Source: a virus (taxonomy: Duplodnaviria > Caudoviricetes). From it: a DNA stretch of 64,000 nucleotides. Numbering within the stretch: position 1 is the first letter of the stretch; each line of letters begins with the position of its first letter. Positions 1-64,000 of the stretch are shown one piece after another. Position numbers and translations under genes: made by a program. The notes below the pieces were generated by a model. That model was not told where the DNA came from. It ran no database searches and saw only the letters and a program-made list of their open reading frames with translations. The stretch lies in the IMG/VR virus record IMGVR_UViG_2595698754_000001, positions 3,171 through 67,170 of that record; one strand, 5' to 3'.

Positions 1-687
1 GCTGACAAAGCAACTATAGGTTTCCCACCACAGATAACAACCACAACCGCTGTAAGCTTTCAATTAGATGTTACAACAGGAAAATCTGGAACAAAGATTT
101 TAGTATTAAGAACTGTACCAGATAGTGTGACTTATGAAATGCACGTTGACACGTCCGGAGCGGTGCTTCCTTGGTTTACTTATGCTTCCAAGGAGCAAAT
201 GGTAACAGCAGATACAAACGTGCAATCAGCGGCTTCTCTGGATGCTACAACGAAGGCTAACACTGCTCAACAAAATGCCATAACAACAGCTACAGCAAAT
301 GCGAAAACATACACAGATAATGTTGTATGGTCTTCACGTGTTCTTAAAGCCAACACTAACGTATATCCAAACGCAAGTCAAACAGTTACCTTTGGTAAGA
401 ATATCACAAATATGCGTAATGGAATTATCCTTGTTTGGAGGTGGGATTCTTCTAACATAAACTACACCTACACTTACGTACCTAAACGACATGTAGAAGC
501 TCGTGAAGGAGTTACTGTAGGTTCAGTTATAGCATATTCAAACGATACTGTAAAGGATTATGCTGGTAACCGTACAATAGTGAAGATGGTAAGACTATAC
601 AATGACCGATTAGTAGGTCACGATAACAATGCCAATACTACAAACTGGTCAAATAGAGTACGGCTAGAGGAAGTATTAGAGTATTAA
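1..687 (+). CDS. C-terminal part of a tail fibre/receptor-binding or baseplate protein (5' truncated by window)
   Basis: Frame 1 is open from base 1 to TAA 687. Short coiled-coil (DATTKANTAQQNA..AKTYTD) followed by a beta-rich C-terminal domain typical of phage tail proteins; lies just upstream of the lysis genes. Confidence 0.6.
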   Translation, partial: ADKATIGFPPQITTTTAVSFQLDVTTGKSGTKILVLRTVPDSVTYEMHVDTSGAVLPWFTYASKEQMVTADTNVQSAASLDATTKANTAQQNAITTATANAKTYTDNVVWSSRVLKANTNVYPNASQTVTFGKNITNMRNGIILVWRWDSSNINYTYTYVPKRHVEAREGVTVGSVIAYSNDTVKDYAGNRTIVKMVRLYNDRLVGHDNNANTTNWSNRVRLEEVLEY

Positions 688-692
688 TACAG

Positions 693-1049
693 ATGGAAGT
701 GGGAGCAAGTATGCAGATAGGAGCAGTTATTTGGGGACTACAGATTACAGAATGGGTAGCATTAATTGGACTAGTTACGGGATTGTTTAGTGGGCTAGCT
801 TGGCTATTCAAGAGAATTGTAGCATCGCCATTTATGGATAGATTTGATAATCTAACTAGTAGCATGGATAACTTAGCTAGTCAATTGGAGGAAAGCAAAC
901 AAGACCGAATGAAAATACACCTCCGCATTAACAAAACCAATACTAGAGTAGATAAGATAGAAGGACGTGCAGATAAGATTGAAACACGTCTTGACTATAT
1001 CGAAGAAGATATTAAAGAAGTAAAACACACGGAGGGATACAAACGATGA
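693..1049 (+). CDS. holin-like/XhlA-like membrane protein
   Basis: N-terminal TM helix (WVALIGLVTGLFSGLAWLF) plus coiled coil; first gene of the lysis cassette. Confidence 0.55.
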   Translation: MEVGASMQIGAVIWGLQITEWVALIGLVTGLFSGLAWLFKRIVASPFMDRFDNLTSSMDNLASQLEESKQDRMKIHLRINKTNTRVDKIEGRADKIETRLDYIEEDIKEVKHTEGYKR

Positions 1050-1330
1050 ATATTAACTGGAAACTAAGATTCAAGAACTGGCGAACATGGCTATTATCCG
1101 CAGTAGCTGTTCTTACAATTGTGTGGTCTGCTGGCGGATTTCAAGTATCAGATTTAGATAGTTGGAGTTTATTGTGGAATGCCTTTTGCGAATTCCTAAG
1201 CAAGCCAGTAGCTATCATTGCGGTTATCACAGCTCTTATTGCTAACTACGTAGACCCTACAACTTCTGGATTTAGCGACAGCGAAAGAGCTTTAAATTAT
1301 ACTGAACCTCGAAAGGACGGAGATAAATAA
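1046..1330 (+). CDS. hol: holin (phi LC3 family)
   Basis: MNINWKLRFKN start, two TM segments, VDPTTSGFSDS motif; directly upstream of the endolysin. Confidence 0.9.
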   Translation: MNINWKLRFKNWRTWLLSAVAVLTIVWSAGGFQVSDLDSWSLLWNAFCEFLSKPVAIIAVITALIANYVDPTTSGFSDSERALNYTEPRKDGDK

Positions 1331-2277
1331 TGGCATTAACAGAAGCATGGCTTCTTGAAAAAGCCAATAGACGTTTAAACGAAAAAGGGATGCTTAAAGA
1401 AGTTTCAGATAAAACCCGTGCAGTAATTAAAGAGATGGCTAAACAAGGTATTTACATCAATGTTGCACAGGGCTTCCGTTCTATTGCAGAACAGAATGAA
1501 TTATATGCACAAGGCAGAACAAAGCCCGGCAATGTGGTAACAAATGCAAAGGGAGGTCAATCAAATCATAACTACGGTGTTGCTGTAGACTTATGCCAAT
1601 ACACGCAAGATGGTAAAGATGTAATCTGGGCGGTAGATGCTAAGTTTAAAAAGATTGTAGCTGCCATGAAGAAACAAGGATTCAAATGGGGTGGAGATTG
1701 GAAATCTTTTAAAGACAACCCTCATTTTGAGTTATATGATTGGGTAGGAGGAGAACGTCCTAACTCCCGCACTCCCGCTAAACCATCCAAACCATCTACA
1801 CCTGCGAAGCCTTCTGGTGAACTTGGTCTCGTAGATTACATGAACAGCAAGAAAATGGATTCCTCTTTTGCTAACCGTAAAGTACTTGCTGGAAAGTATG
1901 GCATCAAGAATTATACAGGAACCGCTTCGCAGAATACACAACTATTAGCTAAGATTAAAGCAGGTGCACCAAAACCATCTACTCCAAAACCTCCGGCTAA
2001 ACCAGCGACTTCTGGGATGTACGTATACTTCCCTGCTGGTAAAGGTACTTGGAGTGTATATCCAATAAATAAAGCACCTGTGAAAGCTAATGCAATCGGA
2101 GCAATTAACCCTTCTAAGTTTGGTGGATTGACTTACAAAGTCGAAAAGAATTACGGAGATAATGTTCTAGGAATTAAGACTGGTTCCTTTGGACATGTCA
2201 AAGTGTATTGCCACCCATCAACTGGTGTAAAAATTAGCAACAACGGAGCAGGAAATTTTCCGAATGTTCAGAATTAA
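1330..2277 (+). CDS. ply: endolysin, L-Ala-D-Glu peptidase (M15/VanY-like) with Pro/Lys linkers and C-terminal cell-wall-binding domains
   Basis: MALTEAWLLEKANR start resembles Listeria Ply500. Motifs AQGFRS, SNHNYGVAVD, WGGDW, DNPHFE; central DUF3597-like block (DSSFANRKVLA..YTGTASQN). Confidence 0.93.
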   Translation: MALTEAWLLEKANRRLNEKGMLKEVSDKTRAVIKEMAKQGIYINVAQGFRSIAEQNELYAQGRTKPGNVVTNAKGGQSNHNYGVAVDLCQYTQDGKDVIWAVDAKFKKIVAAMKKQGFKWGGDWKSFKDNPHFELYDWVGGERPNSRTPAKPSKPSTPAKPSGELGLVDYMNSKKMDSSFANRKVLAGKYGIKNYTGTASQNTQLLAKIKAGAPKPSTPKPPAKPATSGMYVYFPAGKGTWSVYPINKAPVKANAIGAINPSKFGGLTYKVEKNYGDNVLGIKTGSFGHVKVYCHPSTGVKISNNGAGNFPNVQN

Positions 2278-2280
2278 TGC

Positions 2281-2309
2281 TTGACATTACCTCTGCCTTA
2301 TGATATAAT
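2281..2309 (+). promoter_or_regulatory. sigma-A consensus promoter for the packaging/structural operon
   Basis: TTGACA-17-TATAAT with TG at -15/-14; overlaps an inverted repeat. Confidence 0.85.
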
Positions 2310-2345
2310 ATAAGGTGGAGGTTACTTTTATAAAGGAGAATACAT

Positions 2346-3689
2346 ATGAAACAGGAGAAACAAGTAGAACATATTTCATTAAATATTCATGAACGAATGT
2401 TTAACAAAGTGTACCTACCTAGTTTAGAATGGAATGACCGTACTATCATTTTTTATGGTGGAGCGGGTTCTGGTAAATCTGTTTGGGCGGTACAACGTTC
2501 TGTTATTCGCTTGATGCGAGAAAAAAGAAAGATGTTAGTAGTTAGAAAGAATACAAACTCTTTACGGGATTCTGTATTTTCAGAATTTACTAAAGCTTTA
2601 TCAACATTCAAGCTTGCTGATAGATGTAGAATTTACACTTCCCAACTTCGTATCGTTCTTCCAAATGGTTCTCAAATTCTATTTAAAGGAATTGATAACC
2701 CGGAGAAAATCAAATCTATATCTGGTATTGATGATATATTTTTGGAGGAAGCAACGGAACTTACCTTAGATGATTATACACAGCTTCAACTACGTATGCG
2801 TAATCTTGCAGGTAAACGGAGAAAAGAGGGACAGATGATTCTCTGTTATAACCCTATCTCAAAAGTTAACTGGGTATATAGATTATTTCATGACCCAACT
2901 ACAGCAGATGAACGTCCCGAAGATTTAAGGATACTACATACTACCTACAAAGATAATAAGTTCTTACCAGAAAAGTATCTTAATACTTTAGAAGAGCTTA
3001 TGAAAACAAATCCGACTTACCACCGTATCTATGCCATGGGAGACTTTGCTTCTCTCGGTGAGCTTGTCTACACCAATTGGAGAGAGTGGAAGATTCCTAA
3101 TATCCATGACCCTTATGGTATGCAAAACATTGACCCAACCGTAGACCAACTCAAACGTGCTGGATTAAAGTCTTACTTTGGTCTTGACTTTGGTTACGCC
3201 AATGATGCTACAGCGATGGTTGCTTGTATTGTAGACGAACGCAACAAGAAGATTTATATTTACGATGAATACCAAAATAATATTAAACAAAAAGAACGAA
3301 TGCTCAATGATGATATTGTTCGCAAGATAGCTGAGAAAGGTTGGGCTAAAGAGAAAATAGTAGCAGATAGTTCTGAGCCTAAATCTATTGAAGAGATTCG
3401 CCGTAAAGGTATATGGAGAATCAAAGCAGCTCGTAAAGGTAAAGATTCAATTGTACATGGTATTCAATTTGTGCAAGGATTCGAAATTATTGTCCACCCT
3501 CGATGTACTCACATTAGAGAAGAACTTGAAAACTATGCTTGGCAGAAAGACAAACAAAACCCAAACGAATATATAAACAAACCTATTGACGAATACAATC
3601 ACGGCTTAGATGCCTTGCGTTATGCGTTGGAAGAAGTAATCCCACGTAATAGAGCACGGACTATACCTAAGTCGGCACTTGGATTCTAA
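2346..3689 (+). CDS. terL: terminase large subunit (PBSX/SPP1-like)
   Basis: Walker A GGAGSGKS, Walker B IFLEEA, YNP coupling motif, GLDFGY and NHGLDALRY nuclease motifs. Confidence 0.96.
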   Translation: MKQEKQVEHISLNIHERMFNKVYLPSLEWNDRTIIFYGGAGSGKSVWAVQRSVIRLMREKRKMLVVRKNTNSLRDSVFSEFTKALSTFKLADRCRIYTSQLRIVLPNGSQILFKGIDNPEKIKSISGIDDIFLEEATELTLDDYTQLQLRMRNLAGKRRKEGQMILCYNPISKVNWVYRLFHDPTTADERPEDLRILHTTYKDNKFLPEKYLNTLEELMKTNPTYHRIYAMGDFASLGELVYTNWREWKIPNIHDPYGMQNIDPTVDQLKRAGLKSYFGLDFGYANDATAMVACIVDERNKKIYIYDEYQNNIKQKERMLNDDIVRKIAEKGWAKEKIVADSSEPKSIEEIRRKGIWRIKAARKGKDSIVHGIQFVQGFEIIVHPRCTHIREELENYAWQKDKQNPNEYINKPIDEYNHGLDALRYALEEVIPRNRARTIPKSALGF

Positions 3690-3721
3690 TCAGTAAGTTC
3701 ATGTTTAATGGAGGAATTTAA

Positions 3722-5371
3722 ATGGTAAAAGCAGGAGAAAGAGACGAACAAATACTTGCAGAAATGGAGTTTCGTATGGCTAATAATGGTGTAAACATTC
3801 CAACAGATTCTCAGCCTACTGACTATGTTCCGCGGGGTTCACGAGTTAACACAGTAGTATTTAATAGAAAGTTTATTGCAGATGAAGAGCCTAATATTGC
3901 AGGCGTACTTCTTCTAATTCAACGGCATTCTCAACGTAAGTTCATCTACAAATATCTGCACGATTACTATATTGGTAACCACGATATTTTAAAGAGAACT
4001 TTCAATGATAAGTTGAAACCAAATAATAAACTTGTACATAACTATCCTAAACTGATTGTAGAGACTGCTAACTCGTACTTTACTGGTAATGCAATTACAT
4101 ACGCCAAAGCGAGTGACAACACCATCAAACAAGTTACAGATGTTATGAACGCTAATAATTCTACTGATGTTGATTCTGAGTTAGGTAAATTAGTATCTAT
4201 CTATGGACACGCTTTTGAGATTCATTGGACAGATAAGAACGCCAACCATAGATTCAAATATGAAGCTCCCTCAAACGCTTTTATCGTATATGATTCTACA
4301 TTAGATGAGAACAAACTGTGTGGCGTTGTATATAACGATTATACGGATGCTATCTCTTCAGAGAAGCGAAGAAGTGTTACTGTATACTATCCAGACCGCA
4401 TTCTACAATTCAAAGTTTCACTTGGTGGCGGGGATGCTTCTGTATCAGAAGAGAATGCAACGGGCGAAGAAGAGTCATCTAATAATCTAATCTACAATGA
4501 GAAAGTAACTCCTCACTATTTTGGAGAAGTTCCTATGATTGAGTACTTAGCTAACGATGAACGTCTTGGCGATTTCGAAACAGTTATTGGACTTGTTGAT
4601 GCACTTAACTTAGTTGTGTGTGATAGTGTAAATGATGTCTCTTACTGGAATGATGCTTACCTTATGTTAACAGGTATGGATGGTACTAATAGTGAAGATG
4701 TCCGCTCCATGAAACAAAACCGTGTAATGGTTCTAGTGGAAGGCGGAGATGCTAAGTTTATTACTAAGCAAACCCCTGACAAACACTTAGAGAACATCAA
4801 GAATCGTTTAACAAAAGAAATCATGGAACAATCTTTCACACCTGATACTAATGGAATGCAAACTGCTAATAACCTTTCTGGTGTTGCCATCAAATATGCC
4901 TTGAATAATCTTGAGATTAAAACATCAGCTAAACAACGTAAGTTTGAGATTGGACTTCATGAACGTATTAACTTAATAGCTACCTTAATTGCAGTTAAAT
5001 CATCAGCTCTTAAAGATGCTAAAGATATGTCACCAGTATTTACTCGTTGCTTACCTGCTTCTCTTGCAGAACTTGCCGATACTTCTGTTAAGTTCCGTGG
5101 ACTTGTTTCTAATGAAACTCTGTTACATCAAATTCCTTTCGTTACAGATGTTAAGAAAGAAATGAAACAGGTTGCAATTGAGAAACAAGAAGAGATTGCT
5201 CTTGTAGCAGAAACTTCTGTAGCAGAAAACGCAGCAACTACTATGACTGCTTCGAACGTTCCAGCAAATGATAATTCCGATGGACGTGCCAAACAAGGAA
5301 TTACTACTAATGCACAAGGAACAAACGTTCAAGATTCAGCGACACAAGAAAAACAAAGACAAGCGAGGTAA
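3722..5371 (+). CDS. portal protein (SPP1 gp6-like)
   Basis: YYIGNHDIL, NNKLVHNYPKLIV, LSGVAIKY motifs; follows terL. Confidence 0.93.
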   Translation: MVKAGERDEQILAEMEFRMANNGVNIPTDSQPTDYVPRGSRVNTVVFNRKFIADEEPNIAGVLLLIQRHSQRKFIYKYLHDYYIGNHDILKRTFNDKLKPNNKLVHNYPKLIVETANSYFTGNAITYAKASDNTIKQVTDVMNANNSTDVDSELGKLVSIYGHAFEIHWTDKNANHRFKYEAPSNAFIVYDSTLDENKLCGVVYNDYTDAISSEKRRSVTVYYPDRILQFKVSLGGGDASVSEENATGEEESSNNLIYNEKVTPHYFGEVPMIEYLANDERLGDFETVIGLVDALNLVVCDSVNDVSYWNDAYLMLTGMDGTNSEDVRSMKQNRVMVLVEGGDAKFITKQTPDKHLENIKNRLTKEIMEQSFTPDTNGMQTANNLSGVAIKYALNNLEIKTSAKQRKFEIGLHERINLIATLIAVKSSALKDAKDMSPVFTRCLPASLAELADTSVKFRGLVSNETLLHQIPFVTDVKKEMKQVAIEKQEEIALVAETSVAENAATTMTASNVPANDNSDGRAKQGITTNAQGTNVQDSATQEKQRQAR

Positions 5372-5377
5372 TGCTAG

Positions 5378-6163
5378 ATGGCAAAAGTTACTCCACAAAA
5401 AGAAGCTCAATATGCTAACATGATGTTTGATGCGATGTCTCAGATTGAGGAAGTAGATGGAGAGCTATCAGTAGACCTTCAACGTGTTTTGGATGAGGTA
5501 TTAACTTACCTCTCCAAGGCATACGATGAAAACGGAGAAGTTAATAATAATTATATCAATTCTTTTGAAGGTATGCAAGCTTTTTATTTGATAAATAGAT
5601 TGTTGCAGAACATAGTTATTAAGTATCAAAATGATGTAAAGATTTCCCAAGATGATGCGATTAGAAAAATATTCAGAAAAATGCGACAAAATTGGTATCA
5701 AGCTGTATCTATGGGGGAAGAAAAATTATCTAACACTTTGGACTCATTCGAGAACAAGGCGGTAGACCATTCTAACAAACTAAATGTAATTATAGCAGCT
5801 CTTATTATTACTATAACACGTTTACTACACCGTAGCTTATCTCAAGGATATTCCGAAGAAGAAGCAAGAGAAGAAGCACTAAAAGCTTTTTCCCAAGCTG
5901 AGTACCAAGCTAAGAGAGAAATAAGAACTAGCACAGCAAAAGCAGTAAACCAATCTATCTATGACGAAGGTACTGCAAACAGTGTTATGTATTATCAATA
6001 TACGACAGCCCCGGAGTTATCTAAGAATGCACCATGTAAGCATTGTAGACAACTTGAAAACGGAGGGATTAACGGAGACGGAATCTATGATAAAGATAGT
6101 GTTCCAGTTATCCCCGTACATCCTTTTTGTCGTTGTACTATAGTACCTGTTTATAGTATGTAA
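5378..6163 (+). CDS. minor head morphogenesis protein (SPP1 gp7/Mu gpF-like)
   Basis: CKHC ... PVHPFCRC motif; position after portal. Confidence 0.85.
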   Translation: MAKVTPQKEAQYANMMFDAMSQIEEVDGELSVDLQRVLDEVLTYLSKAYDENGEVNNNYINSFEGMQAFYLINRLLQNIVIKYQNDVKISQDDAIRKIFRKMRQNWYQAVSMGEEKLSNTLDSFENKAVDHSNKLNVIIAALIITITRLLHRSLSQGYSEEEAREEALKAFSQAEYQAKREIRTSTAKAVNQSIYDEGTANSVMYYQYTTAPELSKNAPCKHCRQLENGGINGDGIYDKDSVPVIPVHPFCRCTIVPVYSM

Positions 6164-6232
6164 AACCAACACAGGAAAATATATCTAAACTTTGGAGGAC
6201 ATCGGACTCTAAAGGTGAGAGGGGAAAAAGAA

Positions 6233-6874
6233 ATGCCTATCGAAGACCAATTATCTTTTGCAGAATTGCAAGAACACCTAAAACAAAATACAGAGCTTGA
6301 AGCGGATTTACGAGGTGCGTTCTTTAATAAGGACACTGTAAATGAATACCTTCAAACAGAGAATGGTAAAAATTTAATCGCACCTATCATTGATTCAAAA
6401 GTTACTAAAGGTATTGAGACTTGGAAAACAAATAACCTCGAAACTATTATTAGCGAGGAAGTAGCCAAAGCCAATCCGTCTGAAACTGCTGAACAAAAAC
6501 GCATTCGAGAACTGGAATTGAAATATGAACGTGCAGAGCAACGTGCTCAACAAGAAGTTATGCGAACTCACGCAGTGCGTGAATTATCCAAACGTGAGCT
6601 TTCTCCTACGTTAGCCGACTTTGTTATTGCCGATTCGACCGAAGCCGTTAATCAACGGGTATCTGATTTACAGAACGAGGTTATCGCATTGGTTCAACAA
6701 CGAGTTGACACTAAATTAAAAGGTGCTTATTCATCCCCTGCTGGTGGTGGTTCTAACGATAGTGGTGTGTCTGATGACTCTCTCACAAAAGAAGCGTTAG
6801 AAAAAATGTCTCTTGAAGAGCAACTTTCTTTATATGAGCGTAATCCAGAATTATATACTGCACTTCAAGGATAA
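6233..6874 (+). CDS. capsid scaffolding protein (DUF4355-like)
   Basis: Helical, acidic, precedes MCP; ATG at 6233 follows a GAGGGG RBS. Confidence 0.8.
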   Translation: MPIEDQLSFAELQEHLKQNTELEADLRGAFFNKDTVNEYLQTENGKNLIAPIIDSKVTKGIETWKTNNLETIISEEVAKANPSETAEQKRIRELELKYERAEQRAQQEVMRTHAVRELSKRELSPTLADFVIADSTEAVNQRVSDLQNEVIALVQQRVDTKLKGAYSSPAGGGSNDSGVSDDSLTKEALEKMSLEEQLSLYERNPELYTALQG

Positions 6875-6904
6875 AAAATACAATGACAAAGGAGTCAATT
6901 ATTA

Positions 6905-7810
6905 ATGGCTAATTCACCTTACCAACCACTGACAATGTTACAAAATATGTTTGTACCACAAGTTGTCGGTCCATACCTTGCAAAGAAAATGTACGAGTAT
7001 ATTCGCTTTGCACCACTAGCTACAACATTCAATCAATTACAAGGTTCTGTAGGGGATACAATCACTCTTCCTAACTGGAACAAAATTGGTAAAGCAGAAG
7101 TTGTTGCAGAAGGTCAAACTTCTAATATTGACACTATTAACCAATCTCAAATCTCTGTAACAGTTAAAAAAGCTGTTAAAGCTGTAGCTATCTCAGACGA
7201 ACTAGAACTAGCTTCCGCAGGTAACCCTGTTAATGAAATTGTTGACCAAATCGCAATGGCTTTAGCTCAAAAAGTAGATGATGATTTAATTGCTATTGCT
7301 CGTTCTGCTAAAAAAGCTGTAGACCCTTCAACTGGAGCGGCTCTTACTGTAGATGCAATCAACAAAATTCCTTTAGCTTTAGCTAACTTTGGTGAAACTC
7401 TTTACGAAGATGCTACATATCTTTTAGTAAGCACTAACAGTTATGCTTTGTTCGTTTCTGATGATAAGTTTGTTCCTATCATTAATCAAGGTTCTATCAT
7501 CATCAATGGTACTATCGGTACTCTTTATGGATGTACTGTAGTTCTTTCTGATAAAGTACAAGACGGTGAGTTCTTCTTCATTAAAGCTGGTGCTCTTGGT
7601 ATTGCTCTTAAACAAGATACACGTATTCTTACTGAATATGATTTACTTTCTCACACTACATTAATCAGTGGTGACCGCCACTATGCTACATTTATGGCTG
7701 ATGAAGATAAAATTGTTTATGTAGGTGCAGGCACTGCTGTTCCAGCGGCTCCAACTATTGCGACTCCTGCTACAACTGCTTCTTCTGTTACAATTACTTT
7801 ACCTGCCTAA
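6905..7810 (+). CDS. major capsid protein (HK97 fold)
   Basis: GDTITLPNW, KAVAISDE, ALAQKVDDD motifs; strong RBS; position in the head operon. Confidence 0.92.
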   Translation: MANSPYQPLTMLQNMFVPQVVGPYLAKKMYEYIRFAPLATTFNQLQGSVGDTITLPNWNKIGKAEVVAEGQTSNIDTINQSQISVTVKKAVKAVAISDELELASAGNPVNEIVDQIAMALAQKVDDDLIAIARSAKKAVDPSTGAALTVDAINKIPLALANFGETLYEDATYLLVSTNSYALFVSDDKFVPIINQGSIIINGTIGTLYGCTVVLSDKVQDGEFFFIKAGALGIALKQDTRILTEYDLLSHTTLISGDRHYATFMADEDKIVYVGAGTAVPAAPTIATPATTASSVTITLPA

Positions 7811-7850
7811 TAAAGACTAAGCCCAGCTTCGGCTGGGTTATAAGTCTATT
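7811..7850 (+). other. strong UUCG hairpin after the MCP stop (atypical terminator or processing site)
   Basis: GCCCAGC-TTCG-GCTGGGT stem with AGAC/GTCT extension; no poly-U tail. Confidence 0.6.
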
Positions 7851-7875
7851 ATAATCGAATCGGAGGAATAAATCA

Positions 7876-8073
7876 ATGGCTGTAGAAAAGAAATATGATA
7901 TAAAGAAAAATGGTAACATTATCGAAACGTTCCATGCTTCAGGTGACTTTGTGGATAATGATGTATTACCAAAAACAAACTACCAATACCAAGTACGTGT
8001 GCGTGAGGTAGACTCTGGTGTAGTAAAATCTACCTCTGAGTGGACTGCTCCTATTAACGTCAAAACTAAGTAA
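7876..8073 (+). CDS. small head decoration protein, N-terminally incomplete FN3 domain
   Basis: YDIKKNG..FVDNDVLPKTNYQYQVRV..SEWTAPINVKT matches FN3 strands C-G; has its own GGAGG RBS. Confidence 0.7.
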   Translation: MAVEKKYDIKKNGNIIETFHASGDFVDNDVLPKTNYQYQVRVREVDSGVVKSTSEWTAPINVKTK

Positions 8074-8086
8074 GGGGAATTAGTAA

Positions 8087-8965
8087 ATGCCAACCGTTAA
8101 GAAATATGATATTAAACGTAACGGCAATGTGGTAGCTACATATGTTCCCGCTGGAAATTGGAGAGATGATAATCTTCTTCCTAATACTAACTACCAGTAT
8201 TTAGTTAGATGTCATGAAGTTACAACTACTGGTAGTGACGTCAGTATTAAAACAAGTGATTGGACAAACCCAATTAACGTTAAAACACTGGTATCTGATA
8301 CTAGTATTCATCCACCTGCTCCTATTAATGTTAATGTAACAGATTTAGAATCTGATTCTTTCACTATTGATTGGGGTAATGGAGGATTTAATGCTAAAAC
8401 GTATGTTGTTCGTTTAGGCATTAATGGAGATGGATTGCCAGATAATAATGTTTTTGTAACTACAACTAATAGCTTTACAGCTACTGAGGATGTAGTAGTA
8501 GCATTAGCTCCATTCGCTGGTAAGAAAATTGACGTATGTGTAGCACAATTTGCGGGAGTTTACGCGGATGCCACTTCTGCTTTAGAAAGTGCAGAATACA
8601 ATGAAGTAACTGCATGGTCTAACCTAGTTACTGTAGATGTTCCATCTGCAAGTCCTTCAATGTTACGTTCTTCTAGTAATAAAGAAATTGTTAGCTTAAC
8701 TGTTTCTCCTAAAACGTCTTCTAAATCTTCTTCTGGTGCATTAACTGGTAGCTTTACAGTTGCAGTAGACCCTACAGATGCTACAGAAGCTTTTGAAGTT
8801 AAGGTTACAGATAAAGATGGTGCTGATTCTAGCGCTATAAAAGCTATTATCGATGGCTTAAAAGTTAACTATACTGGAACAGACGTGCCAGCAGGTAAAT
8901 ATATATTAACAGTATCCAATACTGATGGTTCTATTACTGCCACTCACACTGTCACAGTATCTTAA
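8087..8965 (+). CDS. decoration protein with incomplete FN3, complete FN3 and Ig-like domains
   Basis: N-terminus is a paralog of 7876-8073; then PPAPINVNVTDLESDSFTIDW (FN3) and a C-terminal Big-like domain. Confidence 0.7.
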   Translation: MPTVKKYDIKRNGNVVATYVPAGNWRDDNLLPNTNYQYLVRCHEVTTTGSDVSIKTSDWTNPINVKTLVSDTSIHPPAPINVNVTDLESDSFTIDWGNGGFNAKTYVVRLGINGDGLPDNNVFVTTTNSFTATEDVVVALAPFAGKKIDVCVAQFAGVYADATSALESAEYNEVTAWSNLVTVDVPSASPSMLRSSSNKEIVSLTVSPKTSSKSSSGALTGSFTVAVDPTDATEAFEVKVTDKDGADSSAIKAIIDGLKVNYTGTDVPAGKYILTVSNTDGSITATHTVTVS

Positions 8966-8982
8966 TCATAATAAGAGACTAA

Positions 8983-9020
8983 GAGAGGGAGATTGACATT
9001 TCGTCTTTCTCCCCTTTTTT
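8983..9020 (+). terminator. intrinsic terminator
   Basis: GGGAGA...TCTCCC stem followed by T7. Confidence 0.8.
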
Positions 9021-9042
9021 GTGGCAGATGGGAGGTTAGTAT

Positions 9043-9402
9043 ATGCCACCAGAGTATGCAAATATAAACATTGAAGCTATAAAAGTTATTATAGGTTTAC
9101 CCGCTGATGAGCATGACCAAGACTTGGTTTTAGCAATTCTAAAAAGCCATATTCAAAAAGTTATTTGTATCGTCCTTGGTGTTCCTTATACTGAATACCC
9201 AGAAGCGGATTTAGATTTTATTGCTGATGAGATTCTAGCTCAACGATACAACCAGCTAAACTCAGAAGGTCTTAAATTAGAGTCTACTGATATAACTAGG
9301 TTTGACTATATTGCTGACATCTATAAGAACTGGCTTCCATATCTTGAGCAGTATGGAATCAATAACCCTACTGAGGGAAAAGGAAGGTTGCGGATGCTAT
9401 GA
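9043..9402 (+). CDS. head-tail connector (gp15/gp6-like)
   Basis: Size, position and RYNQLNSEG motif. Confidence 0.75.
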   Translation: MPPEYANINIEAIKVIIGLPADEHDQDLVLAILKSHIQKVICIVLGVPYTEYPEADLDFIADEILAQRYNQLNSEGLKLESTDITRFDYIADIYKNWLPYLEQYGINNPTEGKGRLRML

Positions 9403-9815
9403 AGCGACAATATCGGTTTCAACTAGTTCGCAAAACTTCTATTCCTGATGAGACCGGTGGAGAAGGTGCTTACATCTTAGAAGTTGTTGGAACAGTTCGT
9501 GGTACGATTAGTGGTTCACAAATTATTACAAAACTTCCTATGCAAGCCACCATGTCTCAACAACACCATGTAAGGTTTCAACATAAAGAGTCACGTTACT
9601 ACGGTGTGCCTATTGATGGTCTTGTTCCTATTGATGGAGTGTGGAAGGATAGATACTACGAGTTGGTAAATGATTTATCACAAAATATGACTTGTAGTTA
9701 TGTTGGCGAGTATCGCTATCCACGTCCAAAGTTTAACACAAATCCACCAGATGTCAAGAAAGAAAATAAACTCGAAAAAGGAGTTGATACTTTTGGCACA
9801 GATGGTTGGTATTAA
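9399..9815 (+). CDS. head closure/adaptor protein
   Basis: Position in the head-tail joining cluster; PDETGG motif. Confidence 0.55.
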   Translation: MKRQYRFQLVRKTSIPDETGGEGAYILEVVGTVRGTISGSQIITKLPMQATMSQQHHVRFQHKESRYYGVPIDGLVPIDGVWKDRYYELVNDLSQNMTCSYVGEYRYPRPKFNTNPPDVKKENKLEKGVDTFGTDGWY

Positions 9816-10179
9816 TGTAATAGGAAGTCACACATTTTTAGGGGATATTATTAAAGTAACAAATGAGATAACTCAGGCAATGGATGACGTTGGGGAATTG
9901 TTTGTAGAACAGATTAGGTCAAATATAGCTGCGAATGGTAACATACTTACAGGTGCTATGTATGATAGTGTGAGGTATGAACCAACTGGTTCTTCTCAAA
10001 TATCTATTATAATTGATTCTAAAAACCCTAAAGATGGCGTTGCTTATGCTTCCTATGTTGAAGAAGGTACATCTCATTCTCAAGCATTCTTTAACGTACA
10101 GGATGCTCAAGCTATTATAGAGCCACAAATAGCTAACATGATTGATGATAAAATTAGTAATATTCTAGGAGGATTTTAA
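9793..10179 (+). CDS. HK97 gp10-like tail completion protein
   Basis: TGAMYDS and YASYVEEGT motifs; TTG start after AAAGGAG. Confidence 0.75.
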   Translation: MAQMVGINVIGSHTFLGDIIKVTNEITQAMDDVGELFVEQIRSNIAANGNILTGAMYDSVRYEPTGSSQISIIIDSKNPKDGVAYASYVEEGTSHSQAFFNVQDAQAIIEPQIANMIDDKISNILGGF

Positions 10180-10598
10180 TGGCTGATATAAATGCAGTTC
10201 CTCCATATGCTGAAAATATATCAGCTTCTAATGCACTACAGGAAGCTATATATAATGAACTAAATAAAGATTATGAAGTATTTGACGGTTGGCAACACGA
10301 TTCCACCTATCCTTATATTGTTATTGGAGATGAGACATTAATTTATGACTCTTCTAAGAGTGGACAAATAACTAGACACCAACTCCATATCGATATTTGG
10401 GACTCGAAAAATGGCTCCTTAAGAATTAAACAGATTACAGATGATGTCATAAATCGTCTAGGAACTACTTTACAACTAGCTGATGGGTATTGTGTAGCTA
10501 AATTTGTTGCTACTAATATAGATTTTAAGCGGGCACAAGTAGGCGTTCAAGATTTTCAAAGAGCGTATGTGACCGTAACTTTTACAGTTCTAAAATAA
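10179..10598 (+). CDS. tail terminator (DUF3168-like)
   Basis: ALQEAIY..YPYIVIGD..IDIW pattern. Confidence 0.8.
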   Translation: MADINAVPPYAENISASNALQEAIYNELNKDYEVFDGWQHDSTYPYIVIGDETLIYDSSKSGQITRHQLHIDIWDSKNGSLRIKQITDDVINRLGTTLQLADGYCVAKFVATNIDFKRAQVGVQDFQRAYVTVTFTVLK

Positions 10599-10621
10599 AA
10601 TGTAAACGGAGGAAATAATAC

Positions 10622-11332
10622 ATGGTACAATGTGCAAGTAACTTTAACCGTGGCGTAGAAATCATCATCAAAGTAGATGACCCTAATAACGCTGGGGCAA
10701 TGATTGCAGTAGGCTATCAACGTGGTGGTACTATTAACCGCGAAGCTGACACAATCGATGCAAGCTCCAAAGAGGATTTCGGATGGGGTAGTTCAGAGTA
10801 CGGCGTACGTACTTGGTCTATTGATTTAGATGGACTGTTAGTAGGTACAGATGAAGGTCAAAAACGTTTACGTGCAGCCTTCACAAACAAAGAATGTGTA
10901 AGCGTAGAAGTAAGTTACCCTGATGGTGGTGTGGAATATGGTACAGCCATTCTAACTACCTTCAACTCAGACTTCCCTTATGATGACATTGCAACTTTCG
11001 AAGGAACACTTACTGGTCGTGGAGAATTATACTACACAGAGCCACCAATTGTCAACCCAACTACTTTGACTACAAGTGCTCTTCCTTCAAATATTGCAGT
11101 TAACACACCTTTCCAAATCGTAACTTCGATTCAACCAACTAATGCTCCACAAGGAACTCAATTTGAGTATGTAAGTGGTACTACTGCTACAGACTTGAAA
11201 GTAGAGAAGATTTCTGGAACAGAAGCTTACAAAGTGACACCACTTAAGACTGGCTCATTTGGAGTTAAATTTACAGCTACTGCATTAAATACTGTTTCTC
11301 AAACAGTTACAATTGTAGTACCTACACCCTAA
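10622..11332 (+). CDS. major tail protein (TP901-1-like) with C-terminal Ig-like domain
   Basis: READTIDASSK..WSIDLDG motifs; ends CCC-TAA. Confidence 0.9.
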   Translation: MVQCASNFNRGVEIIIKVDDPNNAGAMIAVGYQRGGTINREADTIDASSKEDFGWGSSEYGVRTWSIDLDGLLVGTDEGQKRLRAAFTNKECVSVEVSYPDGGVEYGTAILTTFNSDFPYDDIATFEGTLTGRGELYYTEPPIVNPTTLTTSALPSNIAVNTPFQIVTSIQPTNAPQGTQFEYVSGTTATDLKVEKISGTEAYKVTPLKTGSFGVKFTATALNTVSQTVTIVVPTP

Positions 11333-11720
11333 TGTACCGCTAGCAGCACCTGCTAACCTAACTTCCTCTGCTCCACCTACAACAGATGGAGTTAAGTTAG
11401 CTTGGGATGCTGTGACAGACGCGGACTCTTATATGGTACGTTATGGTATTGACGGAGAAACACCGGGAAATCGTATTTATTACACAGAAGTTAATTCGTT
11501 TGACTTGTTAAAAGATGTTATCTTCCATGATACAGGTGGAACAGGAGATTTAGCTGGCAATAAACTTGATGTTTCTGTAGCTGCTTCTCGTAACACTTAT
11601 GTAGGTACAGGTGCAGATGATGTTGAAAAAGCTATAGATGCTGCTAATAAAATGATGACAGCCGAAGGTTCTACTTTAGTGTGGTCTACGGTTGAACAAT
11701 TTGATATTCCATCTAGCTAA
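11328..11720 (+). CDS. +1 frameshift extension of the major tail protein (FN3-like domain)
   Basis: CCC TAA at 11327-11332; the +1 frame is open from 11328 (PNVPLAAPANLTSSAP..VKLAWDAV) to 11720 and has no own RBS. Confidence 0.8.
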   Translation, partial: PNVPLAAPANLTSSAPPTTDGVKLAWDAVTDADSYMVRYGIDGETPGNRIYYTEVNSFDLLKDVIFHDTGGTGDLAGNKLDVSVAASRNTYVGTGADDVEKAIDAANKMMTAEGSTLVWSTVEQFDIPSS

Positions 11721-11782
11721 ATACTAAAGATTAGGGGAGATTGACGGACAGTCTTTCTTCCCTTTATTTTATGAGGTGCCCT

Positions 11783-12385
11783 ATGAGACTAATTTTATTT
11801 GAAGATAAACTATATGAACTATCTTTTACTATACGTTCTGCTAAATATATTGAAGCAGTAACAGAGAAACCGTACGCAGAAGGATTAGCACATTGGAAAG
11901 AATCAGAATTAGACGACGAAGGATTGCTTTGTTGGTCTATGTTTATAAATCAAGAAGAGTTTAGAAATATCCCTTTTGCTGATTTTCAAAAAAGGGCTTT
12001 AGAATTCTTAGAATTAAAAGAGCAAGATTACATAGAAGAATGGGCGGGAACACTTGCAAAAGCATATTCAGACTCATTCTCACAAGTAGTAGATGTTGTT
12101 CCGTTTAAACCTTTAAAAGTAAACCAAGAAAACGGAGAAGACCCTATTGAAAAACTATATAAGAACTTCCTAGACGTTCGTAACATGGTAGTTACATTAG
12201 CAGAAATGGGAATAGACCCAAGATGTTTAGATGACCTTACATTTGCTGAGTACTCTGCTATACAAAAAGCAAAAGTTAAAAAGGATTTATGGGAAGCAGA
12301 ATTAATGCTGTATGAAATGTCTCCTCACATCTCCAAGAAAAACACTAACAAGATGCCAACAGCAGAGAAAGTTTGTTGGTGTTAA
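11783..12385 (+). CDS. tail assembly chaperone
   Basis: Between MTP and tape measure; GAGGTG RBS before ATG 11783; coding appears to continue in the +1 frame to 12527. Confidence 0.7.
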   Translation: MRLILFEDKLYELSFTIRSAKYIEAVTEKPYAEGLAHWKESELDDEGLLCWSMFINQEEFRNIPFADFQKRALEFLELKEQDYIEEWAGTLAKAYSDSFSQVVDVVPFKPLKVNQENGEDPIEKLYKNFLDVRNMVVTLAEMGIDPRCLDDLTFAEYSAIQKAKVKKDLWEAELMLYEMSPHISKKNTNKMPTAEKVCWC

Positions 12386-12526
12386 GATTACAAATGGAGA
12401 ACAAGAAAAAGGAGAAACTGCTAACGGAGTTATTATACCTGAGAGCAATGAGGATGCTAAGGCTATGTGGGAAGAAGCTATGGCTAAGTTTGGTAATGCA
12501 GAAAAGGAAATGGACGGTGAAAGTTA

Positions 12527-15439
12527 ATGGCAGATATTCGTGTAGTAGTAACGGCTGATACTGCTGGATTTACTCGTAAGATGAATGCAGCTGCAAGGTC
12601 TTTAGAGAAGTTTAATATGGCAGCCGTCACAACAGGGGCTTCAACAAAAACAGCTTTTGGTGGAATGAATAAAGGAATGGATGAAGTTAATAGACGAGTT
12701 AACAACTTCGGTGGAAGAGGTAAAACCAAGATGCAGAGTTTTGGTCAAAATGTTAACTCTCTTTCTAAATCACTACTAGGCGTGCCCATCGCGGCAGCCA
12801 GTGCTGGTGCTGCTGTTTATGGAGTAGGTAAATTTATTAGTAGTTCTGTAAAATCGTATGCAAAGTTTAACCAAGTAATCACAGATGCTAACGTTATTTC
12901 CAATGGTAATAAGAAAACATTTGAACAACTTTCCGAAGTAACTCTTGACATGTCCAAGAAGACGGGTCACAGTGCAGAGTCTATTGGTGAATCATTTACT
13001 GACTTAGCAAAACGTGGTTATACAGTAGCAGACTCTATTAAAATTCTACCTGCTCTACTAAATGCAGCAGATGCTTCTCAAGAAGACTTATCCATCACAA
13101 CCGATACCGTTTCCGCAGCACTTAAAACGTGGCATATGGAAGCTAGTGAAGCTGGCGGTGTGGCAGATAAACTTGCTATGGCTTCCGATGCTACCGCAGC
13201 AGGTATGAAAGATATGAGTTATGTATTTAAATATGCAGGGGCACCCGCTCAACAACTAGGTATTTCAATTAGTGAAGTAGCTGCCGCTGCTGGTTTACTA
13301 CGTGACCGCGGTATTTCCGCTTCAACAGCCGGAACTGGTTTACGTAAGATGTTTATCTCTTTGGTAAACCCTACTAAGAATGGTGCAGAAGCTATGAAAT
13401 CTATTGGTTTCTCTGCCACAGATGCTTCTGGTAAATTTAAAAGTATTGGAACTATCATCAATGATTTAAATAAAGAGATGGCTGGAATGTCCAATGTTGA
13501 ACGCTCTAAGATGGTTACACAAATGTTTGGTGTTACTGCCATGCCTTCTGTACTACAGCTACTAAACGCTGGTGGTGACGCTTTCGAGGATATGACAAAG
13601 AAAATTGAGAACTCCGCAGGTAAATCTGACTCAGTGGCTAAGAAAATGCGGGACACTACAGAAGGTTCCATAAATAGAATGAAAGCTAGTTGGGAATCTT
13701 TAAGGATTTCTATAGGTAAGGCAATTGATAAACCAATGAAAGATAGTTTGAATACATTAACAAAAGGGTTAAGTGCAATATCTAAAGAAATTGAGGATGC
13801 AAATGCTAACTATGCAGACACGGACAGACGTGTTAAAAATGTTGAGGATAGCACGAAGAAAAAAGGTGAAAAGGGCGACCAAGTTTCAGCAGAAGACATT
13901 TTTAAAAACCAAAAAGAATATGAGAAGAAACAAGAAGAATTCCAAAAAGCAACATGGAGTCAAGATATTAAAGTTAAGAAAAGAGGATTAACTGATAGCA
14001 CATTCCAAAAAATGATAGATGGCTCCAAAGAAACTGCTAAAGCATATGGAATCCAAGGAATGGCATTTAACAAACTTGACAAAATAACCCAAGCTGGACT
14101 AGGTTCCATGTTAGCTGCTTCCAACAAATTTAAATTTGTGTCAGCTGGAAATATGGAAGCATATAAACAAACTTCTAAATCTGCATATGAAGCTGTATCG
14201 CAGATTGCTGTAGCTACCCTCACTATGGAAGGAAATAAGTTAAAAGAATTCTCTGCATCAAAAGTACAGACAATAAAAGATGCGAACACCAGTGCACTAA
14301 CCGCACAACAAGAAGGTCTTTCTTCACAACAAAACATCTTAGCTACCTTCTTTGAGAAGAACAAGAATATGACGGATGAGGATAAGTACTTTGCTATAAA
14401 AACAGTCAAAGATTCCAATCAAGAAAAACAAGCTTTAATGATGAAATATAACGAACAACAATTAGCTTTAGTAAATGATTTACAATCTAAAGATATTGGA
14501 ATAAGAAATGCTGCATTAGCTAAGTATCAGTCTATTGAACAAGAAAAAAATACCTTACTTTTACAAGCAGAACAAGGTACCAATGACCAGCTGTTAGCAC
14601 AAATTGAGTACTTTGAAAATTCTCGCCAAACTATTTCTAAAGAGTCCAAAGATAAGATAATTGCAAACGCTGAAGACCAACGTAATAAAACGGTAAATGC
14701 AGCTATGGAACAAGCAGCTCAAACAATAGCTGCAATTAATGGTATGAGTGATGAACAGATAGCTGCCACAGGGAGAACTAAGGCACAGCTTATTGCAGAT
14801 GCAACTCAACAAGCAGATGAAACTATTCGCCAAGCAGATATTATGTATAATGAAGTAATGGATAAAATCAAAAAGCTAGAACAAGGAGCTAAAGATTCTA
14901 AACCTACTATTATTGTTTCTGCGGAAACATCAGATGCAGAGAATAAGATGAATGCGTTTAAAAGTAAATGGGACAAAGCTCAATTCACAGCTTCTGTTAA
15001 AATAGTACAAGGAGTAGTTAACACTCCCGGTGGTGGTATTGGTAAAGTAGCTGTACAGAAAAAGAATCAGAATAAGTACTTTGGAGATAATTGGATTTCC
15101 CGAGCTCATGGTGGTATGACTCCTAGTGGATTGCCTCTTGGTGTTTCCACTGGTCAAAAATCGGTAGCTAACACCACTAATCAGAAATTTGCACGTGGCG
15201 GAGTAACCTATGCAGAAGCTGGTCGTGAAATGGTTCTACCACTTGCTAACGCTACATACATGAGACCATTTGCTAGAAGTATTGCACGTGAACTAGATGA
15301 GGGAAATAATCCAGCTACTCCTGTGATTACTGTTCCATTATACATCAATGGTAGAGAATTTGCAAGAGCTACTTCTGACGATATGAGTCGTGCTCAAACA
15401 AATAAAACTAATATAAATAACCGATACAAAGGGGTTTAA
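12527..15439 (+). CDS. tmp: tape measure protein (TP901 family core)
   Basis: 970 aa, Ala/Gly-rich helical, SASTAGTGLR motif, C-terminal FARGG..AEAGREMVLPL. Confidence 0.93.
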   Translation: MADIRVVVTADTAGFTRKMNAAARSLEKFNMAAVTTGASTKTAFGGMNKGMDEVNRRVNNFGGRGKTKMQSFGQNVNSLSKSLLGVPIAAASAGAAVYGVGKFISSSVKSYAKFNQVITDANVISNGNKKTFEQLSEVTLDMSKKTGHSAESIGESFTDLAKRGYTVADSIKILPALLNAADASQEDLSITTDTVSAALKTWHMEASEAGGVADKLAMASDATAAGMKDMSYVFKYAGAPAQQLGISISEVAAAAGLLRDRGISASTAGTGLRKMFISLVNPTKNGAEAMKSIGFSATDASGKFKSIGTIINDLNKEMAGMSNVERSKMVTQMFGVTAMPSVLQLLNAGGDAFEDMTKKIENSAGKSDSVAKKMRDTTEGSINRMKASWESLRISIGKAIDKPMKDSLNTLTKGLSAISKEIEDANANYADTDRRVKNVEDSTKKKGEKGDQVSAEDIFKNQKEYEKKQEEFQKATWSQDIKVKKRGLTDSTFQKMIDGSKETAKAYGIQGMAFNKLDKITQAGLGSMLAASNKFKFVSAGNMEAYKQTSKSAYEAVSQIAVATLTMEGNKLKEFSASKVQTIKDANTSALTAQQEGLSSQQNILATFFEKNKNMTDEDKYFAIKTVKDSNQEKQALMMKYNEQQLALVNDLQSKDIGIRNAALAKYQSIEQEKNTLLLQAEQGTNDQLLAQIEYFENSRQTISKESKDKIIANAEDQRNKTVNAAMEQAAQTIAAINGMSDEQIAATGRTKAQLIADATQQADETIRQADIMYNEVMDKIKKLEQGAKDSKPTIIVSAETSDAENKMNAFKSKWDKAQFTASVKIVQGVVNTPGGGIGKVAVQKKNQNKYFGDNWISRAHGGMTPSGLPLGVSTGQKSVANTTNQKFARGGVTYAEAGREMVLPLANATYMRPFARSIARELDEGNNPATPVITVPLYINGREFARATSDDMSRAQTNKTNINNRYKGV

Positions 15440-15443
15440 AAAT

Positions 15444-17534
15444 ATGGCAGGATATACAGGTAATCCAGCTTTTGCAGAGTATTTTGTGGAAGCTTCAAAT
15501 ACTACTTTATACAAAAATACCACGGATTTTGGAAGTGTCACTTTAGATTTAGAAAACACGTCATGGACAACAGTTAGTGCTCTTCCTGTAACTCTTACTC
15601 CAGATTCGGCAGATAGTGAAGTGCATCAAGTTCTTATAAGCTTTGATGCTGTGCACACTGTAGAACAGAACTTCCCAGATTTTTTCGGAGATGTTTTTAC
15701 AGAAGATGAAAAACGTGCTAAGTTACAAACACGTCTAACTCGTATATCAATTCTTCCCAGTGGTTTGGTAACGGATACAACTAACTGTGATATTGTTTTA
15801 AATAGCTCAGTAAGCCAAAATAATAATCTAGTACTTTCTAGACCTGCTCTTAACACTAGTATACAAACTAGTTCAGATGCGGGACAGTATGTTTATCCAG
15901 ATGGAAGTATTCGTGTAAGTGTTCTGGCATATGATACAACGACAGTAACAGGAAAGAGTAACGTGTTCCTTTACTTTGACTACTCTCCTAAGGAAGATGC
16001 AAACCCAAGAACCTTCTCGTTGAATGGAGTAAAACAACCTTGGTATGTAGGTGTACAAAAAGTTAACTACGATGCTCTACCACCTATTGTTTCTAATTAT
16101 CAACAAACCGGAAGAGGGGCAACAAATTATTTCTATAAACAATCCGCAGATGTGAGATACATTTCTATGGATATATTTATTATAGCAGATAAACCTGAAT
16201 TACTTCGTGGACGAGTACGACAATTAGCTTCTTATTTAAATCATCCAGATGAAGATATGTTATTAAGATTTTCTGATGACCCCGACTATGTGTGGAAGGT
16301 TAGATTAGATGGCTCCACTTCAATAGAAGAAGCCCTACACGTAGGGGCAGGGACATTAACATTTATTTGTGTTCAAAACTCCGCAGAAGGAGAATTAATA
16401 GAGAGGAGATTCACAAATGCAGACACTAAACCTTCTAGTATTCTTGTTAGCGGAAATGCTCCCACACATCCTTTGGTATCTATCACGATGAAAGAAGATT
16501 CAACTCATTTAAATTTAGTAGGGGCTAATGGTGATGTAACTGTAGGAACTCCTCCGGGGGATGCTAAGCCAAAGCCACCTGTGAATTTACACCCTATGGT
16601 TTTCCAAAGCTACATGAGTGCAAACGAGACACGTTGGACAAACTGGTCTTCCGGTTTTAATGGTTTAGGTTCGCAAGGTTTTAAATATGGAGGAACTTTC
16701 TCACGAGCTAGTGACACGTTTTATATGAAACCTTCTAACTATCCGCCTAAACCTGCTAATGATGACATTGCTGCCTATTACGGAGCAGCGAATAAAGCAG
16801 CCATGCCACATGCCTTACTAAACTTTGATATGGAAGCTGTGCTTCATTTACATCATAAAATAGGTGATAAGAATGCTTCTAACTACATTTGTATCTCTAT
16901 GATTGGTGCGGATGGACAAGGTTTCATCAGTGTTAACTTAGAGTACTCCTCTCTACTAAAAGGTCAAGGTGTTTGTCGTATTGATGATGGTTCTGTACCT
17001 GATGGACTATTAAGACGAGTAAGTAATGACTGGACGGATTTTTATGGTAAGATAATGATACAGAGACGTAATGGTAAATTCCGTTGGGGAGCTGGTGAGT
17101 TCCGTAATGCTAAACAATATGAAGTTAAAGATGGCTACTTCTACGGAACATCTGCCCTTCGTTCTACTTGGTGGTCTCCTTGGATTAACCTTCCACCAGA
17201 CAGCTCCATGAATACAAAGGCAACAGAAATTGGTATTGTTATTGCACGCTCAAAATGGAAGAAAAACCAATGTAACTCTGCCAAGATTGCTAATATACGT
17301 GTATGGGAAGTTCTTGACCCACCAGACACATCCACGCCACCGCTTCATCTAGTTAAGGATGACGTAGTAGATATAGATATGCAAAGTGGTCAAATATATC
17401 TTAACGGACAATTGAAACCTGCCTTGCTTGACCCAACTAGTGACTTCTTCCCACTAATACCCGGATATAATAATCTAGTAGTAACACCAGCAAATGTAGA
17501 TATGACTGTTCAATATCATAATAGAGTATTTTAA
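15444..17534 (+). CDS. dit: distal tail protein (evolved Dit with extra domains)
   Basis: Follows TMP; LRFSDDPDY..GTLTFIC and SDFFPLIPGYNNL Dit motifs, with an N-terminal extension and an internal insert. Confidence 0.8.
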   Translation: MAGYTGNPAFAEYFVEASNTTLYKNTTDFGSVTLDLENTSWTTVSALPVTLTPDSADSEVHQVLISFDAVHTVEQNFPDFFGDVFTEDEKRAKLQTRLTRISILPSGLVTDTTNCDIVLNSSVSQNNNLVLSRPALNTSIQTSSDAGQYVYPDGSIRVSVLAYDTTTVTGKSNVFLYFDYSPKEDANPRTFSLNGVKQPWYVGVQKVNYDALPPIVSNYQQTGRGATNYFYKQSADVRYISMDIFIIADKPELLRGRVRQLASYLNHPDEDMLLRFSDDPDYVWKVRLDGSTSIEEALHVGAGTLTFICVQNSAEGELIERRFTNADTKPSSILVSGNAPTHPLVSITMKEDSTHLNLVGANGDVTVGTPPGDAKPKPPVNLHPMVFQSYMSANETRWTNWSSGFNGLGSQGFKYGGTFSRASDTFYMKPSNYPPKPANDDIAAYYGAANKAAMPHALLNFDMEAVLHLHHKIGDKNASNYICISMIGADGQGFISVNLEYSSLLKGQGVCRIDDGSVPDGLLRRVSNDWTDFYGKIMIQRRNGKFRWGAGEFRNAKQYEVKDGYFYGTSALRSTWWSPWINLPPDSSMNTKATEIGIVIARSKWKKNQCNSAKIANIRVWEVLDPPDTSTPPLHLVKDDVVDIDMQSGQIYLNGQLKPALLDPTSDFFPLIPGYNNLVVTPANVDMTVQYHNRVF

Positions 17535-17545
17535 GGAGTGAAACC

Positions 17546-20332
17546 ATGTTAACCATTTACGACAGAACCGGGCACATTGTCGCCCATCTTACAAATCAAT
17601 CCCCAGACGGTGTTCCTTACTGGGATGACGAATATGTGAACAATTCTGAAACTGGTGAGGTATCATTCGTATTTACAACTCCACTGGGAACTTCTGTTAA
17701 TCAATATTTGACAGGTCTAAACCGCCTGTCATTTGTTGACGAGGACGAAGAAGAACTTTTATTTACTATTATTAAAGTAGATGAAAACTCTGATAGAGCT
17801 AATCCAGTGGCAGTTGTTTACTGTGAAGGTATTCAAGTTACCGAATTAAATTCATCTTTCTCTAATCCATATCGTGGTAACACTTTCCAAGATTGTATTA
17901 AAGCTGTACTATCTAACACGTTGTGGACATACAAAGATTATTCAGGAATTAAAGCGGGAGCAGGAGGTTTTGAGTCTACAGAAACACAAACTGCCTTAGC
18001 TGCTTTGCTTCAATTACAAGAACAATACGATGTGGTATATAGTTTTACATGTGTTTCAGACGGTACCAAAATTACTCAGCGTGTTGTTAATATTTATTCA
18101 GTTAAACCAATACATGAAGGTAAATACTTTATATATGATAGAGATTTAGTTAGTGTAGAGAGAGTGGTGGATTATACTAATCTATGTACAGCCATCATTC
18201 CAGTATCCCAGAAGAATGGTAATGGGGTAAGAACTAACCTAATTGGTTATACTGCCAATATAGGTGACAAAAACTTCACTAAAGCTAAAACAGATAATTA
18301 TATTGTGTCTAAATCAGCTCTAAGAGAGTGGGGTATTGAAGGTAAGAATACTTTTGGTCTTTATGTTTCTTCTACTACTGGTGTGACACAAGCAGGTCTT
18401 GTGGTCGAGGGCATTGAAGAATTAAAGAAACGCAGTCAACCAGATATTTCATACACGGTTAACGTACTTGATTTAGAAGCACTTGGATTCCAAGGAGAAG
18501 ACGTACACAACGGGGACACAGTGTGGGTGAAAGATAATACATTTAATCCACCACTAGGACTTGAAGCTACTGTAATCGAGCTAAGAAAATCCAATACAAA
18601 CCCAGAGAATAATCAAATTACTTTCGGTAAGTTCATCCCAATAAATGTTCAAGATGTTCCAGCGATTGAAGCTATTAAAGGTGAGTTATTTGCACTTAAT
18701 GATAGTTTAAATAATGCAAGTTCTGCAAACATTATGTTAAATGCGGATTTCCGTTCAGAGTATCTTGAGTGGGATTTCCCACAATCAGCTTCAACAATTA
18801 TCTTTCCGCAGGCAGAAGGTCTAGGAGAGATTCAAAACTATTGTTCATTAGGTTGGACATCTCCGTTGCAAGGTCTTGACATGATGACACAAGAAGTACG
18901 CTCTCCTAACAGATTGTTTGGACACAAGATGTTGTATAGTTGGTATGAGAGAGGTTCTGTTACGGGTGGAGAAGTTTCCACAACGGTTACAGTCACTTAT
19001 ATGCAATCAACTGGTGTATCCAAGACAGTTACCTATGGAGACGGATTAACTTTTACAGACCCAACTTCTGTTTGGATTAGACGTGGATTCATTGTTGACT
19101 TAAGTAAACTAAAAGCCACTGAAATATTATCAGTAACAATGACATATTATTTCCCAACTGGTTTGATGGGAGGATATGATTTTACTGGAACAATGTTTCA
19201 AGATACGAATGTTTCCCTCGATGCGGGGTTAATTCCAGAAGAGGATTCTATTATTGCTCCTTCTTCTGCACCTGTATTGTTGAAGTCTACTTTAAAATCA
19301 GCACCTCCTGCTCCTAGCCTTTTCGCAACTAGTGTAGATGATGGAACAGTTACTAATCCTTTAGTAGCAACCTATTCAGCAGATGTTAACCAATCCTATG
19401 TACCACCAGAGGGTTCGTGGAAATATGGAGACCCAGCTTTGACTGGAACTAACTTGGGTTCTATCATGTCACAATCTGCTAACGACATCCTTATTCAATC
19501 AGAGCATGTTACAGTACGTAACAGCAACTTAACACTAGATAACTCTGGAATAGAGATTAACGGCGGTTCCTTCCGTATCGTTGATGAAGGTTTAGTACAA
19601 TTAGCACAGACAGCTTCTAACTTCCTAGCTGACCCTATTATTTCCAGTAAAGAAATTCAAGTCATCCAAAACAACGATGGATTAGACTCTATTCCAATCT
19701 GCACAGACTTTGCAGCATCGAATGAAGCAGGGCTTCCAAATCCACAACGTACAAACCCATTCAACTGGTACAGCTCGACAGGGACACAGTCTAATGCAAG
19801 ACTTTCAATTGAAACACCATTTCCATCTGGGTATAGTTTAGCTGTTTGTCCTAAGTGGAATAACGCTTGGTATCAATCTTTACATTTACGTGCTAAAGTA
19901 AACTTCTTACCTGCTGGAGCAAGCCCAACATTGTATGACACAAGCTTAAAGAATGCTTCTGCTTTGACAGTTTCCTTCTGGGCTAAAACAAGTAACGTAT
20001 CAACATCCGCAGAAATGGACATCCGTGTTATCTTTAGAACTCAAAGAGGTAAACAAAGTGCCAACCCAGACCCGGGTGCTGATATTCTTGCACAAGTTGT
20101 TCCCATTACAAGCGAGTGGACTAGATATGCTTTCACGTGGGATAGTTCCGTTGATGATGAGTTCGATGTGAATGATACGGATATGCGTGTTATGTTTTCA
20201 CATTCGGGAACTACTACAGACAATACAGCTGTAGGTCTTATTTCTGGTGTTCAACTTGTGTCTGGAACTTATCCAGCGATTTTCCAAGCTGAGACAACAA
20301 CTTCTGCTATGCTACAAGGTTTCTTAAAATAG
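17546..20332 (+). CDS. tal: tail-associated Tal/spike protein with C-terminal carbohydrate-binding-like domains
   Basis: Prophage endopeptidase-tail type N-terminus (LCTAIIP, GDTVWVKD); C-terminal LTVSFWAK..TSEWTRY CBM-like motifs. Confidence 0.8.
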   Translation: MLTIYDRTGHIVAHLTNQSPDGVPYWDDEYVNNSETGEVSFVFTTPLGTSVNQYLTGLNRLSFVDEDEEELLFTIIKVDENSDRANPVAVVYCEGIQVTELNSSFSNPYRGNTFQDCIKAVLSNTLWTYKDYSGIKAGAGGFESTETQTALAALLQLQEQYDVVYSFTCVSDGTKITQRVVNIYSVKPIHEGKYFIYDRDLVSVERVVDYTNLCTAIIPVSQKNGNGVRTNLIGYTANIGDKNFTKAKTDNYIVSKSALREWGIEGKNTFGLYVSSTTGVTQAGLVVEGIEELKKRSQPDISYTVNVLDLEALGFQGEDVHNGDTVWVKDNTFNPPLGLEATVIELRKSNTNPENNQITFGKFIPINVQDVPAIEAIKGELFALNDSLNNASSANIMLNADFRSEYLEWDFPQSASTIIFPQAEGLGEIQNYCSLGWTSPLQGLDMMTQEVRSPNRLFGHKMLYSWYERGSVTGGEVSTTVTVTYMQSTGVSKTVTYGDGLTFTDPTSVWIRRGFIVDLSKLKATEILSVTMTYYFPTGLMGGYDFTGTMFQDTNVSLDAGLIPEEDSIIAPSSAPVLLKSTLKSAPPAPSLFATSVDDGTVTNPLVATYSADVNQSYVPPEGSWKYGDPALTGTNLGSIMSQSANDILIQSEHVTVRNSNLTLDNSGIEINGGSFRIVDEGLVQLAQTASNFLADPIISSKEIQVIQNNDGLDSIPICTDFAASNEAGLPNPQRTNPFNWYSSTGTQSNARLSIETPFPSGYSLAVCPKWNNAWYQSLHLRAKVNFLPAGASPTLYDTSLKNASALTVSFWAKTSNVSTSAEMDIRVIFRTQRGKQSANPDPGADILAQVVPITSEWTRYAFTWDSSVDDEFDVNDTDMRVMFSHSGTTTDNTAVGLISGVQLVSGTYPAIFQAETTTSAMLQGFLK

Positions 20333-20338
20333 TATAAC

Positions 20339-20379
20339 AAAAAAATCCCCCACCGTCAAGTCTGGTGAGGGGTTTTCTT
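20339..20379. terminator. bidirectional intrinsic terminator
   Basis: A7-TCCCCCACC...GGTGAGGGG-TTTT between convergent operons. Confidence 0.8.
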
Positions 20380-20593
20380 ATGCTATTTTAAAGTACACTC
20401 CAAGTTTTACTAGATGTTCATTACCTCTGTCATCTACTATAAAGAAGTAGCGTGGCATATGGGGGCTTAATTTAACCACTTCATATGTTTGTAGATGAGT
20501 ATAATGACCAGAACAACCGCCACATCCCATATACCTAACCATATCCCCAATATCTACGCCTTGTGGAGTATTAGACAAGTTTATTCCCTTCAA
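20378..20593 (-). CDS. hypothetical protein
   Basis: Last ORF of the leftward operon; overlaps the upstream gene. Confidence 0.55.
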   Translation of the reverse strand: MKGINLSNTPQGVDIGDMVRYMGCGGCSGHYTHLQTYEVVKLSPHMPRYFFIVDDRGNEHLVKLGVYFKIA

Positions 20594-20942
20594 TCACTCT
20601 GTCTGCTTCTTCTATCACCGCATCGAGTGCTAGAACAATAGACAAAACATCTATATCGCTACTCTCTCCCCCGACTGGAATGTCCATATTATCAAGACCT
20701 TCTGTCAATAGGAGTAGAGCTTTAATGGCTTTTAAAGAAGATTCTATAGTGTTAGTAGTATAATCATAAACTGTTTCAGATATAGTTTCTTCTTTGATGG
20801 CATCATCAACCATCTTCATTGTTCCATCTAATAGCGTAGATAACTTAACTAACGTACTTAGTACTAACATATTATTTAGGAATTCTTTTGAAACCTCAAT
20901 AGTTCCATCTTCCTGATAAATCATTTCATCTTTATTTGACAT
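20571..20942 (-). CDS. hypothetical acidic protein
   Basis: Translationally coupled ORF in the leftward operon. Confidence 0.65.
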   Translation of the reverse strand: MSNKDEMIYQEDGTIEVSKEFLNNMLVLSTLVKLSTLLDGTMKMVDDAIKEETISETVYDYTTNTIESSLKAIKALLLLTEGLDNMDIPVGGESSDIDVLSIVLALDAVIEEADRVIEGNKLV

Positions 20943-21132
20943 GATTATCTAAATCCTTGGCTGCATAACCTCTAATAAAGATTTCTGCTTCATAGACTGG
21001 AGCAAGTAATTCAAGAAGTTCTTGAATTGTGTCTTCCTCTACAATACCAGTCAATCCTAAGATGCGAGTTTCTAAATCTTCAATATCATCATGTAATTTA
21101 CGCACTACTAAAGATAAATTGTTTTCTTGCAT
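20932..21132 (-). CDS. hypothetical protein
   Basis: AAGGGGG RBS; operon context. Confidence 0.65.
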   Translation of the reverse strand: MQENNLSLVVRKLHDDIEDLETRILGLTGIVEEDTIQELLELLAPVYEAEIFIRGYAAKDLDNHVK

Positions 21133-21144
21133 GGTATTTCCCCC

Positions 21145-21852
21145 TTAAAATGGTAATGGCTCTGTTCCAGCTGGTGCTGGTGTAGCAGTTTTACCATGTC
21201 CACTTCCAATTAGTTTATCAATGTCAATTCCAGCTTGTGCAAGTTTTTCTAGTTGTGCTTCTTCGTTATCTTTCCAAAGAGCTTCGTCATATAACTCAAC
21301 ATTGAAACCATCTTTTACATGTGTTTCAAAGTCTTCTACTTGTTTGTTGTTTAAGTCTAGTTCATCTAGGTCTAGAGGTGATACTAAATATCCGCCTTGG
21401 ATACGTTCAATTTCAAAAGCTTTCTTACCAAATTTCTTCTCATGTTTTTCTAACGCTTTGTAAAGAGCTAGAGCTTGTTTCTTAGAAGATACTGGTAAAA
21501 TAAGTTCTTCACCTGTAGCTACTTCCCAGAAACCAAATAAGAATACTGGTTTAGCTTTGATTGCATATGCTAAGTCTTTTAGACGTTTTTCTTCATCGGA
21601 ACCAGTTGGTGCTTCTTTTGCTTCTTGATAAATCATTTCAACTGCTTTATCGTATAAGTCATTTCCAGTACATTCACTAGAACCTTTCCACACTCCGTAA
21701 TACTGATGTTGCATTGCTTGTGCATAACCTTTTTCAAATCCTGCAAATTGTAATACAATACCCTCGTCTTGCTTCAAGAATTTAGTCACTCGTTTAGTTA
21801 CTTTCTTTTCCGCAAATAATGCTTCTTTTGCTTCGCTACCTAATTTTACCAT
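21145..21852 (-). CDS. ssb: single-stranded DNA-binding protein (putative)
   Basis: 235 aa, flexible tail ending EPLPF, strong AAAGGAG RBS. Confidence 0.6.
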   Translation of the reverse strand: MVKLGSEAKEALFAEKKVTKRVTKFLKQDEGIVLQFAGFEKGYAQAMQHQYYGVWKGSSECTGNDLYDKAVEMIYQEAKEAPTGSDEEKRLKDLAYAIKAKPVFLFGFWEVATGEELILPVSSKKQALALYKALEKHEKKFGKKAFEIERIQGGYLVSPLDLDELDLNNKQVEDFETHVKDGFNVELYDEALWKDNEEAQLEKLAQAGIDIDKLIGSGHGKTATPAPAGTEPLPF

Positions 21853-22098
21853 ATGTATTTCTCCTTTGCCTATACAGGACTTTTTATTTTATATACCGGT
21901 TTGCAGACACAATATATAAGATTTATTTTTAGAGGGCTGAGAACCCGTTACATTCCACCTCTTAAATGTTTTATACAACTGAGCCTAATATCGCTTCACT
22001 TATCATGCGGTTGTTTTGGTCGACACTTACTCTTCAATGAGAGCAGGTTGTGGAAACTTAGGAATCATTTGCAGTCTGCAACCAGACAGGGAAATATA

Positions 22099-22617
22099 CT
22101 ATTCTACTTTACCAAACTTGGCATCTAACTTTTTCTGTAGTTCTAAGTTTTCAAGAGTAGCTTCTGTTAACATTTTTTCAACCGCTTTGAAATCTTCTGC
22201 TAGTGTTTTGTTGTAATCACTATCTACGAAACCCTCTGAAATCTTTTTCTCTAATTCTGCAATTTTGGAATCTTTCTCCGTATTTTCTTTTACAGAATCT
22301 AAATATTCCTCATGAACATCTGAACAAGCCTTTGATAATTCCTTAATACGTTCTGATTTATTTTCAACAAGTGTTTCTAGCTCCGCAATTTTTACTGAGT
22401 AGCTCGATTCTGTTTCACGCTGTACTCGCATAACTTCTTCCAGCTCATAATCATTTCCTTGGGAAGCATTAGCAAGCTTTTCCTGTAACTCTTCAATTGT
22501 GTATTCACTATAAGCAGTAATTGCTTGGTTTTCTTTTTTTAAAGTATTATTTTCTTCTTCTAATTTCATTACCTTTTCAGACAAAAAGCAAATTATGTCT
22601 TTTAAATTATCGTTCAT
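22099..22617 (-). CDS. coiled-coil hypothetical protein
   Basis: Glu/Lys-rich heptad pattern. Confidence 0.65.
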   Translation of the reverse strand: MNDNLKDIICFLSEKVMKLEEENNTLKKENQAITAYSEYTIEELQEKLANASQGNDYELEEVMRVQRETESSYSVKIAELETLVENKSERIKELSKACSDVHEEYLDSVKENTEKDSKIAELEKKISEGFVDSDYNKTLAEDFKAVEKMLTEATLENLELQKKLDAKFGKVE

Positions 22618-23267
22618 TTATTTTCCCCCTTGAAATCCTCGTAACGATGACTAATTTTATCGTTAACAATGTAATTATTGTAATCATCTTGCTCAATATA
22701 CCACCAATCTTTTTGGTGACCTTGCTTTAAGAAATCATGCAAGTGGTATGTCGTTTGGTACTCGTCATCTATGCACTGGCGAAAAGAAAGCTCTGTCACC
22801 ACGTCTGATTCTTCTACGAGTTTAACAATGTCACTGATGTAATCTTCATCCATAAATTCTTGTACAACGAATACAGCACGTGCTATCTCATTGTCAACAC
22901 GTTTAATCTGTTTTACATGCTCTTTACGCTGGCAGTGATAAACAATTCTATCAAAATCTACTGGCTGTTTATTTAGTAAACTATATTTATACGAAGTATG
23001 CAACTCATATTCAGCACCTACTGAGTGTGTCTTGTCTGCTAGTGCTTGGTACCAGTTTAATCGCTCTTCGTCAACATGGAACATAGGGTCGCCACCACCA
23101 GATAAGCTTAGGAAACCTAGATTGTTTTCTGCAATAAGTTTGTCAATAGTTTTGTTTACTTCTTGGATATTTGTTTCAGCTATTCCAATATCATTATTCT
23201 TAACGATACAATAAGGGCATGTCCAATGACACCCAAAATTTGTTAAGATACTATAGTTTGATGTCAT
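22614..23267 (-). CDS. radical SAM domain protein
   Basis: CxxxCxxC (CHWTCPYC) and SLSGGGDP motifs; AGGAGG RBS before ATG at 23267. Confidence 0.85.
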   Translation of the reverse strand: MTSNYSILTNFGCHWTCPYCIVKNNDIGIAETNIQEVNKTIDKLIAENNLGFLSLSGGGDPMFHVDEERLNWYQALADKTHSVGAEYELHTSYKYSLLNKQPVDFDRIVYHCQRKEHVKQIKRVDNEIARAVFVVQEFMDEDYISDIVKLVEESDVVTELSFRQCIDDEYQTTYHLHDFLKQGHQKDWWYIEQDDYNNYIVNDKISHRYEDFKGENK

Positions 23268-23289
23268 CTTATACCTCCTATTATTTCTC

Positions 23290-24108
23290 ATATACGCCTT
23301 GGACATCTATTTAATATCAGTCTTTCCAACGGTACCAGAAGGAAAAATCATGAATATAATTTACATGGTTAATTACGCCAGTAAGCGATGTCCAAGGCTT
23401 GTATCAAAAATAATAGCCCGTAGTTATAAAACCAGTAGGACTTCTACGGTGACGAACGTCTTCGTCTTGTCTTTTGTTCCCTCATTTAACTTGCTACTAC
23501 CCGTGGGCTGAGGTATCCATAGACTGCGTACAGAATTAGAATGGACTGGATATTACATACTCGGAAAGGATTTTACTTTTATGAACTAATTAATTTGTTT
23601 TACAGGACTTTTAAGGAATAAGACCTACGTTTCTTACCCAACCCATTAACTACTTCATGAGGTGCACTTACCTTTTCCGTCACAAGTATAAGCTGTTAAC
23701 ATACAGCCAAACGCCACAGACCAGTTTTACTTCCATTATGCGGACAGGATGTGAGATTAGGATGGGAATACGTCTCCCACCGAGACCGACGAGCAAGTAC
23801 TAAGCCCTTGTCTGGCAACATGACAATCTCATCTGCCACGTCCTCTATATTACGGTTATGTGTTTGTCATAGTAGCGAGCGGACAACCCTCTAACAACAA
23901 ACTCCACTCCACATATATAAAGTATCGAAAGCTAGTATCACAACATACTATTTGGCGGACTTCATAGGCTATGAACCTAGTCTGTCCATAATGTGGCAGT
24001 TGATATATTAGCAACCACCACAAAATAATTAAGAAGGAGGTGTGTGAAATAAACATAAACGAAAGGTGATGATGTCTTTTCACTAAGCTAACCTTGTGGC
24101 TAACTTAT
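23290..24108 (-). ncRNA. candidate large structured non-coding RNA (about 820 nt)
   Basis: No credible ORF; extended -10 promoter at 24115-24123; many nested inverted repeats including long-range stems. Confidence 0.6.
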
Positions 24109-24114
24109 ATACAT

Positions 24115-24123
24115 ATTATAGCA
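24115..24123 (-). promoter_or_regulatory. extended -10 promoter (TGnTATAAT) driving the ncRNA candidate and leftward operon
   Basis: Minus strand reads TGCTATAAT. Confidence 0.7.
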
Positions 24124-24204
24124 TGAATATATCCGTAACGAAACACTAATACTAAAAATAGGTCTTAGGTATGAACTTTAGTATTTGTGCTTGCGTTGCC
24201 GAGT

Positions 24205-24365
24205 AAAGTGATTTAATCTTTTAATTACTAACATAAGTTCTTTAAGAGATTAAGGTCAAGAGATTAAAAGAGTTTCGCCTTTGGCGACCGGCTTTGCCGG
24301 AAAGTTCTTTATCTCTTTTCTTTTTATCTATTAAAGATATATAATATGCACACGTGCGTGAAACG
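24205..24365. other. candidate replication origin
   Basis: AAGAGATTAA direct repeats with an inverted partial copy, twin GC hairpins and an AT-rich tract, upstream of the replication genes. Confidence 0.35.
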
Positions 24366-24382
24366 TTTAGGAGGGAAAAGTT

Positions 24383-24900
24383 TTGGTTAATGTTAAACAA
24401 ATAAAAGATTATCCAGATTATTTTGTATATGATGATGGCAGGATTTTTAGTAATATTTCTAATAGATTCTTAAAAACAGTCGTAAATAATTTAGGATATG
24501 TAAAAGTAGGATTGAATGGTAAGGGTGGTAGAAAGACTGTTTCTGTTCATAGATTAGTAGCACAAGCTTTTATAGAGAATGTAGAAAATAAGCCACAAGT
24601 AAATCATATTGACGAGGATAAGACAAATAACAATGTATCTAATCTAGAGTGGTGCACTTCTTTTGAAAATATGCACCATGGAAGTAGAGGAAAACGTGCT
24701 GGTAAAGCTGTTTCAAAAGCACATAGCAAGAAAATAGTTGGAACAACATCATAACAGGAGAAAAACTATTCTATGATTCTGCTACAGCTGCGGAAAAGGA
24801 TGGAAAAGGATTTAATCAAGGAAATATTTGTTCGGTTATTAAAGGCAGATTAAAAACATCAATGGGATATACTTGGGAATATGTATTTGACAATAATTAA
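24383..24900 (+). pseudogene. NUMOD4-HNH homing endonuclease, frameshifted before the C-terminal DNA-binding domain
   Basis: [24 protein letters not shown]; stops at 24754, but the NUMOD1/IENR1-like tail ([20 protein letters not shown]) continues in another frame to 24900. Confidence 0.75.
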
Positions 24901-24915
24901 AAGTAATGATAAGAT
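24887..24915 (+). promoter_or_regulatory. sigma-A promoter for the replication operon
   Basis: TTGACA-17-TAAGAT with TG. Confidence 0.7.
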
Positions 24916-24955
24916 ATGTTAAGTAACGAAATAAAATATTTAGGAGGATATATTA

Positions 24956-25339
24956 ATGGCTAAAAAGAAAATTGATTATAAAGATTGGGAAAGTATTCCG
25001 GTAAGTGAGTGGAACGGCAGCAGCTTTAATGCTTATATTGCTAGCAAGAATATAGCATTGTTTGGAAAAGAACATCATGTAAGTTCATACCCCCAACAGA
25101 ATTCTCTAATTAAAAGGTATGGGGAACAGCACACGAAAGAATTTGTTAAACAGGTAATTGATAATAGTTTTGAAGCTTGGCAGTTTAAAGGAAGAACAAC
25201 ACCTATTAATTTCATGTTTATTTATTGTAGTTTACGAGAAGAGATTGAACGTGCTACAATTGCTCAGTTTATGGGAGAAGATGTTGAGTCTACTATTGAC
25301 GTAGATAAAGACAAAATTGATTACAGTGATTTCTTTTAA
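24956..25339 (+). CDS. hypothetical protein (possible replication initiator partner)
   Basis: AGGAGG RBS; directly upstream of the helicase loader. Confidence 0.6.
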   Translation: MAKKKIDYKDWESIPVSEWNGSSFNAYIASKNIALFGKEHHVSSYPQQNSLIKRYGEQHTKEFVKQVIDNSFEAWQFKGRTTPINFMFIYCSLREEIERATIAQFMGEDVESTIDVDKDKIDYSDFF

Positions 25340-25357
25340 TACCGAGGGGGAGAAGGT

Positions 25358-26140
25358 TTGGAATACGAAGAATTTTGCAGACGATTGTCTGAAAAGAACG
25401 GAATGGATTTAGAGGATGTTATTAATAGAGCAAAACTTCTCTACATTGATTTATACGGTAGTGGTGTAGGAGGTTCTTATGGAAATGCTAATATTCCTAT
25501 TGAGTTTGCCAATATAATGTTGGATAATTCGCCAGCTAAAGCGGGACAAAAAGAATTATACGGAACTATTTTCCCTAACTATGTCCCATCTATTGAGAGA
25601 TTGTTTGATGGAACAGATATGAATGACCCAGCAAACTCTATTAAAAACATGTACTTCTATAGTGATGCAACCGGAACAGGTAAAACAACTTCTGCATGTG
25701 CCTTACTTAATCAGCTTGTATTTGATGGTTGGTATTACGCTAATAAACACGGAAAGAAACTAACTAGAAACTTCGCATATTATGTAGACATGAACGAATT
25801 ACAAGCACTTTACAATCAGTTTAACCGGATGGCTTCAAGCAGTACAGAGATGGCTTCGGAAGCTTCCACAGAATTTTATCGCCGATTAAACAAAGCAAAA
25901 GAAGCAAAGATTCTTGTGATAGATGATATTGGAGTACGTTCTGTAACAGAAGGATTGCGTGGGGACATTCACGATTTAATAAACTCACGAGTAACCAGCA
26001 GACGTATCACTATTTATACATCCAACTTAGAAATGCAAAAGATGGCAATGTCCTTAGACACACGTTTGTGGGATAGAATTCGTCATAACACATTCGTAGT
26101 GGAGTTCAAGGGTAAATCCAAACGTAAGGGAGTGAACTAG
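25358..26140 (+). CDS. DnaC/IstB-like helicase loader ATPase
   Basis: TGTGKT Walker A, LVIDDIG Walker B, TIYTSNL, RLWDRI. Confidence 0.88.
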   Translation: MEYEEFCRRLSEKNGMDLEDVINRAKLLYIDLYGSGVGGSYGNANIPIEFANIMLDNSPAKAGQKELYGTIFPNYVPSIERLFDGTDMNDPANSIKNMYFYSDATGTGKTTSACALLNQLVFDGWYYANKHGKKLTRNFAYYVDMNELQALYNQFNRMASSSTEMASEASTEFYRRLNKAKEAKILVIDDIGVRSVTEGLRGDIHDLINSRVTSRRITIYTSNLEMQKMAMSLDTRLWDRIRHNTFVVEFKGKSKRKGVN

Positions 26141-27469
26141 ATGGCTATTTATTATGGAACACAATTCCTAAGCCGTATCATTGAGGATGACAACATCCGT
26201 CCCTTAGCTGAATTTGGAATCAAAGAAAAAGATTTTCTAACTCAAACAGAAAAAGAAACTTATCTATTCATTAAACAATATCATGATAGATATGGTAAAT
26301 GCCCTGATGCAGAAACCGTTGTGACTAAGTATCCAGAGTTTGGCTATATGCCTGCTATTGATGCAACGTTCGAATATATGGCACGTGAAACAAAGAACTA
26401 TAATTTAGCCGTAGAAACAGTAAACTTTATTAATGATGAGGTTCTAACGAGTTTCGATAGCTATAACTCAGTAGATGACTTCTGGGAATTTGTTAATGAC
26501 CGTGCTAAACAAATGCAAAATAATAATGCCATGCCTGCTAACGTGGGAGCAGATATTATTAATGACTTTGATTGGTTCCAAGAAGAGTACCGCAATATCC
26601 AAACAGGTGTTGGACGTAAAACTTGGGATTCATCTTTCCCTACGATTAATAAAGAGGTTGGCGGATATAATTCTGGTAACTGTATTCTATGGTTTGGACG
26701 TTCGGGACGTGGTAAATCTTTAATAACACTTCAAGAAGCTATTAAATCAGCTATCGAAGGTGCCACAGTTCTTATCTATAATCTGGAAATGTCTAAGTAT
26801 GAATACTTCACACGTGCTTATTCTATTATCACAGCGATGTATAAGAAGAATAGTGTTAAGCTTGGTATTGAAGAATACTTAGCAGGATATAGTGTTAAGG
26901 CTTTAATGAATGGTAAACTATCTATTCCAGATGAAGAAGATTTCGCAGAAGCTATGGCAGATATTATGAGCAAAGTTATGGGACGTATTATTGTACGTTC
27001 AGCCAACGAGCCAGGTTTTGATAGTTGGAATTGTGACCAACTAGAAGACGACATTGTAAACACTAATGCAGATGTAGTTCTAATTGATGCTTTCTATCTT
27101 TTGGAATATGAAAACAACTCATCAAGAACAGCTGGAGGAGCCGCAGCAGAAACTTCTAAACGAGTTCGTAAAATTGCTGCGAAGCACAACATCGTTATGC
27201 ACTTAATCACCCAAGCAGAAGAACTTAAAATATCAAAAGACGAGCGGGAACTTCTTGCCCCAACTCGTGACCAAGTGAAGAAAACGTCTTCTCTTTTGGA
27301 AGACTGTGCCGTTGTTATTGCATTCGATTCTATGGATAAGAACTTCATTGTAGAGATTGTTAAAGGTCGTACTGGTGGAGAAAACGTTGAACTAACAGGA
27401 GTATGGCTACCTAGTTATGGATTGATTCACGAAATCGAACCATCCGCAAATAAAGATTTATTCATCTAA
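26141..27469 (+). CDS. dnaB: replicative DnaB-like helicase
   Basis: GRSGRGKS, YNLEM, VLIDAFYL, KGRTG motifs. Confidence 0.9.
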   Translation: MAIYYGTQFLSRIIEDDNIRPLAEFGIKEKDFLTQTEKETYLFIKQYHDRYGKCPDAETVVTKYPEFGYMPAIDATFEYMARETKNYNLAVETVNFINDEVLTSFDSYNSVDDFWEFVNDRAKQMQNNNAMPANVGADIINDFDWFQEEYRNIQTGVGRKTWDSSFPTINKEVGGYNSGNCILWFGRSGRGKSLITLQEAIKSAIEGATVLIYNLEMSKYEYFTRAYSIITAMYKKNSVKLGIEEYLAGYSVKALMNGKLSIPDEEDFAEAMADIMSKVMGRIIVRSANEPGFDSWNCDQLEDDIVNTNADVVLIDAFYLLEYENNSSRTAGGAAAETSKRVRKIAAKHNIVMHLITQAEELKISKDERELLAPTRDQVKKTSSLLEDCAVVIAFDSMDKNFIVEIVKGRTGGENVELTGVWLPSYGLIHEIEPSANKDLFI

Positions 27470-27536
27470 TAAAAATAAAGTGTGTGGTTAACTTGACTTC
27501 ACACTTTGTTTATGTTATAATAGATAGAGAAAAGGA

Positions 27537-28511
27537 GTGTTTACAGTGACGTTAATAAAGATACGTGGAAATAGAATCAATGTGGACATCGTGTCAGAAC
27601 TACAAGAGCACGAATGGACAAACGCTAGATGGTCAGAAGAAAAGTTAATATGCAACTCACCTTTTAGAGCAGATTCTCACCCGTCATTCTTTGTTAACCT
27701 TGTAAACTTCACAGGGTCAGATGGAGGAGGAACTTGGGGAGACAGTGGTAGTGGTGAAACAGGAAACATAATTTCATTACTTTCACGACTGCGAGATATG
27801 AGTTATGATGAAGTAGCAGATTATCTAGTTGAAACTTACGGACTCAAAAGTGGCGTTCCTAAACTACAGGGAAAACTTTGGAGCAAGGAAGTCACGCCTC
27901 TAACAATTCCATCACAAGTGTTTAGCCCCTATTTGGAATCACGCGGGATTAACAAAGAAATTCAAGAGATGTATGGAACTAGCGAAGAAGACCGCAAAGT
28001 CTATATTCCATGGTATGACCGAAAGAATGATTTGATTGCTTGTAAGATACGTTATACGGATAAAAAGGGATTTGAAACGTTACACAAAGAAGTAGGTATT
28101 ACAAAGAATAATTTATTTGGATTACCACAAGCACTACAGCAGAAGCCTTCTACACTAATAATTGTGGAGAGTGAAATTGATGCTATGTCCGTTCGTGCTA
28201 TTGGATACTGTGCGGTAGCCGTAGGAACTTCCCGATTAACTAAGGTACAACGGGATTCTATTTTATCATTAGGAATTAAACGCCTATTCTTTGCAGGAGA
28301 CAATGATAAAAAGGGAAGAGAATTTAATAAAGCGATGTACAAAAGTTTCGAAGGGTACATGATTGATAGATTTATGGTAGTGTTTCCAGATGAAATAAAA
28401 GATTTTAATGATTATTTAAATGCCTATGATGGATTTCCTAGCTTCCGAAGTCTTGAAACAGATGCAAAATGGAAAAGAATACTTAATGAAATAGGTGAGA
28501 GTACATGGTAA
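27537..28511 (+). CDS. DNA primase (Zn-finger-like plus TOPRIM)
   Basis: CNSPFRADSHPSF; IVESEIDAMS; AGDNDKKG; KDFND. Confidence 0.9.
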   Translation: MFTVTLIKIRGNRINVDIVSELQEHEWTNARWSEEKLICNSPFRADSHPSFFVNLVNFTGSDGGGTWGDSGSGETGNIISLLSRLRDMSYDEVADYLVETYGLKSGVPKLQGKLWSKEVTPLTIPSQVFSPYLESRGINKEIQEMYGTSEEDRKVYIPWYDRKNDLIACKIRYTDKKGFETLHKEVGITKNNLFGLPQALQQKPSTLIIVESEIDAMSVRAIGYCAVAVGTSRLTKVQRDSILSLGIKRLFFAGDNDKKGREFNKAMYKSFEGYMIDRFMVVFPDEIKDFNDYLNAYDGFPSFRSLETDAKWKRILNEIGESTW

Positions 28512-28960
28512 AAATGGAACAGATTTATGCCCTCATACTCGTAGTTACTGAACAGGCTAGACAAGGCTTCCACATAACGGAAGCCGAAGTAACTACTTTG
28601 AGAGCTAATTTATACACGGAAATGGAAGAGACGATTAAGAAGTTTCCAGATTTAAAAACAGAAGATATACGTGATTTGATAAAGCACACAACCAATTATA
28701 GAATACTTAGTACAAATAAAGAAAGAACGCCAGAACATATACTTGAAGAAACATTACGAGATATGCTGGATACATACCCGTACGATATTGAAGATGACGA
28801 AGAATTTCCTAACGATATTTGGAATGCCTTATTAAGTATCAGTGCGGGATGTTCTGTGGAAGAAGTCGCCAAAAGTTTAAACACAACTACGAAGGGACTT
28901 CAAAAATTCATAGACAAATATAAGAAGGGGGATATGCGATGTGGTAAAATCCCAAGGTAA
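28505..28960 (+). CDS. hypothetical protein with C-terminal HTH
   Basis: SVEEVAKSLNTT helix-turn-helix-like segment. Confidence 0.55.
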   Translation: MVKMEQIYALILVVTEQARQGFHITEAEVTTLRANLYTEMEETIKKFPDLKTEDIRDLIKHTTNYRILSTNKERTPEHILEETLRDMLDTYPYDIEDDEEFPNDIWNALLSISAGCSVEEVAKSLNTTTKGLQKFIDKYKKGDMRCGKIPR

Positions 28961-30425
28961 GTTTGAAAACACTGTTTTAAAAGCCTTGAATTTAGATAAG
29001 ATTAAGGCACCTACACCACGAATTCCAAAGGAAGTAGCAGAGGTAAAAGAACGTATCAAAGAAACCTACGAGATAGAACCTTTGGAAGATGCTTGGAAAG
29101 CTATTGCAGAAATGAAAAATTCTGAATCAGCCAAAGAGAAGTTACGTATTGTTAAACAACGGATGGACGAAGGAAAATTATTCCGAGAGCCTCAAGTAGG
29201 AAAGAAACCTAAGAAGTTCACCAAAGCAGAAGCCTTACGATTATATACGAAGGTGGAAGCAGAACAACGACAAGAAAAACTAGAAGAACTTCTAAGAACT
29301 AAGCCAGATAATTACTACACGATTACAACCTCAGCTGAAATGTTAGAGATGTTAAAGCTGGCGGGTAAAGAAACTCTAATGGCGATAGATACGGAAACAA
29401 CTGGATTAGATGTTTATAGAGACGAAACAGTTGGATACTCAGTATCTTTGGACAAGGCAGACAAACACTATTATGTACCACTTCTGCACATGGATGGCAC
29501 TAACTATCATGATGATGGAAACATTTCCGCAATGAGTGCCTTAGCTGAATTAGTTGGAAGAGAAGATACAGACTTAGTTTTCCATAACGCAAGCTTTGAC
29601 CGAGACATACTGTATTCAAACGACATAGAAATTAAAGGTCGCATCCATGACACTGCTGTTATTATGCACTTGATGGATGAAAACTTAGTAAGCTATCGTC
29701 TGAAAGATTTGGCACCTAAATATCTTGGAGCTGAATCAGATACGTTTGACACGCTATTCAAAGATGCGAAAGACTTTAGATATGTTCCTATCCAATATGC
29801 TTCCGTATATGCAGCAAAGGATACTCATTTAACACTTAGACTTTATAAATTCTTAATGAATTACATGAGTAAGCCAACCTTCGCTGGAGTTAAAACGTTA
29901 TATGAGGAAGTTGAACAGCCTGTTATCAGTGTTACAAATGACATGGAACGTGTTGGTTTCCAACTTGATTTAATGGAAGTAGAGAGCCAGAAAGCCTTCC
30001 TTGAACAAGAATCAGCACGTCTTAAAGATGAACTAGATGGCTGGTTTGGAAGTATCAACTATAATTCTCCTCAACAACTTGGAGAAGTAATATATGATAA
30101 GTTTAAATTAGGTGATTACGTTAGCTTCAAAGAAAGAAATAAACGAAGCACTGGCAAAGAAGTATTAGAACAACTAGAAAACCGTCACCCAGCTATCAAG
30201 ATTCTCATAGAATATCGCAAAGTATCCAAACTGCTAGACGGATTTGTTAAGAAAGCTAGTGACAAGGTTTCACCAGACGGACGTATCCATGCACAGTTTA
30301 AACAGAATGGAACAAAGACTGGTAGATATAGCTCTAAGGAACCTAACTTCCAGAATATCCCACCAGAAGCTCGTAAGATGTTTATAGCACCGCAAGGGCA
30401 GTTAATACTATCTGCCGATTTCAGT
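28941..30425 (+). CDS. polA: family A DNA polymerase, exon 1 (3'-5' exonuclease to motif A)
   Basis: IDTETTG, FHNASFD, YAAKD, TGRYSSKEPNFQNIP; breaks in motif A at ILSADFS. Confidence 0.95.
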
Positions 30426-31213
30426 TAATGTTGGCTGAATAAAAACGTGGCTAAAACGGGGAAAGCTAAGGGCGTAGCCTATGCCAATCCCGTGCTAGGG
30501 TTAATATGTGGTAACAAAAAAATAATAAGAGAGGAGGAAAACATGTGAAAAATATAGTTGCAGACGGATTACCAAGCAAGTTTTACAAGGCAGATACAGA
30601 CGGAAATGTCTACTACCTAAGTAAGACTAATGAATGGGTTAAGAGCACGTTGTCACCATTGTTCGACGGTTATGTTAGAGTTAGATTACAAAGAGATATT
30701 CCTAGAAAATTGTACAGAGTACACCGTATAATTGCAGAAACTTACATTCCTAATCCAAATAACTTGCCTCAAGTAAATCACATTAATGGAGATAGAAGTG
30801 ATAACCGTGTAGAAAATTTGGAATGGGTAGACAACAAAAACAACCAAATAAATGCTGTCAATAGGGGAACACATAAAGGAAGAGTTAAAGTTAGAAAAGT
30901 GTTTCAGTATACTAAGGAAGGAGAACTGATTGGTGAATTTAAGTCACCTACTGATGCCTCTAATATGACTGGTTTAGATAATAACCAAATAAGTAGGGCG
31001 GCAAGAGGTTTAACTACCAGTTATGCAGGATTCATTTGGAAATATTAAAGTAATAAACCCGAGTGTAGAGACTATTCCGAGAGGAAGTACGCCCCCAAGT
31101 GGGGGTGGAAACACCACGGTCGCTAACCACATGGCGGCAAGAGTTAGTCCAGTCCTAGTGAAAACTGGGAAGAGTGTAACGAGCTCGAAAGGTCTAGTAG
31201 GTCTAAGGAACTA
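30426..31213 (+). mobile_element. group I intron (IA-type) in the DNA polymerase gene
   Basis: P1 TTCAGT/GCTGAA with a U-G pair at the 5' splice site; P10 TGTTG/CAACA; P3 CGTGG/CCACG; P4 ACGGG/CCCGT; P7 GACTA/TAGTC; P9 with GAAA loop. Removal restores DFS|QQEPR. Confidence 0.93.
30545..31048 (+). CDS. intron-encoded HNH homing endonuclease (I-HmuI-like)
   Basis: VHRIIAETY..VNHINGDRSDNRVENLEW plus NUMOD1-like tail; GAGGAGG RBS; sits in the P6 loop. Confidence 0.9.
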   Translation: MKNIVADGLPSKFYKADTDGNVYYLSKTNEWVKSTLSPLFDGYVRVRLQRDIPRKLYRVHRIIAETYIPNPNNLPQVNHINGDRSDNRVENLEWVDNKNNQINAVNRGTHKGRVKVRKVFQYTKEGELIGEFKSPTDASNMTGLDNNQISRAARGLTTSYAGFIWKY

Positions 31214-31996
31214 CAACAAGAGCCCAGACTACTAGCACATTATTCGCAAGACCCTAAACTATTAGCCTTCTACAGAGAAGGACGTGACTTATATAGTGAG
31301 GTTGCATCAGAAACATTTGACGTACCACTTAATAAATGTGGAGATGGCACAGTGTATCGTAAACGTATTAAAACGGTTGTACTTGCTATCCTTTATGGCA
31401 TGTCTCCTAAAGCTTTAGCCAATAGTCTTGGAGTAGATTTTAAAGAAGCAGAATCAATCATGGATAACTTCTATGCTAAGTTCCCTTCCGTTAAGAATTG
31501 GATAGATAATAACGCTCGTGAAGTAACACAGCGGGGCTACATTGAAGATTGGCGAGGAAGACGTAGACGATTCCCTAAAGCCATTGGTAAAGATTTCGAC
31601 AGAGAAATGAGTAAGAAAACAACACGTGCTTTTGACTGGGAATTCCGTGGACAGATTCGCCAAATTACTAATGCCAAAGTACAAGGTGGAGCAGCTACTC
31701 AGACAAAAGAAGTTATGATAGCACAATCTAAACTAATGAAAAAATTATCAACACCCGGTCGAAAGTTTGAAATATCTTCACAGGTACATGATGAATTATT
31801 GTTCTACGTTCCAGAGGATATTACTAGAGAAGAAGTAGAAATGATTCGTTCCGTTATGATTGAAACAGTTAAGTTCTCTGTTCCAGCTAAAACTGATATG
31901 GCAATTGGTAAACGTTGGTGTGAGAAGTATGGAAAATATGATAACATTGTCAAAGAAGATGGTTTAGTTTCAGTCGAAGAATGGTTCGACAAATAA
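31214..31996 (+). CDS. polA: family A DNA polymerase, exon 2
   Basis: QQEPRLLAHYS; motif B RKRIKTVVLAILYG; motif C QVHDEL. Confidence 0.95.
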   Translation, partial: QQEPRLLAHYSQDPKLLAFYREGRDLYSEVASETFDVPLNKCGDGTVYRKRIKTVVLAILYGMSPKALANSLGVDFKEAESIMDNFYAKFPSVKNWIDNNAREVTQRGYIEDWRGRRRRFPKAIGKDFDREMSKKTTRAFDWEFRGQIRQITNAKVQGGAATQTKEVMIAQSKLMKKLSTPGRKFEISSQVHDELLFYVPEDITREEVEMIRSVMIETVKFSVPAKTDMAIGKRWCEKYGKYDNIVKEDGLVSVEEWFDK

Positions 31997-32051
31997 AGTC
32001 AATATGGAGAGAGCTTTCTCTCCTTTTGACGTACATATGAGGAGTAATAAA

Positions 32052-32663
32052 ATGGTAACAGATATTATTAAAACGGCAGTACTTAATGGCGAAGTCCTAA
32101 CTGGATACGTAGCCAGCAGTAATGGAACAATCTTTAAAGAGGAACAGGACTTTCAAAACAACACTAAATTAGTTCCCTTGGAACAGACTGCTAATATTGA
32201 AGGATACATGCAAGTATCTATTAAAGGAAAAAGAGTATTTGTTCACAGAATTATTGGTGAAACACTATTGCATAATCCGGTAAACTATGCTATACTTAAT
32301 CATATAGACCACGACAAAACAAATAACAATTTACTTAATCTACAGTGGTGTGATAGCTCACACAACATGAAGGAATATTACAGACATAACAAAGATGCCA
32401 CAGCAATTCGAGGAAAACGTCCTATAGAAATGTTTAAGGATGGAGAAGCAATTGCTTGGTTTGAAAGTGTTACGAAAGCACATGAAGTAACTGGCATCCC
32501 TCGCAGAAGTATTTCAAAAGTAATTAACAAAAAACGCCCTTCCGTGCACGGCTTTACCTTTGAAGTTGCGGAACCTATGTCACCTACCAGCTCATTAACA
32601 GCAATTGTTTACTATGCAGGTATTGTCGTTAGCGAAAAATGGGATTTGGGAGGGAAAAAATAA
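32052..32663 (+). CDS. free-standing HNH homing endonuclease
   Basis: VHRIIGE..NHIDHDKTNN..NLQW plus NUMOD1-like domain; AGGAG RBS before ATG 32052. Confidence 0.85.
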   Translation: MVTDIIKTAVLNGEVLTGYVASSNGTIFKEEQDFQNNTKLVPLEQTANIEGYMQVSIKGKRVFVHRIIGETLLHNPVNYAILNHIDHDKTNNNLLNLQWCDSSHNMKEYYRHNKDATAIRGKRPIEMFKDGEAIAWFESVTKAHEVTGIPRRSISKVINKKRPSVHGFTFEVAEPMSPTSSLTAIVYYAGIVVSEKWDLGGKK

Positions 32664-33689
32664 GTGTCTAATGAACAACAGCGTGCTGAAAAGATGGCAC
32701 AAGAACTTGAGCAACAGTTCAAGAATTTCTGGGGAGCTGGCGGACGTGAAGATAAAGCAGTAGACCATTACATATATAGTTCTTATGCCTATGCAACTTC
32801 ACCTACGTTTAAAGTACCTCAACCAGCACAAGGCATTCCAACATTTAGAGCAAGCTCAACAGGAGATAGCTTATGGAATCACGTTATGAGATTGACAAAA
32901 GCACCTTATGATAAAGCAGTGAAGATGTGGCATCACGGTCAGTGGCAAGATATTGGAACCGTAATTGGGGATATGGTTCAAAAGAATTTATTACTACAAG
33001 AAAAACATTATGAAAGTATTGTTGGAGAGAAACCTAAATTTGGTTTTGACCGCAAAGAAATTGATGGAAAACAGTTTCCGTTCTTTGAAGATTTCTCCAC
33101 AGATGTAGCATATTTTAGTCATAATGGACAAGATTTCTCTATTAGTGGCTCAGTAGATGGTGTCATGGTGTACACAACGTCCACAGGGCGAAAGATTCGT
33201 GTTGGACTGGAAGTAAAGTCTAAACAAGGAACAGCAGCTAAAACGTCCTTATACTCCATGAGAGAGCCAGACCCTAAACACGTTAAGCAGGTTACATCAT
33301 ACTCACTTATGCACGATTTAGATTACTACATAATTATGTACCAGAACGCAAGTAAACAATCTTGGAACATGGATGAACAAGAGCTTATTAAAACACCACC
33401 TATGAGATGTTTTGGAATTCATGTAACTCAAGAAATGAAAGACGATGTGGAAGCACACTTAGCAGAAGCTGTTAGATTGGCTAATGCAAAAGAACTACCA
33501 GTATTTGATGTAACAGCGTGGACGTTCTCTCCATTTAAACTTCATACAGCTTTGTTATTGACGAATGAACAGTTAAAAGCTTCCATTGATTTATATAACA
33601 GCCAAGTAGCTACTATGCCTAAATGGATGCAGAGTGGATGTAAGGAAGCTTATAGATGGATTAAAGAAATAAGGGAGAGAGCTAGATGA
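32664..33689 (+). CDS. PD-(D/E)XK (Cas4/RecB-like) exonuclease
   Basis: ISGSVDG..LEVKS..QVTSY motifs. Confidence 0.8.
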   Translation: MSNEQQRAEKMAQELEQQFKNFWGAGGREDKAVDHYIYSSYAYATSPTFKVPQPAQGIPTFRASSTGDSLWNHVMRLTKAPYDKAVKMWHHGQWQDIGTVIGDMVQKNLLLQEKHYESIVGEKPKFGFDRKEIDGKQFPFFEDFSTDVAYFSHNGQDFSISGSVDGVMVYTTSTGRKIRVGLEVKSKQGTAAKTSLYSMREPDPKHVKQVTSYSLMHDLDYYIIMYQNASKQSWNMDEQELIKTPPMRCFGIHVTQEMKDDVEAHLAEAVRLANAKELPVFDVTAWTFSPFKLHTALLLTNEQLKASIDLYNSQVATMPKWMQSGCKEAYRWIKEIRERAR

Positions 33690-34198
33690 TTATTGTAGGA
33701 ATTGATTTATCAAGTGTTAAAACGGGAGTAGCTATTGTAGAGCGTGATGCTTACGGTAACTGTAATCTAATTGAAACACGTATCATCATTACCCACTCAA
33801 CTTGGGATATTGGCAGAAGATTAGATGTATTTGAGAAAGCCATGTTAGCCATTTGGGAAGAATTCCAACCGGATATTATTGTTCGTGAGGGTGGGTTTGT
33901 ACACGGAAACAGAGCAACTAAGATTCTCTATAAATTTTATGGGGTGCTAGACCATTTGTACTATGAGTTCCGCAACGGAGAAAAGAAAATGAATGTCTAC
34001 ATGCCAAAAGCAGTTAAGAAAGCAGTGACAGGGAACGGAAATTCCTCTAAGCAACAAGTAGCGGATGCCTTACCTCGCTGGATACATATGGACAATCCGC
34101 TAGAATACTCAGACGATGAAACAGATGCTATTGCCGTAGCGTTAACGTTCTTAAAGGATATTGAAGAACTACGTTCATTGTCTACAAGGACTGAATAA
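33686..34198 (+). CDS. ruvC: RuvC-like Holliday junction resolvase
   Basis: GIDLS..TG, VREG, VKKAVTGNGNSSK, DETDAIAVA. Confidence 0.92.
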   Translation: MIIVGIDLSSVKTGVAIVERDAYGNCNLIETRIIITHSTWDIGRRLDVFEKAMLAIWEEFQPDIIVREGGFVHGNRATKILYKFYGVLDHLYYEFRNGEKKMNVYMPKAVKKAVTGNGNSSKQQVADALPRWIHMDNPLEYSDDETDAIAVALTFLKDIEELRSLSTRTE

Positions 34199-34199
34199 T

Positions 34200-34748
34200 A
34201 TGAAATATCCAAGTATTGCAATTATAGGAAAATCACGAACAGGTAAGTCAACTATTGCAGAGTTTATTGCAAGCTATACTGGTAATCACCACATGGGATT
34301 TGGCAAAGCAATGAAAGATGAATTCCATAGAACATTCCCAGATATTCCACGGTCACCGAAGCCACGAGATGAATACATAAAGTACGGACAAGCCATGAGA
34401 GAGATTGACGAGGACGTTTGGGTTAAGAAGTTATCAGCCCAAATGCCCGTCGGCTCTGTAGGTGTTGTCATAGATGACGTAAGACAAGAGAACGAATTAG
34501 ATTTCTGTATACGAGGTGGCATGTTAATTATTCAAGTTGTTTGTGATGATGATGTAGCCTTAAAACGTGCAGAACATTTAGGTGAAGACCTAGAAATAAA
34601 TAATGAATTAGATGTAGTATTTGATGGAAAAGACATTCCAATAGATGCTGTTATTACAAATAACGGACGTTCTTACACGGAAGTATACGACCAAATACTG
34701 GATTTACTTGAGAGTTGGAAAAAAGATGAGTTTCCTAGAAACACGTGA
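34200..34748 (+). CDS. deoxynucleoside monophosphate kinase
   Basis: GKSRTGKST Walker A; VVIDDVRQENE. Confidence 0.85.
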   Translation: MKYPSIAIIGKSRTGKSTIAEFIASYTGNHHMGFGKAMKDEFHRTFPDIPRSPKPRDEYIKYGQAMREIDEDVWVKKLSAQMPVGSVGVVIDDVRQENELDFCIRGGMLIIQVVCDDDVALKRAEHLGEDLEINNELDVVFDGKDIPIDAVITNNGRSYTEVYDQILDLLESWKKDEFPRNT

Positions 34749-35091
34749 AACAGATTACTTTCCTAAAAAGTTAGTAATGATGATAGACAATGCACCAAGA
34801 TTATTTTCAGACTATGAAAAAGCAAGTACTCGTATTAATGGAAGTATCCAAAACCAATTAATTAATATTTTGGAGGATGCTTTTAAGACAGTTAATATGC
34901 CAGAGAAGTTGCAAGATATAGCTATCCTAACTTTTGTCTATGAATATACACCAGCAGAATCAGCTAATATACTTGGAATAAATAGAGCAACAGCGTACAG
35001 ACATCTTGATAAAGCTATAGAAATACTACAAGGAAGTGAAACATTTAAAAATGAACTCAGAGACGGAGAAAAAGGGTTATGGACATTTTAG
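34726..35091 (+). CDS. sigma-70 region 4-like HTH transcriptional regulator
   Basis: YTPAESANILGINRATAYRHLDKA. Confidence 0.7.
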   Translation: MSFLETRETDYFPKKLVMMIDNAPRLFSDYEKASTRINGSIQNQLINILEDAFKTVNMPEKLQDIAILTFVYEYTPAESANILGINRATAYRHLDKAIEILQGSETFKNELRDGEKGLWTF

Positions 35092-35461
35092 TAAGAAGAC
35101 TAGACAAGAGCATTATCACAGTCGCCTAGAAAATTTTTACTGGGATACTATAGATGAATTAATTGCACATAACGAAAATAATCCTAGACTAATTTTCCCC
35201 GTACCAGATGATGAAGAAGTTATCTTGCAACAAGCTATATTACGAGGAAAAATAGTTGAAGGAATATGCGAGGAATTTTACCAAGAATTCGATGCAATCA
35301 GTATCCCAAACAGATTATACTTATTACTTTCTGGCTTCATTTTAGAAGTAGATAACAATGGTTTACGTAAGATTCCAAAGACAAATTTCTTAGATAAGCC
35401 ATACAAAACACGCGGTCAAATACTGCGAACAAGAGTGGAAGAAAGATTAAATTTAAATTAA
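35036..35461 (+). CDS. hypothetical protein
   Basis: ORF in operon; start uncertain. Confidence 0.6.
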   Translation: MKHLKMNSETEKKGYGHFSKKTRQEHYHSRLENFYWDTIDELIAHNENNPRLIFPVPDDEEVILQQAILRGKIVEGICEEFYQEFDAISIPNRLYLLLSGFILEVDNNGLRKIPKTNFLDKPYKTRGQILRTRVEERLNLN

Positions 35462-35464
35462 TTG

Positions 35465-35493
35465 TTGACAGATGCGACAAAACGTGCTATAAT
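35465..35493 (+). promoter_or_regulatory. sigma-A consensus promoter
   Basis: TTGACA-17-TATAAT with TG. Confidence 0.85.
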
Positions 35494-35553
35494 CTGTATC
35501 ATAGTCATAGGCACAAATTGTGACTAAATACACGAATCAAATGGAGGAAATAC

Positions 35554-36246
35554 ATGCTACTAACATTAGCTATGGCAATTAGTCTAACGGTTGCCCCAGT
35601 GAAGCCAGTGCAAGAACCAGTCCAAGAGAAGAGTGCGTTAACTGCTGTGGAAAATCTTCCTAAGCACTTGAATGAGCTTAAGAAGCAGAATGAAGCATCA
35701 GACAATATTGACAAATTGTTCGCATCTGTACCAACTAAGCAAGAAAAATCGTTGGAACAGGCAAAACAAATTTACGAAAAACACCAAAAAGAACTTAAAG
35801 CAAAAGCGGAAGCAGCTCGTAAATTAGCTCTTAAAAAGCAACGTGAAGCAGAAGAAGCCCAACAGGCTTTGAAAGCAAAACAAGCAGAGGAACAAGCTCA
35901 ACAAGAACAAGAACAGCAAGAACAAGCTTCTCCTAACCAAGAGAAATCTCAAGAGCCAGCCAAGCAAGAGACATCGCAATCAAGCACAGGAAAAGGAATT
36001 ATTCCAGAAGGAACGCAGAGTGGACTATCTGCTAAGGAATATATCGCCTATGTGGAATCACGAGGAGACTATAATTGCCGTTCCGCAACTGGTAAATATA
36101 TTGGAAGATACCAACTAGAGGAATGGAACTTGAAGGGTGACTATTCGCCTGCTAACCAAGAACGTGCAGCAGATGCCTATGTGGCACAACGATACGGAAC
36201 TTGGGAGAAAGCTAAAGAATTCCATATTATTCACGGTTGGTACTAG
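35554..36246 (+). CDS. secreted protein with C-terminal Apf/lytic-transglycosylase-like domain
   Basis: Signal-like N-terminus, coiled-coil/Gln-rich stalk, AKEYIAYVESRGDYN..GKYIGRYQL..SPANQERAADAYVAQRYGTW..GWY. Confidence 0.85.
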   Translation: MLLTLAMAISLTVAPVKPVQEPVQEKSALTAVENLPKHLNELKKQNEASDNIDKLFASVPTKQEKSLEQAKQIYEKHQKELKAKAEAARKLALKKQREAEEAQQALKAKQAEEQAQQEQEQQEQASPNQEKSQEPAKQETSQSSTGKGIIPEGTQSGLSAKEYIAYVESRGDYNCRSATGKYIGRYQLEEWNLKGDYSPANQERAADAYVAQRYGTWEKAKEFHIIHGWY

Positions 36247-36261
36247 AAAGAAGGTGGGCTA

Positions 36262-36486
36262 ATGCCATCAAAACAGTACTACAAGATGCTTGTGGAAGAT
36301 TTAGAGAAAGAGAACAAAAGTCTATTGGATGAACTAGAAACTTCTGCAAAGCATGAAGAGAAATTAAATGCAGAAATTACAGAATACAAACGACAGATTT
36401 TTGAAATGAAAAAGAAAGATAGCCAATCACCAAACCACTTATATGTGGATGGAAAACAATTGGCAACGCACATCTTCTATGAATAG
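36262..36486 (+). CDS. hypothetical coiled-coil protein
   Basis: RBS and operon context. Confidence 0.6.
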   Translation: MPSKQYYKMLVEDLEKENKSLLDELETSAKHEEKLNAEITEYKRQIFEMKKKDSQSPNHLYVDGKQLATHIFYE

Positions 36487-36715
36487 TAAAGGATATAAAC
36501 GTGGTGTTGTATATTTAGATGGCGATAGAGACGAACTCGCAAAGCAATTGACTTATGCCACTAATCAATTAGAAGACGATGGTGCACAGGTTCTATCCGT
36601 AGAGTTTAGACAGCCTTATGGTGCTTATGTATTCTTTATTATACCAGATGAACCAGACCCAAATGCACCAATTAACCCAGAAGAAATTGATTGGGATAGT
36701 GCGGAATCAATATAA
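36479..36715 (+). CDS. hypothetical protein
   Basis: Coupled ORF followed by a terminator. Confidence 0.6.
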   Translation: MNSKGYKRGVVYLDGDRDELAKQLTYATNQLEDDGAQVLSVEFRQPYGAYVFFIIPDEPDPNAPINPEEIDWDSAESI

Positions 36716-36789
36716 TTTTTAAACCTTGTCACTTTATTGTTGACAGGGTTTTTATTTTGTGGTATAGTAGTAATACAGGAGGTGAGAAT

Positions 36790-37068
36790 ATGCCAGAAAG
36801 ACCAAGTGATTATGATTTAGTTCACGTGTACACAACAGTAAATGAATTAACCAATAAAAATTTCACACACCTAAATCAAGCAAAACGAGCTTTAGTCCAT
36901 TTAAAAGAAATTGAAGATGGAACATTGCCACAGGAAAAACGGGCACAAGCCTTAGAAGAACTCTCAGATTCGCTACTACGTTTGGAATTAAATAACAGAC
37001 GTTTACGCTCCACAACAGTAAAGATTCTAAGTCCTAAATATGAAGATAAAAATACTGATACTAATTAA
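36790..37068 (+). CDS. hypothetical protein
   Basis: AGGAGGTG RBS; promoter TTGACA-17-TATAGT upstream. Confidence 0.65.
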   Translation: MPERPSDYDLVHVYTTVNELTNKNFTHLNQAKRALVHLKEIEDGTLPQEKRAQALEELSDSLLRLELNNRRLRSTTVKILSPKYEDKNTDTN

Positions 37069-37089
37069 GAGGAAGAGGAGATTAAAAAT

Positions 37090-38112
37090 ATGACTGAAAA
37101 TTCTAAAGTAAAAACATTTGAGGAGCAATTCGAGGAACTAAAAAGCAACATGTTTGGAGAATTAGAAAGCACTGTTAAAGAAAAGGCTTTCGATATTTTG
37201 GAGGATGCTTTAGAAAAAGTAGAATTCGAATCACCTGCTTTAAACTTCTTACGTGAGCAAAACTATGACACCTACTATGTCAGCACAGAAGCATATAGTG
37301 CAGGAGTAGATGAACATTGTGAAACAGGACGTATCTCTGCTATGACACAGGCAGGTTTGCACTGCTGGTTACATGGTCAAGCAGGTACAGGTAAAACAAC
37401 TATTGCACAAAACGTATCTACTAAACTTGGTTTAGACTTCTATCCAATGCAGAAGGTTACAGACGAGTTCACACAGCTTATTGGATTCCGTGATGGAACG
37501 GGTAAATACCAAGCAACAAACTTGTATAAAGCGATGAAGAATGGTGGGTTATTATTTATTGATGAAATCGATGCCAGTTCACCAGAAGCCCTTATCGTAA
37601 TTAATACTGTTCTTGCAAACAATTTTATGACCTTCCCTTCTAGTGCAGACGGCGGAGACGAAACAGTATATGCACATGAAGACTTTAAAGTAATTGTGGC
37701 AGGTAACACGCTTGGTAAAGGGGGAGACATGAACTACACAGGTCGTAACAAGATTGATGCTGCGACACTTGACCGTTTTGTTCCTATTCATGTTGATTAT
37801 GACAAGAAATTAGAATTGATTATCTCTAACCGTGATAATGATTTAATCCAGTTTATTCACCGTTGCCGTGAAGTAATCGAAGCCAACATGATTAACCACG
37901 TTATCTCTTACCGTGCTATGAGCCAGTACAAAAAACTAGAAGGCTTTGGAGAAGGCTTCGTATTTGAAAATGTTCTGTTTAAAGCACTAGCGTGGGCTGA
38001 TGTGTCTTCTATTCGAAAAGGATTGGAAAGTAAACACGCTAGTTCTTTAGCAGGAAATGAAGTGTGGAACAATTTTAGAGATTGGGTGACTTCTCAAGAC
38101 AATAAAAAATAA
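37090..38112 (+). CDS. MoxR/CbbQ/CobS-like AAA+ ATPase
   Basis: GQAGTGKT, LFIDEID, VIVAGNT, DAATLDRF. Confidence 0.88.
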   Translation: MTENSKVKTFEEQFEELKSNMFGELESTVKEKAFDILEDALEKVEFESPALNFLREQNYDTYYVSTEAYSAGVDEHCETGRISAMTQAGLHCWLHGQAGTGKTTIAQNVSTKLGLDFYPMQKVTDEFTQLIGFRDGTGKYQATNLYKAMKNGGLLFIDEIDASSPEALIVINTVLANNFMTFPSSADGGDETVYAHEDFKVIVAGNTLGKGGDMNYTGRNKIDAATLDRFVPIHVDYDKKLELIISNRDNDLIQFIHRCREVIEANMINHVISYRAMSQYKKLEGFGEGFVFENVLFKALAWADVSSIRKGLESKHASSLAGNEVWNNFRDWVTSQDNKK

Positions 38113-38130
38113 AGTTTAAGAGGTGTAAGG

Positions 38131-39042
38131 ATGGCAGAAGAGAAAGGAAAGTTTGTGCTAGATGTTGTTGAAAATAATTTCAGCCATAGAGAGATAGTTA
38201 ATCCAATAACAAAAGAGGGCAATTGGGATAGTATTTTATTAACTAAATATGTAGGAAATGACTACGAAAATATTTTTAAAGATTTACAAAAGAAACAAAG
38301 TGATTTTAATTACAGCAAGAATATGGAAGAGGATGACGATTGGAGAGATGGAGGAATAGGTGCCAGTACCTACAAGGAACGGTTCCACTCTAACTACATC
38401 GAAGAGAGTGAACAAGCTTCCATCCAAAGAGAGCTAACTAGGTTCCAGCAAATTCTTGAGAAAGGTTCTATGGAGTGGAGCGTTACAGGCTCTTCTCTAT
38501 CAGTTCCACGTTCTCTTATTGGACATCCACGACAATTCCGCCGTAGAGGGATGAAAGAGGTTCCTGCCATTAGTATTTATGTAGGGATTAACGCATTAGC
38601 GGACATTTCCGCACAGTCTTTAAATGATTATATGTTGAAAGTGTTTAAAATAATTGTGGCATTGTCATATAAATACAGATTACGCATTGTAGTAGGAAAA
38701 GCATCCGAGTCAGATGATATTGCTTCTGTAGTAGCTTTCACTATTAAAGATTTTGAAGATAGTTTTAACACCTCTCGGCTTTATTTTCCTTTAACTAACG
38801 TAGGTACGTATCGAAGACTGTTATTTACTTTACTAGAATTACAGATTAGTAGAATACCGGCAGCTAGTAGTTTTGGATGGGGATATGGACGTACTCTTGA
38901 AAGTAATTCTGAAACAAGAGAAGCTGTAGAAATTGCTATGCCAGAGGAAAACTTCCAACACGTCCTTAATTATTATTCAATAAAAGACTTGACAGATGAA
39001 GAAATTTATGATAAATTTTTCTTACAGAAGGAGGAGAATTAA
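38131..39042 (+). CDS. putative vWA-like partner of the AAA+ ATPase
   Basis: Adjacent to the MoxR-type ATPase; GSSLSVPRSLIGHP then an alpha/beta domain ending GWGYG. Confidence 0.5.
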   Translation: MAEEKGKFVLDVVENNFSHREIVNPITKEGNWDSILLTKYVGNDYENIFKDLQKKQSDFNYSKNMEEDDDWRDGGIGASTYKERFHSNYIEESEQASIQRELTRFQQILEKGSMEWSVTGSSLSVPRSLIGHPRQFRRRGMKEVPAISIYVGINALADISAQSLNDYMLKVFKIIVALSYKYRLRIVVGKASESDDIASVVAFTIKDFEDSFNTSRLYFPLTNVGTYRRLLFTLLELQISRIPAASSFGWGYGRTLESNSETREAVEIAMPEENFQHVLNYYSIKDLTDEEIYDKFFLQKEEN

Positions 39043-39309
39043 ATGGAAGAAAGTAGTTTTAGTGGAAGTATTGATGTGGAAATCGATTTAGAGGGAATGC
39101 TGGGGATTTCTAGCTTCTCAGCAAGTGGAGATACCGCAGCAGAGATTTATGCAGCGATTATCCTTTTGGAGCACGCCTTATCTGCTATCACAAAAGACGC
39201 AGACGAGGAAGCAACCAGCTTAGCCAGAAGTGCCGTATTAGCTAGAGTAAATTCCGCACTAGCAACAGAGCAATTTAAACTTAATTTTGGAGGAGAAATA
39301 AATGACTAA
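39043..39309 (+). CDS. hypothetical protein
   Basis: AGGAGG RBS. Confidence 0.65.
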   Translation: MEESSFSGSIDVEIDLEGMLGISSFSASGDTAAEIYAAIILLEHALSAITKDADEEATSLARSAVLARVNSALATEQFKLNFGGEIND

Positions 39310-39982
39310 ATTTAATCCGTTAGATAATTTTAATAAGAAATCAGTAGATAAAGATTGGGATAAGTTAAATGAATATATTCAAGAAGATGCTGAAAATTAC
39401 GAGTCAGACTTAGACGATTTAATTAATAATTCACAAGGATTATTAAATGATAGCGATGCCTCTATTATCTATAAAGGAAATGTACACGAAGAATTCCAAG
39501 TTAAAGAAGGGGATTTGGCAAAAGGTCAAGATAACGAAAATGGTGCCACAGCGTTTGATGAAATAACTAAGCTATTAAAAGAAATGGCTTCCAAAACAGA
39601 TAGTAGAAATATTAAATCAAATGAATTAATGGAATTTGTATTAGCTTATAGAAACTCTTTTGGAGAACGATTAGTAGATTTAGCTATGCAACATTTCCCA
39701 GAACCTGATGAGATGAAAGATACTGATAAGACATTTTTAATGGTTGCGGGAGCTACCGTTGAAGGACTTGTGCAAGGAATTATGAATATTTTAATATCCG
39801 GAAAAGATTTTAAATCAGAGTATGGGGATGAATATGGAGATAGTATTGCAAAAGAAATTCATAGCCAGTGGTCAGAAGAAATCAATGGGGTAACAATTGA
39901 AGAAGATGAAGATGAAGAGGAAGAAGATTTATCCGGAGATATTATGCAACTATTAAAAAACTTATTAGAAGGGGACAAATAA
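39302..39982 (+). CDS. acidic hypothetical protein
   Basis: GGAGG RBS; Asp/Glu-rich. Confidence 0.7.
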   Translation: MTKFNPLDNFNKKSVDKDWDKLNEYIQEDAENYESDLDDLINNSQGLLNDSDASIIYKGNVHEEFQVKEGDLAKGQDNENGATAFDEITKLLKEMASKTDSRNIKSNELMEFVLAYRNSFGERLVDLAMQHFPEPDEMKDTDKTFLMVAGATVEGLVQGIMNILISGKDFKSEYGDEYGDSIAKEIHSQWSEEINGVTIEEDEDEEEEDLSGDIMQLLKNLLEGDK

Positions 39983-39985
39983 ACT

Positions 39986-40219
39986 ATGATTAAATACAAC
40001 GCTAATGTAGTAGTAGATTATCTTCGTATTTGTAAGAATGGAATTGATGGAGGTAGATTCTCTATGGATTTTGAATTTAGTTCTCTTAGTTCCGTGGAAG
40101 AAATGAATTTAGGGGAATTCTTAATATTCCAAGAGAGCTTACGCAGACGTTTACAACTATTTGCAAGTGGTAAACTTTTAATCAATGTTCAAGAGATGGA
40201 AGTTGAGAAAATTGGTTAG
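39986..40219 (+). CDS. hypothetical protein
   Basis: RBS and operon context. Confidence 0.6.
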   Translation: MIKYNANVVVDYLRICKNGIDGGRFSMDFEFSSLSSVEEMNLGEFLIFQESLRRRLQLFASGKLLINVQEMEVEKIG

Positions 40220-40421
40220 GACAGAATTCCATGTTTTGGTAAGATTCAAAACACCAAACATGAGCACATTCCGAGAAGATGTAGTTATTATTCCTGTGAC
40301 ACAGTCTGGAAATGATTCTCATGTGGCTTCTAATATGGCAATTAATACCGTAAGAGGTAGATTATTATCACTACGTGAGAACGTTTATGACTGGGAATTT
40401 GATACAAAAATTATTAATTAA
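40185..40421 (+). CDS. hypothetical protein
   Basis: Operon context; true start probably slightly downstream. Confidence 0.55.
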   Translation: MFKRWKLRKLVRTEFHVLVRFKTPNMSTFREDVVIIPVTQSGNDSHVASNMAINTVRGRLLSLRENVYDWEFDTKIIN

Positions 40422-40477
40422 TCATTTGACAGCACGCCTTTCTCGTGGTATAATAAATATATTACGAGGGGGGTTTT

Positions 40478-41266
40478 ATGATGAATAAGAAGATAGATAG
40501 GATGTTATATGATTACGCTATACAAACTATATTGGAGGGCTATACTGGTGCCTGTCTTCCTTTCAAGCGTTTGGGTAAAGACCTTAAAAGATATATTAAT
40601 CACATTGTTAAAATAGAATTTTGGACATTAATAGCATTAGCAGGGTTTTTCATTTTTACAACATTATGGACACTGGTAACAACAGACAATGACGGAAAAT
40701 ACACCACCTATGAAGGATTAAAAATCTGTGTTATTTTGTTTTCAATGGCTGTGAGTTATTTATTAATATGGTTATTGCTAGTTAAAGAAAGATATTTAGA
40801 TGGAATGGTTTTTGGAGATACCTTTAAGACTAAGATTATTTGGAGAAAAGCAAAACGAGAAGTAACGAAAATAACTAAAATGATAGAAGAAGAGAAAGAA
40901 ATTAGATACGGAGTAGACGAAGAATTAAGAAAGGCTCCTTATAAATATGATAGTTTTGCAAAGGTAATATATTGCAACAAAGATAAATATGGTCATTTAT
41001 TGCCAGATTATGTAGAGTTTCTAAAAAGAGTGAGTGAGCAGGCAGTAATTGTTAAAGTTTGCTACGATTTAGATTACCCAGAAAAACTAGCAAAGGATTG
41101 TGAAGAAGCTTTAGAGGAAATAGATTTACTAGAGGATAGAATGAAGAAAAAATTCTTTGAAGCAGAAGAACAACTAGCAAAAACAAAACAAGAATTAGCA
41201 GAAAACCAAATTAAGTGGGTTAAAAAATTAATCATAGATGGGAGAAAGAACCGTGAAAGAAATTAA
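40478..41266 (+). CDS. membrane protein (2 TM plus coiled coil)
   Basis: Two hydrophobic helices; own promoter TTGACA-17-TATAAT at about 40426-40454. Confidence 0.7.
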   Translation: MMNKKIDRMLYDYAIQTILEGYTGACLPFKRLGKDLKRYINHIVKIEFWTLIALAGFFIFTTLWTLVTTDNDGKYTTYEGLKICVILFSMAVSYLLIWLLLVKERYLDGMVFGDTFKTKIIWRKAKREVTKITKMIEEEKEIRYGVDEELRKAPYKYDSFAKVIYCNKDKYGHLLPDYVEFLKRVSEQAVIVKVCYDLDYPEKLAKDCEEALEEIDLLEDRMKKKFFEAEEQLAKTKQELAENQIKWVKKLIIDGRKNRERN

Positions 41267-41480
41267 TGAGGAAACACAAAACCAGATTGACTTTATCGAG
41301 GGGTTAGTAAAGGATATTAAAGTATTGGAAGCTTCTTACAAACGTTTATCTAAGAAAAAAGAAAAGGCAGAGGTACTAGAAGCTATTCAGTGGGCTATTG
41401 ACATGAAGAAATCAGTAATTGCAACTATTAACAACAATGTAAACAACGCTGAAACCACTAGAAATGTAACAGCAGATTAA
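41238..41480 (+). CDS. hypothetical protein
   Basis: Coupled ORF followed by a terminator hairpin. Confidence 0.6.
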   Translation: MGERTVKEINEETQNQIDFIEGLVKDIKVLEASYKRLSKKKEKAEVLEAIQWAIDMKKSVIATINNNVNNAETTRNVTAD

Positions 41481-41560
41481 GGGGAGCTTATGCTCTCTTT
41501 TTTGTTGACAGATTAAAAATAGTATGATATAATTTTATTATAAAGTTAAGGAGGTAAGAT

Positions 41561-42040
41561 ATGAGCAGTGATTCAGATATTTTGAAAAAGATTTTAAATA
41601 ATATTGCCACAATAAAAGCAAACATTCCCCGCATTCGTTATAAGTCAGAACAGAAAACAGCTAGACTATTTATAGAAGCTGTGTTGGATGGGGTAGAAAT
41701 TCCCACAAAGATTACGAGTAAAGAAGCGGTAGTGAAGTTTAATATGGATGAAGAGATTGCTTATATGTTGACAAATGAAGAATCTGAGTTAATACATGAG
41801 TACGTGTCTTGTCGTGTTAAGCAAAGAGAAGACAGGGAAAAGAAAGGTAAGGCACGCAGAGGACTTTATAAGTATACAAATATGCTGGAGGAAGATATTA
41901 CAAACAAACTGGAAGATAAAGAATTAGTTATGAATATCATCGAGTATGATTATGCTGTGCCATCAGACGTATATACTATGCTAGAGAAGAACCGTGTTGG
42001 TATTGTTTTTGGAAAGGGATTGTTAGATAATGAAAAATAG
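41561..42040 (+). CDS. hypothetical protein
   Basis: Consensus promoter and AAGGAGGT RBS. Confidence 0.7.
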   Translation: MSSDSDILKKILNNIATIKANIPRIRYKSEQKTARLFIEAVLDGVEIPTKITSKEAVVKFNMDEEIAYMLTNEESELIHEYVSCRVKQREDREKKGKARRGLYKYTNMLEEDITNKLEDKELVMNIIEYDYAVPSDVYTMLEKNRVGIVFGKGLLDNEK

Positions 42041-42464
42041 GGAGAGAGCTAAAGAATTAAGAATTGCCCTTCATGACATTTTAGACCAACATCCAGAGAT
42101 TAATGATTATAATGACGTGTGGCAGGAAGAGCTCGACTGGTGTAAAGATGTTATGGAGCTAGGTAAAGAGCTTGCAGAGCTGGAAGAAATAGGTAAAGGT
42201 TATGATAGAAAATTATCATGTACTTCTCTTACTAATTACACTCTTTCAAATTATTATAGAGATTTAAAAGCAAAGAAAACACATGATGCAGTTGCAGATT
42301 TGTGGGGAGTTCCTAAAACTTCTCTAAGAACATGGGTATTAGAGAAAGGAGGAACATACAAACCAACTAGAGGTAAATACTTAGGAATGACTATTACAAA
42401 AGAGAATAACCCATATGAGCCTGCTAGTAAATACACAAAGAAACCGAGGGGATTAGATGACTAA
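42030..42464 (+). CDS. hypothetical protein with HTH-like segment
   Basis: THDAVADLWGVPKTSLRTW. Confidence 0.6.
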   Translation: MKNRERAKELRIALHDILDQHPEINDYNDVWQEELDWCKDVMELGKELAELEEIGKGYDRKLSCTSLTNYTLSNYYRDLKAKKTHDAVADLWGVPKTSLRTWVLEKGGTYKPTRGKYLGMTITKENNPYEPASKYTKKPRGLDD

Positions 42465-42918
42465 GTTTGCAGATTTGGATGGAAGTAAGCACTATTTTGT
42501 ATTACTTAGATACGATGAAGAAAGAGAAATCCTTACTTTAAACAAACAGGGAGCACGGTTAATCTGGAGATTTAAAGATTTCCATAAACTCCGTGACTAT
42601 GGAAAAGAATTTAATAACGAAATAGGTATAGCTTTTTCTCCAAAAGAATTAGAAAAATACCACTTAGATAATGACGGTATTTATTGGTATTCCGTTTTCG
42701 TGGAAAATGAAAATGAAATGGATACATTGAGTAGGATTAATATAGAATTCAAAGAAGTATTTATGGAAGAACAGGAACAGGTTATTAATATGAATATCAG
42801 AAACTACTTCAAAGGAAAGGCTTCCTTAGATGATTTACAAAATAATGATAAAGAATTAACAGATTTAACCATTAAAATATTAATGGAATTATTAGAAAAA
42901 GAAATGGGGAAAAATTAA
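42457..42918 (+). CDS. hypothetical protein
   Basis: RBS; coupled ORF. Confidence 0.65.
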   Translation: MTKFADLDGSKHYFVLLRYDEEREILTLNKQGARLIWRFKDFHKLRDYGKEFNNEIGIAFSPKELEKYHLDNDGIYWYSVFVENENEMDTLSRINIEFKEVFMEEQEQVINMNIRNYFKGKASLDDLQNNDKELTDLTIKILMELLEKEMGKN

Positions 42919-43184
42919 TGGCAAAAGGTTATATTGTATTTTATAAAAAATTAGAAAACTGTGGTGTATGTAAGTTAGTACAACCACAACTAGATGCTAC
43001 AGGATTCCATTATAATATTGCTACTGTGGAGGAAGACGAAGCTGTTTTGATTTCAGAAGGAATTAAATCAGTGCCAACTATTGTGCTTTATAATGAAGAG
43101 TCAGAAGAAGTGGCACGTGTTTCAGGTGTAGTTACTGAGGAAGTTATTCGTGCAATGGCAGAAGGGTATGATTTATATGAGTAA
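42918..43184 (+). CDS. thioredoxin/glutaredoxin-like protein
   Basis: CGVC active site; GIKSVPT cis-Pro motif. Confidence 0.85.
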   Translation: MAKGYIVFYKKLENCGVCKLVQPQLDATGFHYNIATVEEDEAVLISEGIKSVPTIVLYNEESEEVARVSGVVTEEVIRAMAEGYDLYE

Positions 43185-43506
43185 TAGTTCAGGAGTATAT
43201 GCGTATCTATTATGTGAATATAATGATGCTAAGCCAACTACTTCTAAAGATTTTGACGGAATTAAACAAGGAAGTCTACTACGCTTATTTATAAATTTTA
43301 TTCCTACTAATGGGGCAGAGGGAAAAGCAGTATATACTTCATTAGAAGTAGACGGTGGAGAAGAAAAAGAGGTTAGACTTAGTAAACTTAATAGATTCTT
43401 AACTACAAAAGATACTTCATATGTGCAGATTTCTGAGGAGCGGTTTAATCAATTGAATGCGGAGAATGAACTTGGTTTTTATCCAGTAAAACAAAATAAA
43501 CTATAA
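43177..43506 (+). CDS. hypothetical protein
   Basis: Coupled ORF. Confidence 0.6.
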   Translation: MSNSSGVYAYLLCEYNDAKPTTSKDFDGIKQGSLLRLFINFIPTNGAEGKAVYTSLEVDGGEEKEVRLSKLNRFLTTKDTSYVQISEERFNQLNAENELGFYPVKQNKL

Positions 43507-43557
43507 AAGCACTTAGCCATTGAATATTTCAGTGGCTTGTGTTATACTTAAATAGAG

Positions 43558-43818
43558 ATGGGGGGGTTGATTAGTATTAATACTTTGGAAGATATTTTAG
43601 ATTGGGTTAACAATAAAGAGGAGGTATTCAGCAATATGTCAGCAGAACATCCCTATGCAAATGGAAGCCGAGTGGAGGAAACCAATAATTATGAAAAAGT
43701 AACAATTATCGACTGGACACTTATGGAAGGCATACTAATTTATAAAGTTAAATTTGATAACAATAGTTTTGGAACTGTTTGGATGAGCCCGTGGGATATT
43801 AAACTAATAGGAGAGTGA
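43558..43818 (+). CDS. hypothetical protein
   Basis: Promoter upstream; start uncertain. Confidence 0.55.
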   Translation: MGGLISINTLEDILDWVNNKEEVFSNMSAEHPYANGSRVEETNNYEKVTIIDWTLMEGILIYKVKFDNNSFGTVWMSPWDIKLIGE

Positions 43819-43824
43819 ATAAGT

Positions 43825-44016
43825 ATGAGATTAAGTGCAGTATGCGGAATTGCTTTCCTAGTATTATTAATACTTCAATTAACTGGTATTATTAATATTG
43901 TCTGGTGGACAGTGTTTATTCCAATAATTATCTGGGTTGCTATCATTGTATTTGTTATGTTAGTAATATTATTTCTTATTATTTTAGCTATTATAGTTAG
44001 TTTAATAGGTAAATAA
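43825..44016 (+). CDS. small very hydrophobic membrane protein
   Basis: LVLLILQLTGIINIVWWTVFIP pattern common in phage membrane peptides. Confidence 0.7.
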   Translation: MRLSAVCGIAFLVLLILQLTGIINIVWWTVFIPIIIWVAIIVFVMLVILFLIILAIIVSLIGK

Positions 44017-44025
44017 AGAGGTGAG

Positions 44026-44547
44026 GTGAAAGCAATTATGGAAAAATTTTCCAGAGCAAGAAAAATATTGATTAAAGAAAAGAATAAACACACTAAGCAG
44101 TTGAGGAAAGAAAGATGTAAAGAAGGAAAGAAAATTGCAGAAAAATTAGTATTGGAGTTACTTACACACGGAGAAGAAAGCTTTTCAGCAATTGACAGAA
44201 GAGGTAGAGAGTTATTATCTAAACAAAATGTAAGATATATGTTATTACCTACATCCAGAGCTGATATATTTGAAATGTTTAATCCATTCACAGGAAATTT
44301 TCACAAACATTCCCAAAATTATCCTAATACAGCCGTAGTAAAGATGCGAAGAGGAATATTCAAGGTAAAGGCTTGGATTAACCATAATACACATCATAAA
44401 GTTGCCTTAAAAATAACATTTAAATCTCCCATAGATGGGGAAGTGGTGACGGTTGGAATAAGTGTGAGAGAAGATGAAAGTGCCTGTACCTTTATACATT
44501 ATGGGAAGAATGAATATTGTGGAGTAACTTTTTCAAATGATTTCTAG
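44026..44547 (+). CDS. hypothetical protein (paralog of 44562-45107)
   Basis: Shares EKFS, GIF..I.H, F.SPID..VTV and YGK.E motifs with the next gene. Confidence 0.7.
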   Translation: MKAIMEKFSRARKILIKEKNKHTKQLRKERCKEGKKIAEKLVLELLTHGEESFSAIDRRGRELLSKQNVRYMLLPTSRADIFEMFNPFTGNFHKHSQNYPNTAVVKMRRGIFKVKAWINHNTHHKVALKITFKSPIDGEVVTVGISVREDESACTFIHYGKNEYCGVTFSNDF

Positions 44548-44561
44548 GAGGATAACGTATC

Positions 44562-45107
44562 ATGAATAAGTTTGAAAAGTTCAGTGATATAAAAGAAAGG
44601 GAATTAAAAGAATATTCCAAGGAGACTAGAAAAGGTAGAAAAAGAGTAAAGAAAGAAGTAATTAGTACCGCAGAAAACACAATCAAAGATTTTTTAATTA
44701 AAGAAGAAAAACGATTACTAGAAGCGGATGTAATTGGAAGAAGATTTTCGGAAGAATTTTCAAGAGAAAGGTTTGTATCTTTGGCAATTTCTGAAAAACT
44801 TCGTGAAGAAGTTCTTAACAAGCTTAATAATCTGTGGGTAGACTTACATCCCGCAACAAAATATAAAGATAATTTCAAAACTACCTTAGGAATATTTGAA
44901 GCTAGAGTTTTTATAGACCATAAAAAATATCCTTTTGTTACTTTAAAAGTTAATTTTTATTCGCCAATAGACGAAGACCTAGTAACTGTTAATTTGGATA
45001 TGAATTGGTACAGAGATGTCAGTGCATCTATTTGCTACGGAAAAGAAGAAAATTTAGAAGTTTCATTTCATCAAAAAGAATATACGCTGTATAGTGATTC
45101 CTTATGA
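44562..45107 (+). CDS. hypothetical protein (paralog of 44026-44547)
   Basis: AGGAGG RBS; shared motifs with the previous gene. Confidence 0.7.
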   Translation: MNKFEKFSDIKERELKEYSKETRKGRKRVKKEVISTAENTIKDFLIKEEKRLLEADVIGRRFSEEFSRERFVSLAISEKLREEVLNKLNNLWVDLHPATKYKDNFKTTLGIFEARVFIDHKKYPFVTLKVNFYSPIDEDLVTVNLDMNWYRDVSASICYGKEENLEVSFHQKEYTLYSDSL

Positions 45108-45409
45108 GTAAGTTTAAAAAGTTTGAACGTGTACAGCATCGTTATAACAATTCTAAGGGAACCATAATGGGTGTTACACAGGGAATGACCGGAATGGTTG
45201 CTTACGAAGTTGATTGGGATGACACAGTAGATGGAGCTATAAGCCATGCAGTTTCTGAGGATATTTTAGAAAGAAGTTCTACGGATACTGTTATGGAAAA
45301 TATTTATAATCAGTCAATGAATACTGAGGAATTTTTTAATGCCTTAGCAGATACTTTTAAAAGAATTTCTGAATTAGAAGAAGATAAAAAGAAAAGCCAG
45401 CGGGATTAA
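45104..45409 (+). CDS. hypothetical protein with SH3/Tudor-like N-terminus
   Basis: KFKKFERV..KGTI..YEVDWD pattern. Confidence 0.6.
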   Translation: MSKFKKFERVQHRYNNSKGTIMGVTQGMTGMVAYEVDWDDTVDGAISHAVSEDILERSSTDTVMENIYNQSMNTEEFFNALADTFKRISELEEDKKKSQRD

Positions 45410-45924
45410 TCCTCTGGCTCTTCGTCTGCTACATACTGCATTGATTTGTATTTAATAATACTTTGGACACCATTGTAGATATTTTTATCAGTTCCACCAC
45501 CAAACTCTTTAGCTACATCTTCTATGGACATACCCTCTTCCCAATATTCTTTACGCATGTAACGTGCCTCTTCATGGGTGAATAACATAGGACGTTGTCC
45601 TTCTCTACCTGCTTTTGCTAAGTTTTCTTGGTAGTTAGTCCATCTTAAATTATCTAAAGAATTATTTTCCGGATTTCCGTCTATATGGTCTACGCAATTC
45701 TTAGTATTTTTTAATTCTTCTGGAATTGGAATGAAAGCCATTGCTAGTATACGGTGCAGTTGTATTGCTACGTGCTTACCTTCAACCATAAAACCAAATT
45801 GCTGGTACTTTTGTGGGTGTTTAGTGCCTTTTAATTCTTTTAGTTTGCTATACTTATTACTTAAAACTTTACCTTCTCTATTTATAAAATAATTTGGAAG
45901 AAATTCCACAAAACCTTCTAACAT
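45406..45924 (-). CDS. HNH homing endonuclease
   Basis: LHRILAMAF..VDHIDGNPENNSLDNLRW; C-terminal HTH. Confidence 0.85.
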   Translation of the reverse strand: MLEGFVEFLPNYFINREGKVLSNKYSKLKELKGTKHPQKYQQFGFMVEGKHVAIQLHRILAMAFIPIPEELKNTKNCVDHIDGNPENNSLDNLRWTNYQENLAKAGREGQRPMLFTHEEARYMRKEYWEEGMSIEDVAKEFGGGTDKNIYNGVQSIIKYKSMQYVADEEPED

Positions 45925-46656
45925 TTTATCACCACCTTTATCATTTTATTATAGCACATTTTAATTATTTTTGATAGCTATTTTTAAAAGTTTTTCCTAC
46001 AAAGTTAAATTCAAAACATAAGTGGGGGTCATTTTTGAAATAATTTTAAAACTTTTTTTTGAAAAAATTAATTTTTTTCTGGGGATTATTTAAATTTTTT
46101 TTCTGGGAAAACTCAAAACCATTGGTACCACTTGTTTCAGAACGTTTTCCGCAATATTTGACAGTTGCAACAATCTGTGTTAAAATTAATTTACAAGTTA
46201 AGGGAATGTTGTCGCAAACATTAGCCAAAACTTGAATACAAATTTCTGCTAAAAATGATGAACACTTTCCCAGCGTTCTGTAAATTAACAGTAAATTGTA
46301 TTGGAAAAACAGTTATAAAATCAGTTTAACTATATCTGATTAGAAAATCCGCCTTTAAAAATTTGAGATACGTTTTCTACTTCGACTACTTAATTGTTTT
46401 CAAGTTCAAATCCGTTCTGTCAACTCAAATTATTTTAGGTGGATTTTTACTTTGAACACATAAATTTGGAGGGGAAATTTTTGGGTGAAATTTACGAGTA
46501 CCTCCGGGGAATTTTCGCCCCTCAGCACGCCCCCGCACCCGGGAAATCACCAGCAAAAAGCTACCGCAGACACCTAAAAAGACGTCGATTTCAGGTACAT
46601 CAATAAAGGTCAAAGTCAGCTTTGGTCAAACTCTTGTCATCCTATTTCCCTCTTTC

Positions 46657-46712
46657 TGTAACAAACTTGTAACACAAAAAAGCTAGACAAACAGAAAAAA
46701 GCGTGCTAAGAT
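46657..46712 (+). promoter_or_regulatory. early promoter with TGTAAC-N5-TGTAAC box
   Basis: Box 46657-46673, 10 bp gap, TAGACA-17-TAAGAT. Confidence 0.8.
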
Positions 46713-46742
46713 TAGCTTATCAATTAAAAGGAGCTGGTTAAA

Positions 46743-46976
46743 ATGACAGCAACAAGCAATTACATTCTATTAAACAGAGCTTCGAACGCTCTATATAATG
46801 TAGTAGACAAAAGCACCTGCGACACACAAACGAAAACGGAATTAAAACAGGCGTTACACGTAATACACCGAGCTATGATGGAGGAAAATGGAGATATACA
46901 AAAACCACTTTCTACTATAGAAAATAAAACGCTCGGAATTAAAGTAATCGAAAACGGAAAGGAAACGATAATATGA
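46743..46976 (+). CDS. early hypothetical protein
   Basis: AAAGGAG RBS behind a boxed promoter. Confidence 0.7.
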   Translation: MTATSNYILLNRASNALYNVVDKSTCDTQTKTELKQALHVIHRAMMEENGDIQKPLSTIENKTLGIKVIENGKETII

Positions 46977-47062
46977 AACAACTTCTATTAAAAGCAATTC
47001 CAAGCTTGACACTTATCGCATTATCTGTTACGATGTTGTTAGTAATCTTATATCAAATGTAG
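46973..47062 (+). CDS. 29-aa hydrophobic peptide (not in ORF track)
   Basis: MKQLLLKAIPSLTLIALSVTMLLVILYQM; AAAGGA RBS; ATGA overlap with the upstream stop. Confidence 0.55.
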   Translation: MKQLLLKAIPSLTLIALSVTMLLVILYQM

Positions 47063-47069
47063 AAAGGAA

Positions 47070-47411
47070 TTGATTCAAATGAAATTAAGACAAGCGACAA
47101 GACAAGAAATTAGAGAAGGAAGGGCATTTGTTGCACCCGATGCACTTTTTGCAGTAACTGAAATTGGTTCATGTGGTGAAGATATTTCAGAAATGGAGTT
47201 AACAGCTTTAGCAGATTTAATAGAACTTACGATTGCGGAATTCAAAAAGGACAAAGCAACTTACGAGGGAATAGGATTATCAACAGAAGAATTTCTAGCT
47301 ATGCTTGGTTATGGAAGTGAAAAAAATAGGTCAGCAAGTGTATTTAAAGTAAGAGAATATTTCGAAAGTCAAAATAGACTAGCTAAGGTTTACAGCAAGC
47401 GAACCAAATAA
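47070..47411 (+). CDS. early hypothetical protein
   Basis: AAAGGA RBS. Confidence 0.65.
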   Translation: MIQMKLRQATRQEIREGRAFVAPDALFAVTEIGSCGEDISEMELTALADLIELTIAEFKKDKATYEGIGLSTEEFLAMLGYGSEKNRSASVFKVREYFESQNRLAKVYSKRTK

Positions 47412-47414
47412 GTT

Positions 47415-47470
47415 TGTAACACAATTGTAACATTAAAATAGTAGACAAACTGAAACGGACGTGTTATAGT
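47415..47470 (+). promoter_or_regulatory. early promoter with TGTAAC-N5-TGTAAC box
   Basis: Box 47415-47431, 10 bp gap, TAGACA-17-TATAGT. Confidence 0.8.
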
Positions 47471-47500
47471 AAAAGAGTAGTAAAGAACAACACAAATTAA

Positions 47501-47794
47501 ATGAGGAGCGTGTTAGAAATGGCAAACAAATTACAAGAAAAGCACTTAAAGAATGGTTTCATTAATCCAGATATGGTAAATCAAAATGAGTCATATTACT
47601 TACAGTCAAGACCTAGTATCTATGGAGGTAGCTTAGTTTATCAATTCATCACAATGGAAGATGGAACAATTTACGAACTTGAAAGCAACACAGCAAGCAC
47701 TGGAGGAATTATAGCAAGATTTCGTTTTGCGGATAACGTGCTTCAACGAGAGATAAAACGCTACACAAAAAAATCTGGGGTAATCCACTATTAA
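47501..47794 (+). CDS. early hypothetical protein
   Basis: True start is probably ATG 47519 after GAGGAG. Confidence 0.65.
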   Translation: MRSVLEMANKLQEKHLKNGFINPDMVNQNESYYLQSRPSIYGGSLVYQFITMEDGTIYELESNTASTGGIIARFRFADNVLQREIKRYTKKSGVIHY

Positions 47795-47809
47795 AGGAGG
47801 AAGAAGAAA

Positions 47810-48103
47810 ATGAGTAAAACTATCGAAGTAGAAAAATTAGCGGTGAAAGATTTTGTATCGGCACAAGTTTGGAGATTGTCAAAGAAAGAGCTAGTAAAAT
47901 ATGTTAGCATGTTAGTTTCAGACCGTCAAGCGTGGTGCGTGCAAAATGTAGGGGCAAAACGTGGTGGACTAATTGAAGCATTCGCAAAATGTACTTATCA
48001 AGATTTCACAACGTACTACAATACTATCACACGGGACAAATTGCGGGAAATCGCTTTTGCTGAATTAGACCTACTTGGAAAAAGAGGAGGTGCCACAATT
48101 TAA
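47810..48103 (+). CDS. early hypothetical protein
   Basis: AAAGGAGG RBS. Confidence 0.7.
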   Translation: MSKTIEVEKLAVKDFVSAQVWRLSKKELVKYVSMLVSDRQAWCVQNVGAKRGGLIEAFAKCTYQDFTTYYNTITRDKLREIAFAELDLLGKRGGATI

Positions 48104-48303
48104 TGCAGAACGTTATTCAATCTCTTTCAATTGGTAAAAATAAGTTCGTGGTAGTTGATTGTCTGGAACTAAGAAGAGCGGTCAAGAACCTATTTAGCTT
48201 GGACGTCACAAGTTTCATGCAAACTTACACGGACAAACAAGCGGAAGCAGTAGCATTCTATCTTAACAAACCAATTCAAAAAGTAACCAAAATCAAATTA
48301 TAG
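48103..48303 (+). CDS. early hypothetical protein
   Basis: AGGAGGTG RBS; TAATG coupling. Confidence 0.65.
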   Translation: MQNVIQSLSIGKNKFVVVDCLELRRAVKNLFSLDVTSFMQTYTDKQAEAVAFYLNKPIQKVTKIKL

Positions 48304-48305
48304 GA

Positions 48306-48662
48306 GTGGTCAAATTGTTTAAAACGGAAGAAACTACTATTAAAGCATTAGAACCAATTTTCGAAGACGTAAAAAGTTATCACAATAAGGCGGAAGTGGC
48401 AGAAAAGAATATTTACAGAGACGGAACCGCTTACAGCACAAAAGTTCTTTACAGCTATAGAACGCCTGTAGCCTCTTTAGTTGATGGAGAATTTTATATT
48501 ACGGCTAATGAAAAGCACCTTACGCCTACATCAATTCGCCACATCAAAGAATTTATGCGACAAAATGGACTTGTAAGTAAATTCCAAAAATTGACAAAAC
48601 AGTTTATACTTGACACACAAACAAGAGCAGATATTTCAGCACTTACTGTAACACATTTGTAA
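48306..48662 (+). CDS. early hypothetical protein
   Basis: LYSYRTPVA..TSIRHI motif typical of small phage proteins. Confidence 0.65.
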   Translation: MVKLFKTEETTIKALEPIFEDVKSYHNKAEVAEKNIYRDGTAYSTKVLYSYRTPVASLVDGEFYITANEKHLTPTSIRHIKEFMRQNGLVSKFQKLTKQFILDTQTRADISALTVTHL

Positions 48663-48702
48663 TATTGTAGGTATTGAATTGTAACAAAGAGCGTGATATA
48701 CT
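48647..48702 (+). promoter_or_regulatory. early promoter of the acrIIA4-like gene, with TGTAAC-N5-TGTAAT box
   Basis: Box 48647-48663, 10 bp gap, TTGAAT-17-TATACT; extra TGTAAC at 48680. Confidence 0.8.
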
Positions 48703-48733
48703 TGGTATATAAATTAAGAGGAGGACGTTAAAA

Positions 48734-49180
48734 ATGAATGAACTTAGAAGCTTAGAAATGAGTATTAATGCAAAGGATTATGCTACACGTTTAGAAAGTG
48801 GAGAAGGTAGTCTGTATATAAGATTTGGTGATAGCGAAGACTATCCAGTTCACGCATCTACTAATAGCACAATCAAAGAAACATTTATCGAACTGTTTAA
48901 AAATGGGTGGAATGGATATGAAGAAGATGAGCAAGAACTTGCGGAAGATATGCAAGAAATTGCACAAGAACTTATCTTGGAAGAGTTAACGGATATTTTC
49001 GAAGAATACGAATTTAGTACTGATGAAATTGACACGGATTTGTTCTCAGGTTTCACTTTTCACGTAGACATGGATAATGATGAAGCAGTATATTTAATGG
49101 ATGCAATTAATGCAACTAAATATTTTGAAGCACGTCCTTCAAGCTGGTATGCTCTTTTAGAGGTAAGCTACTGTGGTTAA
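48734..49180 (+). CDS. acrIIA4: anti-CRISPR AcrIIA4 homolog with acidic C-terminal extension
   Basis: N-terminal ~85 aa align by eye with Listeria AcrIIA4 as recalled (KDY..L, L.IR, FI..FKNGWN..EDE.E...DMQ.I). Confidence 0.8.
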
Positions 49181-49478
49181 GACTAAATTCATGTTGCGTG
49201 ATGTTGTTGACGGGGCTATATTTGAAATAGATGTGAAAGAAGTCCCGTCAACGTGGTCGGTGGTTTGTCAAAAGGATAACAGCATGACAGAATACAAAAG
49301 CTTTACAGCTAACAATATTCAAGAAGCAGTAAAACAGTATAACACAATTTTGGACGAAATGCAAGAAGAAGGGAAGCTTAAGTATCCATTTTGGGTAGAC
49401 TTAATAAGTACATACGAATTACACACAGAAAGTAATGAGCTTATCCAAAACCGTATAGAAGTTCTGGCAGGTTGTTGA
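49173..49478 (+). CDS. early hypothetical protein
   Basis: GAGGT RBS; coupled to the acr gene. Confidence 0.65.
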
Positions 49479-49536
49479 CAAGAGCAAAAAAGTGTGGTAA
49501 AGTTAAAATGAAACTAAATGGAGAGAAGGAATTTTA

Positions 49537-50373
49537 ATGGAGAAGAATGCAGTTTTAAAGGCAGTTGCGACAGGTCTAATTTTTGGAACGCTAATTTTTG
49601 GAGGGGCACAAGTAAACGCAGATGAAAAAATTCCGGAAGTGCACGCTAAAGAAGGAACGTTAATCACGACAGATGGAAAACAGTTATCGAACGATAACGA
49701 CATCTATTACATTGACGGTCAACGAGTAGAAGTAATTTGGGACAAAGAAAGTAATGGTTGTAAAATATTGGACGACACCAAAACAGAAATTAAGAACGGT
49801 GAAGAAGTTCTTACCGATTACGAATGGAATCCCGAAACGATGAAAGAAGTAAATGTAAAAATGAGTCTGGATGAAAAATCTGGCACATGGACTTACGTAG
49901 CAGAGGATGGACAAACTTGGACTTCACCAGACGATTGGACAGCTCCATTTGGAGGAACTGAATTTACTGGCACTATTTCAGTGCTAAAAGATTGTGACAC
50001 GTTTGTGCAAGTGCTGACGTGGGACGAAATTGTTGCACCAGTTAAAGAAGAGCCACAGCAAAAACCGGAACCAGAAAAAGAACCAGTGAAAGAGCCGACT
50101 AAAGAAGAACCACAAAAAGAGGTTGTATCTGAAAATAGTGAGGCTCCTCAGAAAGCTTTAACTGTACAAGAACCCGTTAAACCAAAAGTAAAAGCCGTAG
50201 AAACGTCCTCACAACCTAAAGAAGTTGTACAGGAAGTAAAAGCGAGTGATAGCCATAAAATTCTAGCTAAGACTGGTGACAGTAATAACAAAGTCATGAT
50301 ATTGTTAGGCGTGATATTCGTCTGCTTTGGAATTGGAGCTATTTGTTTGGCACACTTTGAGCCTAAAGAATAA
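49537..50373 (+). CDS. putative sortase-anchored surface protein (signal peptide, Pro/Glu/Lys stalk, LAKTG plus TM)
   Basis: Signal peptide ending VNA-D; KPEPEKEPVKEP stalk; ILAKTGD followed by a hydrophobic helix; own promoter TTGACA-17-TAAAGT. Confidence 0.75.
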   Translation: MEKNAVLKAVATGLIFGTLIFGGAQVNADEKIPEVHAKEGTLITTDGKQLSNDNDIYYIDGQRVEVIWDKESNGCKILDDTKTEIKNGEEVLTDYEWNPETMKEVNVKMSLDEKSGTWTYVAEDGQTWTSPDDWTAPFGGTEFTGTISVLKDCDTFVQVLTWDEIVAPVKEEPQQKPEPEKEPVKEPTKEEPQKEVVSENSEAPQKALTVQEPVKPKVKAVETSSQPKEVVQEVKASDSHKILAKTGDSNNKVMILLGVIFVCFGIGAICLAHFEPKE

Positions 50374-50402
50374 CACGGGGAGCTTTTGACTCCCTTTACA
50401 TA

Positions 50403-50458
50403 TGTAATAATTCTGTAACACAAATTGGCTTGTTTTGTAACACTACCTATGTTATTAT
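50403..50458 (+). promoter_or_regulatory. early promoter with TGTAAT-N5-TGTAAC box
   Basis: Box 50403-50419, 10 bp gap, TTGTTT-17-TATTAT; extra TGTAAC at 50436. Confidence 0.8.
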
Positions 50459-50513
50459 ATAAGAGTAGTAAGGAACACGACAGCTACTACATAAAACTAA
50501 GGAGGATGTTAAA

Positions 50514-50741
50514 ATGAGGGAGCCAATAGACAAAGTAACCAGATTGAGAATTGAAAGAATGGAACTAACCGCAGATATTAAACAGCTAGAAATTGTATAC
50601 ACTTCTATGACAACATTGCACAACGCTTGTGAACCAGAAATAAGCAGAGCTATGGATACTATCTTAGGTAAAATACGGATGTTTAGAAGAGAGCTAGAAC
50701 GCATAAATGAAATTATTGATACTGTGGATGGATTGGCGTGA
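50514..50741 (+). CDS. early coiled-coil hypothetical protein
   Basis: AAGGAGG RBS. Confidence 0.7.
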   Translation: MREPIDKVTRLRIERMELTADIKQLEIVYTSMTTLHNACEPEISRAMDTILGKIRMFRRELERINEIIDTVDGLA

Positions 50742-51097
50742 TTATATTCGACGATGAAATACTAATACACATAAACAGATTTGAAAGCTTTGAGGAGTAT
50801 GCAAGTTATAATACTGATTGCACTAGAAAGGAATTTGATGAACGACTTGAGTTTGGACTACTTCAAGATATTTCACCGTCCTCATATAATGGTGCTTCCG
50901 ATACTACACAATTTCACGAGCTTACAAACAGCAACATTATTGGAGCTATCCACGCAGAGTTACAAGAGTGTAGAAATTATTACACTGATATGTTGTACCC
51001 AGATGAGGAATTGAGTGACAGAGAAATAATATTAGAGATGGTAACAGAGTTAAACATATTCACGCTTGAAGGACACTTATATATTGATTTAGATTAA
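50738..51097 (+). CDS. early acidic hypothetical protein
   Basis: GTGA coupling; Asp/Glu-rich. Confidence 0.65.
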   Translation: MIIFDDEILIHINRFESFEEYASYNTDCTRKEFDERLEFGLLQDISPSSYNGASDTTQFHELTNSNIIGAIHAELQECRNYYTDMLYPDEELSDREIILEMVTELNIFTLEGHLYIDLD

Positions 51098-51194
51098 ATG
51101 AGATAAAAAGCTTGACGGATTGAAAGTGGTGTGTTATAGTTAAAGAGTAGTAAGGCACCACAATACATAACAAAAATTAGGAGGAATAGAGAAG

Positions 51195-51494
51195 ATGAAA
51201 AAATTGATGATGGTATTTGTAGCGTTGGTAGTATTGAGTGTTGGGACTTTGGTGGTAATGTTTAATCAAGTTGAGAATGCGAGTGCAGTATCTGAAAGTA
51301 AAGTAACGCAGGAAATGAAGGAAAAACAGATTGTAAAAGAGTATGGCTTTCCAAATGAAAAACCAATTGACGTTAATATCTACAAAGATAAAGCTGTTAT
51401 TGTGTATGAGGAAGATGTTTTAGTAATCGACACAACTGGAAGCAATGCTTGGGGTTATGATGGAATGAAAGATGGCGTGTGGTTCCAACAATAA
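51195..51494 (+). CDS. small secreted or membrane-anchored protein
   Basis: MKK plus hydrophobic signal; promoter TTGACG-17-TATAGT and AGGAGG RBS. Confidence 0.7.
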   Translation: MKKLMMVFVALVVLSVGTLVVMFNQVENASAVSESKVTQEMKEKQIVKEYGFPNEKPIDVNIYKDKAVIVYEEDVLVIDTTGSNAWGYDGMKDGVWFQQ

Positions 51495-51500
51495 GAAGTA

Positions 51501-51530
51501 AAGGCTCTCCACAGGGAGGGTCTTCTTTTT
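51501..51530 (+). terminator. intrinsic terminator ending the early island
   Basis: GGCTCTCC-ACAG-GGAGGGTC followed by TTCTTTTT. Confidence 0.75.
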
Positions 51531-52565
51531 GGCGTTATGTGTTTGAATATTCAGAATATAGAGAATATGTCTTAAATAGAGAATAGTAAAATGGAGTGAT
51601 TCTAACGCATTTAACTTTGGAAAGGTGGATAAGTGTATGTTAAGTGTTGTATAATCGCACTAGAATTTCCGCACAATTTAACCCCTTAAATATAGGGGGA
51701 CTATTTGGGGACGTGTGAGGGCGTGTTATATCGTGTATAATTACGGGTAATATATGGGTACTTATATGGACGATATGTTGGATAGTAGTATAATAACTGT
51801 GCTAATATGGGTGTATTATAGGGGCTATATATTACAGGTAATTCACCACGATCTATGGCAAATAGGATAAGGTATTTGTGGAGGATAATGGCGGATGAAT
51901 ATGGGGCTATTTGGGGAACATTGTGGGGTACTTGTTTGGAAATGGTTAGGAACTAATATTGGCGTGTTAAAGCGGGTTTATATGAGATAACATGTGTGGC
52001 ATGTTGTGACGTGTTATAGCCATATAATTATATAAGGTATTTAATACTGTTATAGTATATGTATAACAAGTTAAGATATGTTTAGAACCTACCTCTTTAA
52101 CAGTGCTTCACTCGAACACACACGACTACACTGTATGAGAATTTAATATTATCTAAATATAATTATCTATTATTTTATACTCATCTAACAAGTTAACATA
52201 ATGTATGTTATAGGAAGTATAATTAGCTAATCGAATGTAAGCGTTTTATTAGCCCTTATATTAAATAGTACCTGTATCATGTATATCTATGTGTAGTTAC
52301 TGTAGTACACGTGCACACACGCACTCACATGCTAATACATGTAATATAAATAAAGCAAGTGTGCAATACGTGTCGAGCTAACGAGGAGCGAGCGAAAGCG
52401 AGCGAGTAGACTGAGTAGTTAGAGGAGTCGGAAAATTCGGATACGTAGGGGTGTTTAAAAAATTCTGATAATTCTCCGTAGACTATTACAATTTCACGTT
52501 TCCTATTTTCACTGTATGGGTTACGAATAGGGGTACTAAGTAAACCGCCACAGTGTTTAACCTTG

Positions 52566-52607
52566 TCACAACACGCCACAACACGTCCACACTAGCCACA
52601 ACACGCC
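52566..52607. repeat. short repeats CACAACACG (3 copies plus a partial copy)
   Basis: TCACAACACGCCACAACACGTCCACACTAGCCACAACACGCC. Confidence 0.75.
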
Positions 52608-52634
52608 AAAAAGAGTACCTAACTGGCACTCTCT
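52608..52634 (-). terminator. intrinsic terminator of the leftward gene array
   Basis: Minus strand AGAGTGCC-AGTTA-GGTACTCT-TTTT. Confidence 0.75.
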
Positions 52635-52658
52635 GGTTAAACTATGCGGGAATTTTCA

Positions 52659-52853
52659 TTAAGATACTCCACCGTTGGTAAGCCATAGCCAAACTAGTGC
52701 TAACAATCCCACACCAGTGGTAATATCTAGGAACCTAGAATAAGCGGGTCTTTTCCCCTTATTTTTAATACCTTCAATAAGGTTAGTAATCCCGAAGAAG
52801 CTAAATCCTACTATCACTATATAAGTTAAAATCTGTACTACTATATCTGCCAA
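52659..52853 (-). CDS. small 2-TM membrane protein
   Basis: AAGGAGGTG RBS; two hydrophobic helices. Confidence 0.7.
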   Translation of the reverse strand: MADIVVQILTYIVIVGFSFFGITNLIEGIKNKGKRPAYSRFLDITTGVGLLALVWLWLTNGGVS

Positions 52854-52876
52854 AAGTTTTTCACCTCCTTAAGTTT

Positions 52877-53062
52877 TTATAAGAACACTACTATCACGAA
52901 CCAACTCATTCCAGCAAATAGAAGACCTGCCAATATGTCTATAACGCCACCAACCACTTCTTCACCACTTCTTACTTTGCACACACCAGTAAATATGGTA
53001 GTAATACTTCCAAAAAAGTAGCTAATAATTGCGAACCACACTACGAACATATTAGTTCCCAT
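52877..53062 (-). CDS. small 2-TM membrane protein
   Basis: Two hydrophobic helices; coupled ORF. Confidence 0.65.
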   Translation of the reverse strand: MGTNMFVVWFAIISYFFGSITTIFTGVCKVRSGEEVVGGVIDILAGLLFAGMSWFVIVVFL

Positions 53063-53615
53063 TTTCTTTATACTCCCGGAACACTTCCATAACTGCTTTA
53101 CCCTTCTTAAGTTTATTATAAGAGGAAGTGTTATAGAATCTTTCTAAAGTCTTCATAACGTCATCTACTGGAATAGCCATAATACCTGTGTACCTCATTT
53201 TAAGCTCTTCAAATTCCTCTCTAGTAAATCTCTTGGCTAGTGTAACAGGTTCTAATTCGTGAACCTCATTAAAGAAAGCCGAACACATCTGCAAATCTGC
53301 TAAATCTCTTGGCGTGTCTGTATTTACTGAAACCTGTATCCAGTTGGTAAGAACTGGTGCAAACGCCACATACACTTGAGTGTTATCCACTTTCTTAATC
53401 TTCCACCAGTGGTCTTGGTTAGTATCCAACGCATTAGCCACCTTAGCCATTCCCTCTGCGGAATCTTGTGTAGGGAATTCTAAAGCATTTCCTTCCAGTG
53501 TACTTGGTCTAAAAATAAGCTTGTCTATGTTGGAGCTAGCTAAGTAATATTCCACCCCGCCAAGTACTTCATAATAAACTATCCACACGTCTCTTGGTTC
53601 TTTAGCCATGTTCAT
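53052..53615 (-). CDS. hypothetical protein
   Basis: AGGAGG RBS. Confidence 0.7.
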   Translation of the reverse strand: MNMAKEPRDVWIVYYEVLGGVEYYLASSNIDKLIFRPSTLEGNALEFPTQDSAEGMAKVANALDTNQDHWWKIKKVDNTQVYVAFAPVLTNWIQVSVNTDTPRDLADLQMCSAFFNEVHELEPVTLAKRFTREEFEELKMRYTGIMAIPVDDVMKTLERFYNTSSYNKLKKGKAVMEVFREYKENGN

Positions 53616-53763
53616 TCCTCCTATTATATGGTGAATATACGTGCTTCACCATCTTTTTCATTATACACCACTCTTGCAACATCTTCCACGAAGAGAGCAA
53701 ACTCTACAGAAATAAGTGTGTCCGGTGGCATTGTTTGTAATTCATTAATCAATTCTTCTGCGG

Positions 53764-54150
53764 TCATAATTCTTCCTCCTCCACAACATATCCGCATAAC
53801 CAAGCCATAGCCAATTTATACTGGTTCGTTTCACTATTTAATATCCATCCTTCTACCTCTTTGGACATGTTACTATTATAGTAATTAAACAAATCAACTA
53901 AATCATATCCCTGTCTATCTCCAAACTCTAACCAATCTTCCATATAAGTGGGAAGTTTAACTAGCTCTTCACTTGCTAACTTTGTAATCGTTCCCGTTTC
54001 CATTATACCTGCTTCATGAATTGTTTCTCTCTCACCATCATGTACAAATTCTACTACATATTCCCCTTTTGGAAGTTCCTCTACAATTATTACTTCTCTT
54101 ATTACCTCGTACCAAATTAGTTCTACTCTATCTCCTACCTTGTGTTTCAT
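53764..54150 (-). CDS. DUF1642-like protein
   Basis: VKLPTYMEDW..LAMAWLCGYVVE. Confidence 0.75.
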   Translation of the reverse strand: MKHKVGDRVELIWYEVIREVIIVEELPKGEYVVEFVHDGERETIHEAGIMETGTITKLASEELVKLPTYMEDWLEFGDRQGYDLVDLFNYYNSNMSKEVEGWILNSETNQYKLAMAWLCGYVVEEEEL

Positions 54151-54782
54151 TAAATATCTTCCTCATAAGGCACAACGTCAAACGTGTGGCTAGTATTTTG
54201 GGAAGCTAAGAAACACGCGATTGCAGTCATATTTACCTTATCGCCAATAATAGCACATTCCTTATGTGGGGTAAGAGCATATTCAAATGATTTAGCTACA
54301 GGGGTGACCATACTAACATATAACTTAAAATCTTCCGAGATAGTTTCTTTATCTCTTAAAATTATATACTTTCCTTCTGTATCTTCTCCACACGTAGACA
54401 CATACGTAGCAGGTTTAGCTTCAATCTTATATCCATTCTTCATTTCCACCAGTATCTCAATAGGGTTACTTGTCGCATCATTCATGAACATGTAAAAATT
54501 ACTATCTGTGTTCTGCTCATCAAAGTTGCGAATATATCGCCAAATTTCATAATCTAAATTATTTTTATTCTCTTCAAACCATTCAGCCACGTAATGGGGA
54601 ACTACGGGTAATTGGGGTTCTACATATTCAACTACATCGCGGAACTTTCTGTTAAGGTCAAGTTCTCCCTCACCAACTTTAATAATTAACGTTTCGATGT
54701 TATAAAATACCTCTATAACTTCCCCTACTACCTTTTTATTTCCAGAAATGAACTCTACTTTTTGACCTTTATAAAATTCCAT
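54150..54782 (-). CDS. DUF1642-like protein
   Basis: PVVPHYVAEWFE..NGYKIE; promoter upstream (TTGACA-17-TATACT). Confidence 0.75.
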   Translation of the reverse strand: MEFYKGQKVEFISGNKKVVGEVIEVFYNIETLIIKVGEGELDLNRKFRDVVEYVEPQLPVVPHYVAEWFEENKNNLDYEIWRYIRNFDEQNTDSNFYMFMNDATSNPIEILVEMKNGYKIEAKPATYVSTCGEDTEGKYIILRDKETISEDFKLYVSMVTPVAKSFEYALTPHKECAIIGDKVNMTAIACFLASQNTSHTFDVVPYEEDI

Positions 54783-55192
54783 TAATATTCCTCCTCCTTC
54801 TATATTACAAGTATATCACTTACTTACGTGTTTGTCAAATTTAATAAACACGTAGTTGATAAGCTTTACAAATACAAGGTAGCCACTATTCCAAGAGCTA
54901 AAAAGGCTATTGCTAAAAAACTTATAGCTTTACACGCAAAAATGTTTAATGGGTGTGACGTATCTATTGCAGTCATTAGCAAGTATTGTCCAGTACAAAC
55001 CATAATGAGAAAGATACTTAGCTCTAACATATAATTCCTCCTAAAGTATTTTGTTAAAAACGCCTTGTGTTGCCAATATCGTAATCATTCCTAAATATAC
55101 AAAAAATATCCAAACAATTGCCACATCGTCTTCTAGTTTGCGTGCTGTTAAAAAGAATGTGATACTAATAATTAAGATTATCCAAACAATCG

Positions 55193-55450
55193 TCAATCTG
55201 TTTCCTCCTCGTAAGCATCTAAAGTACCATCAATAGGGGGAAGCACTGTCAACGTGTCTACAACGTTAACACTCATAGTGCGTTCTCCTTGGTCATCATC
55301 ACTAACACTAAACAAAATTCCGTGTCCATCTGCATATGGCTGAATTACCGTAAAGTCTGTTTCTTTAATATCACCATATAACTCTTTCGCCACCTCAATT
55401 GCTTTCTTCTGTAACTTAGTAATTTGTTCCATAGTATCTAATTTTTCCAT
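55193..55450 (-). CDS. hypothetical protein
   Basis: RBS; coupled ORF. Confidence 0.65.
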   Translation of the reverse strand: MEKLDTMEQITKLQKKAIEVAKELYGDIKETDFTVIQPYADGHGILFSVSDDDQGERTMSVNVVDTLTVLPPIDGTLDAYEEETD

Positions 55451-55728
55451 TATTCATACCATTCCTCTCTAAAAACTACTTTAAATTTTACTCGCCACTC
55501 TGTGTGTGTTCTTAATGTGCAGGATATGCTATCTAAATTCATACATCTATCAATAAGTGCAGTAGCATACCTGAAGGAGGCTCTGTCATGCAAACTAGCC
55601 ATATCTTTCATGTGTTTACTTAACAATATCTTAACTCCTTGAAAGGAGCAACCTCCTACTTTTAATACTTTTCCAGCAACAACTTCATCATCCTTTTGCC
55701 AATCTACTAGCTGTATTAAAATATACAT
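55450..55728 (-). CDS. hypothetical protein
   Basis: AAAGGGG RBS. Confidence 0.6.
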   Translation of the reverse strand: MYILIQLVDWQKDDEVVAGKVLKVGGCSFQGVKILLSKHMKDMASLHDRASFRYATALIDRCMNLDSISCTLRTHTEWRVKFKVVFREEWYE

Positions 55729-55736
55729 AGTAGTGA

Positions 55737-55982
55737 TTATTCCCCTTTCTGTTCGGAAAGATAGTGCATAACTAGTTCCTCCGCATATTCAAATCCCTCT
55801 AAGAATCTTGCCACGTCTGGAGGTCGGTAGTGGTCTGGTAGCCCTTCGTCTCCCGTTTCTTCCCAATACTTTTCGTAAGCATCTTTCAATATTTGCAATA
55901 ACTCTTCACCCATTCCAAACCACCTCCCCCATGTGTAAGGTAATACCATCTCCAAAAAACTTTGCATGTACCTTGTCTCCAT
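55737..55982 (-). CDS. hypothetical protein
   Basis: Operon context. Confidence 0.6.
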   Translation of the reverse strand: METRYMQSFLEMVLPYTWGRWFGMGEELLQILKDAYEKYWEETGDEGLPDHYRPPDVARFLEGFEYAEELVMHYLSEQKGE

Positions 55983-56314
55983 TGCCTACAATAATATAAG
56001 CACTTTCAAAACAGTGCGTAAATCCTATAATTATTTTTGTTAGGGCTACAGAACTCTCATTAAAATAATAATCCATATATAATCCGTCTATAGCAGGAAT
56101 ATACATATCTGGTATAGCTGGTTTTAAGTTACACATAAAATCCAGACACTCCTCTAACAAAAACTTGGTAGTTATCTAATTCTCTTTCTGTATAATCTTC
56201 TAAATCTCTTTTAACAGCTTCTTCTGCAAGTTCTTTCGTGGCAAATAGTCCTAAACTTATGGAGAAGTTAAAAGTGGCTTCCCATACGCAAACACAATAC
56301 TTCATGATTAAACC

Positions 56315-56626
56315 TCACAATCTGTATTCCAAATTATTTAAATCCAAATTCTTTTTATCGCCGTCTATAAATACTACTTGTGTAGCACCTAATACACTAG
56401 GAACAAACGTTCTAGCCAGTAAATCCGCCAGCTTAACCACTCTCTGCAAGTTAGCCACGTCATCCACTAGTTTAACCGTATAACCCAAACGAGGAGCAAA
56501 CGATACTTTAAGCAAATGACCTGTAATATTATTAGCAACCTCACCATCCCTGTTTATGGAATATCTTCGGAAATCTCTAATCTCTGTCCACTTCGTAGCA
56601 TCCAGAATATCTCTAGCCTTTGCCAT
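56315..56626 (-). CDS. degenerate NUMOD4/HNH-like protein
   Basis: WTEIRDFRRYSINRDG..LLARTFV..FIDGDKKNLDLNNLE; catalytic His residues not evident. Confidence 0.65.
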   Translation of the reverse strand: MAKARDILDATKWTEIRDFRRYSINRDGEVANNITGHLLKVSFAPRLGYTVKLVDDVANLQRVVKLADLLARTFVPSVLGATQVVFIDGDKKNLDLNNLEYRL

Positions 56627-56689
56627 AATCGCTCACTCCTCTTAATTGGTATAACTAATTATAACACGCATTTATTTAGTTGTCAAACA

Positions 56690-56986
56690 TTATTTGGTTT
56701 CGTATTTCTCTGCACCTTTTTCTGTAATAACAACATCTGCATTAACTACTTGGACACGCTTTCCATCAATGTTAAGAACAACTTGAGTCCCGCCATCTGA
56801 GTATTTAGTACGAACGTTTTCTCCTTCATACTGTTTAAGAACTTCGCCAGTCTTGCTGTAGATAGTGATTGTTCTTTCTAATCCTTTGGTGTCACTTTCC
56901 CAATCTTTACTCCAATCATCAAAAGAAGTACATCCTCCAAGTAATAATACTGCCCCAATTGCTAAAGCTATCATTGATTTTTTCAT
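56690..56986 (-). CDS. putative lipoprotein
   Basis: MKK, hydrophobic stretch and LGGC lipobox. Confidence 0.75.
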   Translation of the reverse strand: MKKSMIALAIGAVLLLGGCTSFDDWSKDWESDTKGLERTITIYSKTGEVLKQYEGENVRTKYSDGGTQVVLNIDGKRVQVVNADVVITEKGAEKYETK

Positions 56987-57006
56987 CTAATCATTCTCCT
57001 TTTAGT

Positions 57007-57252
57007 TTATTCTACTTCGATAAAATCCATAATCTCACACTCTAATTCCACTAACACTAAATCTACTGGGTGAATCCCTCCACCTTCTATCTGTTTTAAC
57101 AAAGCTGTAGCAGATTGAAGTGTTCCATACGTCTTGATGGCTTTCTTCTGCCGACTTGAGCAGAAGTATTGGTTACCGCCTTTGTGGAACGTGTCACTAA
57201 CACGGTCGTAAATTGCCCACAAGGTTAGACTTTCTAAATCTGGTGGTTCCAT
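57007..57252 (-). CDS. hypothetical protein
   Basis: Operon context. Confidence 0.6.
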   Translation of the reverse strand: MEPPDLESLTLWAIYDRVSDTFHKGGNQYFCSSRQKKAIKTYGTLQSATALLKQIEGGGIHPVDLVLVELECEIMDFIEVE

Positions 57253-57345
57253 TTAATATCCACTTCCTTTATCTTATTCCTTGGTACTGGTTTAGGGACA
57301 TAATTCTCTCTTACTATAGTATCTTTTTCCTTCTTGTAAGCCAAC

Positions 57346-57546
57346 TCAAAATCCCACAGCTCCTTCATAAAACAAACTGTAACAATCACTTCTGAACTTG
57401 CGAGCAGAGCCATCATTAAACGTAATTACAACTCCATTACCACGTTCTTCAATCATAATAACCTCTAAACCAGTGTGATTATCAATCTGATGTAAATCAT
57501 AGGAATACATTTTGGGCGTGCTAATAATTGCTGATACTATCCTCAT
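57346..57546 (-). CDS. hypothetical protein
   Basis: GAGGAG RBS. Confidence 0.6.
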   Translation of the reverse strand: MRIVSAIISTPKMYSYDLHQIDNHTGLEVIMIEERGNGVVITFNDGSARKFRSDCYSLFYEGAVGF

Positions 57547-57548
57547 CT

Positions 57549-57746
57549 TTAAAACTCCTCTACTTGTTCGACTTCTACAGAGAAAACTGGAAGAACTTCA
57601 TCATAATAGAGCTCACGTGAATACTTGGCATACATCTCCATTGCATCTAACTTAGCATAAAATTCATCGTATGCTTCAATGTAGAAAAATTCGTAATCTC
57701 TTTCTCCATAAAATACGCAAACTCTGTATTTATTATAGCAGTCCAT
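57549..57746 (-). CDS. hypothetical protein
   Basis: AAGGAGG RBS. Confidence 0.65.
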   Translation of the reverse strand: MDCYNKYRVCVFYGERDYEFFYIEAYDEFYAKLDAMEMYAKYSRELYYDEVLPVFSVEVEQVEEF

Positions 57747-57747
57747 T

Positions 57748-58107
57748 TTAATCCTCCTTAGTTGCTATCCATTCGTCAAAAGCTTTATTAAACTCAGTCC
57801 CAAAATTATTTAATCCTCTTTCCTTAGCAATTGTTTCGAATTCATCTCTTAACTCGTGACGGCGAATCGCATACTCTTTCTCTTCTGCAATAATTGGTTT
57901 AACAAGTTCTTCATTTAAAGCACCCTCAAAGTACATTGTACCAATCTCCAAACTTTTATATTTGTATAAAGGATGTCTCTGTAAACCTTTTCGGCAATTG
58001 TTAGCTTCGGTTACGGTTTCCTTTAAAACACCTGTACGGCTCAAACAGTAGTGCCAGTCACCATCTTCATCATACCAACCTACAACATATCTTTCATACT
58101 TATTCAT
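57748..58107 (-). CDS. hypothetical protein
   Basis: AAGGAGG RBS and upstream promoter. Confidence 0.7.
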   Translation of the reverse strand: MNKYERYVVGWYDEDGDWHYCLSRTGVLKETVTEANNCRKGLQRHPLYKYKSLEIGTMYFEGALNEELVKPIIAEEKEYAIRRHELRDEFETIAKERGLNNFGTEFNKAFDEWIATKED

Positions 58108-58148
58108 ATTTATCTCCTCCTTCTTTATAATAAGAGCTTACCACAAAG

Positions 58149-59072
58149 TTAAAATGATGTCAACTGTTCTCCCTCGGAAGATAGCTTGCGAATAAATTCA
58201 TCCACCAGTTCAAACCGTCTATCCTTGTCCCAATAGGGTATTCTAAGTATTGGCATGTTGTTATCTTGGGCGAACTGGTTTTTAATGGAGTCACGTTTTT
58301 GTGTTTCTTTAAGACCTATGTCGTCTTTGTCTCCCCAATGCCTTTGGTAATGGTATTCCCCATCGTACTCTATGATGGCGTTTAGTTCTGGTAGGTAGAG
58401 GTCGCATTTTAATAATCCCCTATATTTCATCCCTTCAAATGTTTTCTGGGGTTCAACCTTGTAACCAAGCTTCTCCACGTATTCAACCACCGATTTCTCT
58501 GTTTTACCTGTGGAGCATTTTGGGCAACCTTTTCCACGTTTAATATCATTAGGTGCAACTTTCCATACATGTTTACATGTTTTACATCTGTGTAGTATCT
58601 TAGTAACATTATTTATATACTTGCCTAACACCGCAATATTTGGATTAACTTTTTTAACTTGTTCCATATACTCCTTATGTGTTAACTTTAGGCTACCTAC
58701 CCAACACTTAGGGCAACCTTTTCCACGTTTAATATCAGATGGTCTAGCTTTCCATACATGTTTACATGTTTTACATCTGTGTAGTATCTTAGTAGCATTA
58801 TTTTTATACTTTCCTAATACTTCAATATTTGGATTAACTTTTTTAACTTGTTTAATATATTCATCATGAGTTGGTTTATATTTTCCAGAACATTTTGGAC
58901 AACCACTTCCACTTTTAATATCGTGAGGTCTAGCATTCCATTCATGTTTACATGTTTTACACCTGTGTAATATACTAGTATGATTACCAATATACTTACC
59001 CAATACCTCAACCTTATTATTCTTTTCCATCACTTGCTCCACATATTCCCCCTGCGTTAACTTTCTTACCAA
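58149..59072 (-). CDS. putative homing endonuclease: three Zn-ribbon repeats plus a Vsr/DUF559-like nuclease
   Basis: Three ~63-aa repeats HRCKTCKH.W..P.DIK.G.GCPKC; DLYLPELNAIIEYDGEYH..RDSIKN..ILRIPYW. Confidence 0.85.
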   Translation of the reverse strand: MVRKLTQGEYVEQVMEKNNKVEVLGKYIGNHTSILHRCKTCKHEWNARPHDIKSGSGCPKCSGKYKPTHDEYIKQVKKVNPNIEVLGKYKNNATKILHRCKTCKHVWKARPSDIKRGKGCPKCWVGSLKLTHKEYMEQVKKVNPNIAVLGKYINNVTKILHRCKTCKHVWKVAPNDIKRGKGCPKCSTGKTEKSVVEYVEKLGYKVEPQKTFEGMKYRGLLKCDLYLPELNAIIEYDGEYHYQRHWGDKDDIGLKETQKRDSIKNQFAQDNNMPILRIPYWDKDRRFELVDEFIRKLSSEGEQLTSF

Positions 59073-59099
59073 ACTCTCAAACCTTCCTTCTACTTATTT

Positions 59100-59252
59100 A
59101 CCCCTAGATAGCACTTAACCCTCCAAAGCTTCCGACTTGCTTGGAGGGATTTCATAAATGCTGAAAGGAGGTGAAAAATTGTTACTACTTTTTTAACCGC
59201 TGTTAGGTATTTTAGAACAAGCCACCACAACTGTTCATGTGTACCTTGGCAC
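59100..59252 (-). ncRNA. candidate sRNA or long leader with an anti-SD motif
   Basis: TTGACA-17-TATTAT promoter at 59259-59287; 5' hairpin; UUUUUCACCUCCUUUC; 3' hairpin CCCTCCAA/TTGGAGGG. Confidence 0.45.
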
Positions 59253-59283
59253 ATCTTTATAATAACATATATTGGGGATGTTG

Positions 59284-59679
59284 TCAAGTCCGTTTTCCCG
59301 CACATTTTGGACAACCTCGTCCATATTTAATATCTGATGGAGTAATATCCCAAATGTGCGTACATTTTTTACACCTATGTGCTATCTTAGTGTCACTATT
59401 TACATACTCACCTAATACTTCCACATTGATTCCTTTTGCAACAATTTGTGAAACATACTCCTCTTGAGTTAGTCTAACTCCACCAGCACACTTAGGACAT
59501 CCCTGTCCATTTTTAATGCTATTTGGTCTAACACCCCATGTGTGGTTGCACGTTTTACATTTGTGCAGTATTTTTATACTATTACCTAAATAAGTTCCCA
59601 ATACTTCTACCTTACTATTTTTATCCTTAACTTGTTTTACGTATTCTTCATGTGTTAGCTTTCTTTTACCTCTTGGCAA
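59284..59679 (-). CDS. Zn-ribbon repeat protein lacking a nuclease domain
   Basis: Two repeats paralogous to 58149-59072; same upstream AGTAGAAGGAAGGTT leader. Confidence 0.8.
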   Translation of the reverse strand: MPRGKRKLTHEEYVKQVKDKNSKVEVLGTYLGNSIKILHKCKTCNHTWGVRPNSIKNGQGCPKCAGGVRLTQEEYVSQIVAKGINVEVLGEYVNSDTKIAHRCKKCTHIWDITPSDIKYGRGCPKCAGKRT

Positions 59680-59727
59680 TTATAAAACCTTCCTTCTACT
59701 AATTTACTCTCTCTCTATAGAAAGTAC

Positions 59728-59928
59728 TTATCCCTCTGCAATATAATCAGTTGCTATTAAATCATTTAAAAATTCCTCACAAGATGCTACAGCAATACCG
59801 CCACCCCAGTTACCTTGATAAATCTTTTCTAAACGAAATATTCCTTTCTCTAAAATCTTAATAGTTACTACTTCTTCCCTCTCATAAGTTATACGGTACC
59901 TTTTGTTAGTATCAAAAACCTTTGCCAT
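59728..59928 (-). CDS. hypothetical protein
   Basis: RBS; operon context. Confidence 0.6.
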   Translation of the reverse strand: MAKVFDTNKRYRITYEREEVVTIKILEKGIFRLEKIYQGNWGGGIAVASCEEFLNDLIATDYIAEG

Positions 59929-59937
59929 TTGTTTTTA

Positions 59938-60180
59938 TCATTCCCTTATATATTTCTCTTCCTTTTGTAAAGCACACATTTTAGTAGAGATAACCTGCAA
60001 ACTTTTATTAATACGATTTAACTTACCTCTAGTAACTCTTCCACTCATTGTATTTAATATTGAGTTAATAACATAAAGATAGGATATAACAAAAGCACCA
60101 TTAACATCTCTTTTAATAACTACTTCATATACTGTGCTAATATCCTCTGCAATAACGTGGTTGTAAAGTTTGCTATCCAT
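59938..60180 (-). CDS. hypothetical protein
   Basis: GAGGAG RBS. Confidence 0.65.
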   Translation of the reverse strand: MDSKLYNHVIAEDISTVYEVVIKRDVNGAFVISYLYVINSILNTMSGRVTRGKLNRINKSLQVISTKMCALQKEEKYIRE

Positions 60181-60192
60181 AATAATTACTCC

Positions 60193-60402
60193 TCACTCTT
60201 TAATGTACAAATCCTTTATCCCGGCATAGAATAAATATTGTGCTACCTCCGCACACAAATTAGTTGCGTATGAATGTCTTCCATTGTCATACAAGAATTT
60301 TCTTTTAAATGCTCCGGTATTTCCCAAGTAACGTATCTCAATTCGTAAAACTCTCTTATCCTCTTCTTCAAATCTGTCTACGCTATCAAATATATCTGGC
60401 AT
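60193..60402 (-). CDS. hypothetical protein
   Basis: AAAGGAG RBS. Confidence 0.65.
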   Translation of the reverse strand: MPDIFDSVDRFEEEDKRVLRIEIRYLGNTGAFKRKFLYDNGRHSYATNLCAEVAQYLFYAGIKDLYIKE

Positions 60403-60415
60403 ATCACACTCTCCT

Positions 60416-60619
60416 TTATTTCACTATACAATCATATATAAAAATTGTTAAAGCATATCTTATAGGCTCATCCACGTAATATCTTTCTCTACATCCAGAT
60501 ACTGTTTTAAACATAGTCAATATCTCATCACTACTTGGTTTTTTGTATAATCTAATATGTGTAACTTTTTCTCCATCTCTTGTATACACGTAACTATACT
60601 TTTGTTTAGGTTGTTTCAA
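60416..60619 (-). CDS. hypothetical protein
   Basis: GAGGAG RBS. Confidence 0.6.
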   Translation of the reverse strand: MKQPKQKYSYVYTRDGEKVTHIRLYKKPSSDEILTMFKTVSGCRERYYVDEPIRYALTIFIYDCIVK

Positions 60620-60869
60620 TTACAAACGCTCCTCTCCTACTAGCAGTAAACTCGTGACCAATCTGTGCCTTATCCTTTCTGTAATTAACATAGAACAACG
60701 CTCTCAAAATTGTATCTGAATTACTAAATCTAAAAGTATTAATCGTTCCACACGTTTCACTCCAAAACGTAATTAAACAAGAACAATCAAATTTGTTATC
60801 CTCAACTAATTTTATATCTAGCAACACTCTGTTACAAATACTATCAATTAAATACCCCAACTCTTCCAC
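60606..60869 (-). CDS. hypothetical protein
   Basis: AGGAGGGG RBS; promoter TTGACA-17-TATACT upstream. Confidence 0.65.
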   Translation of the reverse strand: MEELGYLIDSICNRVLLDIKLVEDNKFDCSCLITFWSETCGTINTFRFSNSDTILRALFYVNYRKDKAQIGHEFTASRRGAFVIETT

Positions 60870-60915
60870 ATAATCCCCTCCTACTATTTAAGTATACCAA
60901 AAAGGAGAAAGACTG

Positions 60916-62854
60916 TCAACTATCTTCCTCCCAAGTGGTATCTCCCCAACTAATTTCGTCATCACCTTCTCCTAAAGAGCATACCTCATTGTCTATTATT
61001 GAAGTCATATCCCCCATAATACGTAAGAACACCCTTCCCCTTTCATCTTTAAATATGCAAATATTGGACACATTGGTAGTATTAATAGCTTTAAAATTAG
61101 CTGTTCTTGTTTCCCCACTATGGTTATTAATCCATTTTAGCACCAAGCTAGGTAAAGAAAACTTAACACTCATTCCAAATCACCTCTCCAAATAAAGCCT
61201 CTTCTCCTGCACGTGAAATGCTGGTATAATCACCCATTCCCTCTGCTGGCTCTATCTGTAAGAAGAACGTACCATAGGAGTTTAGTACAAGTTTGATTCG
61301 TATAATATCCTTTGTAGTTTTTTTGTCAAATAAGTATTCCCTTTCCACGTATATTTTATCAATCCATCTCACTCGCAGGTCTGGAAGTGAAAATTTAACA
61401 TTACTCATTCCACACCAACTCTCCGATATACAACATAGTCTCATCTTCTTCTAAAAAAGCACACCACTCTTCTCTTCCACTGTCTCCAGTAACTCCCGCT
61501 CGCAATTTACCTGATTTACTATTTCGCCATACTCTTATTCTTGTAACATTCTTTTTATTGCGTTGAGGGAAATCAAAAATTGCTTTACGTCCACTTTGAA
61601 GTCTTTCCCCTACTCTTAGTTTTGGAAGGGAATATTTAATACTCATCCTCTTTCCTCCTTCATTTCCCAAGCTACTATTTCTACACCATTAATACTCATA
61701 AAACTTATTCCGTTACCGTCTCCTGAATTTTTAACTACGATCAAACTCCAATTACCGTTGCTGAGCTCTATGCTTACCTTAGAAACCCCATGACCGTCAT
61801 TAAGACGCATTCCACACATTCTTAGTTCCCTACAAAATCCTACAATATCCGCTAATACTGGATACATTTTAACCACGGTCACTCCACCTCTTCCCAATCT
61901 ATAATACTAATAGATTCAATATATTGGAAACATGCTTCAAACTCCTCCAAAGAAGTACTAATTAAATTTATATTCCAATCTCCCTCCTCATCCAAAAATA
62001 TGTTTATATTGGTTATCCCGTAGTTTGACATATTTGCAATACGAAGCCAGTCACCTTCCCAATCTCTTCCTACGATATTATCTAATATCGGATACATTTT
62101 AGTCACACTCATTCCTCCGTTTCCCAATAAGTTGCTCCTAGATGTATGGCATTAGCTAGTTCATAACTCTTGCCCCACGCCTGAGAGTTTAATTCAGACT
62201 CTATCATGACATCAAATTCAGTAACACCCGCTAATCTATTATCTTTAGTAATAGCAATTCTTATTATTTTATGTGTTACATCTTTCTCATAAGGATGAGC
62301 ACCAATATAGCTATCATACTGTAAATGTGCCGTTGGCAGGGATGGAAAAATCTTGCTCATTTATAATTACCTCACTTCCACGTTGTTTCTCCAAGAACTA
62401 CTGTATATCTACCTTCTCCAAATTTCCAAATATTACGGTTATATTTTGTTTCTAATTCTATACTGAAAAATTCTTTACTAGTAGGAGTGTCCTCGCACAT
62501 TGTTATTGTAACGTTAACTACATCTACATATCTTAAATCATATTGCCTACTACATGCTAAGTCATGCAAAAGAGCAGAAGATAGGGAAGGCAAATTTGTT
62601 TCCATCGTTAACACCTCTCAACCCCAAGTAGTTTCTCCTAGATATACCTCATCATAAGGAGTTATTTCCCAGCCATCCGAATAATTAATAGATTCCAATC
62701 TAACGTAAAACTCCCGCTTACCTGCTATATTAGTTCTGTAGGAAACTAAAACTCTTATTAAATGATGTGTTGCCCTAAATTCATAAGGATATTCTTTTCC
62801 ACTTGCTGTATCTGTCAAACATGCCCCAAGTAAAGAAGGTTTATTACTCTTCAT
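60916..62854 (-). repeat. tandem array of 8 diverged ~80-aa paralogous genes
   Basis: ORFs 62618-62854, 62372-62614, 62109-62360, 61879-62127, 61643-61897, 61401-61670, 61163-61444 and 60916-61173 share an N-terminal P-x-L, a central V/I-x-x-I-x-I and a C-terminal (G-E/D-x-x-)W. Confidence 0.8.
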
Positions 62855-63287
62855 GTTTCTTTACCTGTATAATTAATTGTGCATTCTCTTCTCGTAACAT
62901 GAGCAATTCTTCTTGTAAGTTTTCTGCTTCTTTTTGTTGATACTCTAATCTATCCAAAAGTTCTTTGTTGGAGCTATATAAATTTACAACTCTATCGGTT
63001 AGGTCTCTACATGTTTTACCACTAGCATTCATCGCTTCTTGGCATTGATTAATATAGGTTCGTAAGATATTAATTTCTCTTTTGTGTGCTTCTGCGGTTA
63101 CTCCATCAAATAAAAAGTAATACAACATGGGTCTACCAACAAAGTACCCATAGCCCAGTGAAAGAATAAACGCTAAAGCTACTTCCCATCCTGTAGTAGC
63201 TTCTTCTCCTCCGGAAGCAAATAAAGGCAACATAAAAATTGCAATACCGACAAAAGGTTCAATCCACATTTTATAAATTCGTTTCAT
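62844..63287 (-). CDS. membrane protein with C-terminal coiled coil
   Basis: Two TM segments followed by heptad repeats. Confidence 0.7.
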   Translation of the reverse strand: MKRIYKMWIEPFVGIAIFMLPLFASGGEEATTGWEVALAFILSLGYGYFVGRPMLYYFLFDGVTAEAHKREINILRTYINQCQEAMNASGKTCRDLTDRVVNLYSSNKELLDRLEYQQKEAENLQEELLMLREENAQLIIQVKKHEE

Positions 63288-63295
63288 ATTATCAC

Positions 63296-63682
63296 CTAGC
63301 GATTAATACGCATTCCCTCTCTACGGTATTTTAAATCTGTTCCTAATACTTCGTTAATTGGTTCTAACCAACTTGTTAAATCAGACAACACAATATAATC
63401 CTTTTCCTCCACCCGCTTAGCAAATTTCTCTAATTCAATCAAAACAGGATTCCATCTAGATTCACTTGTGGAATCAATTGTAATAGTTGTTTCATCTTTA
63501 GCTTTCTCTACACTTCTTCCGTGGAATCTTTCTTCAACCAAAGCGGGAATATCAATAGGTTCTACTTGTTCCTTCTTATTAATCTTTCCAACCATTTCTT
63601 TAATCAAGTCTAAAGCATATTCCATCTCTTCTTTTGTTTGGTCTTCTGACCAGTTCCATTCTGCATATACTACATCAGCCAT
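63296..63682 (-). CDS. hypothetical protein
   Basis: AGGAGG RBS. Confidence 0.7.
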   Translation of the reverse strand: MADVVYAEWNWSEDQTKEEMEYALDLIKEMVGKINKKEQVEPIDIPALVEERFHGRSVEKAKDETTITIDSTSESRWNPVLIELEKFAKRVEEKDYIVLSDLTSWLEPINEVLGTDLKYRREGMRINR

Positions 63683-63713
63683 TTTATATCTCCTCCTAAT
63701 AATTTATAAACTA

Positions 63714-63742
63714 ATCTTAGCACGTACCTTTCTAATTGTCAA
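63714..63742 (-). promoter_or_regulatory. sigma-A promoter for the leftward array
   Basis: Minus strand TTGACA-17-TAAGAT with TG. Confidence 0.75.
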
Positions 63743-64000
63743 CTATTTTCTTCAAAATAAATTAATATGACACTTATACCATTTATTTTTCCATAAAGTG
63801 CGACGATTTAGGGGGGTAAACTGCATCTTTACATGTTTTTAAAGAGTAATGTTTCTTCTTACTCTTGAAATAGTAGTGAGTAATATCAAATATTTATCGA
63901 AAGATTTTGAACGGGGCTACACTTATTTATAAGACACTGGCGTGTTTTTATTAAAAAAGAAAGACCTCCAAAAAATAACAAGAGAGAAAGGGAGTGAAAG

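What the first reader, a model, noticed from the sequence alone, without database searches (positions are those of the whole stretch)
23290..24108. Candidate ~820-nt highly structured phage ncRNA
Seen: an ORF-free stretch in an otherwise dense genome, starting just downstream of a minus-strand TGnTATAAT (24115-24123). It holds nested stems: GCCTTGGACATC/GATGTCCAAGGC (23296-23307/23387-23398, 12 bp perfect), CCGTAG/CTACGG (23418-23449), GACGAA/TTCGTC, GCTGT/ACAGC, and a long-range helix CATTAT..GGACAG/CTGTCC-ATAATG (23734-23747/23982-23993) enclosing TGAGATT/AATCTCA, TGGGA/TCCCA, GTCTC/GAGAC, TAGTAT/ATACTA and TTCATAG/CTATGAA. The 5' hairpin has a G-U pair only in the minus orientation. The 5' part carries anti-SD-like tracts (CACACCUCCUUCUU, AUCACCUUUC). 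Known: Firmicutes phages encode large ornate RNAs such as GOLLD and ROOL. Inference: a member of such a class, a new class, or a chain of sRNAs. I cannot assign a family by eye.
Basis: partly seen in the sequence, partly recalled or inferred. Interest (0 to 1): 0.85.

Follow-up and report, generated by a model that had tools for sequence, protein, structure and literature searches.

The report
Structured leader RNA of Listeria phage
The gene-free stretch is most likely a long, folded leader RNA in front of a leftward operon of a lytic Listeria phage, assembled from modules that temperate Listeria phages place before their late genes (two are already catalogued, one is a decayed look-alike of a leucine tRNA), so it is a real structured RNA region but not a new giant RNA class.

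Summary
The window is a virulent Listeria phage (Homburgvirus). Window 23268-24382 lies between a leftward cassette (radical-SAM gene first) and the rightward HNH/replication genes. The minus strand folds better than the plus strand (-243 vs -200 kcal/mol). Rfam gives no GOLLD, ROOL, intron or RNase P match. It gives mcrA (RF03010, 58.8 bits, above cut-off) at 23466-23414 and a weak rli62 match at 23934-23766.

The core (23866-23417) is collinear with the leader between the late regulator (ArpU/Ltr type) and the first late gene of temperate Listeria phages. That leader contains rli62, then a tRNA-Leu-like element that I found in no Rfam 15 family and in neither of two literature searches, then variable hairpins, then mcrA. 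An intrinsic terminator follows mcrA at 15-19 nt in 66 of 67 unique temperate leaders. None of the 6 Homburgvirus leaders has it; they carry a 30-nt-arm hairpin abutting the Shine-Dalgarno site instead.

Compensatory changes and sense-only G-U pairs support RNA structure on the minus strand. Window 24346-23747 is 100% identical in six phages whose flanks are 88-98% identical.

Verdict: a modular cis-leader RNA, a new variant of a known kind. The mechanism (processing and antitermination heritage) is inferred.

The parts
24115..24123 (-). Extended -10 promoter-like site TGCTATAAT. It is the proposed start of the leader, with the transcript beginning near 24105-24108.
   Evidence: Located. It is invariant in 6 of 6 Homburgvirus phages. 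The -35/-10 scan did not list it because it has no good -35. Use as a promoter is inferred.
23935..24107 (-). Genus-specific 5' part. It holds hairpin 24106-24085, hairpin 24083-24044, the anti-SD-like tract CACACCUCCUUCUU at 24044-24031, a 10-bp hairpin 24021-23993 with two adjacent G-U pairs, and small hairpins at 23975-23961 and 23950-23933.
   Evidence: The fold of 24108-23867 gives z -3.22, with 2 of 200 shuffles as good. It has no homolog in 67 temperate leaders (nhmmer) and appears only in Homburgvirus records by blastn. It is 100% identical in six phages, so covariation cannot be tested.
23751..23934 (-). rli62-like module. H1 pairs 23841-23834 with 23825-23818. The H1 loop forms a pseudoknot, 23831-23825 with 23758-23752. 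H2 pairs 23812-23807 with 23797-23791. H4 pairs 23781-23775 with 23767-23761 and has a GACG-containing loop.
   Evidence: Rfam rli62 RF01486 scores 25.9 bits, E 0.037, below the gathering score of 83. nhmmer matches 42 of 67 temperate leaders, best E 1.4e-12. Pair counts are; the H2 compensatory changes are. The window's H1 was read by eye because A3 misaligns it by two columns.
23692..23708 (-). Small hairpin GGCUGU-AUGUUA-ACAGC between the modules.
   Evidence: The same hairpin is present in some temperate leaders (L073, L060) and in the LP-037 type.
23557..23689 (-). Decayed tRNA-Leu-like element (TLE). It has an acceptor-like stem AUACUUG/CGAGUAU (23689-23683 with 23563-23557, one U-G pair), a D-arm-like UGACGGAAAAGGUAAGUG (23682-23665), a long interior, and a weakened T-arm-like AAAG-UAAAAUC-CUUU (23580-23565).
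   Evidence: Model R1 scores 94 bits and finds this as the only copy in the 67-kb genome. Relaxed ARAGORN does not call the window's own copy.
23470..23546 (-). Variable hairpin module C. It holds CUG-UACG-CAG (a UNCG loop, 23533-23524) and the stem CCUCA/UGAGG (about 23513-23479).
   Evidence: nhmmer of 23546-23400 matches 38 of 67 temperate leaders. At least four unrelated sequence classes occupy this position in other phages.
23414..23466 (-). mcrA RNA motif: hairpin P1 GACGAA-GACG-UUCGUC (23466-23451) followed by a conserved tract of about 35 nt with the possible stem CCGUAG/CUACGG (23449-23444 with 23423-23418).
   Evidence: Rfam RF03010 scores 58.8 bits against a gathering score of 57.6, model positions 1-51 of 51. 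P1 stem variants among phages are listed.
23278..23416 (-). Large hairpin D. It has 30-nt arms (87% complementary, perfect 12-bp core) and a 79-nt interior, with no U-run after it. It occupies the place where temperate leaders have an intrinsic terminator.
   Evidence: I1. The fold of 23470-23262 gives z -5.05, 0 of 200 shuffles as good. 0 of 6 Homburgvirus leaders have a terminator-like site, against 66 of 67 temperate leaders. The 12-bp core is invariant and the substitutions fall in the interior.
23265..23279 (-). SD AGGAGG (23279-23274) and the ATG (23267-23265) of the radical-SAM gene 22614-23267. The base of hairpin D ends at 23278, so it overlaps the first two bases of the SD.
   Evidence: In the whole-region MFE the SD pairs with the 5' anti-SD tract. 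This is a prediction only.
24111..24346 (.). Upstream control region inside the invariant block. It holds back-to-back terminator-like hairpins (24275-24287 on the minus strand, 24288-24300 on the plus strand), the repeat AGAGATTAA twice, a second minus-strand promoter-like site at 24259-24230, and the rightward -10 TATAAT at 24340-24345.
   Evidence: Its function was not tested. It may belong to DNA-level control (promoters, possibly a replication origin) rather than to the RNA.

Best explanation
Window 24107-23268 (minus strand) is a non-coding 5' leader of about 840 nt. It is probably transcribed from the extended -10 promoter at 24123-24115 and runs without a terminator into the SD and the radical-SAM gene of the leftward operon. 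It is a chain of independently folding modules, not one ornate fold.

Shown:
- The central 450 nt are homologous to, and collinear with, the ltr(ArpU)-to-first-late-gene leader of temperate Listeria phages. The order there is rli62 module, tRNA-Leu-like element, variable hairpins, mcrA motif.
- Several helices are kept by compensatory and sense-specific wobble changes.
- In temperate phages the chain ends in an intrinsic terminator at a fixed 15-19 nt after mcrA.
- In this virulent phage that terminator is replaced by a long hairpin that touches the SD.

Inferred:
- In temperate phages the leader is an antitermination-controlled late leader. A promoter-proximal RNA stops at the terminator unless RNA polymerase is made termination-resistant, as at lambda PR'-tR'.
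- The tRNA-like element serves as an RNase P/RNase Z (tRNA elbow) processing signal. That is why its acceptor stem, D-loop and T-arm are conserved while its anticodon region is free to vary.
- In the Homburgvirus the terminator has been lost, so read-through is constitutive. The retained modules would act on processing or stability of the operon mRNA. Hairpin D, possibly with the 5' CCUCCU tract, would tune translation initiation of the first gene.
- The window's own tRNA-like copy looks degenerate and may no longer be functional.
For: Identity and context:
- The window is closest to Homburgvirus phages: 100% identity to LP-010 and LP-013 over 1079 nt.

Homology:
- mcrA scores above its cut-off and rli62 matches weakly, both on the minus strand.
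- In temperate LP-101 the same order and strand hold: rli62 at 112 bits and mcrA at 77 bits, between 'transcriptional regulator' and hyp+HNH.
- nhmmer modules A, B and C hit 42, 28 and 38 of 67 unique temperate leaders, collinearly.

Strand and structure:
- MFE is -243 (minus) against -200.4 (plus) kcal/mol.
- mcrA P1 stem variants are GACGAA/TTCGTC, AGCATT/AATGCT, ATCGCT/AGTGAT, GTCATT/AATGGC and AGCACT/AGTGTT, with an invariant GACG loop and G-T wobbles in the sense strand.
- In module A, 96.5% of cells are paired against 36-44% when slid. 6 of 25 pairs changed on both sides, 0 of 500 shuffles reach that, and the pseudoknot helix is 99.4% paired.

tRNA-Leu-like element:
- Relaxed ARAGORN calls a sense tRNA spanning the module ends in 17 of 37 unique copies, in 0 of 371 shuffles and in 0 of 37 reverse complements.
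- Model R1 cross-hits only the tRNA-Leu genes among the tRNAs present in L099 and L101.
- The D-arm is nearly identical to genuine tRNA-Leu.
- The outgroup copies L097 and L098 have fully compensated acceptor stems. 7 of 13 pairs changed on both sides and 99.6% of cells are paired.
- In L098 the element lies next to a real tRNA-Pro and upstream of terS.

Terminator:
- 66 of 67 temperate leaders have a hairpin plus T-run 15-19 nt after mcrA, and the terminator stems covary. 0 of 6 Homburgvirus leaders have one.

Constraint:
- 24346-23747 is identical in six phages. Adjacent genes are 94-98% identical and other gene-poor gaps are 88-94% identical.

Precedent:
- tRNA genes lie at the 5' end of the late operon of P22-like phages L and Sf6 (PMC8022706, passages read).
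Against: - No transcript data. No RNA run was listed, so the start, the end and the unity of the RNA are not shown.
- The promoter is a consensus match only.
- The 5' 240 nt and hairpin D have no sequence variation or outside homologs. Their structure therefore rests on thermodynamic prediction alone.
- Within the Listeria set the tRNA-like helices are almost invariant: 1 pair with a two-sided change in 37 sequences, and 16 of 500 shuffles reach that. The covariation comes from only three outgroup sequences, in an alignment fitted to the model.
- The 35-nt conserved tract of mcrA shows no covariation and could be read at the DNA level.
- The window's tRNA-like copy fails even the relaxed ARAGORN test and has non-canonical T-stem pairs.
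- LP-110 and LP-018 have lost most of the radical-SAM gene yet keep the leader. The leader is therefore not tied to that gene.
- RNase P/Z processing, antitermination and SD occlusion are all untested inferences.
- A recent recombinational sweep could also give the 600-nt identity.
Confidence: 0.6

Rival explanations
1. DNA-level control region. The invariant block and the conserved tract of mcrA would be promoter, activator-binding or replication-origin DNA at the divergent junction next to the replication genes. The mcrA tract would be a late promoter plus regulator site (a Q-binding-element-like arrangement followed by a terminator), and the hairpins would be incidental.
For: - The 35-nt mcrA tract is invariant without covariation and has a variable 4-5-nt spacer between two conserved halves.
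- In temperate phages a promoter-like tract followed by a terminator just before the late genes fits the lambda PR'/QBE/tR' layout (lambda layout recalled).
- 24111-24346 holds promoter-like sites, back-to-back terminators and short repeats, and lies beside the DnaC-like loader, helicase and primase genes.
- The window encodes a 148-aa sigma-region-4-like protein that could be a distant late regulator.
- Direct repeats GACCCGTTT follow the ArpU gene in temperate loci, as proposed for Ltr binding in PMC3753634 (passages read).
Against: - The P1 hairpin directly abuts the tract and has no U-run. Transcription that makes P1 therefore reads through the tract.
- The imperfect P1 pairs are G-T in the sense strand in 3 variants, against one terminal A-C.
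- Compensatory changes in module A and in the tRNA-like element, the strand asymmetry of 43 kcal/mol, and UNCG loops all point to RNA.
- The best -10-like hexamer in the tract (TATAAC/CATAAC) lacks the final T, and it sits 12 nt from GTAGAA, too close for sigma-A spacing (my reading).
- No ArpU, RinA, DUF722 or DUF1492 family match was found in the 67-kb genome.
Confidence: 0.17
2. A chain of separate small RNAs. An rli62-like sRNA, a tRNA-like RNA and others would be made by processing or internal termination and act in trans, rather than forming an mRNA leader.
For: - rli62 and rliG are reported as RNAs of the A118 prophage of L. monocytogenes EGD-e (PMC3556495 and PMC3105390, passages read).
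- rliG is expressed in lysogeny and dispensable for virion production in phi10403S (PMC7397523, passages read).
- The modules are exchanged independently among phages.
- A tRNA-like element would give RNase P/Z cuts, which would release pieces.
Against: - No terminator-like site on the minus strand inside 23268-24108.
- The region runs straight into an SD and a gene.
- 12-14-nt matches between the region and the rest of the phage genome are at chance level: 5 matches of 13 nt against 3.55 in shuffles. No antisense target is evident.
Confidence: 0.12
3. One large ornate trans-acting ncRNA of the GOLLD/ROOL kind, or a new class of that size.
For: - Size of about 840 nt, many nested stems, and significant folding z-scores.
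- Extreme conservation of 600 nt.
- The phage setting.
Against: - No match to GOLLD, ROOL, introns or RNase P, even at E up to 10.
- The enclosing long-range helix is lost in 4 of 6 relatives.
- The middle 200 nt are swapped wholesale between sister phages.
- The modules occur separately in other phages. For example, vB_LmoS_188 matched the window only over the tRNA-like module, and the exact mcrA pattern did not find it.
- No terminator at the 3' end.
Confidence: 0.07
4. The region encodes small proteins, such as the 66-aa ORF 23856-24056 on the minus strand (phrog_18039), and conservation reflects coding.
For: - The ORF is annotated as a hypothetical protein in 3 records.
- It forms a PHROG family.
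- Its N-terminus is hydrophobic (my translation).
Against: - No SD-like sequence before its ATG (reading).
- Its 3' end overlaps the rli62-like RNA module, whose temperate homologs do not keep the frame.
- ORFs of 30-75 aa occur on both strands here.
- A 100% identical block gives no codon-position signal.
- The PHROG hit may consist only of these same phages.
Confidence: 0.04

Closest known systems
mcrA RNA motif (Rfam RF03010; found by comparative genomics in Weinberg et al. 2017, NAR 45:10811)
   Same: Window 23466-23414 matches the full model above the gathering score. It has the P1 hairpin with the GACG loop and the conserved 3' tract.
   Different: - In the window it precedes a radical-SAM gene, not an HNH ('mcrA'-annotated) gene.
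- It has a 1-nt insertion in the variable spacer.
- It lacks the intrinsic terminator that follows it in 66 of 67 temperate leaders.
- The main text of the 2017 paper does not mention the motif. Its description is in supplements that I could not open. What I say about its published gene association is recalled.
- A search for the motif's name found no follow-up paper.
rli62 (Rfam RF01486) and rliG, RNAs of the A118-like prophage of L. monocytogenes
   Same: Same position and order relative to mcrA as in temperate phages. Hairpins H1 and H2 and a pseudoknot are kept with compensatory changes.
   Different: - Only 25.9 bits against a gathering score of 83, so this is a distant, partial relative and not a member by Rfam's criterion.
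- The 5' inverted repeat GAGAAGUGAAG/CUUCACUUCUC of the temperate version is not recognisable here.
- The pseudoknot is not part of the Rfam structure line shown.
Lambdoid late leader (PR' - 6S RNA - tR', read through by Q) and tRNA genes at the 5' end of late operons of P22-like phages L and Sf6
   Same: In the temperate relatives a regulator gene is followed by a structured leader that ends in an intrinsic terminator just before the first late gene, with a tRNA(-like) element inside the leader. Phage L carries tRNA-Asn and tRNA-Leu 46 bp after the putative late start (PMC8022706).
   Different: - The Gram-positive regulators (ArpU/Ltr) are described as activators, not antiterminators (PMC3753634).
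- The element here is not a functional-looking tRNA.
- The window's own copy has no terminator.
- The lambda details are recalled, not tested.
RNA-based processive antitermination elements (HK022 put, Bacillus EAR); recalled
   Same: A cis-acting structured leader RNA placed upstream of terminators in a phage or operon leader.
   Different: No sequence or structure similarity was tested or found, and no function is shown. This is an analogy only.
GOLLD and ROOL large RNAs
   Same: Phage or prophage setting in Firmicutes. Several hundred nucleotides with many stems.
   Different: No covariance-model match. The architecture is modular and exchangeable. The region is attached to a downstream gene.

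Membership tests
mcrA RNA (RF03010) | Covariance-model score at or above the gathering score (57.6 bits) over the full model | tested here: met
   58.8 bits, model positions 1-51 of 51, minus strand 23466-23414
mcrA RNA (RF03010) | 5' hairpin with covarying stem, followed by a conserved tract of about 35 nt | tested here: met
   P1 is GACGAA-GACG-UUCGUC. The tract ACCGUAGAAGU..AUAACUACGG is present with one inserted base.
mcrA RNA (RF03010) | Lies upstream of HNH ('mcrA'-annotated) endonuclease genes in prophage-like regions (association recalled; the supplement was not readable) | tested here: not met
   The downstream gene in the window is a radical-SAM gene. In temperate relatives an HNH or a hyp+HNH gene follows.
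rli62 (RF01486) | Score at or above the gathering score (83 bits) | tested here: not met
   25.9 bits, E 0.037. LP-101 scores 112 bits.
rli62 (RF01486) | Conserved hairpins in the 3' half | tested here: met
   H1, H2 and H4 are retained. 96.5% of cells are paired and 6 pairs have two-sided changes. The window's H1 was checked by eye.
tRNA (RF00005 / ARAGORN) | Recognised as a tRNA by standard detectors | tested here: not met
   ARAGORN finds 0 genes in the window. No tRNA match in 23000-24500 at E up to 10. The window copy is not called even at 80% threshold.
tRNA-like element (acceptor stem + T-arm + D-loop of the tRNA-Leu type) | A 7-bp closing stem, U8, a D-arm sequence like tRNA-Leu, and a T-arm-like hairpin with a 7-nt loop directly stacked on the closing stem | tested here: inconclusive
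   Met for the family (17 of 37 relaxed calls against 0 of 371 shuffles; cross-hits to tRNA-Leu only; compensated stems). In the window copy the closing stem and the GG of the D-loop are kept, but the T-arm is weakened and the D-arm has diverged.
Lambda-type terminator-controlled late leader | An intrinsic terminator between the leader and the first gene | tested here: not met
   0 of 6 Homburgvirus leaders, against 66 of 67 temperate leaders. No minus-strand terminator-like site in 23268-24108.
Lambda-type terminator-controlled late leader | A cognate late regulator gene immediately upstream | tested here: not met
   No gene lies upstream on the minus strand. No ArpU, DUF722, DUF1492 or RinA match was found in the genome. 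There is only a distant sigma-r4-like 148-aa protein at 34645-35091.
GOLLD / ROOL / group I-II introns / RNase P | A covariance-model match | tested here: not met
   None at gathering score over 64 kb and none at E up to 10 in 23000-24500.

The most novel reading that the evidence does not exclude
The rli62 - tRNA-Leu-like - mcrA - terminator chain would be one RNA switch through which temperate Listeria phages gate their whole late operon. Late control by LlgA/ArpU, including its reported temperature dependence, would act by antitermination and processing on this leader rather than by simple promoter activation. The tRNA-like element, with its conserved elbow and hypervariable anticodon domain, would be a dedicated RNase P/Z (or other tRNA-elbow reader) handle. 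A virulent phage would have captured the leader, deleted its terminator, and kept 600 nt of it frozen because it uses the same host machinery, or because it competes for that machinery with resident prophages.
Probability: 0.2. Interest if true: 0.75.

Novelty: new variant of a known kind. Interest (0 to 1): 0.5.

Why it matters
Three reasons it matters if true.
- It links two orphan Rfam entries (mcrA and rli62, neither with a known function) into one collinear leader with a clear genetic position, between the late regulator and the first late gene. It also gives a fixed relation to an intrinsic terminator. This turns 'unknown motif' into a testable hypothesis about how late genes of Gram-positive phages are switched on.
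- It adds a family of tRNA-Leu-derived elements that I found in no Rfam 15 family and in neither of two literature searches. Their conservation pattern (acceptor stem, D-loop and T-arm kept; anticodon domain free) predicts tRNA-type processing inside a phage mRNA leader.
- It shows that virulent and temperate Listeria phages exchange non-coding regulatory modules.

For the window itself the practical value is annotation. The 1.1-kb 'empty' stretch that phage records leave unannotated, or label with a 66-aa hypothetical protein, is probably a regulatory RNA leader.

Tried and rejected
Tried without result or rejected:
1. Large-RNA families. cmscan of the whole window and a permissive scan of 23000-24500 gave no GOLLD, ROOL, intron or RNase P match. 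I rejected membership.
2. RNA-seq. The look-up of sequencing runs listed no RNA holder, so none was listed and read laying was not used.
3. Function of the downstream genes. Pfam, PHROGs, NCBIfam and PDB sequence searches gave only a weak radical-SAM signal and families of unknown function.
4. Antiterminator pairing. I looked by eye for complementarity between the mcrA variable loop or the tRNA-like D-loop and the terminator 5' arm (sequences). It fits some variants (CUACUGG/CCAGU, GCUGG/CCAGC) and fails in others (AUUCAGG with GUCCAGCAC, and all GCUCCGA terminators). Rejected.
5. Sigma-A promoter inside mcrA. The spacing does not fit (reading). I keep it only as part of the DNA-level rival.
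6. Homing-endonuclease co-conversion as the cause of the 600-nt identity. The right flank of the HNH site is 94.6-97.4% identical, and phages with different HNH alleles share the identical left flank. Judged unlikely but not excluded.
7. Trans targets in the phage genome. 12-14-nt matches are at chance level.
8. A second copy of the modules. Model R1 and Rfam found none in the rest of the 67-kb genome.
9. Wider homologs of mcrA for covariation. Only 1 of 151 sampled Bacilli genomes matched above the cut-off.
10. Literature.
- mcrA is not in the main text of the 2017 paper.
- Searches for the motif name and for tRNA-like elements in Listeria prophages or late operons found nothing relevant. For one search I saw only the listing.
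- Two paper searches were badly worded and returned unrelated papers.
- The Mandin 2007 passages did not give the position of rliG.
- Supplements are closed. The coordinates of rli62 and rliG, the ncRNA table of PMC7397523 and the mcrA description could bear on where the transcripts start and end.
Full report
WHAT THE WINDOW IS. The region 23268-24382 matches only Listeria phages. It is 100% identical over 1079 nt to LP-010 and LP-013, and 91-99% identical to LP-018, LP-110, LP-KV022, LP-114, LP-037 and LP-031, all of the genus Homburgvirus (virulent siphoviruses of about 65 kb). The window is 64 kb of a 67,170-bp virus record. Structural genes fill 1-20332 on the plus strand. A minus-strand cassette of six genes follows (20378-23267); its first gene encodes a 217-aa radical-SAM protein and the rest are PHROG families of unknown function. 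From 24383 an HNH homing endonuclease and replication genes run on the plus strand. The finding therefore sits at the divergent junction of the leftward cassette and the rightward early/replication genes.

CHECK OF THE OBSERVATION. The stretch has only short ORFs of 31-75 aa on both strands. The 12-bp stem is the core of a much longer hairpin with 30-nt arms at 87% complementarity. As RNA, the minus strand of 24108-23268 folds to -243 kcal/mol (z -3.86, 20 shuffles). The plus strand folds to -200.4 kcal/mol (z -2.15). The 43 kcal/mol difference arises because many helices contain G-U pairs that would be A-C mismatches on the other strand. Sub-regions give z -5.05 (23470-23262, 0 of 200 shuffles as good) and z -3.22 (24108-23867, 2 of 200).

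WHAT RFAM SAYS. No large-RNA family matches. The only hit above a gathering score in the whole window is the mcrA RNA motif, RF03010, at 23466-23414 on the minus strand (58.8 against 57.6 bits). A permissive scan adds a weak match to rli62, RF01486, at 23934-23766 on the minus strand (25.9 bits, E 0.037). The remaining weak hits are microRNA models matching the big hairpin and are of no account.

THE LINK TO TEMPERATE PHAGES. Parts of the region (23418-23689) match temperate Listeria phages at 75-89% identity.
- In LP-101 the match lies in the 560-nt gap between a 'transcriptional regulator' and hyp+HNH, just before the terminase. It has the same orientation as those genes, which corresponds to the window's minus strand.
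- Rfam finds in that gap, in the same 5'-to-3' order, an rliG fragment, rli62 (112 bits) and mcrA (77 bits).
- The regulator belongs to the ArpU/Ltr family (phrog_36). This family is required for late transcription from a site upstream of terS in Gram-positive phages (PMC3753634, passages). In Listeria phi10403S the member is LlgA (PMC7397523, passages).
- I collected 78 viral contigs and one genome contig carrying the mcrA core. With the GenBank loci these gave 72 unique leaders, 67 temperate and 5 Homburgvirus. One search lists 6 Homburgvirus rows because LP-010 and the window count as one sequence.
- nhmmer with pieces of the window shows three collinear homologous modules: A (about 23866-23751) in 42 of 67 leaders, B (23746-23552) in 28 of 67, and C with mcrA (23545-23417) in 38 of 67.
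- The 5' 175 nt (24110-23935), the 3' hairpin (23399-23268) and the upstream 24346-24111 have no temperate homolog.
- The modules occur in different combinations and sequence classes in different phages.

MODULE A (rli62-like). Across 32 unique sequences, including the window, four helices are kept. 96.5% of cells are paired, against 36-44% when the 3' partners are slid. 6 of 25 pairs changed on both sides, and 0 of 500 shuffles reach that. The window differs from the temperate consensus by compensatory changes in H2 (G-C to A-U and A-U to G-C) and in the pseudoknot (G-C or G-U to A-U). By my own reading it also differs in H1, which is ACGUGGCA/UGUCAUGU with two G-U pairs against AUAUAGCA/UGCUAUAU. 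The alignment misplaces the window's H1 by two columns, so the tool counts do not credit it. As the tool warns, related sequences can beat the shuffles without any structure. The slid controls and the two-sided changes are the better evidence.

MODULE B IS A tRNA-Leu LOOK-ALIKE. All 37 unique copies share four features:
- a 7-bp closing stem AUACUCG/CGAGUAU;
- the tract UG-RCGGAAUAGGUAGACG;
- an interior that falls into at least six unrelated classes of 40-140 nt;
- the hairpin GCAAGG-UGCAAAU-CCUUGC, stacked directly on the closing stem.

This is the layout of a tRNA: acceptor stem, U8, a D-arm with GG, a T-arm with a 7-nt loop closed by G-C. The evidence for that reading is as follows.
It does so in 0 of 371 shuffles (10 of 371 shuffles give any call) and in 0 of 37 reverse complements.
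- By my reading, the 101-nt class has a complete anticodon arm with loop AUGAGUC (U33, GAG) and a long variable arm with a UUCG loop.
- A covariance model of the module (R1), searched in 151 Bacilli genomes, hit five. One was the Listeria genome. Two held non-tRNA homologs. Two held genes that Rfam and ARAGORN identify as tRNA-Leu. Among the seven tRNAs of locus L101, only the tRNA-Leu was hit.
- The D-arm is nearly identical to genuine tRNA-Leu.
- The two outgroup homologs have entirely different but complementary acceptor stems (GAGGCAG/CUGCCUC and ACACGG/CCGUGU) and a compensated T-stem (GUAAGG/CCUUAC). With these included, 7 of 13 pairs show two-sided changes and 99.6% of cells pair, against 26-46% when slid.
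- One outgroup copy lies 14 nt after a real tRNA-Pro and upstream of two small genes and terS.

The caveats are these. Inside the Listeria set the helices hardly vary. The covariation rests on three sequences, and alignment A4 was fitted to the model. The T-loop has G where tRNAs have the universal U55 (a fact I recall). Standard detectors reject all copies. The window's own copy (23689-23557) is the most degenerate: the acceptor stem is kept with one U-G pair, the D-arm reads GGUAAGUG, and the T-arm is reduced to AAAG-UAAAAUC-CUUU. LP-037, LP-114 and LP-031 carry a canonical copy whose interior belongs to the same class as one temperate prophage. Virulent and temperate phages therefore exchange this module.

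mcrA AND WHAT FOLLOWS IT. The P1 stem varies among phages with compensation, while its GACG loop never changes. The imperfect pairs are G-T in the sense strand in three variants and A-C in one terminal position. The next 35 nt are almost invariant apart from a 4-5-nt spacer. In 66 of 67 unique temperate leaders a hairpin plus T-run follows at 15-19 nt. Two stem families are seen, and both covary (GTCCAGYAC/GTGYTGGGC and GCYCCGA/TCGGGGC). The SD and the first late gene come next. The one exception has the same hairpin with a mismatch. None of the six Homburgvirus leaders has this terminator. In its place is hairpin D (23416-23278), whose base ends two bases inside the SD AGGAGG.

CONSERVATION. 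In six Homburgvirus phages the first 600 aligned columns (window 24346 to 23747) have no substitution at all. The next 200 nt (module B) are swapped between two lineages, and the last 280 nt are about 95% identical. The same phages are 94-98% identical to the window in the adjacent genes and 88-94% identical in two other gene-poor gaps. LP-010, identical here over 1079 nt, is 94.6% identical in the replication genes next door and 88% in the 45.9-kb gap. This points to strong constraint or to a recent sweep, and I cannot tell which. Part of the invariant block (24111-24346) lies upstream of the proposed promoter. It holds promoter-like and terminator-like sites for both strands, so DNA-level functions probably contribute.

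HOW IT MOST LIKELY WORKS. Three things are shown: a minus-strand structured region, its homology to the temperate late leader, and the fixed mcrA-terminator unit in temperate phages. The rest is inferred.
- In temperate phages a leader RNA that ends at a terminator just before the late genes resembles the lambda PR'-tR' arrangement (recalled). It implies that late expression needs read-through. The RNAs rli62 and rliG seen in lysogens would be products of this leader.
- The tRNA-like element conserves exactly the parts that RNase P, RNase Z and other tRNA-elbow readers recognise (established knowledge, recalled). Its anticodon domain is free to vary. I therefore propose that it is a processing signal. 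tRNA genes at the start of late operons are known in P22-like phages.
- In this virulent phage there is no ArpU, RinA, DUF722 or DUF1492 homolog. There is only a distant sigma-region-4-like 148-aa protein, and there is no terminator.
- I therefore read the region as a constitutive 5' leader. Its retained modules would act on mRNA processing or stability, and hairpin D would modulate translation of the first gene. The 5' CCUCCU tract may help, since the MFE pairs it with the SD (prediction only).
- LP-110 and LP-018 have lost most of the radical-SAM gene but keep the leader. The leader therefore serves the operon, or itself, and not that gene.

RIVALS. In order of weight:
- DNA-level control elements, especially the mcrA tract as a late promoter or regulator site, and an origin or promoter cluster in 24111-24346;
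- separate small RNAs rather than a leader;
- one ornate RNA;
- small proteins.

Evidence for and against each is given in the rival entries.

NOVELTY. mcrA and rli62 are catalogued, but I found no function for them. The main text of the 2017 paper does not mention mcrA, a search for the motif name found nothing, and the supplements are closed. I found no description of the tRNA-Leu-like element or of the leader as a unit (searches, listings and one paper's passages only).

I file the window feature as a new variant of a known kind, a phage operon leader RNA made of known and related motifs. I put its interest at about 0.5. It is clearly real and more than chance, not the new giant RNA class that was hoped for, and it opens a testable question about late-gene control in Listeria phages.

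Noticed in passing
window 24347-24872: The HNH homing endonuclease here (24383-24754, 123 aa) is a different allele from the 167-aa HNH at the same site in LP-010, LP-013, LP-018, LP-031, LP-037, LP-110 and LP-114. Similarity to those phages stops at 24346 and resumes at 24873.
   Followed up: partly
window 22674-23193 (compare L001:3384-3500 and L028:1379-1495): LP-110 and LP-018 lack most of the radical-SAM gene, leaving a 117-nt ORF, but keep the leader at 97-98% identity. The gene is therefore dispensable for these phages.
   Followed up: partly
window 45925-47069 and 51495-53051: Two further ORF-poor stretches of 1.1 and 1.6 kb. They are 88-94% identical to the other Homburgvirus phages, which annotate small hypothetical proteins in them. 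No Rfam family matched at gathering score.
   Followed up: partly
window 34645-35091 (+): A 148-aa protein with a sub-threshold sigma-70 region-4 match. It matches phrog_517 'HTH DNA binding protein' and weakly phrog_36, the family of the Listeria ArpU/Ltr regulators. It is a possible distant late regulator of this phage.
   Followed up: partly
window 24000-24305 (+): A plus-strand promoter-like site (TTGATA-18-AATAAT, 24000-24029) and a plus-strand terminator-like hairpin (24288-24300 plus T-run) could bound an RNA of about 270 nt antisense to the minus promoter and to the first 70 nt of the leader. Its fold gives z -2.04.
   Followed up: partly
L033:670-779; L047, L056, L077 and L090 versus L003 (tRNA-like element): Two hairpin loops are found in both orientations among phages: T-loop TGCAAAT against ATTTGCA, and interior AAGAAACGTATGTCTT against AAGACATACGTTTCTT. 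These look like DNA-level flips of hairpin loops.
   Followed up: no
L003:1205-1245 (-), and L005, L039, L057 at the same place: Direct repeats (GACCCGTTT twice; GCCCGTTT in LP-101) lie right after the ArpU stop codon. In several loci they overlap a TTGACA-16-TATTAT promoter-like site. They are candidate Ltr-binding repeats and a candidate late promoter of the temperate leaders.
   Followed up: no
This is the same late-leader position outside Listeria.
   Followed up: partly
L004 (vB_LmoS_188) 244-503: This temperate phage has the tRNA-like element in the gap after a sigma-factor-like regulator. Its blastn match to the window covers only that module, and the exact mcrA pattern did not find the locus. 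The modules therefore travel separately.
   Followed up: partly

Follow-up and report, generated by a model that had tools for sequence, protein, structure and literature searches.

The WalR-regulon autolysin genes of B. subtilis include yocH, lytE, and cwlO. At PhoB/PhoP-type promoters, tandem in-phase half-sites replace or flank the -35 element, and the Pho-regulon layout of B. subtilis consists of four TT(A/T/C)ACA repeats, placed from -60 to -20 with an 11-bp period. The lambda CII protein binds direct repeats flanking a weak -35, and the Aca/AcrIIA1 repressors, helix-turn-helix proteins whose genes lie in the anti-CRISPR operon they control, act on inverted-repeat operators. Direct repeats of the form TGTWAH-N5-TGTWAH are described as the WalR consensus (PMC4168254; PMC10746227), which was refined for S. 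mutans VicR to TGTWAHA-N4-TGTWAHA (PMC4168254). The S. aureus study associates activation with WalR sites that lie upstream of the -35, and repression with sites between the -35 and the -10 (PMC10746227). The walRK operon of L. monocytogenes is described as essential and as upregulating autolysins (PMC4959528). Host response-regulator sites are also described in the lytic phages phi29 and Nf, whose early promoters carry Spo0A boxes and whose lytic cycle is suppressed by Spo0A as cells enter sporulation (PMC2731898).

The DNA analysed here (the window, 64 kb) belongs to a virulent Listeria phage of the genus Homburgvirus (P70-like). The strict pattern TGTAAYNNNNNTGTAAY (TGTAAY-N5-TGTAAY) has four matches in the window, compared with 0.09 expected, and none of 100 shuffles reached four. 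All four matches are on the + strand within 3.8 kb (Table 1), exactly where the sequence-only reading had placed its WalR-type boxes. The looser TGTWAH-N5-TGTWAH gave nine matches, compared with 1.46 expected; two of these arise from boxes 1 and 2 on the opposite strand, and a further three are at other - strand positions (12180, 19518, and 25798). The WalR consensus hexamer is satisfied at six of six positions in all ten phage hexamers, which are arranged as direct repeats, and each of the ten is followed by an A at position 7, in agreement with the refined S. mutans VicR form.

Table 1. Boxes, promoters, and associated genes of the island (window coordinates).
Feature	Position	Strand	Description
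Box 1	46657..46673	+	TGTAAC-aaact-TGTAAC; A after both hexamers
P1	46684..46712	+	-35 TAGACA 46684-46689, 17-bp spacer, TGc-TAAGAT
P1 genes	46743-46976 and 47079-47411		unboxed TTGACA promoter 47006 between the two
Box 2	47415..47431	+	TGTAAC-acaat-TGTAAC
P2	47442..47470	+	-35 TAGACA 47442-47447, 17-bp spacer, TGt-TATAGT
P2 genes	47510-47794, 47810-48103, 48103-48303, 48315-48662		
Box 3	48647..48663	+	TGTAAC-acatt-TGTAAT
P3	48674..48702	+	-35 TTGAAT 48674-48679, 17-bp spacer, TGa-TATACT
Third hexamer TGTAAC, P3	48680-48685	+	directly 3′ of -35, within spacer
P3 genes	48734-49180, then 49173-49478		first gene is the AcrIIA4 homologue
Unboxed promoter	49475..49503	+	TTGACA consensus -35, 17 bp, TGg-TAAAGT
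LPXTG-type protein gene	49537-50373		behind unboxed 49475 promoter; product name from relatives' annotation
Terminator-like hairpin	50378-50394		just before box 4
Box 4	50403..50419	+	TGTAAT-aattc-TGTAAC; shortly 3′ of hairpin
P4	50430..50458	+	-35 TTGTTT 50430-50435, 17-bp spacer, TGt-TATTAT
Third hexamer TGTAAC, P4	50436-50441	+	directly 3′ of -35, within spacer
P4 genes	50514-50741 and 50738-51097		
Unboxed promoter	51112..51140	+	TTGACG, 17 bp, TGt-TATAGT; before 51195-51494

The boxes are tied to the core promoters by a fixed distance. In all four cases, exactly 10 bp separate the end of the box from a non-consensus -35, and a 17-bp spacer then leads to the TGn-extended -10 of a sigma-A-type promoter. 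An independent scan for consensus promoters recovered three of the four, the remaining -35 (3/6) falling under the scan threshold. At P3 and P4, the third hexamer lies +22 from the second and +33 from the first; the +22 position of box 3 (48669) reads TGTAGG, a 4/6 match in which the TGT is kept. The box was absent from the good -35 promoters at 49475 and 51112, from two further promoters at 46158 and 47006, and from all of the roughly 20 window promoters that combine an extended -10 with a -35 of TTGACA, TTGACG, or TTGACT. These results bear out the earlier description of the fixed 10-bp distance, of a third TGTAAC 22 bp on at two promoters, and of the missing box at 49475 and 51112.

The first gene behind P3 matches the Pfam AcrIIA4 family (PF24304) over residues 2-83 of 148 (E = 9e-32), and carries a 65-aa C-terminal extension beyond the domain. 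The proposal that acrIIA4 is among the driven genes is thus upheld by the profile match, whereas the broader proposal, that the boxed promoters drive anti-defence genes, is borne out for this homologue, an anti-defence function being recognisable in one of the ten genes behind the four promoters; the nine other island proteins scanned fell into PHROG families of unknown function or had no PHROG. In relatives that lack the two P4 genes, P4 drives the homologue of 51195-51494. The conservation of the motif, which the sequence-only reading had named as a check, was borne out in five Homburgvirus genomes, where none of 60 hexamer columns varied, compared with 34 of 360 flanking columns (one-sided Fisher 0.004, for related sequences). 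Pecentumvirus LMTA-34 has no box in 138 kb, and its homologue of 47510-47794 lies behind an unboxed consensus promoter, so the box is not needed for expression of that gene in Listeria.

The geometry of the phage boxes is that of chromosomal cell-wall hydrolase promoters. A scan of 401 Bacilli genomes for box-N{20,40}-TGNTANNNT returned 97 places, compared with about 40 for a reversed control (tallied by hand from the table). Gaps of 29 and 30 accounted for 19 and 13 places, respectively (32 of 97), the phage gap being 30, and gaps of 39 and 40, one helical turn further, accounted for 9 and 17. Because many of the 97 places represent orthologues of one promoter in related genomes, the 29-30 peak is supported by about 14 promoter families, as read by eye from the listed sequences, rather than by 32 independent cases. 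For 9 of 12 fetched promoter regions, a downstream ORF was identified and its domains were scanned. Seven of the nine were cell-wall related, namely NlpC/P60 (three), glucosaminidase (two), 3D (one), and FtsE-like ABC ATPase (one); the other two gave SLH only and DUF3270. One of the 401 genomes (G034) carries Internalin_N genes (seven matches), on which its label “Listeria-like” solely rests. In this genome, a DUF348-G5-NlpC/P60 gene is preceded by TGTAAC-N5-TGTAAT, 10 bp, a weak -35 with CGTAAC immediately 3′, and TATAAT, placing hexamers at 0, +11, and +33, as in P3 and P4. The heptamer form, with A at position 7, was not enriched in Listeria-like genomes (3 vs 2 in the control, and 2 vs 1). 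The phage promoters resemble the WalR regulon of Bacilli in having TGTWAH-N5-TGTWAH direct repeats upstream of a weak -35, at the box to -10 distance of the NlpC/P60, glucosaminidase, and 3D-domain gene promoters, but differ in driving small genes of unknown function and an anti-CRISPR homologue, rather than wall enzymes.

Firmicutes phages that are unrelated to the Listeria phage, and have no candidate regulator in common with it, also show this architecture. The B. cereus phages Kirov and PBC2 carry four hexamers in phase upstream of an extended -10, and the Enterococcus phages EF1 and VRE9_4 carry three in-phase hexamers. Five uncultured contigs (G302-G306) have two to five boxes each, compared with zero to one for reversed-pattern controls, and have in common with the window ORFs only HNH endonucleases, a tape-measure stretch, and a nuclease domain. 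The viral scan selected for box and spacing, so that its evidence lies in unselected features: across 97 distinct sites, 33 extra hexamers were found at -22, -11, +22, and +33, compared with 14 over 58 other offsets. A -35 score of at least 4 was reached at 15 of the 97 sites, most matches looking like chance, and A was found at position 7 in 86 of 194 hexamers. Bacillus phage SPR has no box, and the one box of Geobacillus E3 reads as coding sequence, not as a promoter.

With moderate confidence, these sequence features point to host WalR~P as a putative activator of P1-P4. The sequence-only reading had proposed that the phage borrows a host OmpR-family regulator, most likely WalR; the agreement of motif and spacing with Bacilli cell-wall promoters and with unrelated phages favours this part of it, whereas the anti-defence part fits one gene in ten. 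P1-P4 would be extended -10, sigma-A-type promoters with a deliberately weak -35, and each box, at about -62 to -46, would form one site for a dimer of the essential WalR (YycF/VicR); P3 and P4 would have one more half-site, which lies at about -29 to -24 and is helically in phase with the box. WalR~P, which would be plentiful in growing, wall-building cells, may bind the direct repeats and recruit or stabilise RNA polymerase in the manner of PhoB/OmpR-family activators. Expression of the four accessory operons, one headed by the AcrIIA4-type gene, would then be proportional to host WalRK activity, while the many consensus promoters of the phage would fire independently of it. By the S. aureus rule, boxes upstream of the -35 are in the activation position (PMC10746227). 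The phage thereby probably ties its accessory genes, including the anti-CRISPR gene, to host growth; we infer WalR as the binder, activation as the effect, and a benefit to the phage.

A binder encoded by the phage itself, such as an early activator or repressor acting like lambda CII, would make the likeness to WalR sites coincidence or mimicry. The island and the - strand cluster hold 47 small ORFs of unknown function, Pfam often misses small phage DNA-binding proteins, and two proteins (58149-59072 and 59284-59679) carry tandem treble-clef zinc fingers (DUF4379/CapR) that could read tandem repeats. Nevertheless, such a binder appears rather improbable, given that chromosomal cell-wall hydrolase promoters show the identical motif at the identical spacing, as do phages without a common candidate protein. 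The zinc-finger protein resembles G304 through its C-terminal nuclease part (by-eye reading of the sequences), and G303 and G305 have no match to it. The absence of a response regulator, claimed earlier for the window, extends to the whole 67,170-bp record, in which six-frame searches with Trans_reg_C (PF00486) and Response_reg (PF00072) returned no receiver or OmpR-type DNA-binding domain; the same searches gave matches in control genomes. No helix-turn-helix or winged-helix family was among the matches listed in a Pfam scan of 92 ORFs. The resemblance to Aca/AcrIIA1 control is that an acr gene stands behind a dedicated promoter with a protein-binding site (a predicted one in the Listeria phage), but the phage repeats are direct, the same box precedes three operons without an acr gene, and no helix-turn-helix family is among the matches listed for the island proteins, so that the site does not fit an operator of that type. 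Unlikely, too, is another host regulator of the OmpR/PhoB family, namely PhoP, ResD, or a Listeria envelope-stress regulator. Throughout this family, sites typically consist of direct repeats that have a period of 11 bp and span about -62 to -24. Like PhoB/PhoP-type promoters, the phage promoters combine this phasing with half-sites that extend as far as about -24, and both have a poor -35 and depend on the -10. Shifted one base to the right, the phage heptamers read GTAACA, matching five of six positions of the PhoP hexamer. Against this, the WalR consensus is met 6/6 in every hexamer, and in the Pho register all ten read GTAA(C/T)A, with G where the PhoP consensus requires T, which sets aside a Pho-box promoter of the B. 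subtilis type; the boxed chromosomal promoters also drive autolysin-type genes, the WalR regulon class, rather than phosphate genes. The hexamer is likewise WalR-like (TGT...) and not Pho-like, by comparison with the PhoB consensus quoted in PMC4168254.

WalR could also bind without activating, either repressing P3 and P4 through the spacer half-site or being titrated off autolysin genes by the boxes as decoys, and to this we assign a low probability. Taken with the S. aureus association of sites between the -35 and -10 with repression, the spacer hexamer would suggest repression at P3 and P4 (PMC10746227), but the host NlpC/P60 promoter has a similar hexamer after its -35, and autolysin genes are described as WalR-activated (PMC4959528; PMC10746227). 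As for decoys, the phage has four perfect boxes in 67 kb, compared with two in the 3.0-Mb Listeria-like genome, so that replication would multiply strong sites; the constant 10 bp that separates each of the four boxes from a weak -35 speaks instead for promoter control, rather than mere titration. It is very unlikely that no regulator is involved, the boxes being left over from four copies of one promoter cassette or serving as an upstream element that RNA polymerase itself contacts. Promoter modules have clearly been copied within the island, as the leader AGAGTAGTAARGMAC recurs just after the -10 of P2, of P4, and of the unboxed 51112 promoter (three matches, compared with 0.05 expected). 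However, the hexamers are all that the four sites have in common, the 5-bp spacers and 10-bp gaps differing at each; the hexamer columns are invariant in the five genomes, where flanks vary, and the same layout is found in unrelated phages and host promoters.

Activation by host WalR would place this phage beside phi29 and Nf, as a lytic phage with host response-regulator sites and a programme coupled to host physiology (PMC2731898). It would differ from them in reading an essential growth and wall sensor, with activation likely and only accessory operons involved; a further difference is that several phage lineages unrelated to each other show the WalR-box pattern. The literature searched contained no account of phage promoters with WalR sites; the supplementary tables of the WalR ChIP-seq paper might list prophage sites. 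Tentatively, WalR-box promoters may be a convergent and widespread device by which Firmicutes phages wire accessory and counter-defence genes to the one essential two-component system of the host; expression would report wall building, and the phage copies may pull WalR~P off autolysin genes. The lineages cited for a widespread device are Listeria Homburgvirus, Kirov, PBC2, relatives of large Enterococcus phages, and several uncultured phages. If WalR is the binder, a virulent phage would read the essential cell-wall growth sensor to time its anti-CRISPR and accessory genes, linking CRISPR evasion to host growth state, and the case would be a second one in which a lytic phage uses a host response regulator, with a sign opposite to that of phi29/Spo0A. 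The phage promoters would also supply compact, portable WalR-responsive promoters, and the similar architecture in Bacillus and probably Enterococcus phages suggests that the link may be general.

The strict form of the WalR-type direct repeat, TGTAAY-N5-TGTAAY, was found four times in the window, always on the + strand (0.09 expected), and the published consensus form, TGTWAH-N5-TGTWAH, nine times, compared with 1.46 expected. As the sequence-only reading had claimed, the four boxes occupy a fixed position: exactly 10 bp separate the end of each from a -35 hexamer other than TTGACA, and beyond this hexamer come a 17-bp spacer and a TGn-extended -10. An independent consensus scan recovered three of the four boxed promoters (P1-P4), the -35 of the fourth falling under the scan threshold. 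The third TGTAAC reported for two promoters is present at P3 and P4, directly 3′ of the -35 hexamer and 33 bp from the first hexamer. The two island promoters with good -35 elements indeed lack the box, as do the other two unboxed promoters in or beside the island; these four are counted in a set of about 20 further extended -10 promoters of the window that have TTGACA, TTGACG or TTGACT and no box. The sequences of the 5-bp spacers and 10-bp gaps vary across P1-P4, so that the hexamers are the sole common part of the four sites. The hexamers are conserved in related phages, with none of 60 hexamer columns varying in five Homburgvirus genomes, compared with 34 of 360 neighbouring columns (Fisher 0.004, indicative only, since the sequences are related). 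An A occupies the 7th position in 10/10 phage hexamers, which fits the refinement of the S. mutans VicR consensus (PMC4168254).

Positions of the boxes, promoters and other features in the window
Feature	Position	Strand	Remark
Structural and replication genes	up to ~45.4 kb	+	
Non-coding stretch	45925-46743		800 bp, before P1
Island	46.7-51.5 kb	+	~12 small genes
Box 1; P1	46657; 46684-46712	+	-35 TAGACA
Box 2; P2	47415; 47442-47470	+	-35 TAGACA
Box 3; P3	48647; 48674-48702	+	-35 TTGAAT
Box 4; P4	50403; 50430-50458	+	-35 TTGTTT
Unboxed promoters	46158, 47006, 49475, 51112		good -35 at 49475 and 51112
Leader AGAGTAGTAARGMAC	47474-47488, 50462-50476, 51144-51158		after P2, P4 and 51112
Converging cluster	52.3-63.7 kb	-	~35 small genes
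Larger zinc-finger protein	58149-59072	-	three tandem treble-clef fingers; DUF4379/CapR homology
Smaller zinc-finger protein (paralogue)	59284-59679	-	two tandem treble-clef fingers; DUF4379/CapR homology

Twelve Listeria phage records of the genus Homburgvirus (LP-114, LP-037, LP-110, LP-031 and others) match 46400-51400 at 91-96% identity; the full virus record is 67,170 bp, of which the window spans bases 3171-67170. The proposal that the boxed promoters drive anti-defence genes held for a single case. P3 drives a homologue of AcrIIA4 (48734-49180; Pfam AcrIIA4 at residues 2-83 of 148, E = 9e-32) and one further gene, while the nine other island proteins scanned belong to PHROG families of unknown function or to no PHROG family. 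The AcrIIA4 homologue has an acidic C-terminal extension of 65 residues past the 83-position Pfam model. The leader AGAGTAGTAARGMAC, shared by P2, P4 and an unboxed promoter, begins 3-4 bp past the -10 (three matches, 0.05 expected), and may be a copied promoter/5′-UTR module or a conserved RNA element. Two P4-driven genes (50514-51097) are absent in LP-031, LP-114, LP-037 and LP-110 (L001-L004), where P4 stands immediately before the homologue of 51195-51494 and drives it; the window copy of the latter is served by a separate unboxed promoter at 51112. This arrangement suggests that 50514-51097 is an insertion that carried in a promoter module. A near-consensus promoter (46158-46186) points into the non-coding stretch before P1, which has a G+C-rich segment around 46500-46560 and may represent an untranslated RNA or a site for packaging or replication. 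The tRNA scan of the window found none, and the sole Rfam match in 45000-52600 was a sub-threshold microRNA (26 bits vs a gathering score of 60).

In bacterial chromosomes, sampled from Bacilli around a Virgibacillus locus that resulted from an endolysin search, counts of the strict box range from 0 to 15 per genome (301 genomes), so that four in the 67 kb of the phage is a very high density. A promoter pattern consisting of the box, 20-40 bases and TGNTANNNT was matched at 97 places in 401 Bacilli genomes, compared with about 40 for a reversed control (hand tally); the 97 are inflated by orthologous promoters of related genomes, with about 14 distinct promoter families at gaps of 29-30. The gap between the box and the extended -10 shows one peak at 29 and 30 (19 and 13 places) and a second at 39 and 40 (9 and 17), the remaining 17 values together accounting for 39 places; the phage gap is 30. 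Many of these places show three or four in-phase hexamers. Twelve of the promoter regions were taken, and an ORF rule called a downstream gene in nine, with the Pfam assignments NlpC/P60 (three), glucosaminidase (two), and 3D, FtsE-like ABC ATPase, SLH only and DUF3270 (one each). The WalR-linked genes described in two papers are of the same kind (PMC10746227; PMC4959528).

One of the 401 genomes, G034, was regarded as Listeria-like because it contains Internalin_N genes (seven matches, none in 14 control genomes); its sampled genus comprises two genomes and its family four. In G034, TGTAAC-N5-TGTAAT is followed by 10 bp, a weak -35 (TATTCT), CGTAAC directly 3′ of the -35, and TATAAT, and this promoter precedes a DUF348 x3-G5-NlpC/P60 gene. 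The same boxed arrangement is found in G072, the only other genome in that sampled genus, and this predicted layout matches that of P3 and P4. G034 has two strict boxes in 3.0 Mb, and the heptamer consensus with A at the 7th position showed no enrichment over control in G034 and G072.

A scan of viral contigs for the box, 30 bases and an extended -10 returned at least 116 loci, and the derived counts describe a sample selected by that pattern; most matches look like chance. Among the matches listed, at least two boxes are present at each of 20 loci, and the 97 distinct viral sites carry 4, 7, 11 and 11 extra TGTWAH hexamers at -22, -11, +22 and +33, compared with only 14 at 58 other offsets together. 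A -35 score of at least 4 was found at the expected place in 15 of these listed sites vs 3 per control place. The clear cases include two to four in-phase hexamers that end about 10 bp upstream of TTGACA, and a hexamer lies directly 3′ of the -35 in L109:3336, L043:1995, L081:425 and L062. The parent contigs of these cases, the five uncultured viral contigs G302-G306, carry 2-5 boxes apiece, grouped within a few kb (0-1 in controls). G305 shows 85% identity to the B. cereus phage Kirov across 75% of an 8-kb query, and the terminases of G302 and G303 matched only phages of Enterococcus, Geobacillus, Bacillus, Lactococcus, Clostridium and similar; to judge by sequence, G302-G306 and the clear viral cases are Firmicutes-type phages. 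In Kirov and PBC2, also a B. cereus phage, four in-phase hexamers (0, 11, 22, 33) precede an extended -10, and all lie in an intergenic region that is divergent and looks early. In the Enterococcus phages EF1 and VRE9_4, no obvious promoter follows the three in-phase hexamers, the one box of Geobacillus E3 reads as coding sequence, not promoter, and Bacillus phage SPR has no box.

A second WalR-type box, followed about 14 bp on by TTGGCAC-N5-TTGCT, is kept in three B. cereus-type phages (L128:6271-6330 in Kirov, L162 in PBC2, and L081:289); the downstream element reads like a sigma-54 (-24/-12) promoter. Two IMG/VR contigs (L057 and L117, local G+C 0.52 and 0.62) carry three in-phase TGTAAY hexamers followed by TGgTAGAAT, without a -35, and the box architecture thus extends to contigs of higher G+C. 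Early promoters of Listeria phages do not carry the box in general: no copy was found in the 138 kb of the Pecentumvirus LMTA-34, whose early region contains about 20 consensus TTGACT/TTGACA promoters. In that region, behind a consensus promoter, lies a 66%-identical DNA homologue of gene 47510-47794 (47452-47784 vs L011:6902-7256). This gene has weaker matches in Enterococcus phages and looks like an accessory gene that has been exchanged.

A binder encoded by the phage itself is improbable. The window had been said to encode no response regulator, and a six-frame search extended this to the entire record, with no OmpR-type winged helix (PF00486) or receiver domain (PF00072), both of which were detected in control genomes; Pfam scans of 92 ORFs gave no helix-turn-helix family among the families listed. 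The sole DNA-binding-like proteins seen were the two zinc-finger proteins, the larger of which has weak restriction-endonuclease-like family matches at its C-terminal end and looks like a homing-endonuclease-type protein. That nuclease-like end is shared with G304, and the window ORFs otherwise have in common with G302-G306 only HNH endonucleases, a tape-measure stretch of low identity and one weak match (ORF 27537-28511, 30% over 109 residues, E = 4e-05); a common regulator was ruled out at blastp and phmmer sensitivity. No Trans_reg_C match in G302-G306 was above threshold, and the weak ones in G303 and G305 (13-14 bits, cut-off 26.2) were judged, by reading the sequences, to be kinase/HD-like and replication-relaxation-like proteins. 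The WalR-consensus motif is present in three settings, namely predicted bacterial autolysin promoters, the Listeria phage and unrelated Firmicutes phages, and its predicted distance to a weak -35 is equal across them. Since motif and spacing recur with no candidate protein common to the phages, a conserved host regulator would be the most economical binder. That this is an OmpR-family regulator other than WalR seems slightly less probable than a phage protein, and that no regulator acts at the boxes is very improbable.

Binding by WalR in a repressing or decoy role is about as doubtful as binding by another OmpR-family regulator; the half-site within the -35/-10 spacer at P3 and P4 would suit repression. 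Activation appears the more likely sign because the boxes are placed 5′ of poor -35 elements, a position that goes with activation in S. aureus (PMC10746227), and because host autolysin promoters with this layout fall in a class for which PMC4959528 and PMC10746227 describe activation by WalR. A literature search, which covered the WalR ChIP-seq paper without its supplementary tables, yielded no paper describing WalR sites in phage promoters, and nothing on P70 transcription was found in the literature mentioning phage P70. The lytic phages phi29 and Nf carry sites for the host response regulator Spo0A, according to PMC2731898. For the Listeria phage, we favour, with some reserve, the reading that host WalR binds and activates the boxed promoters.
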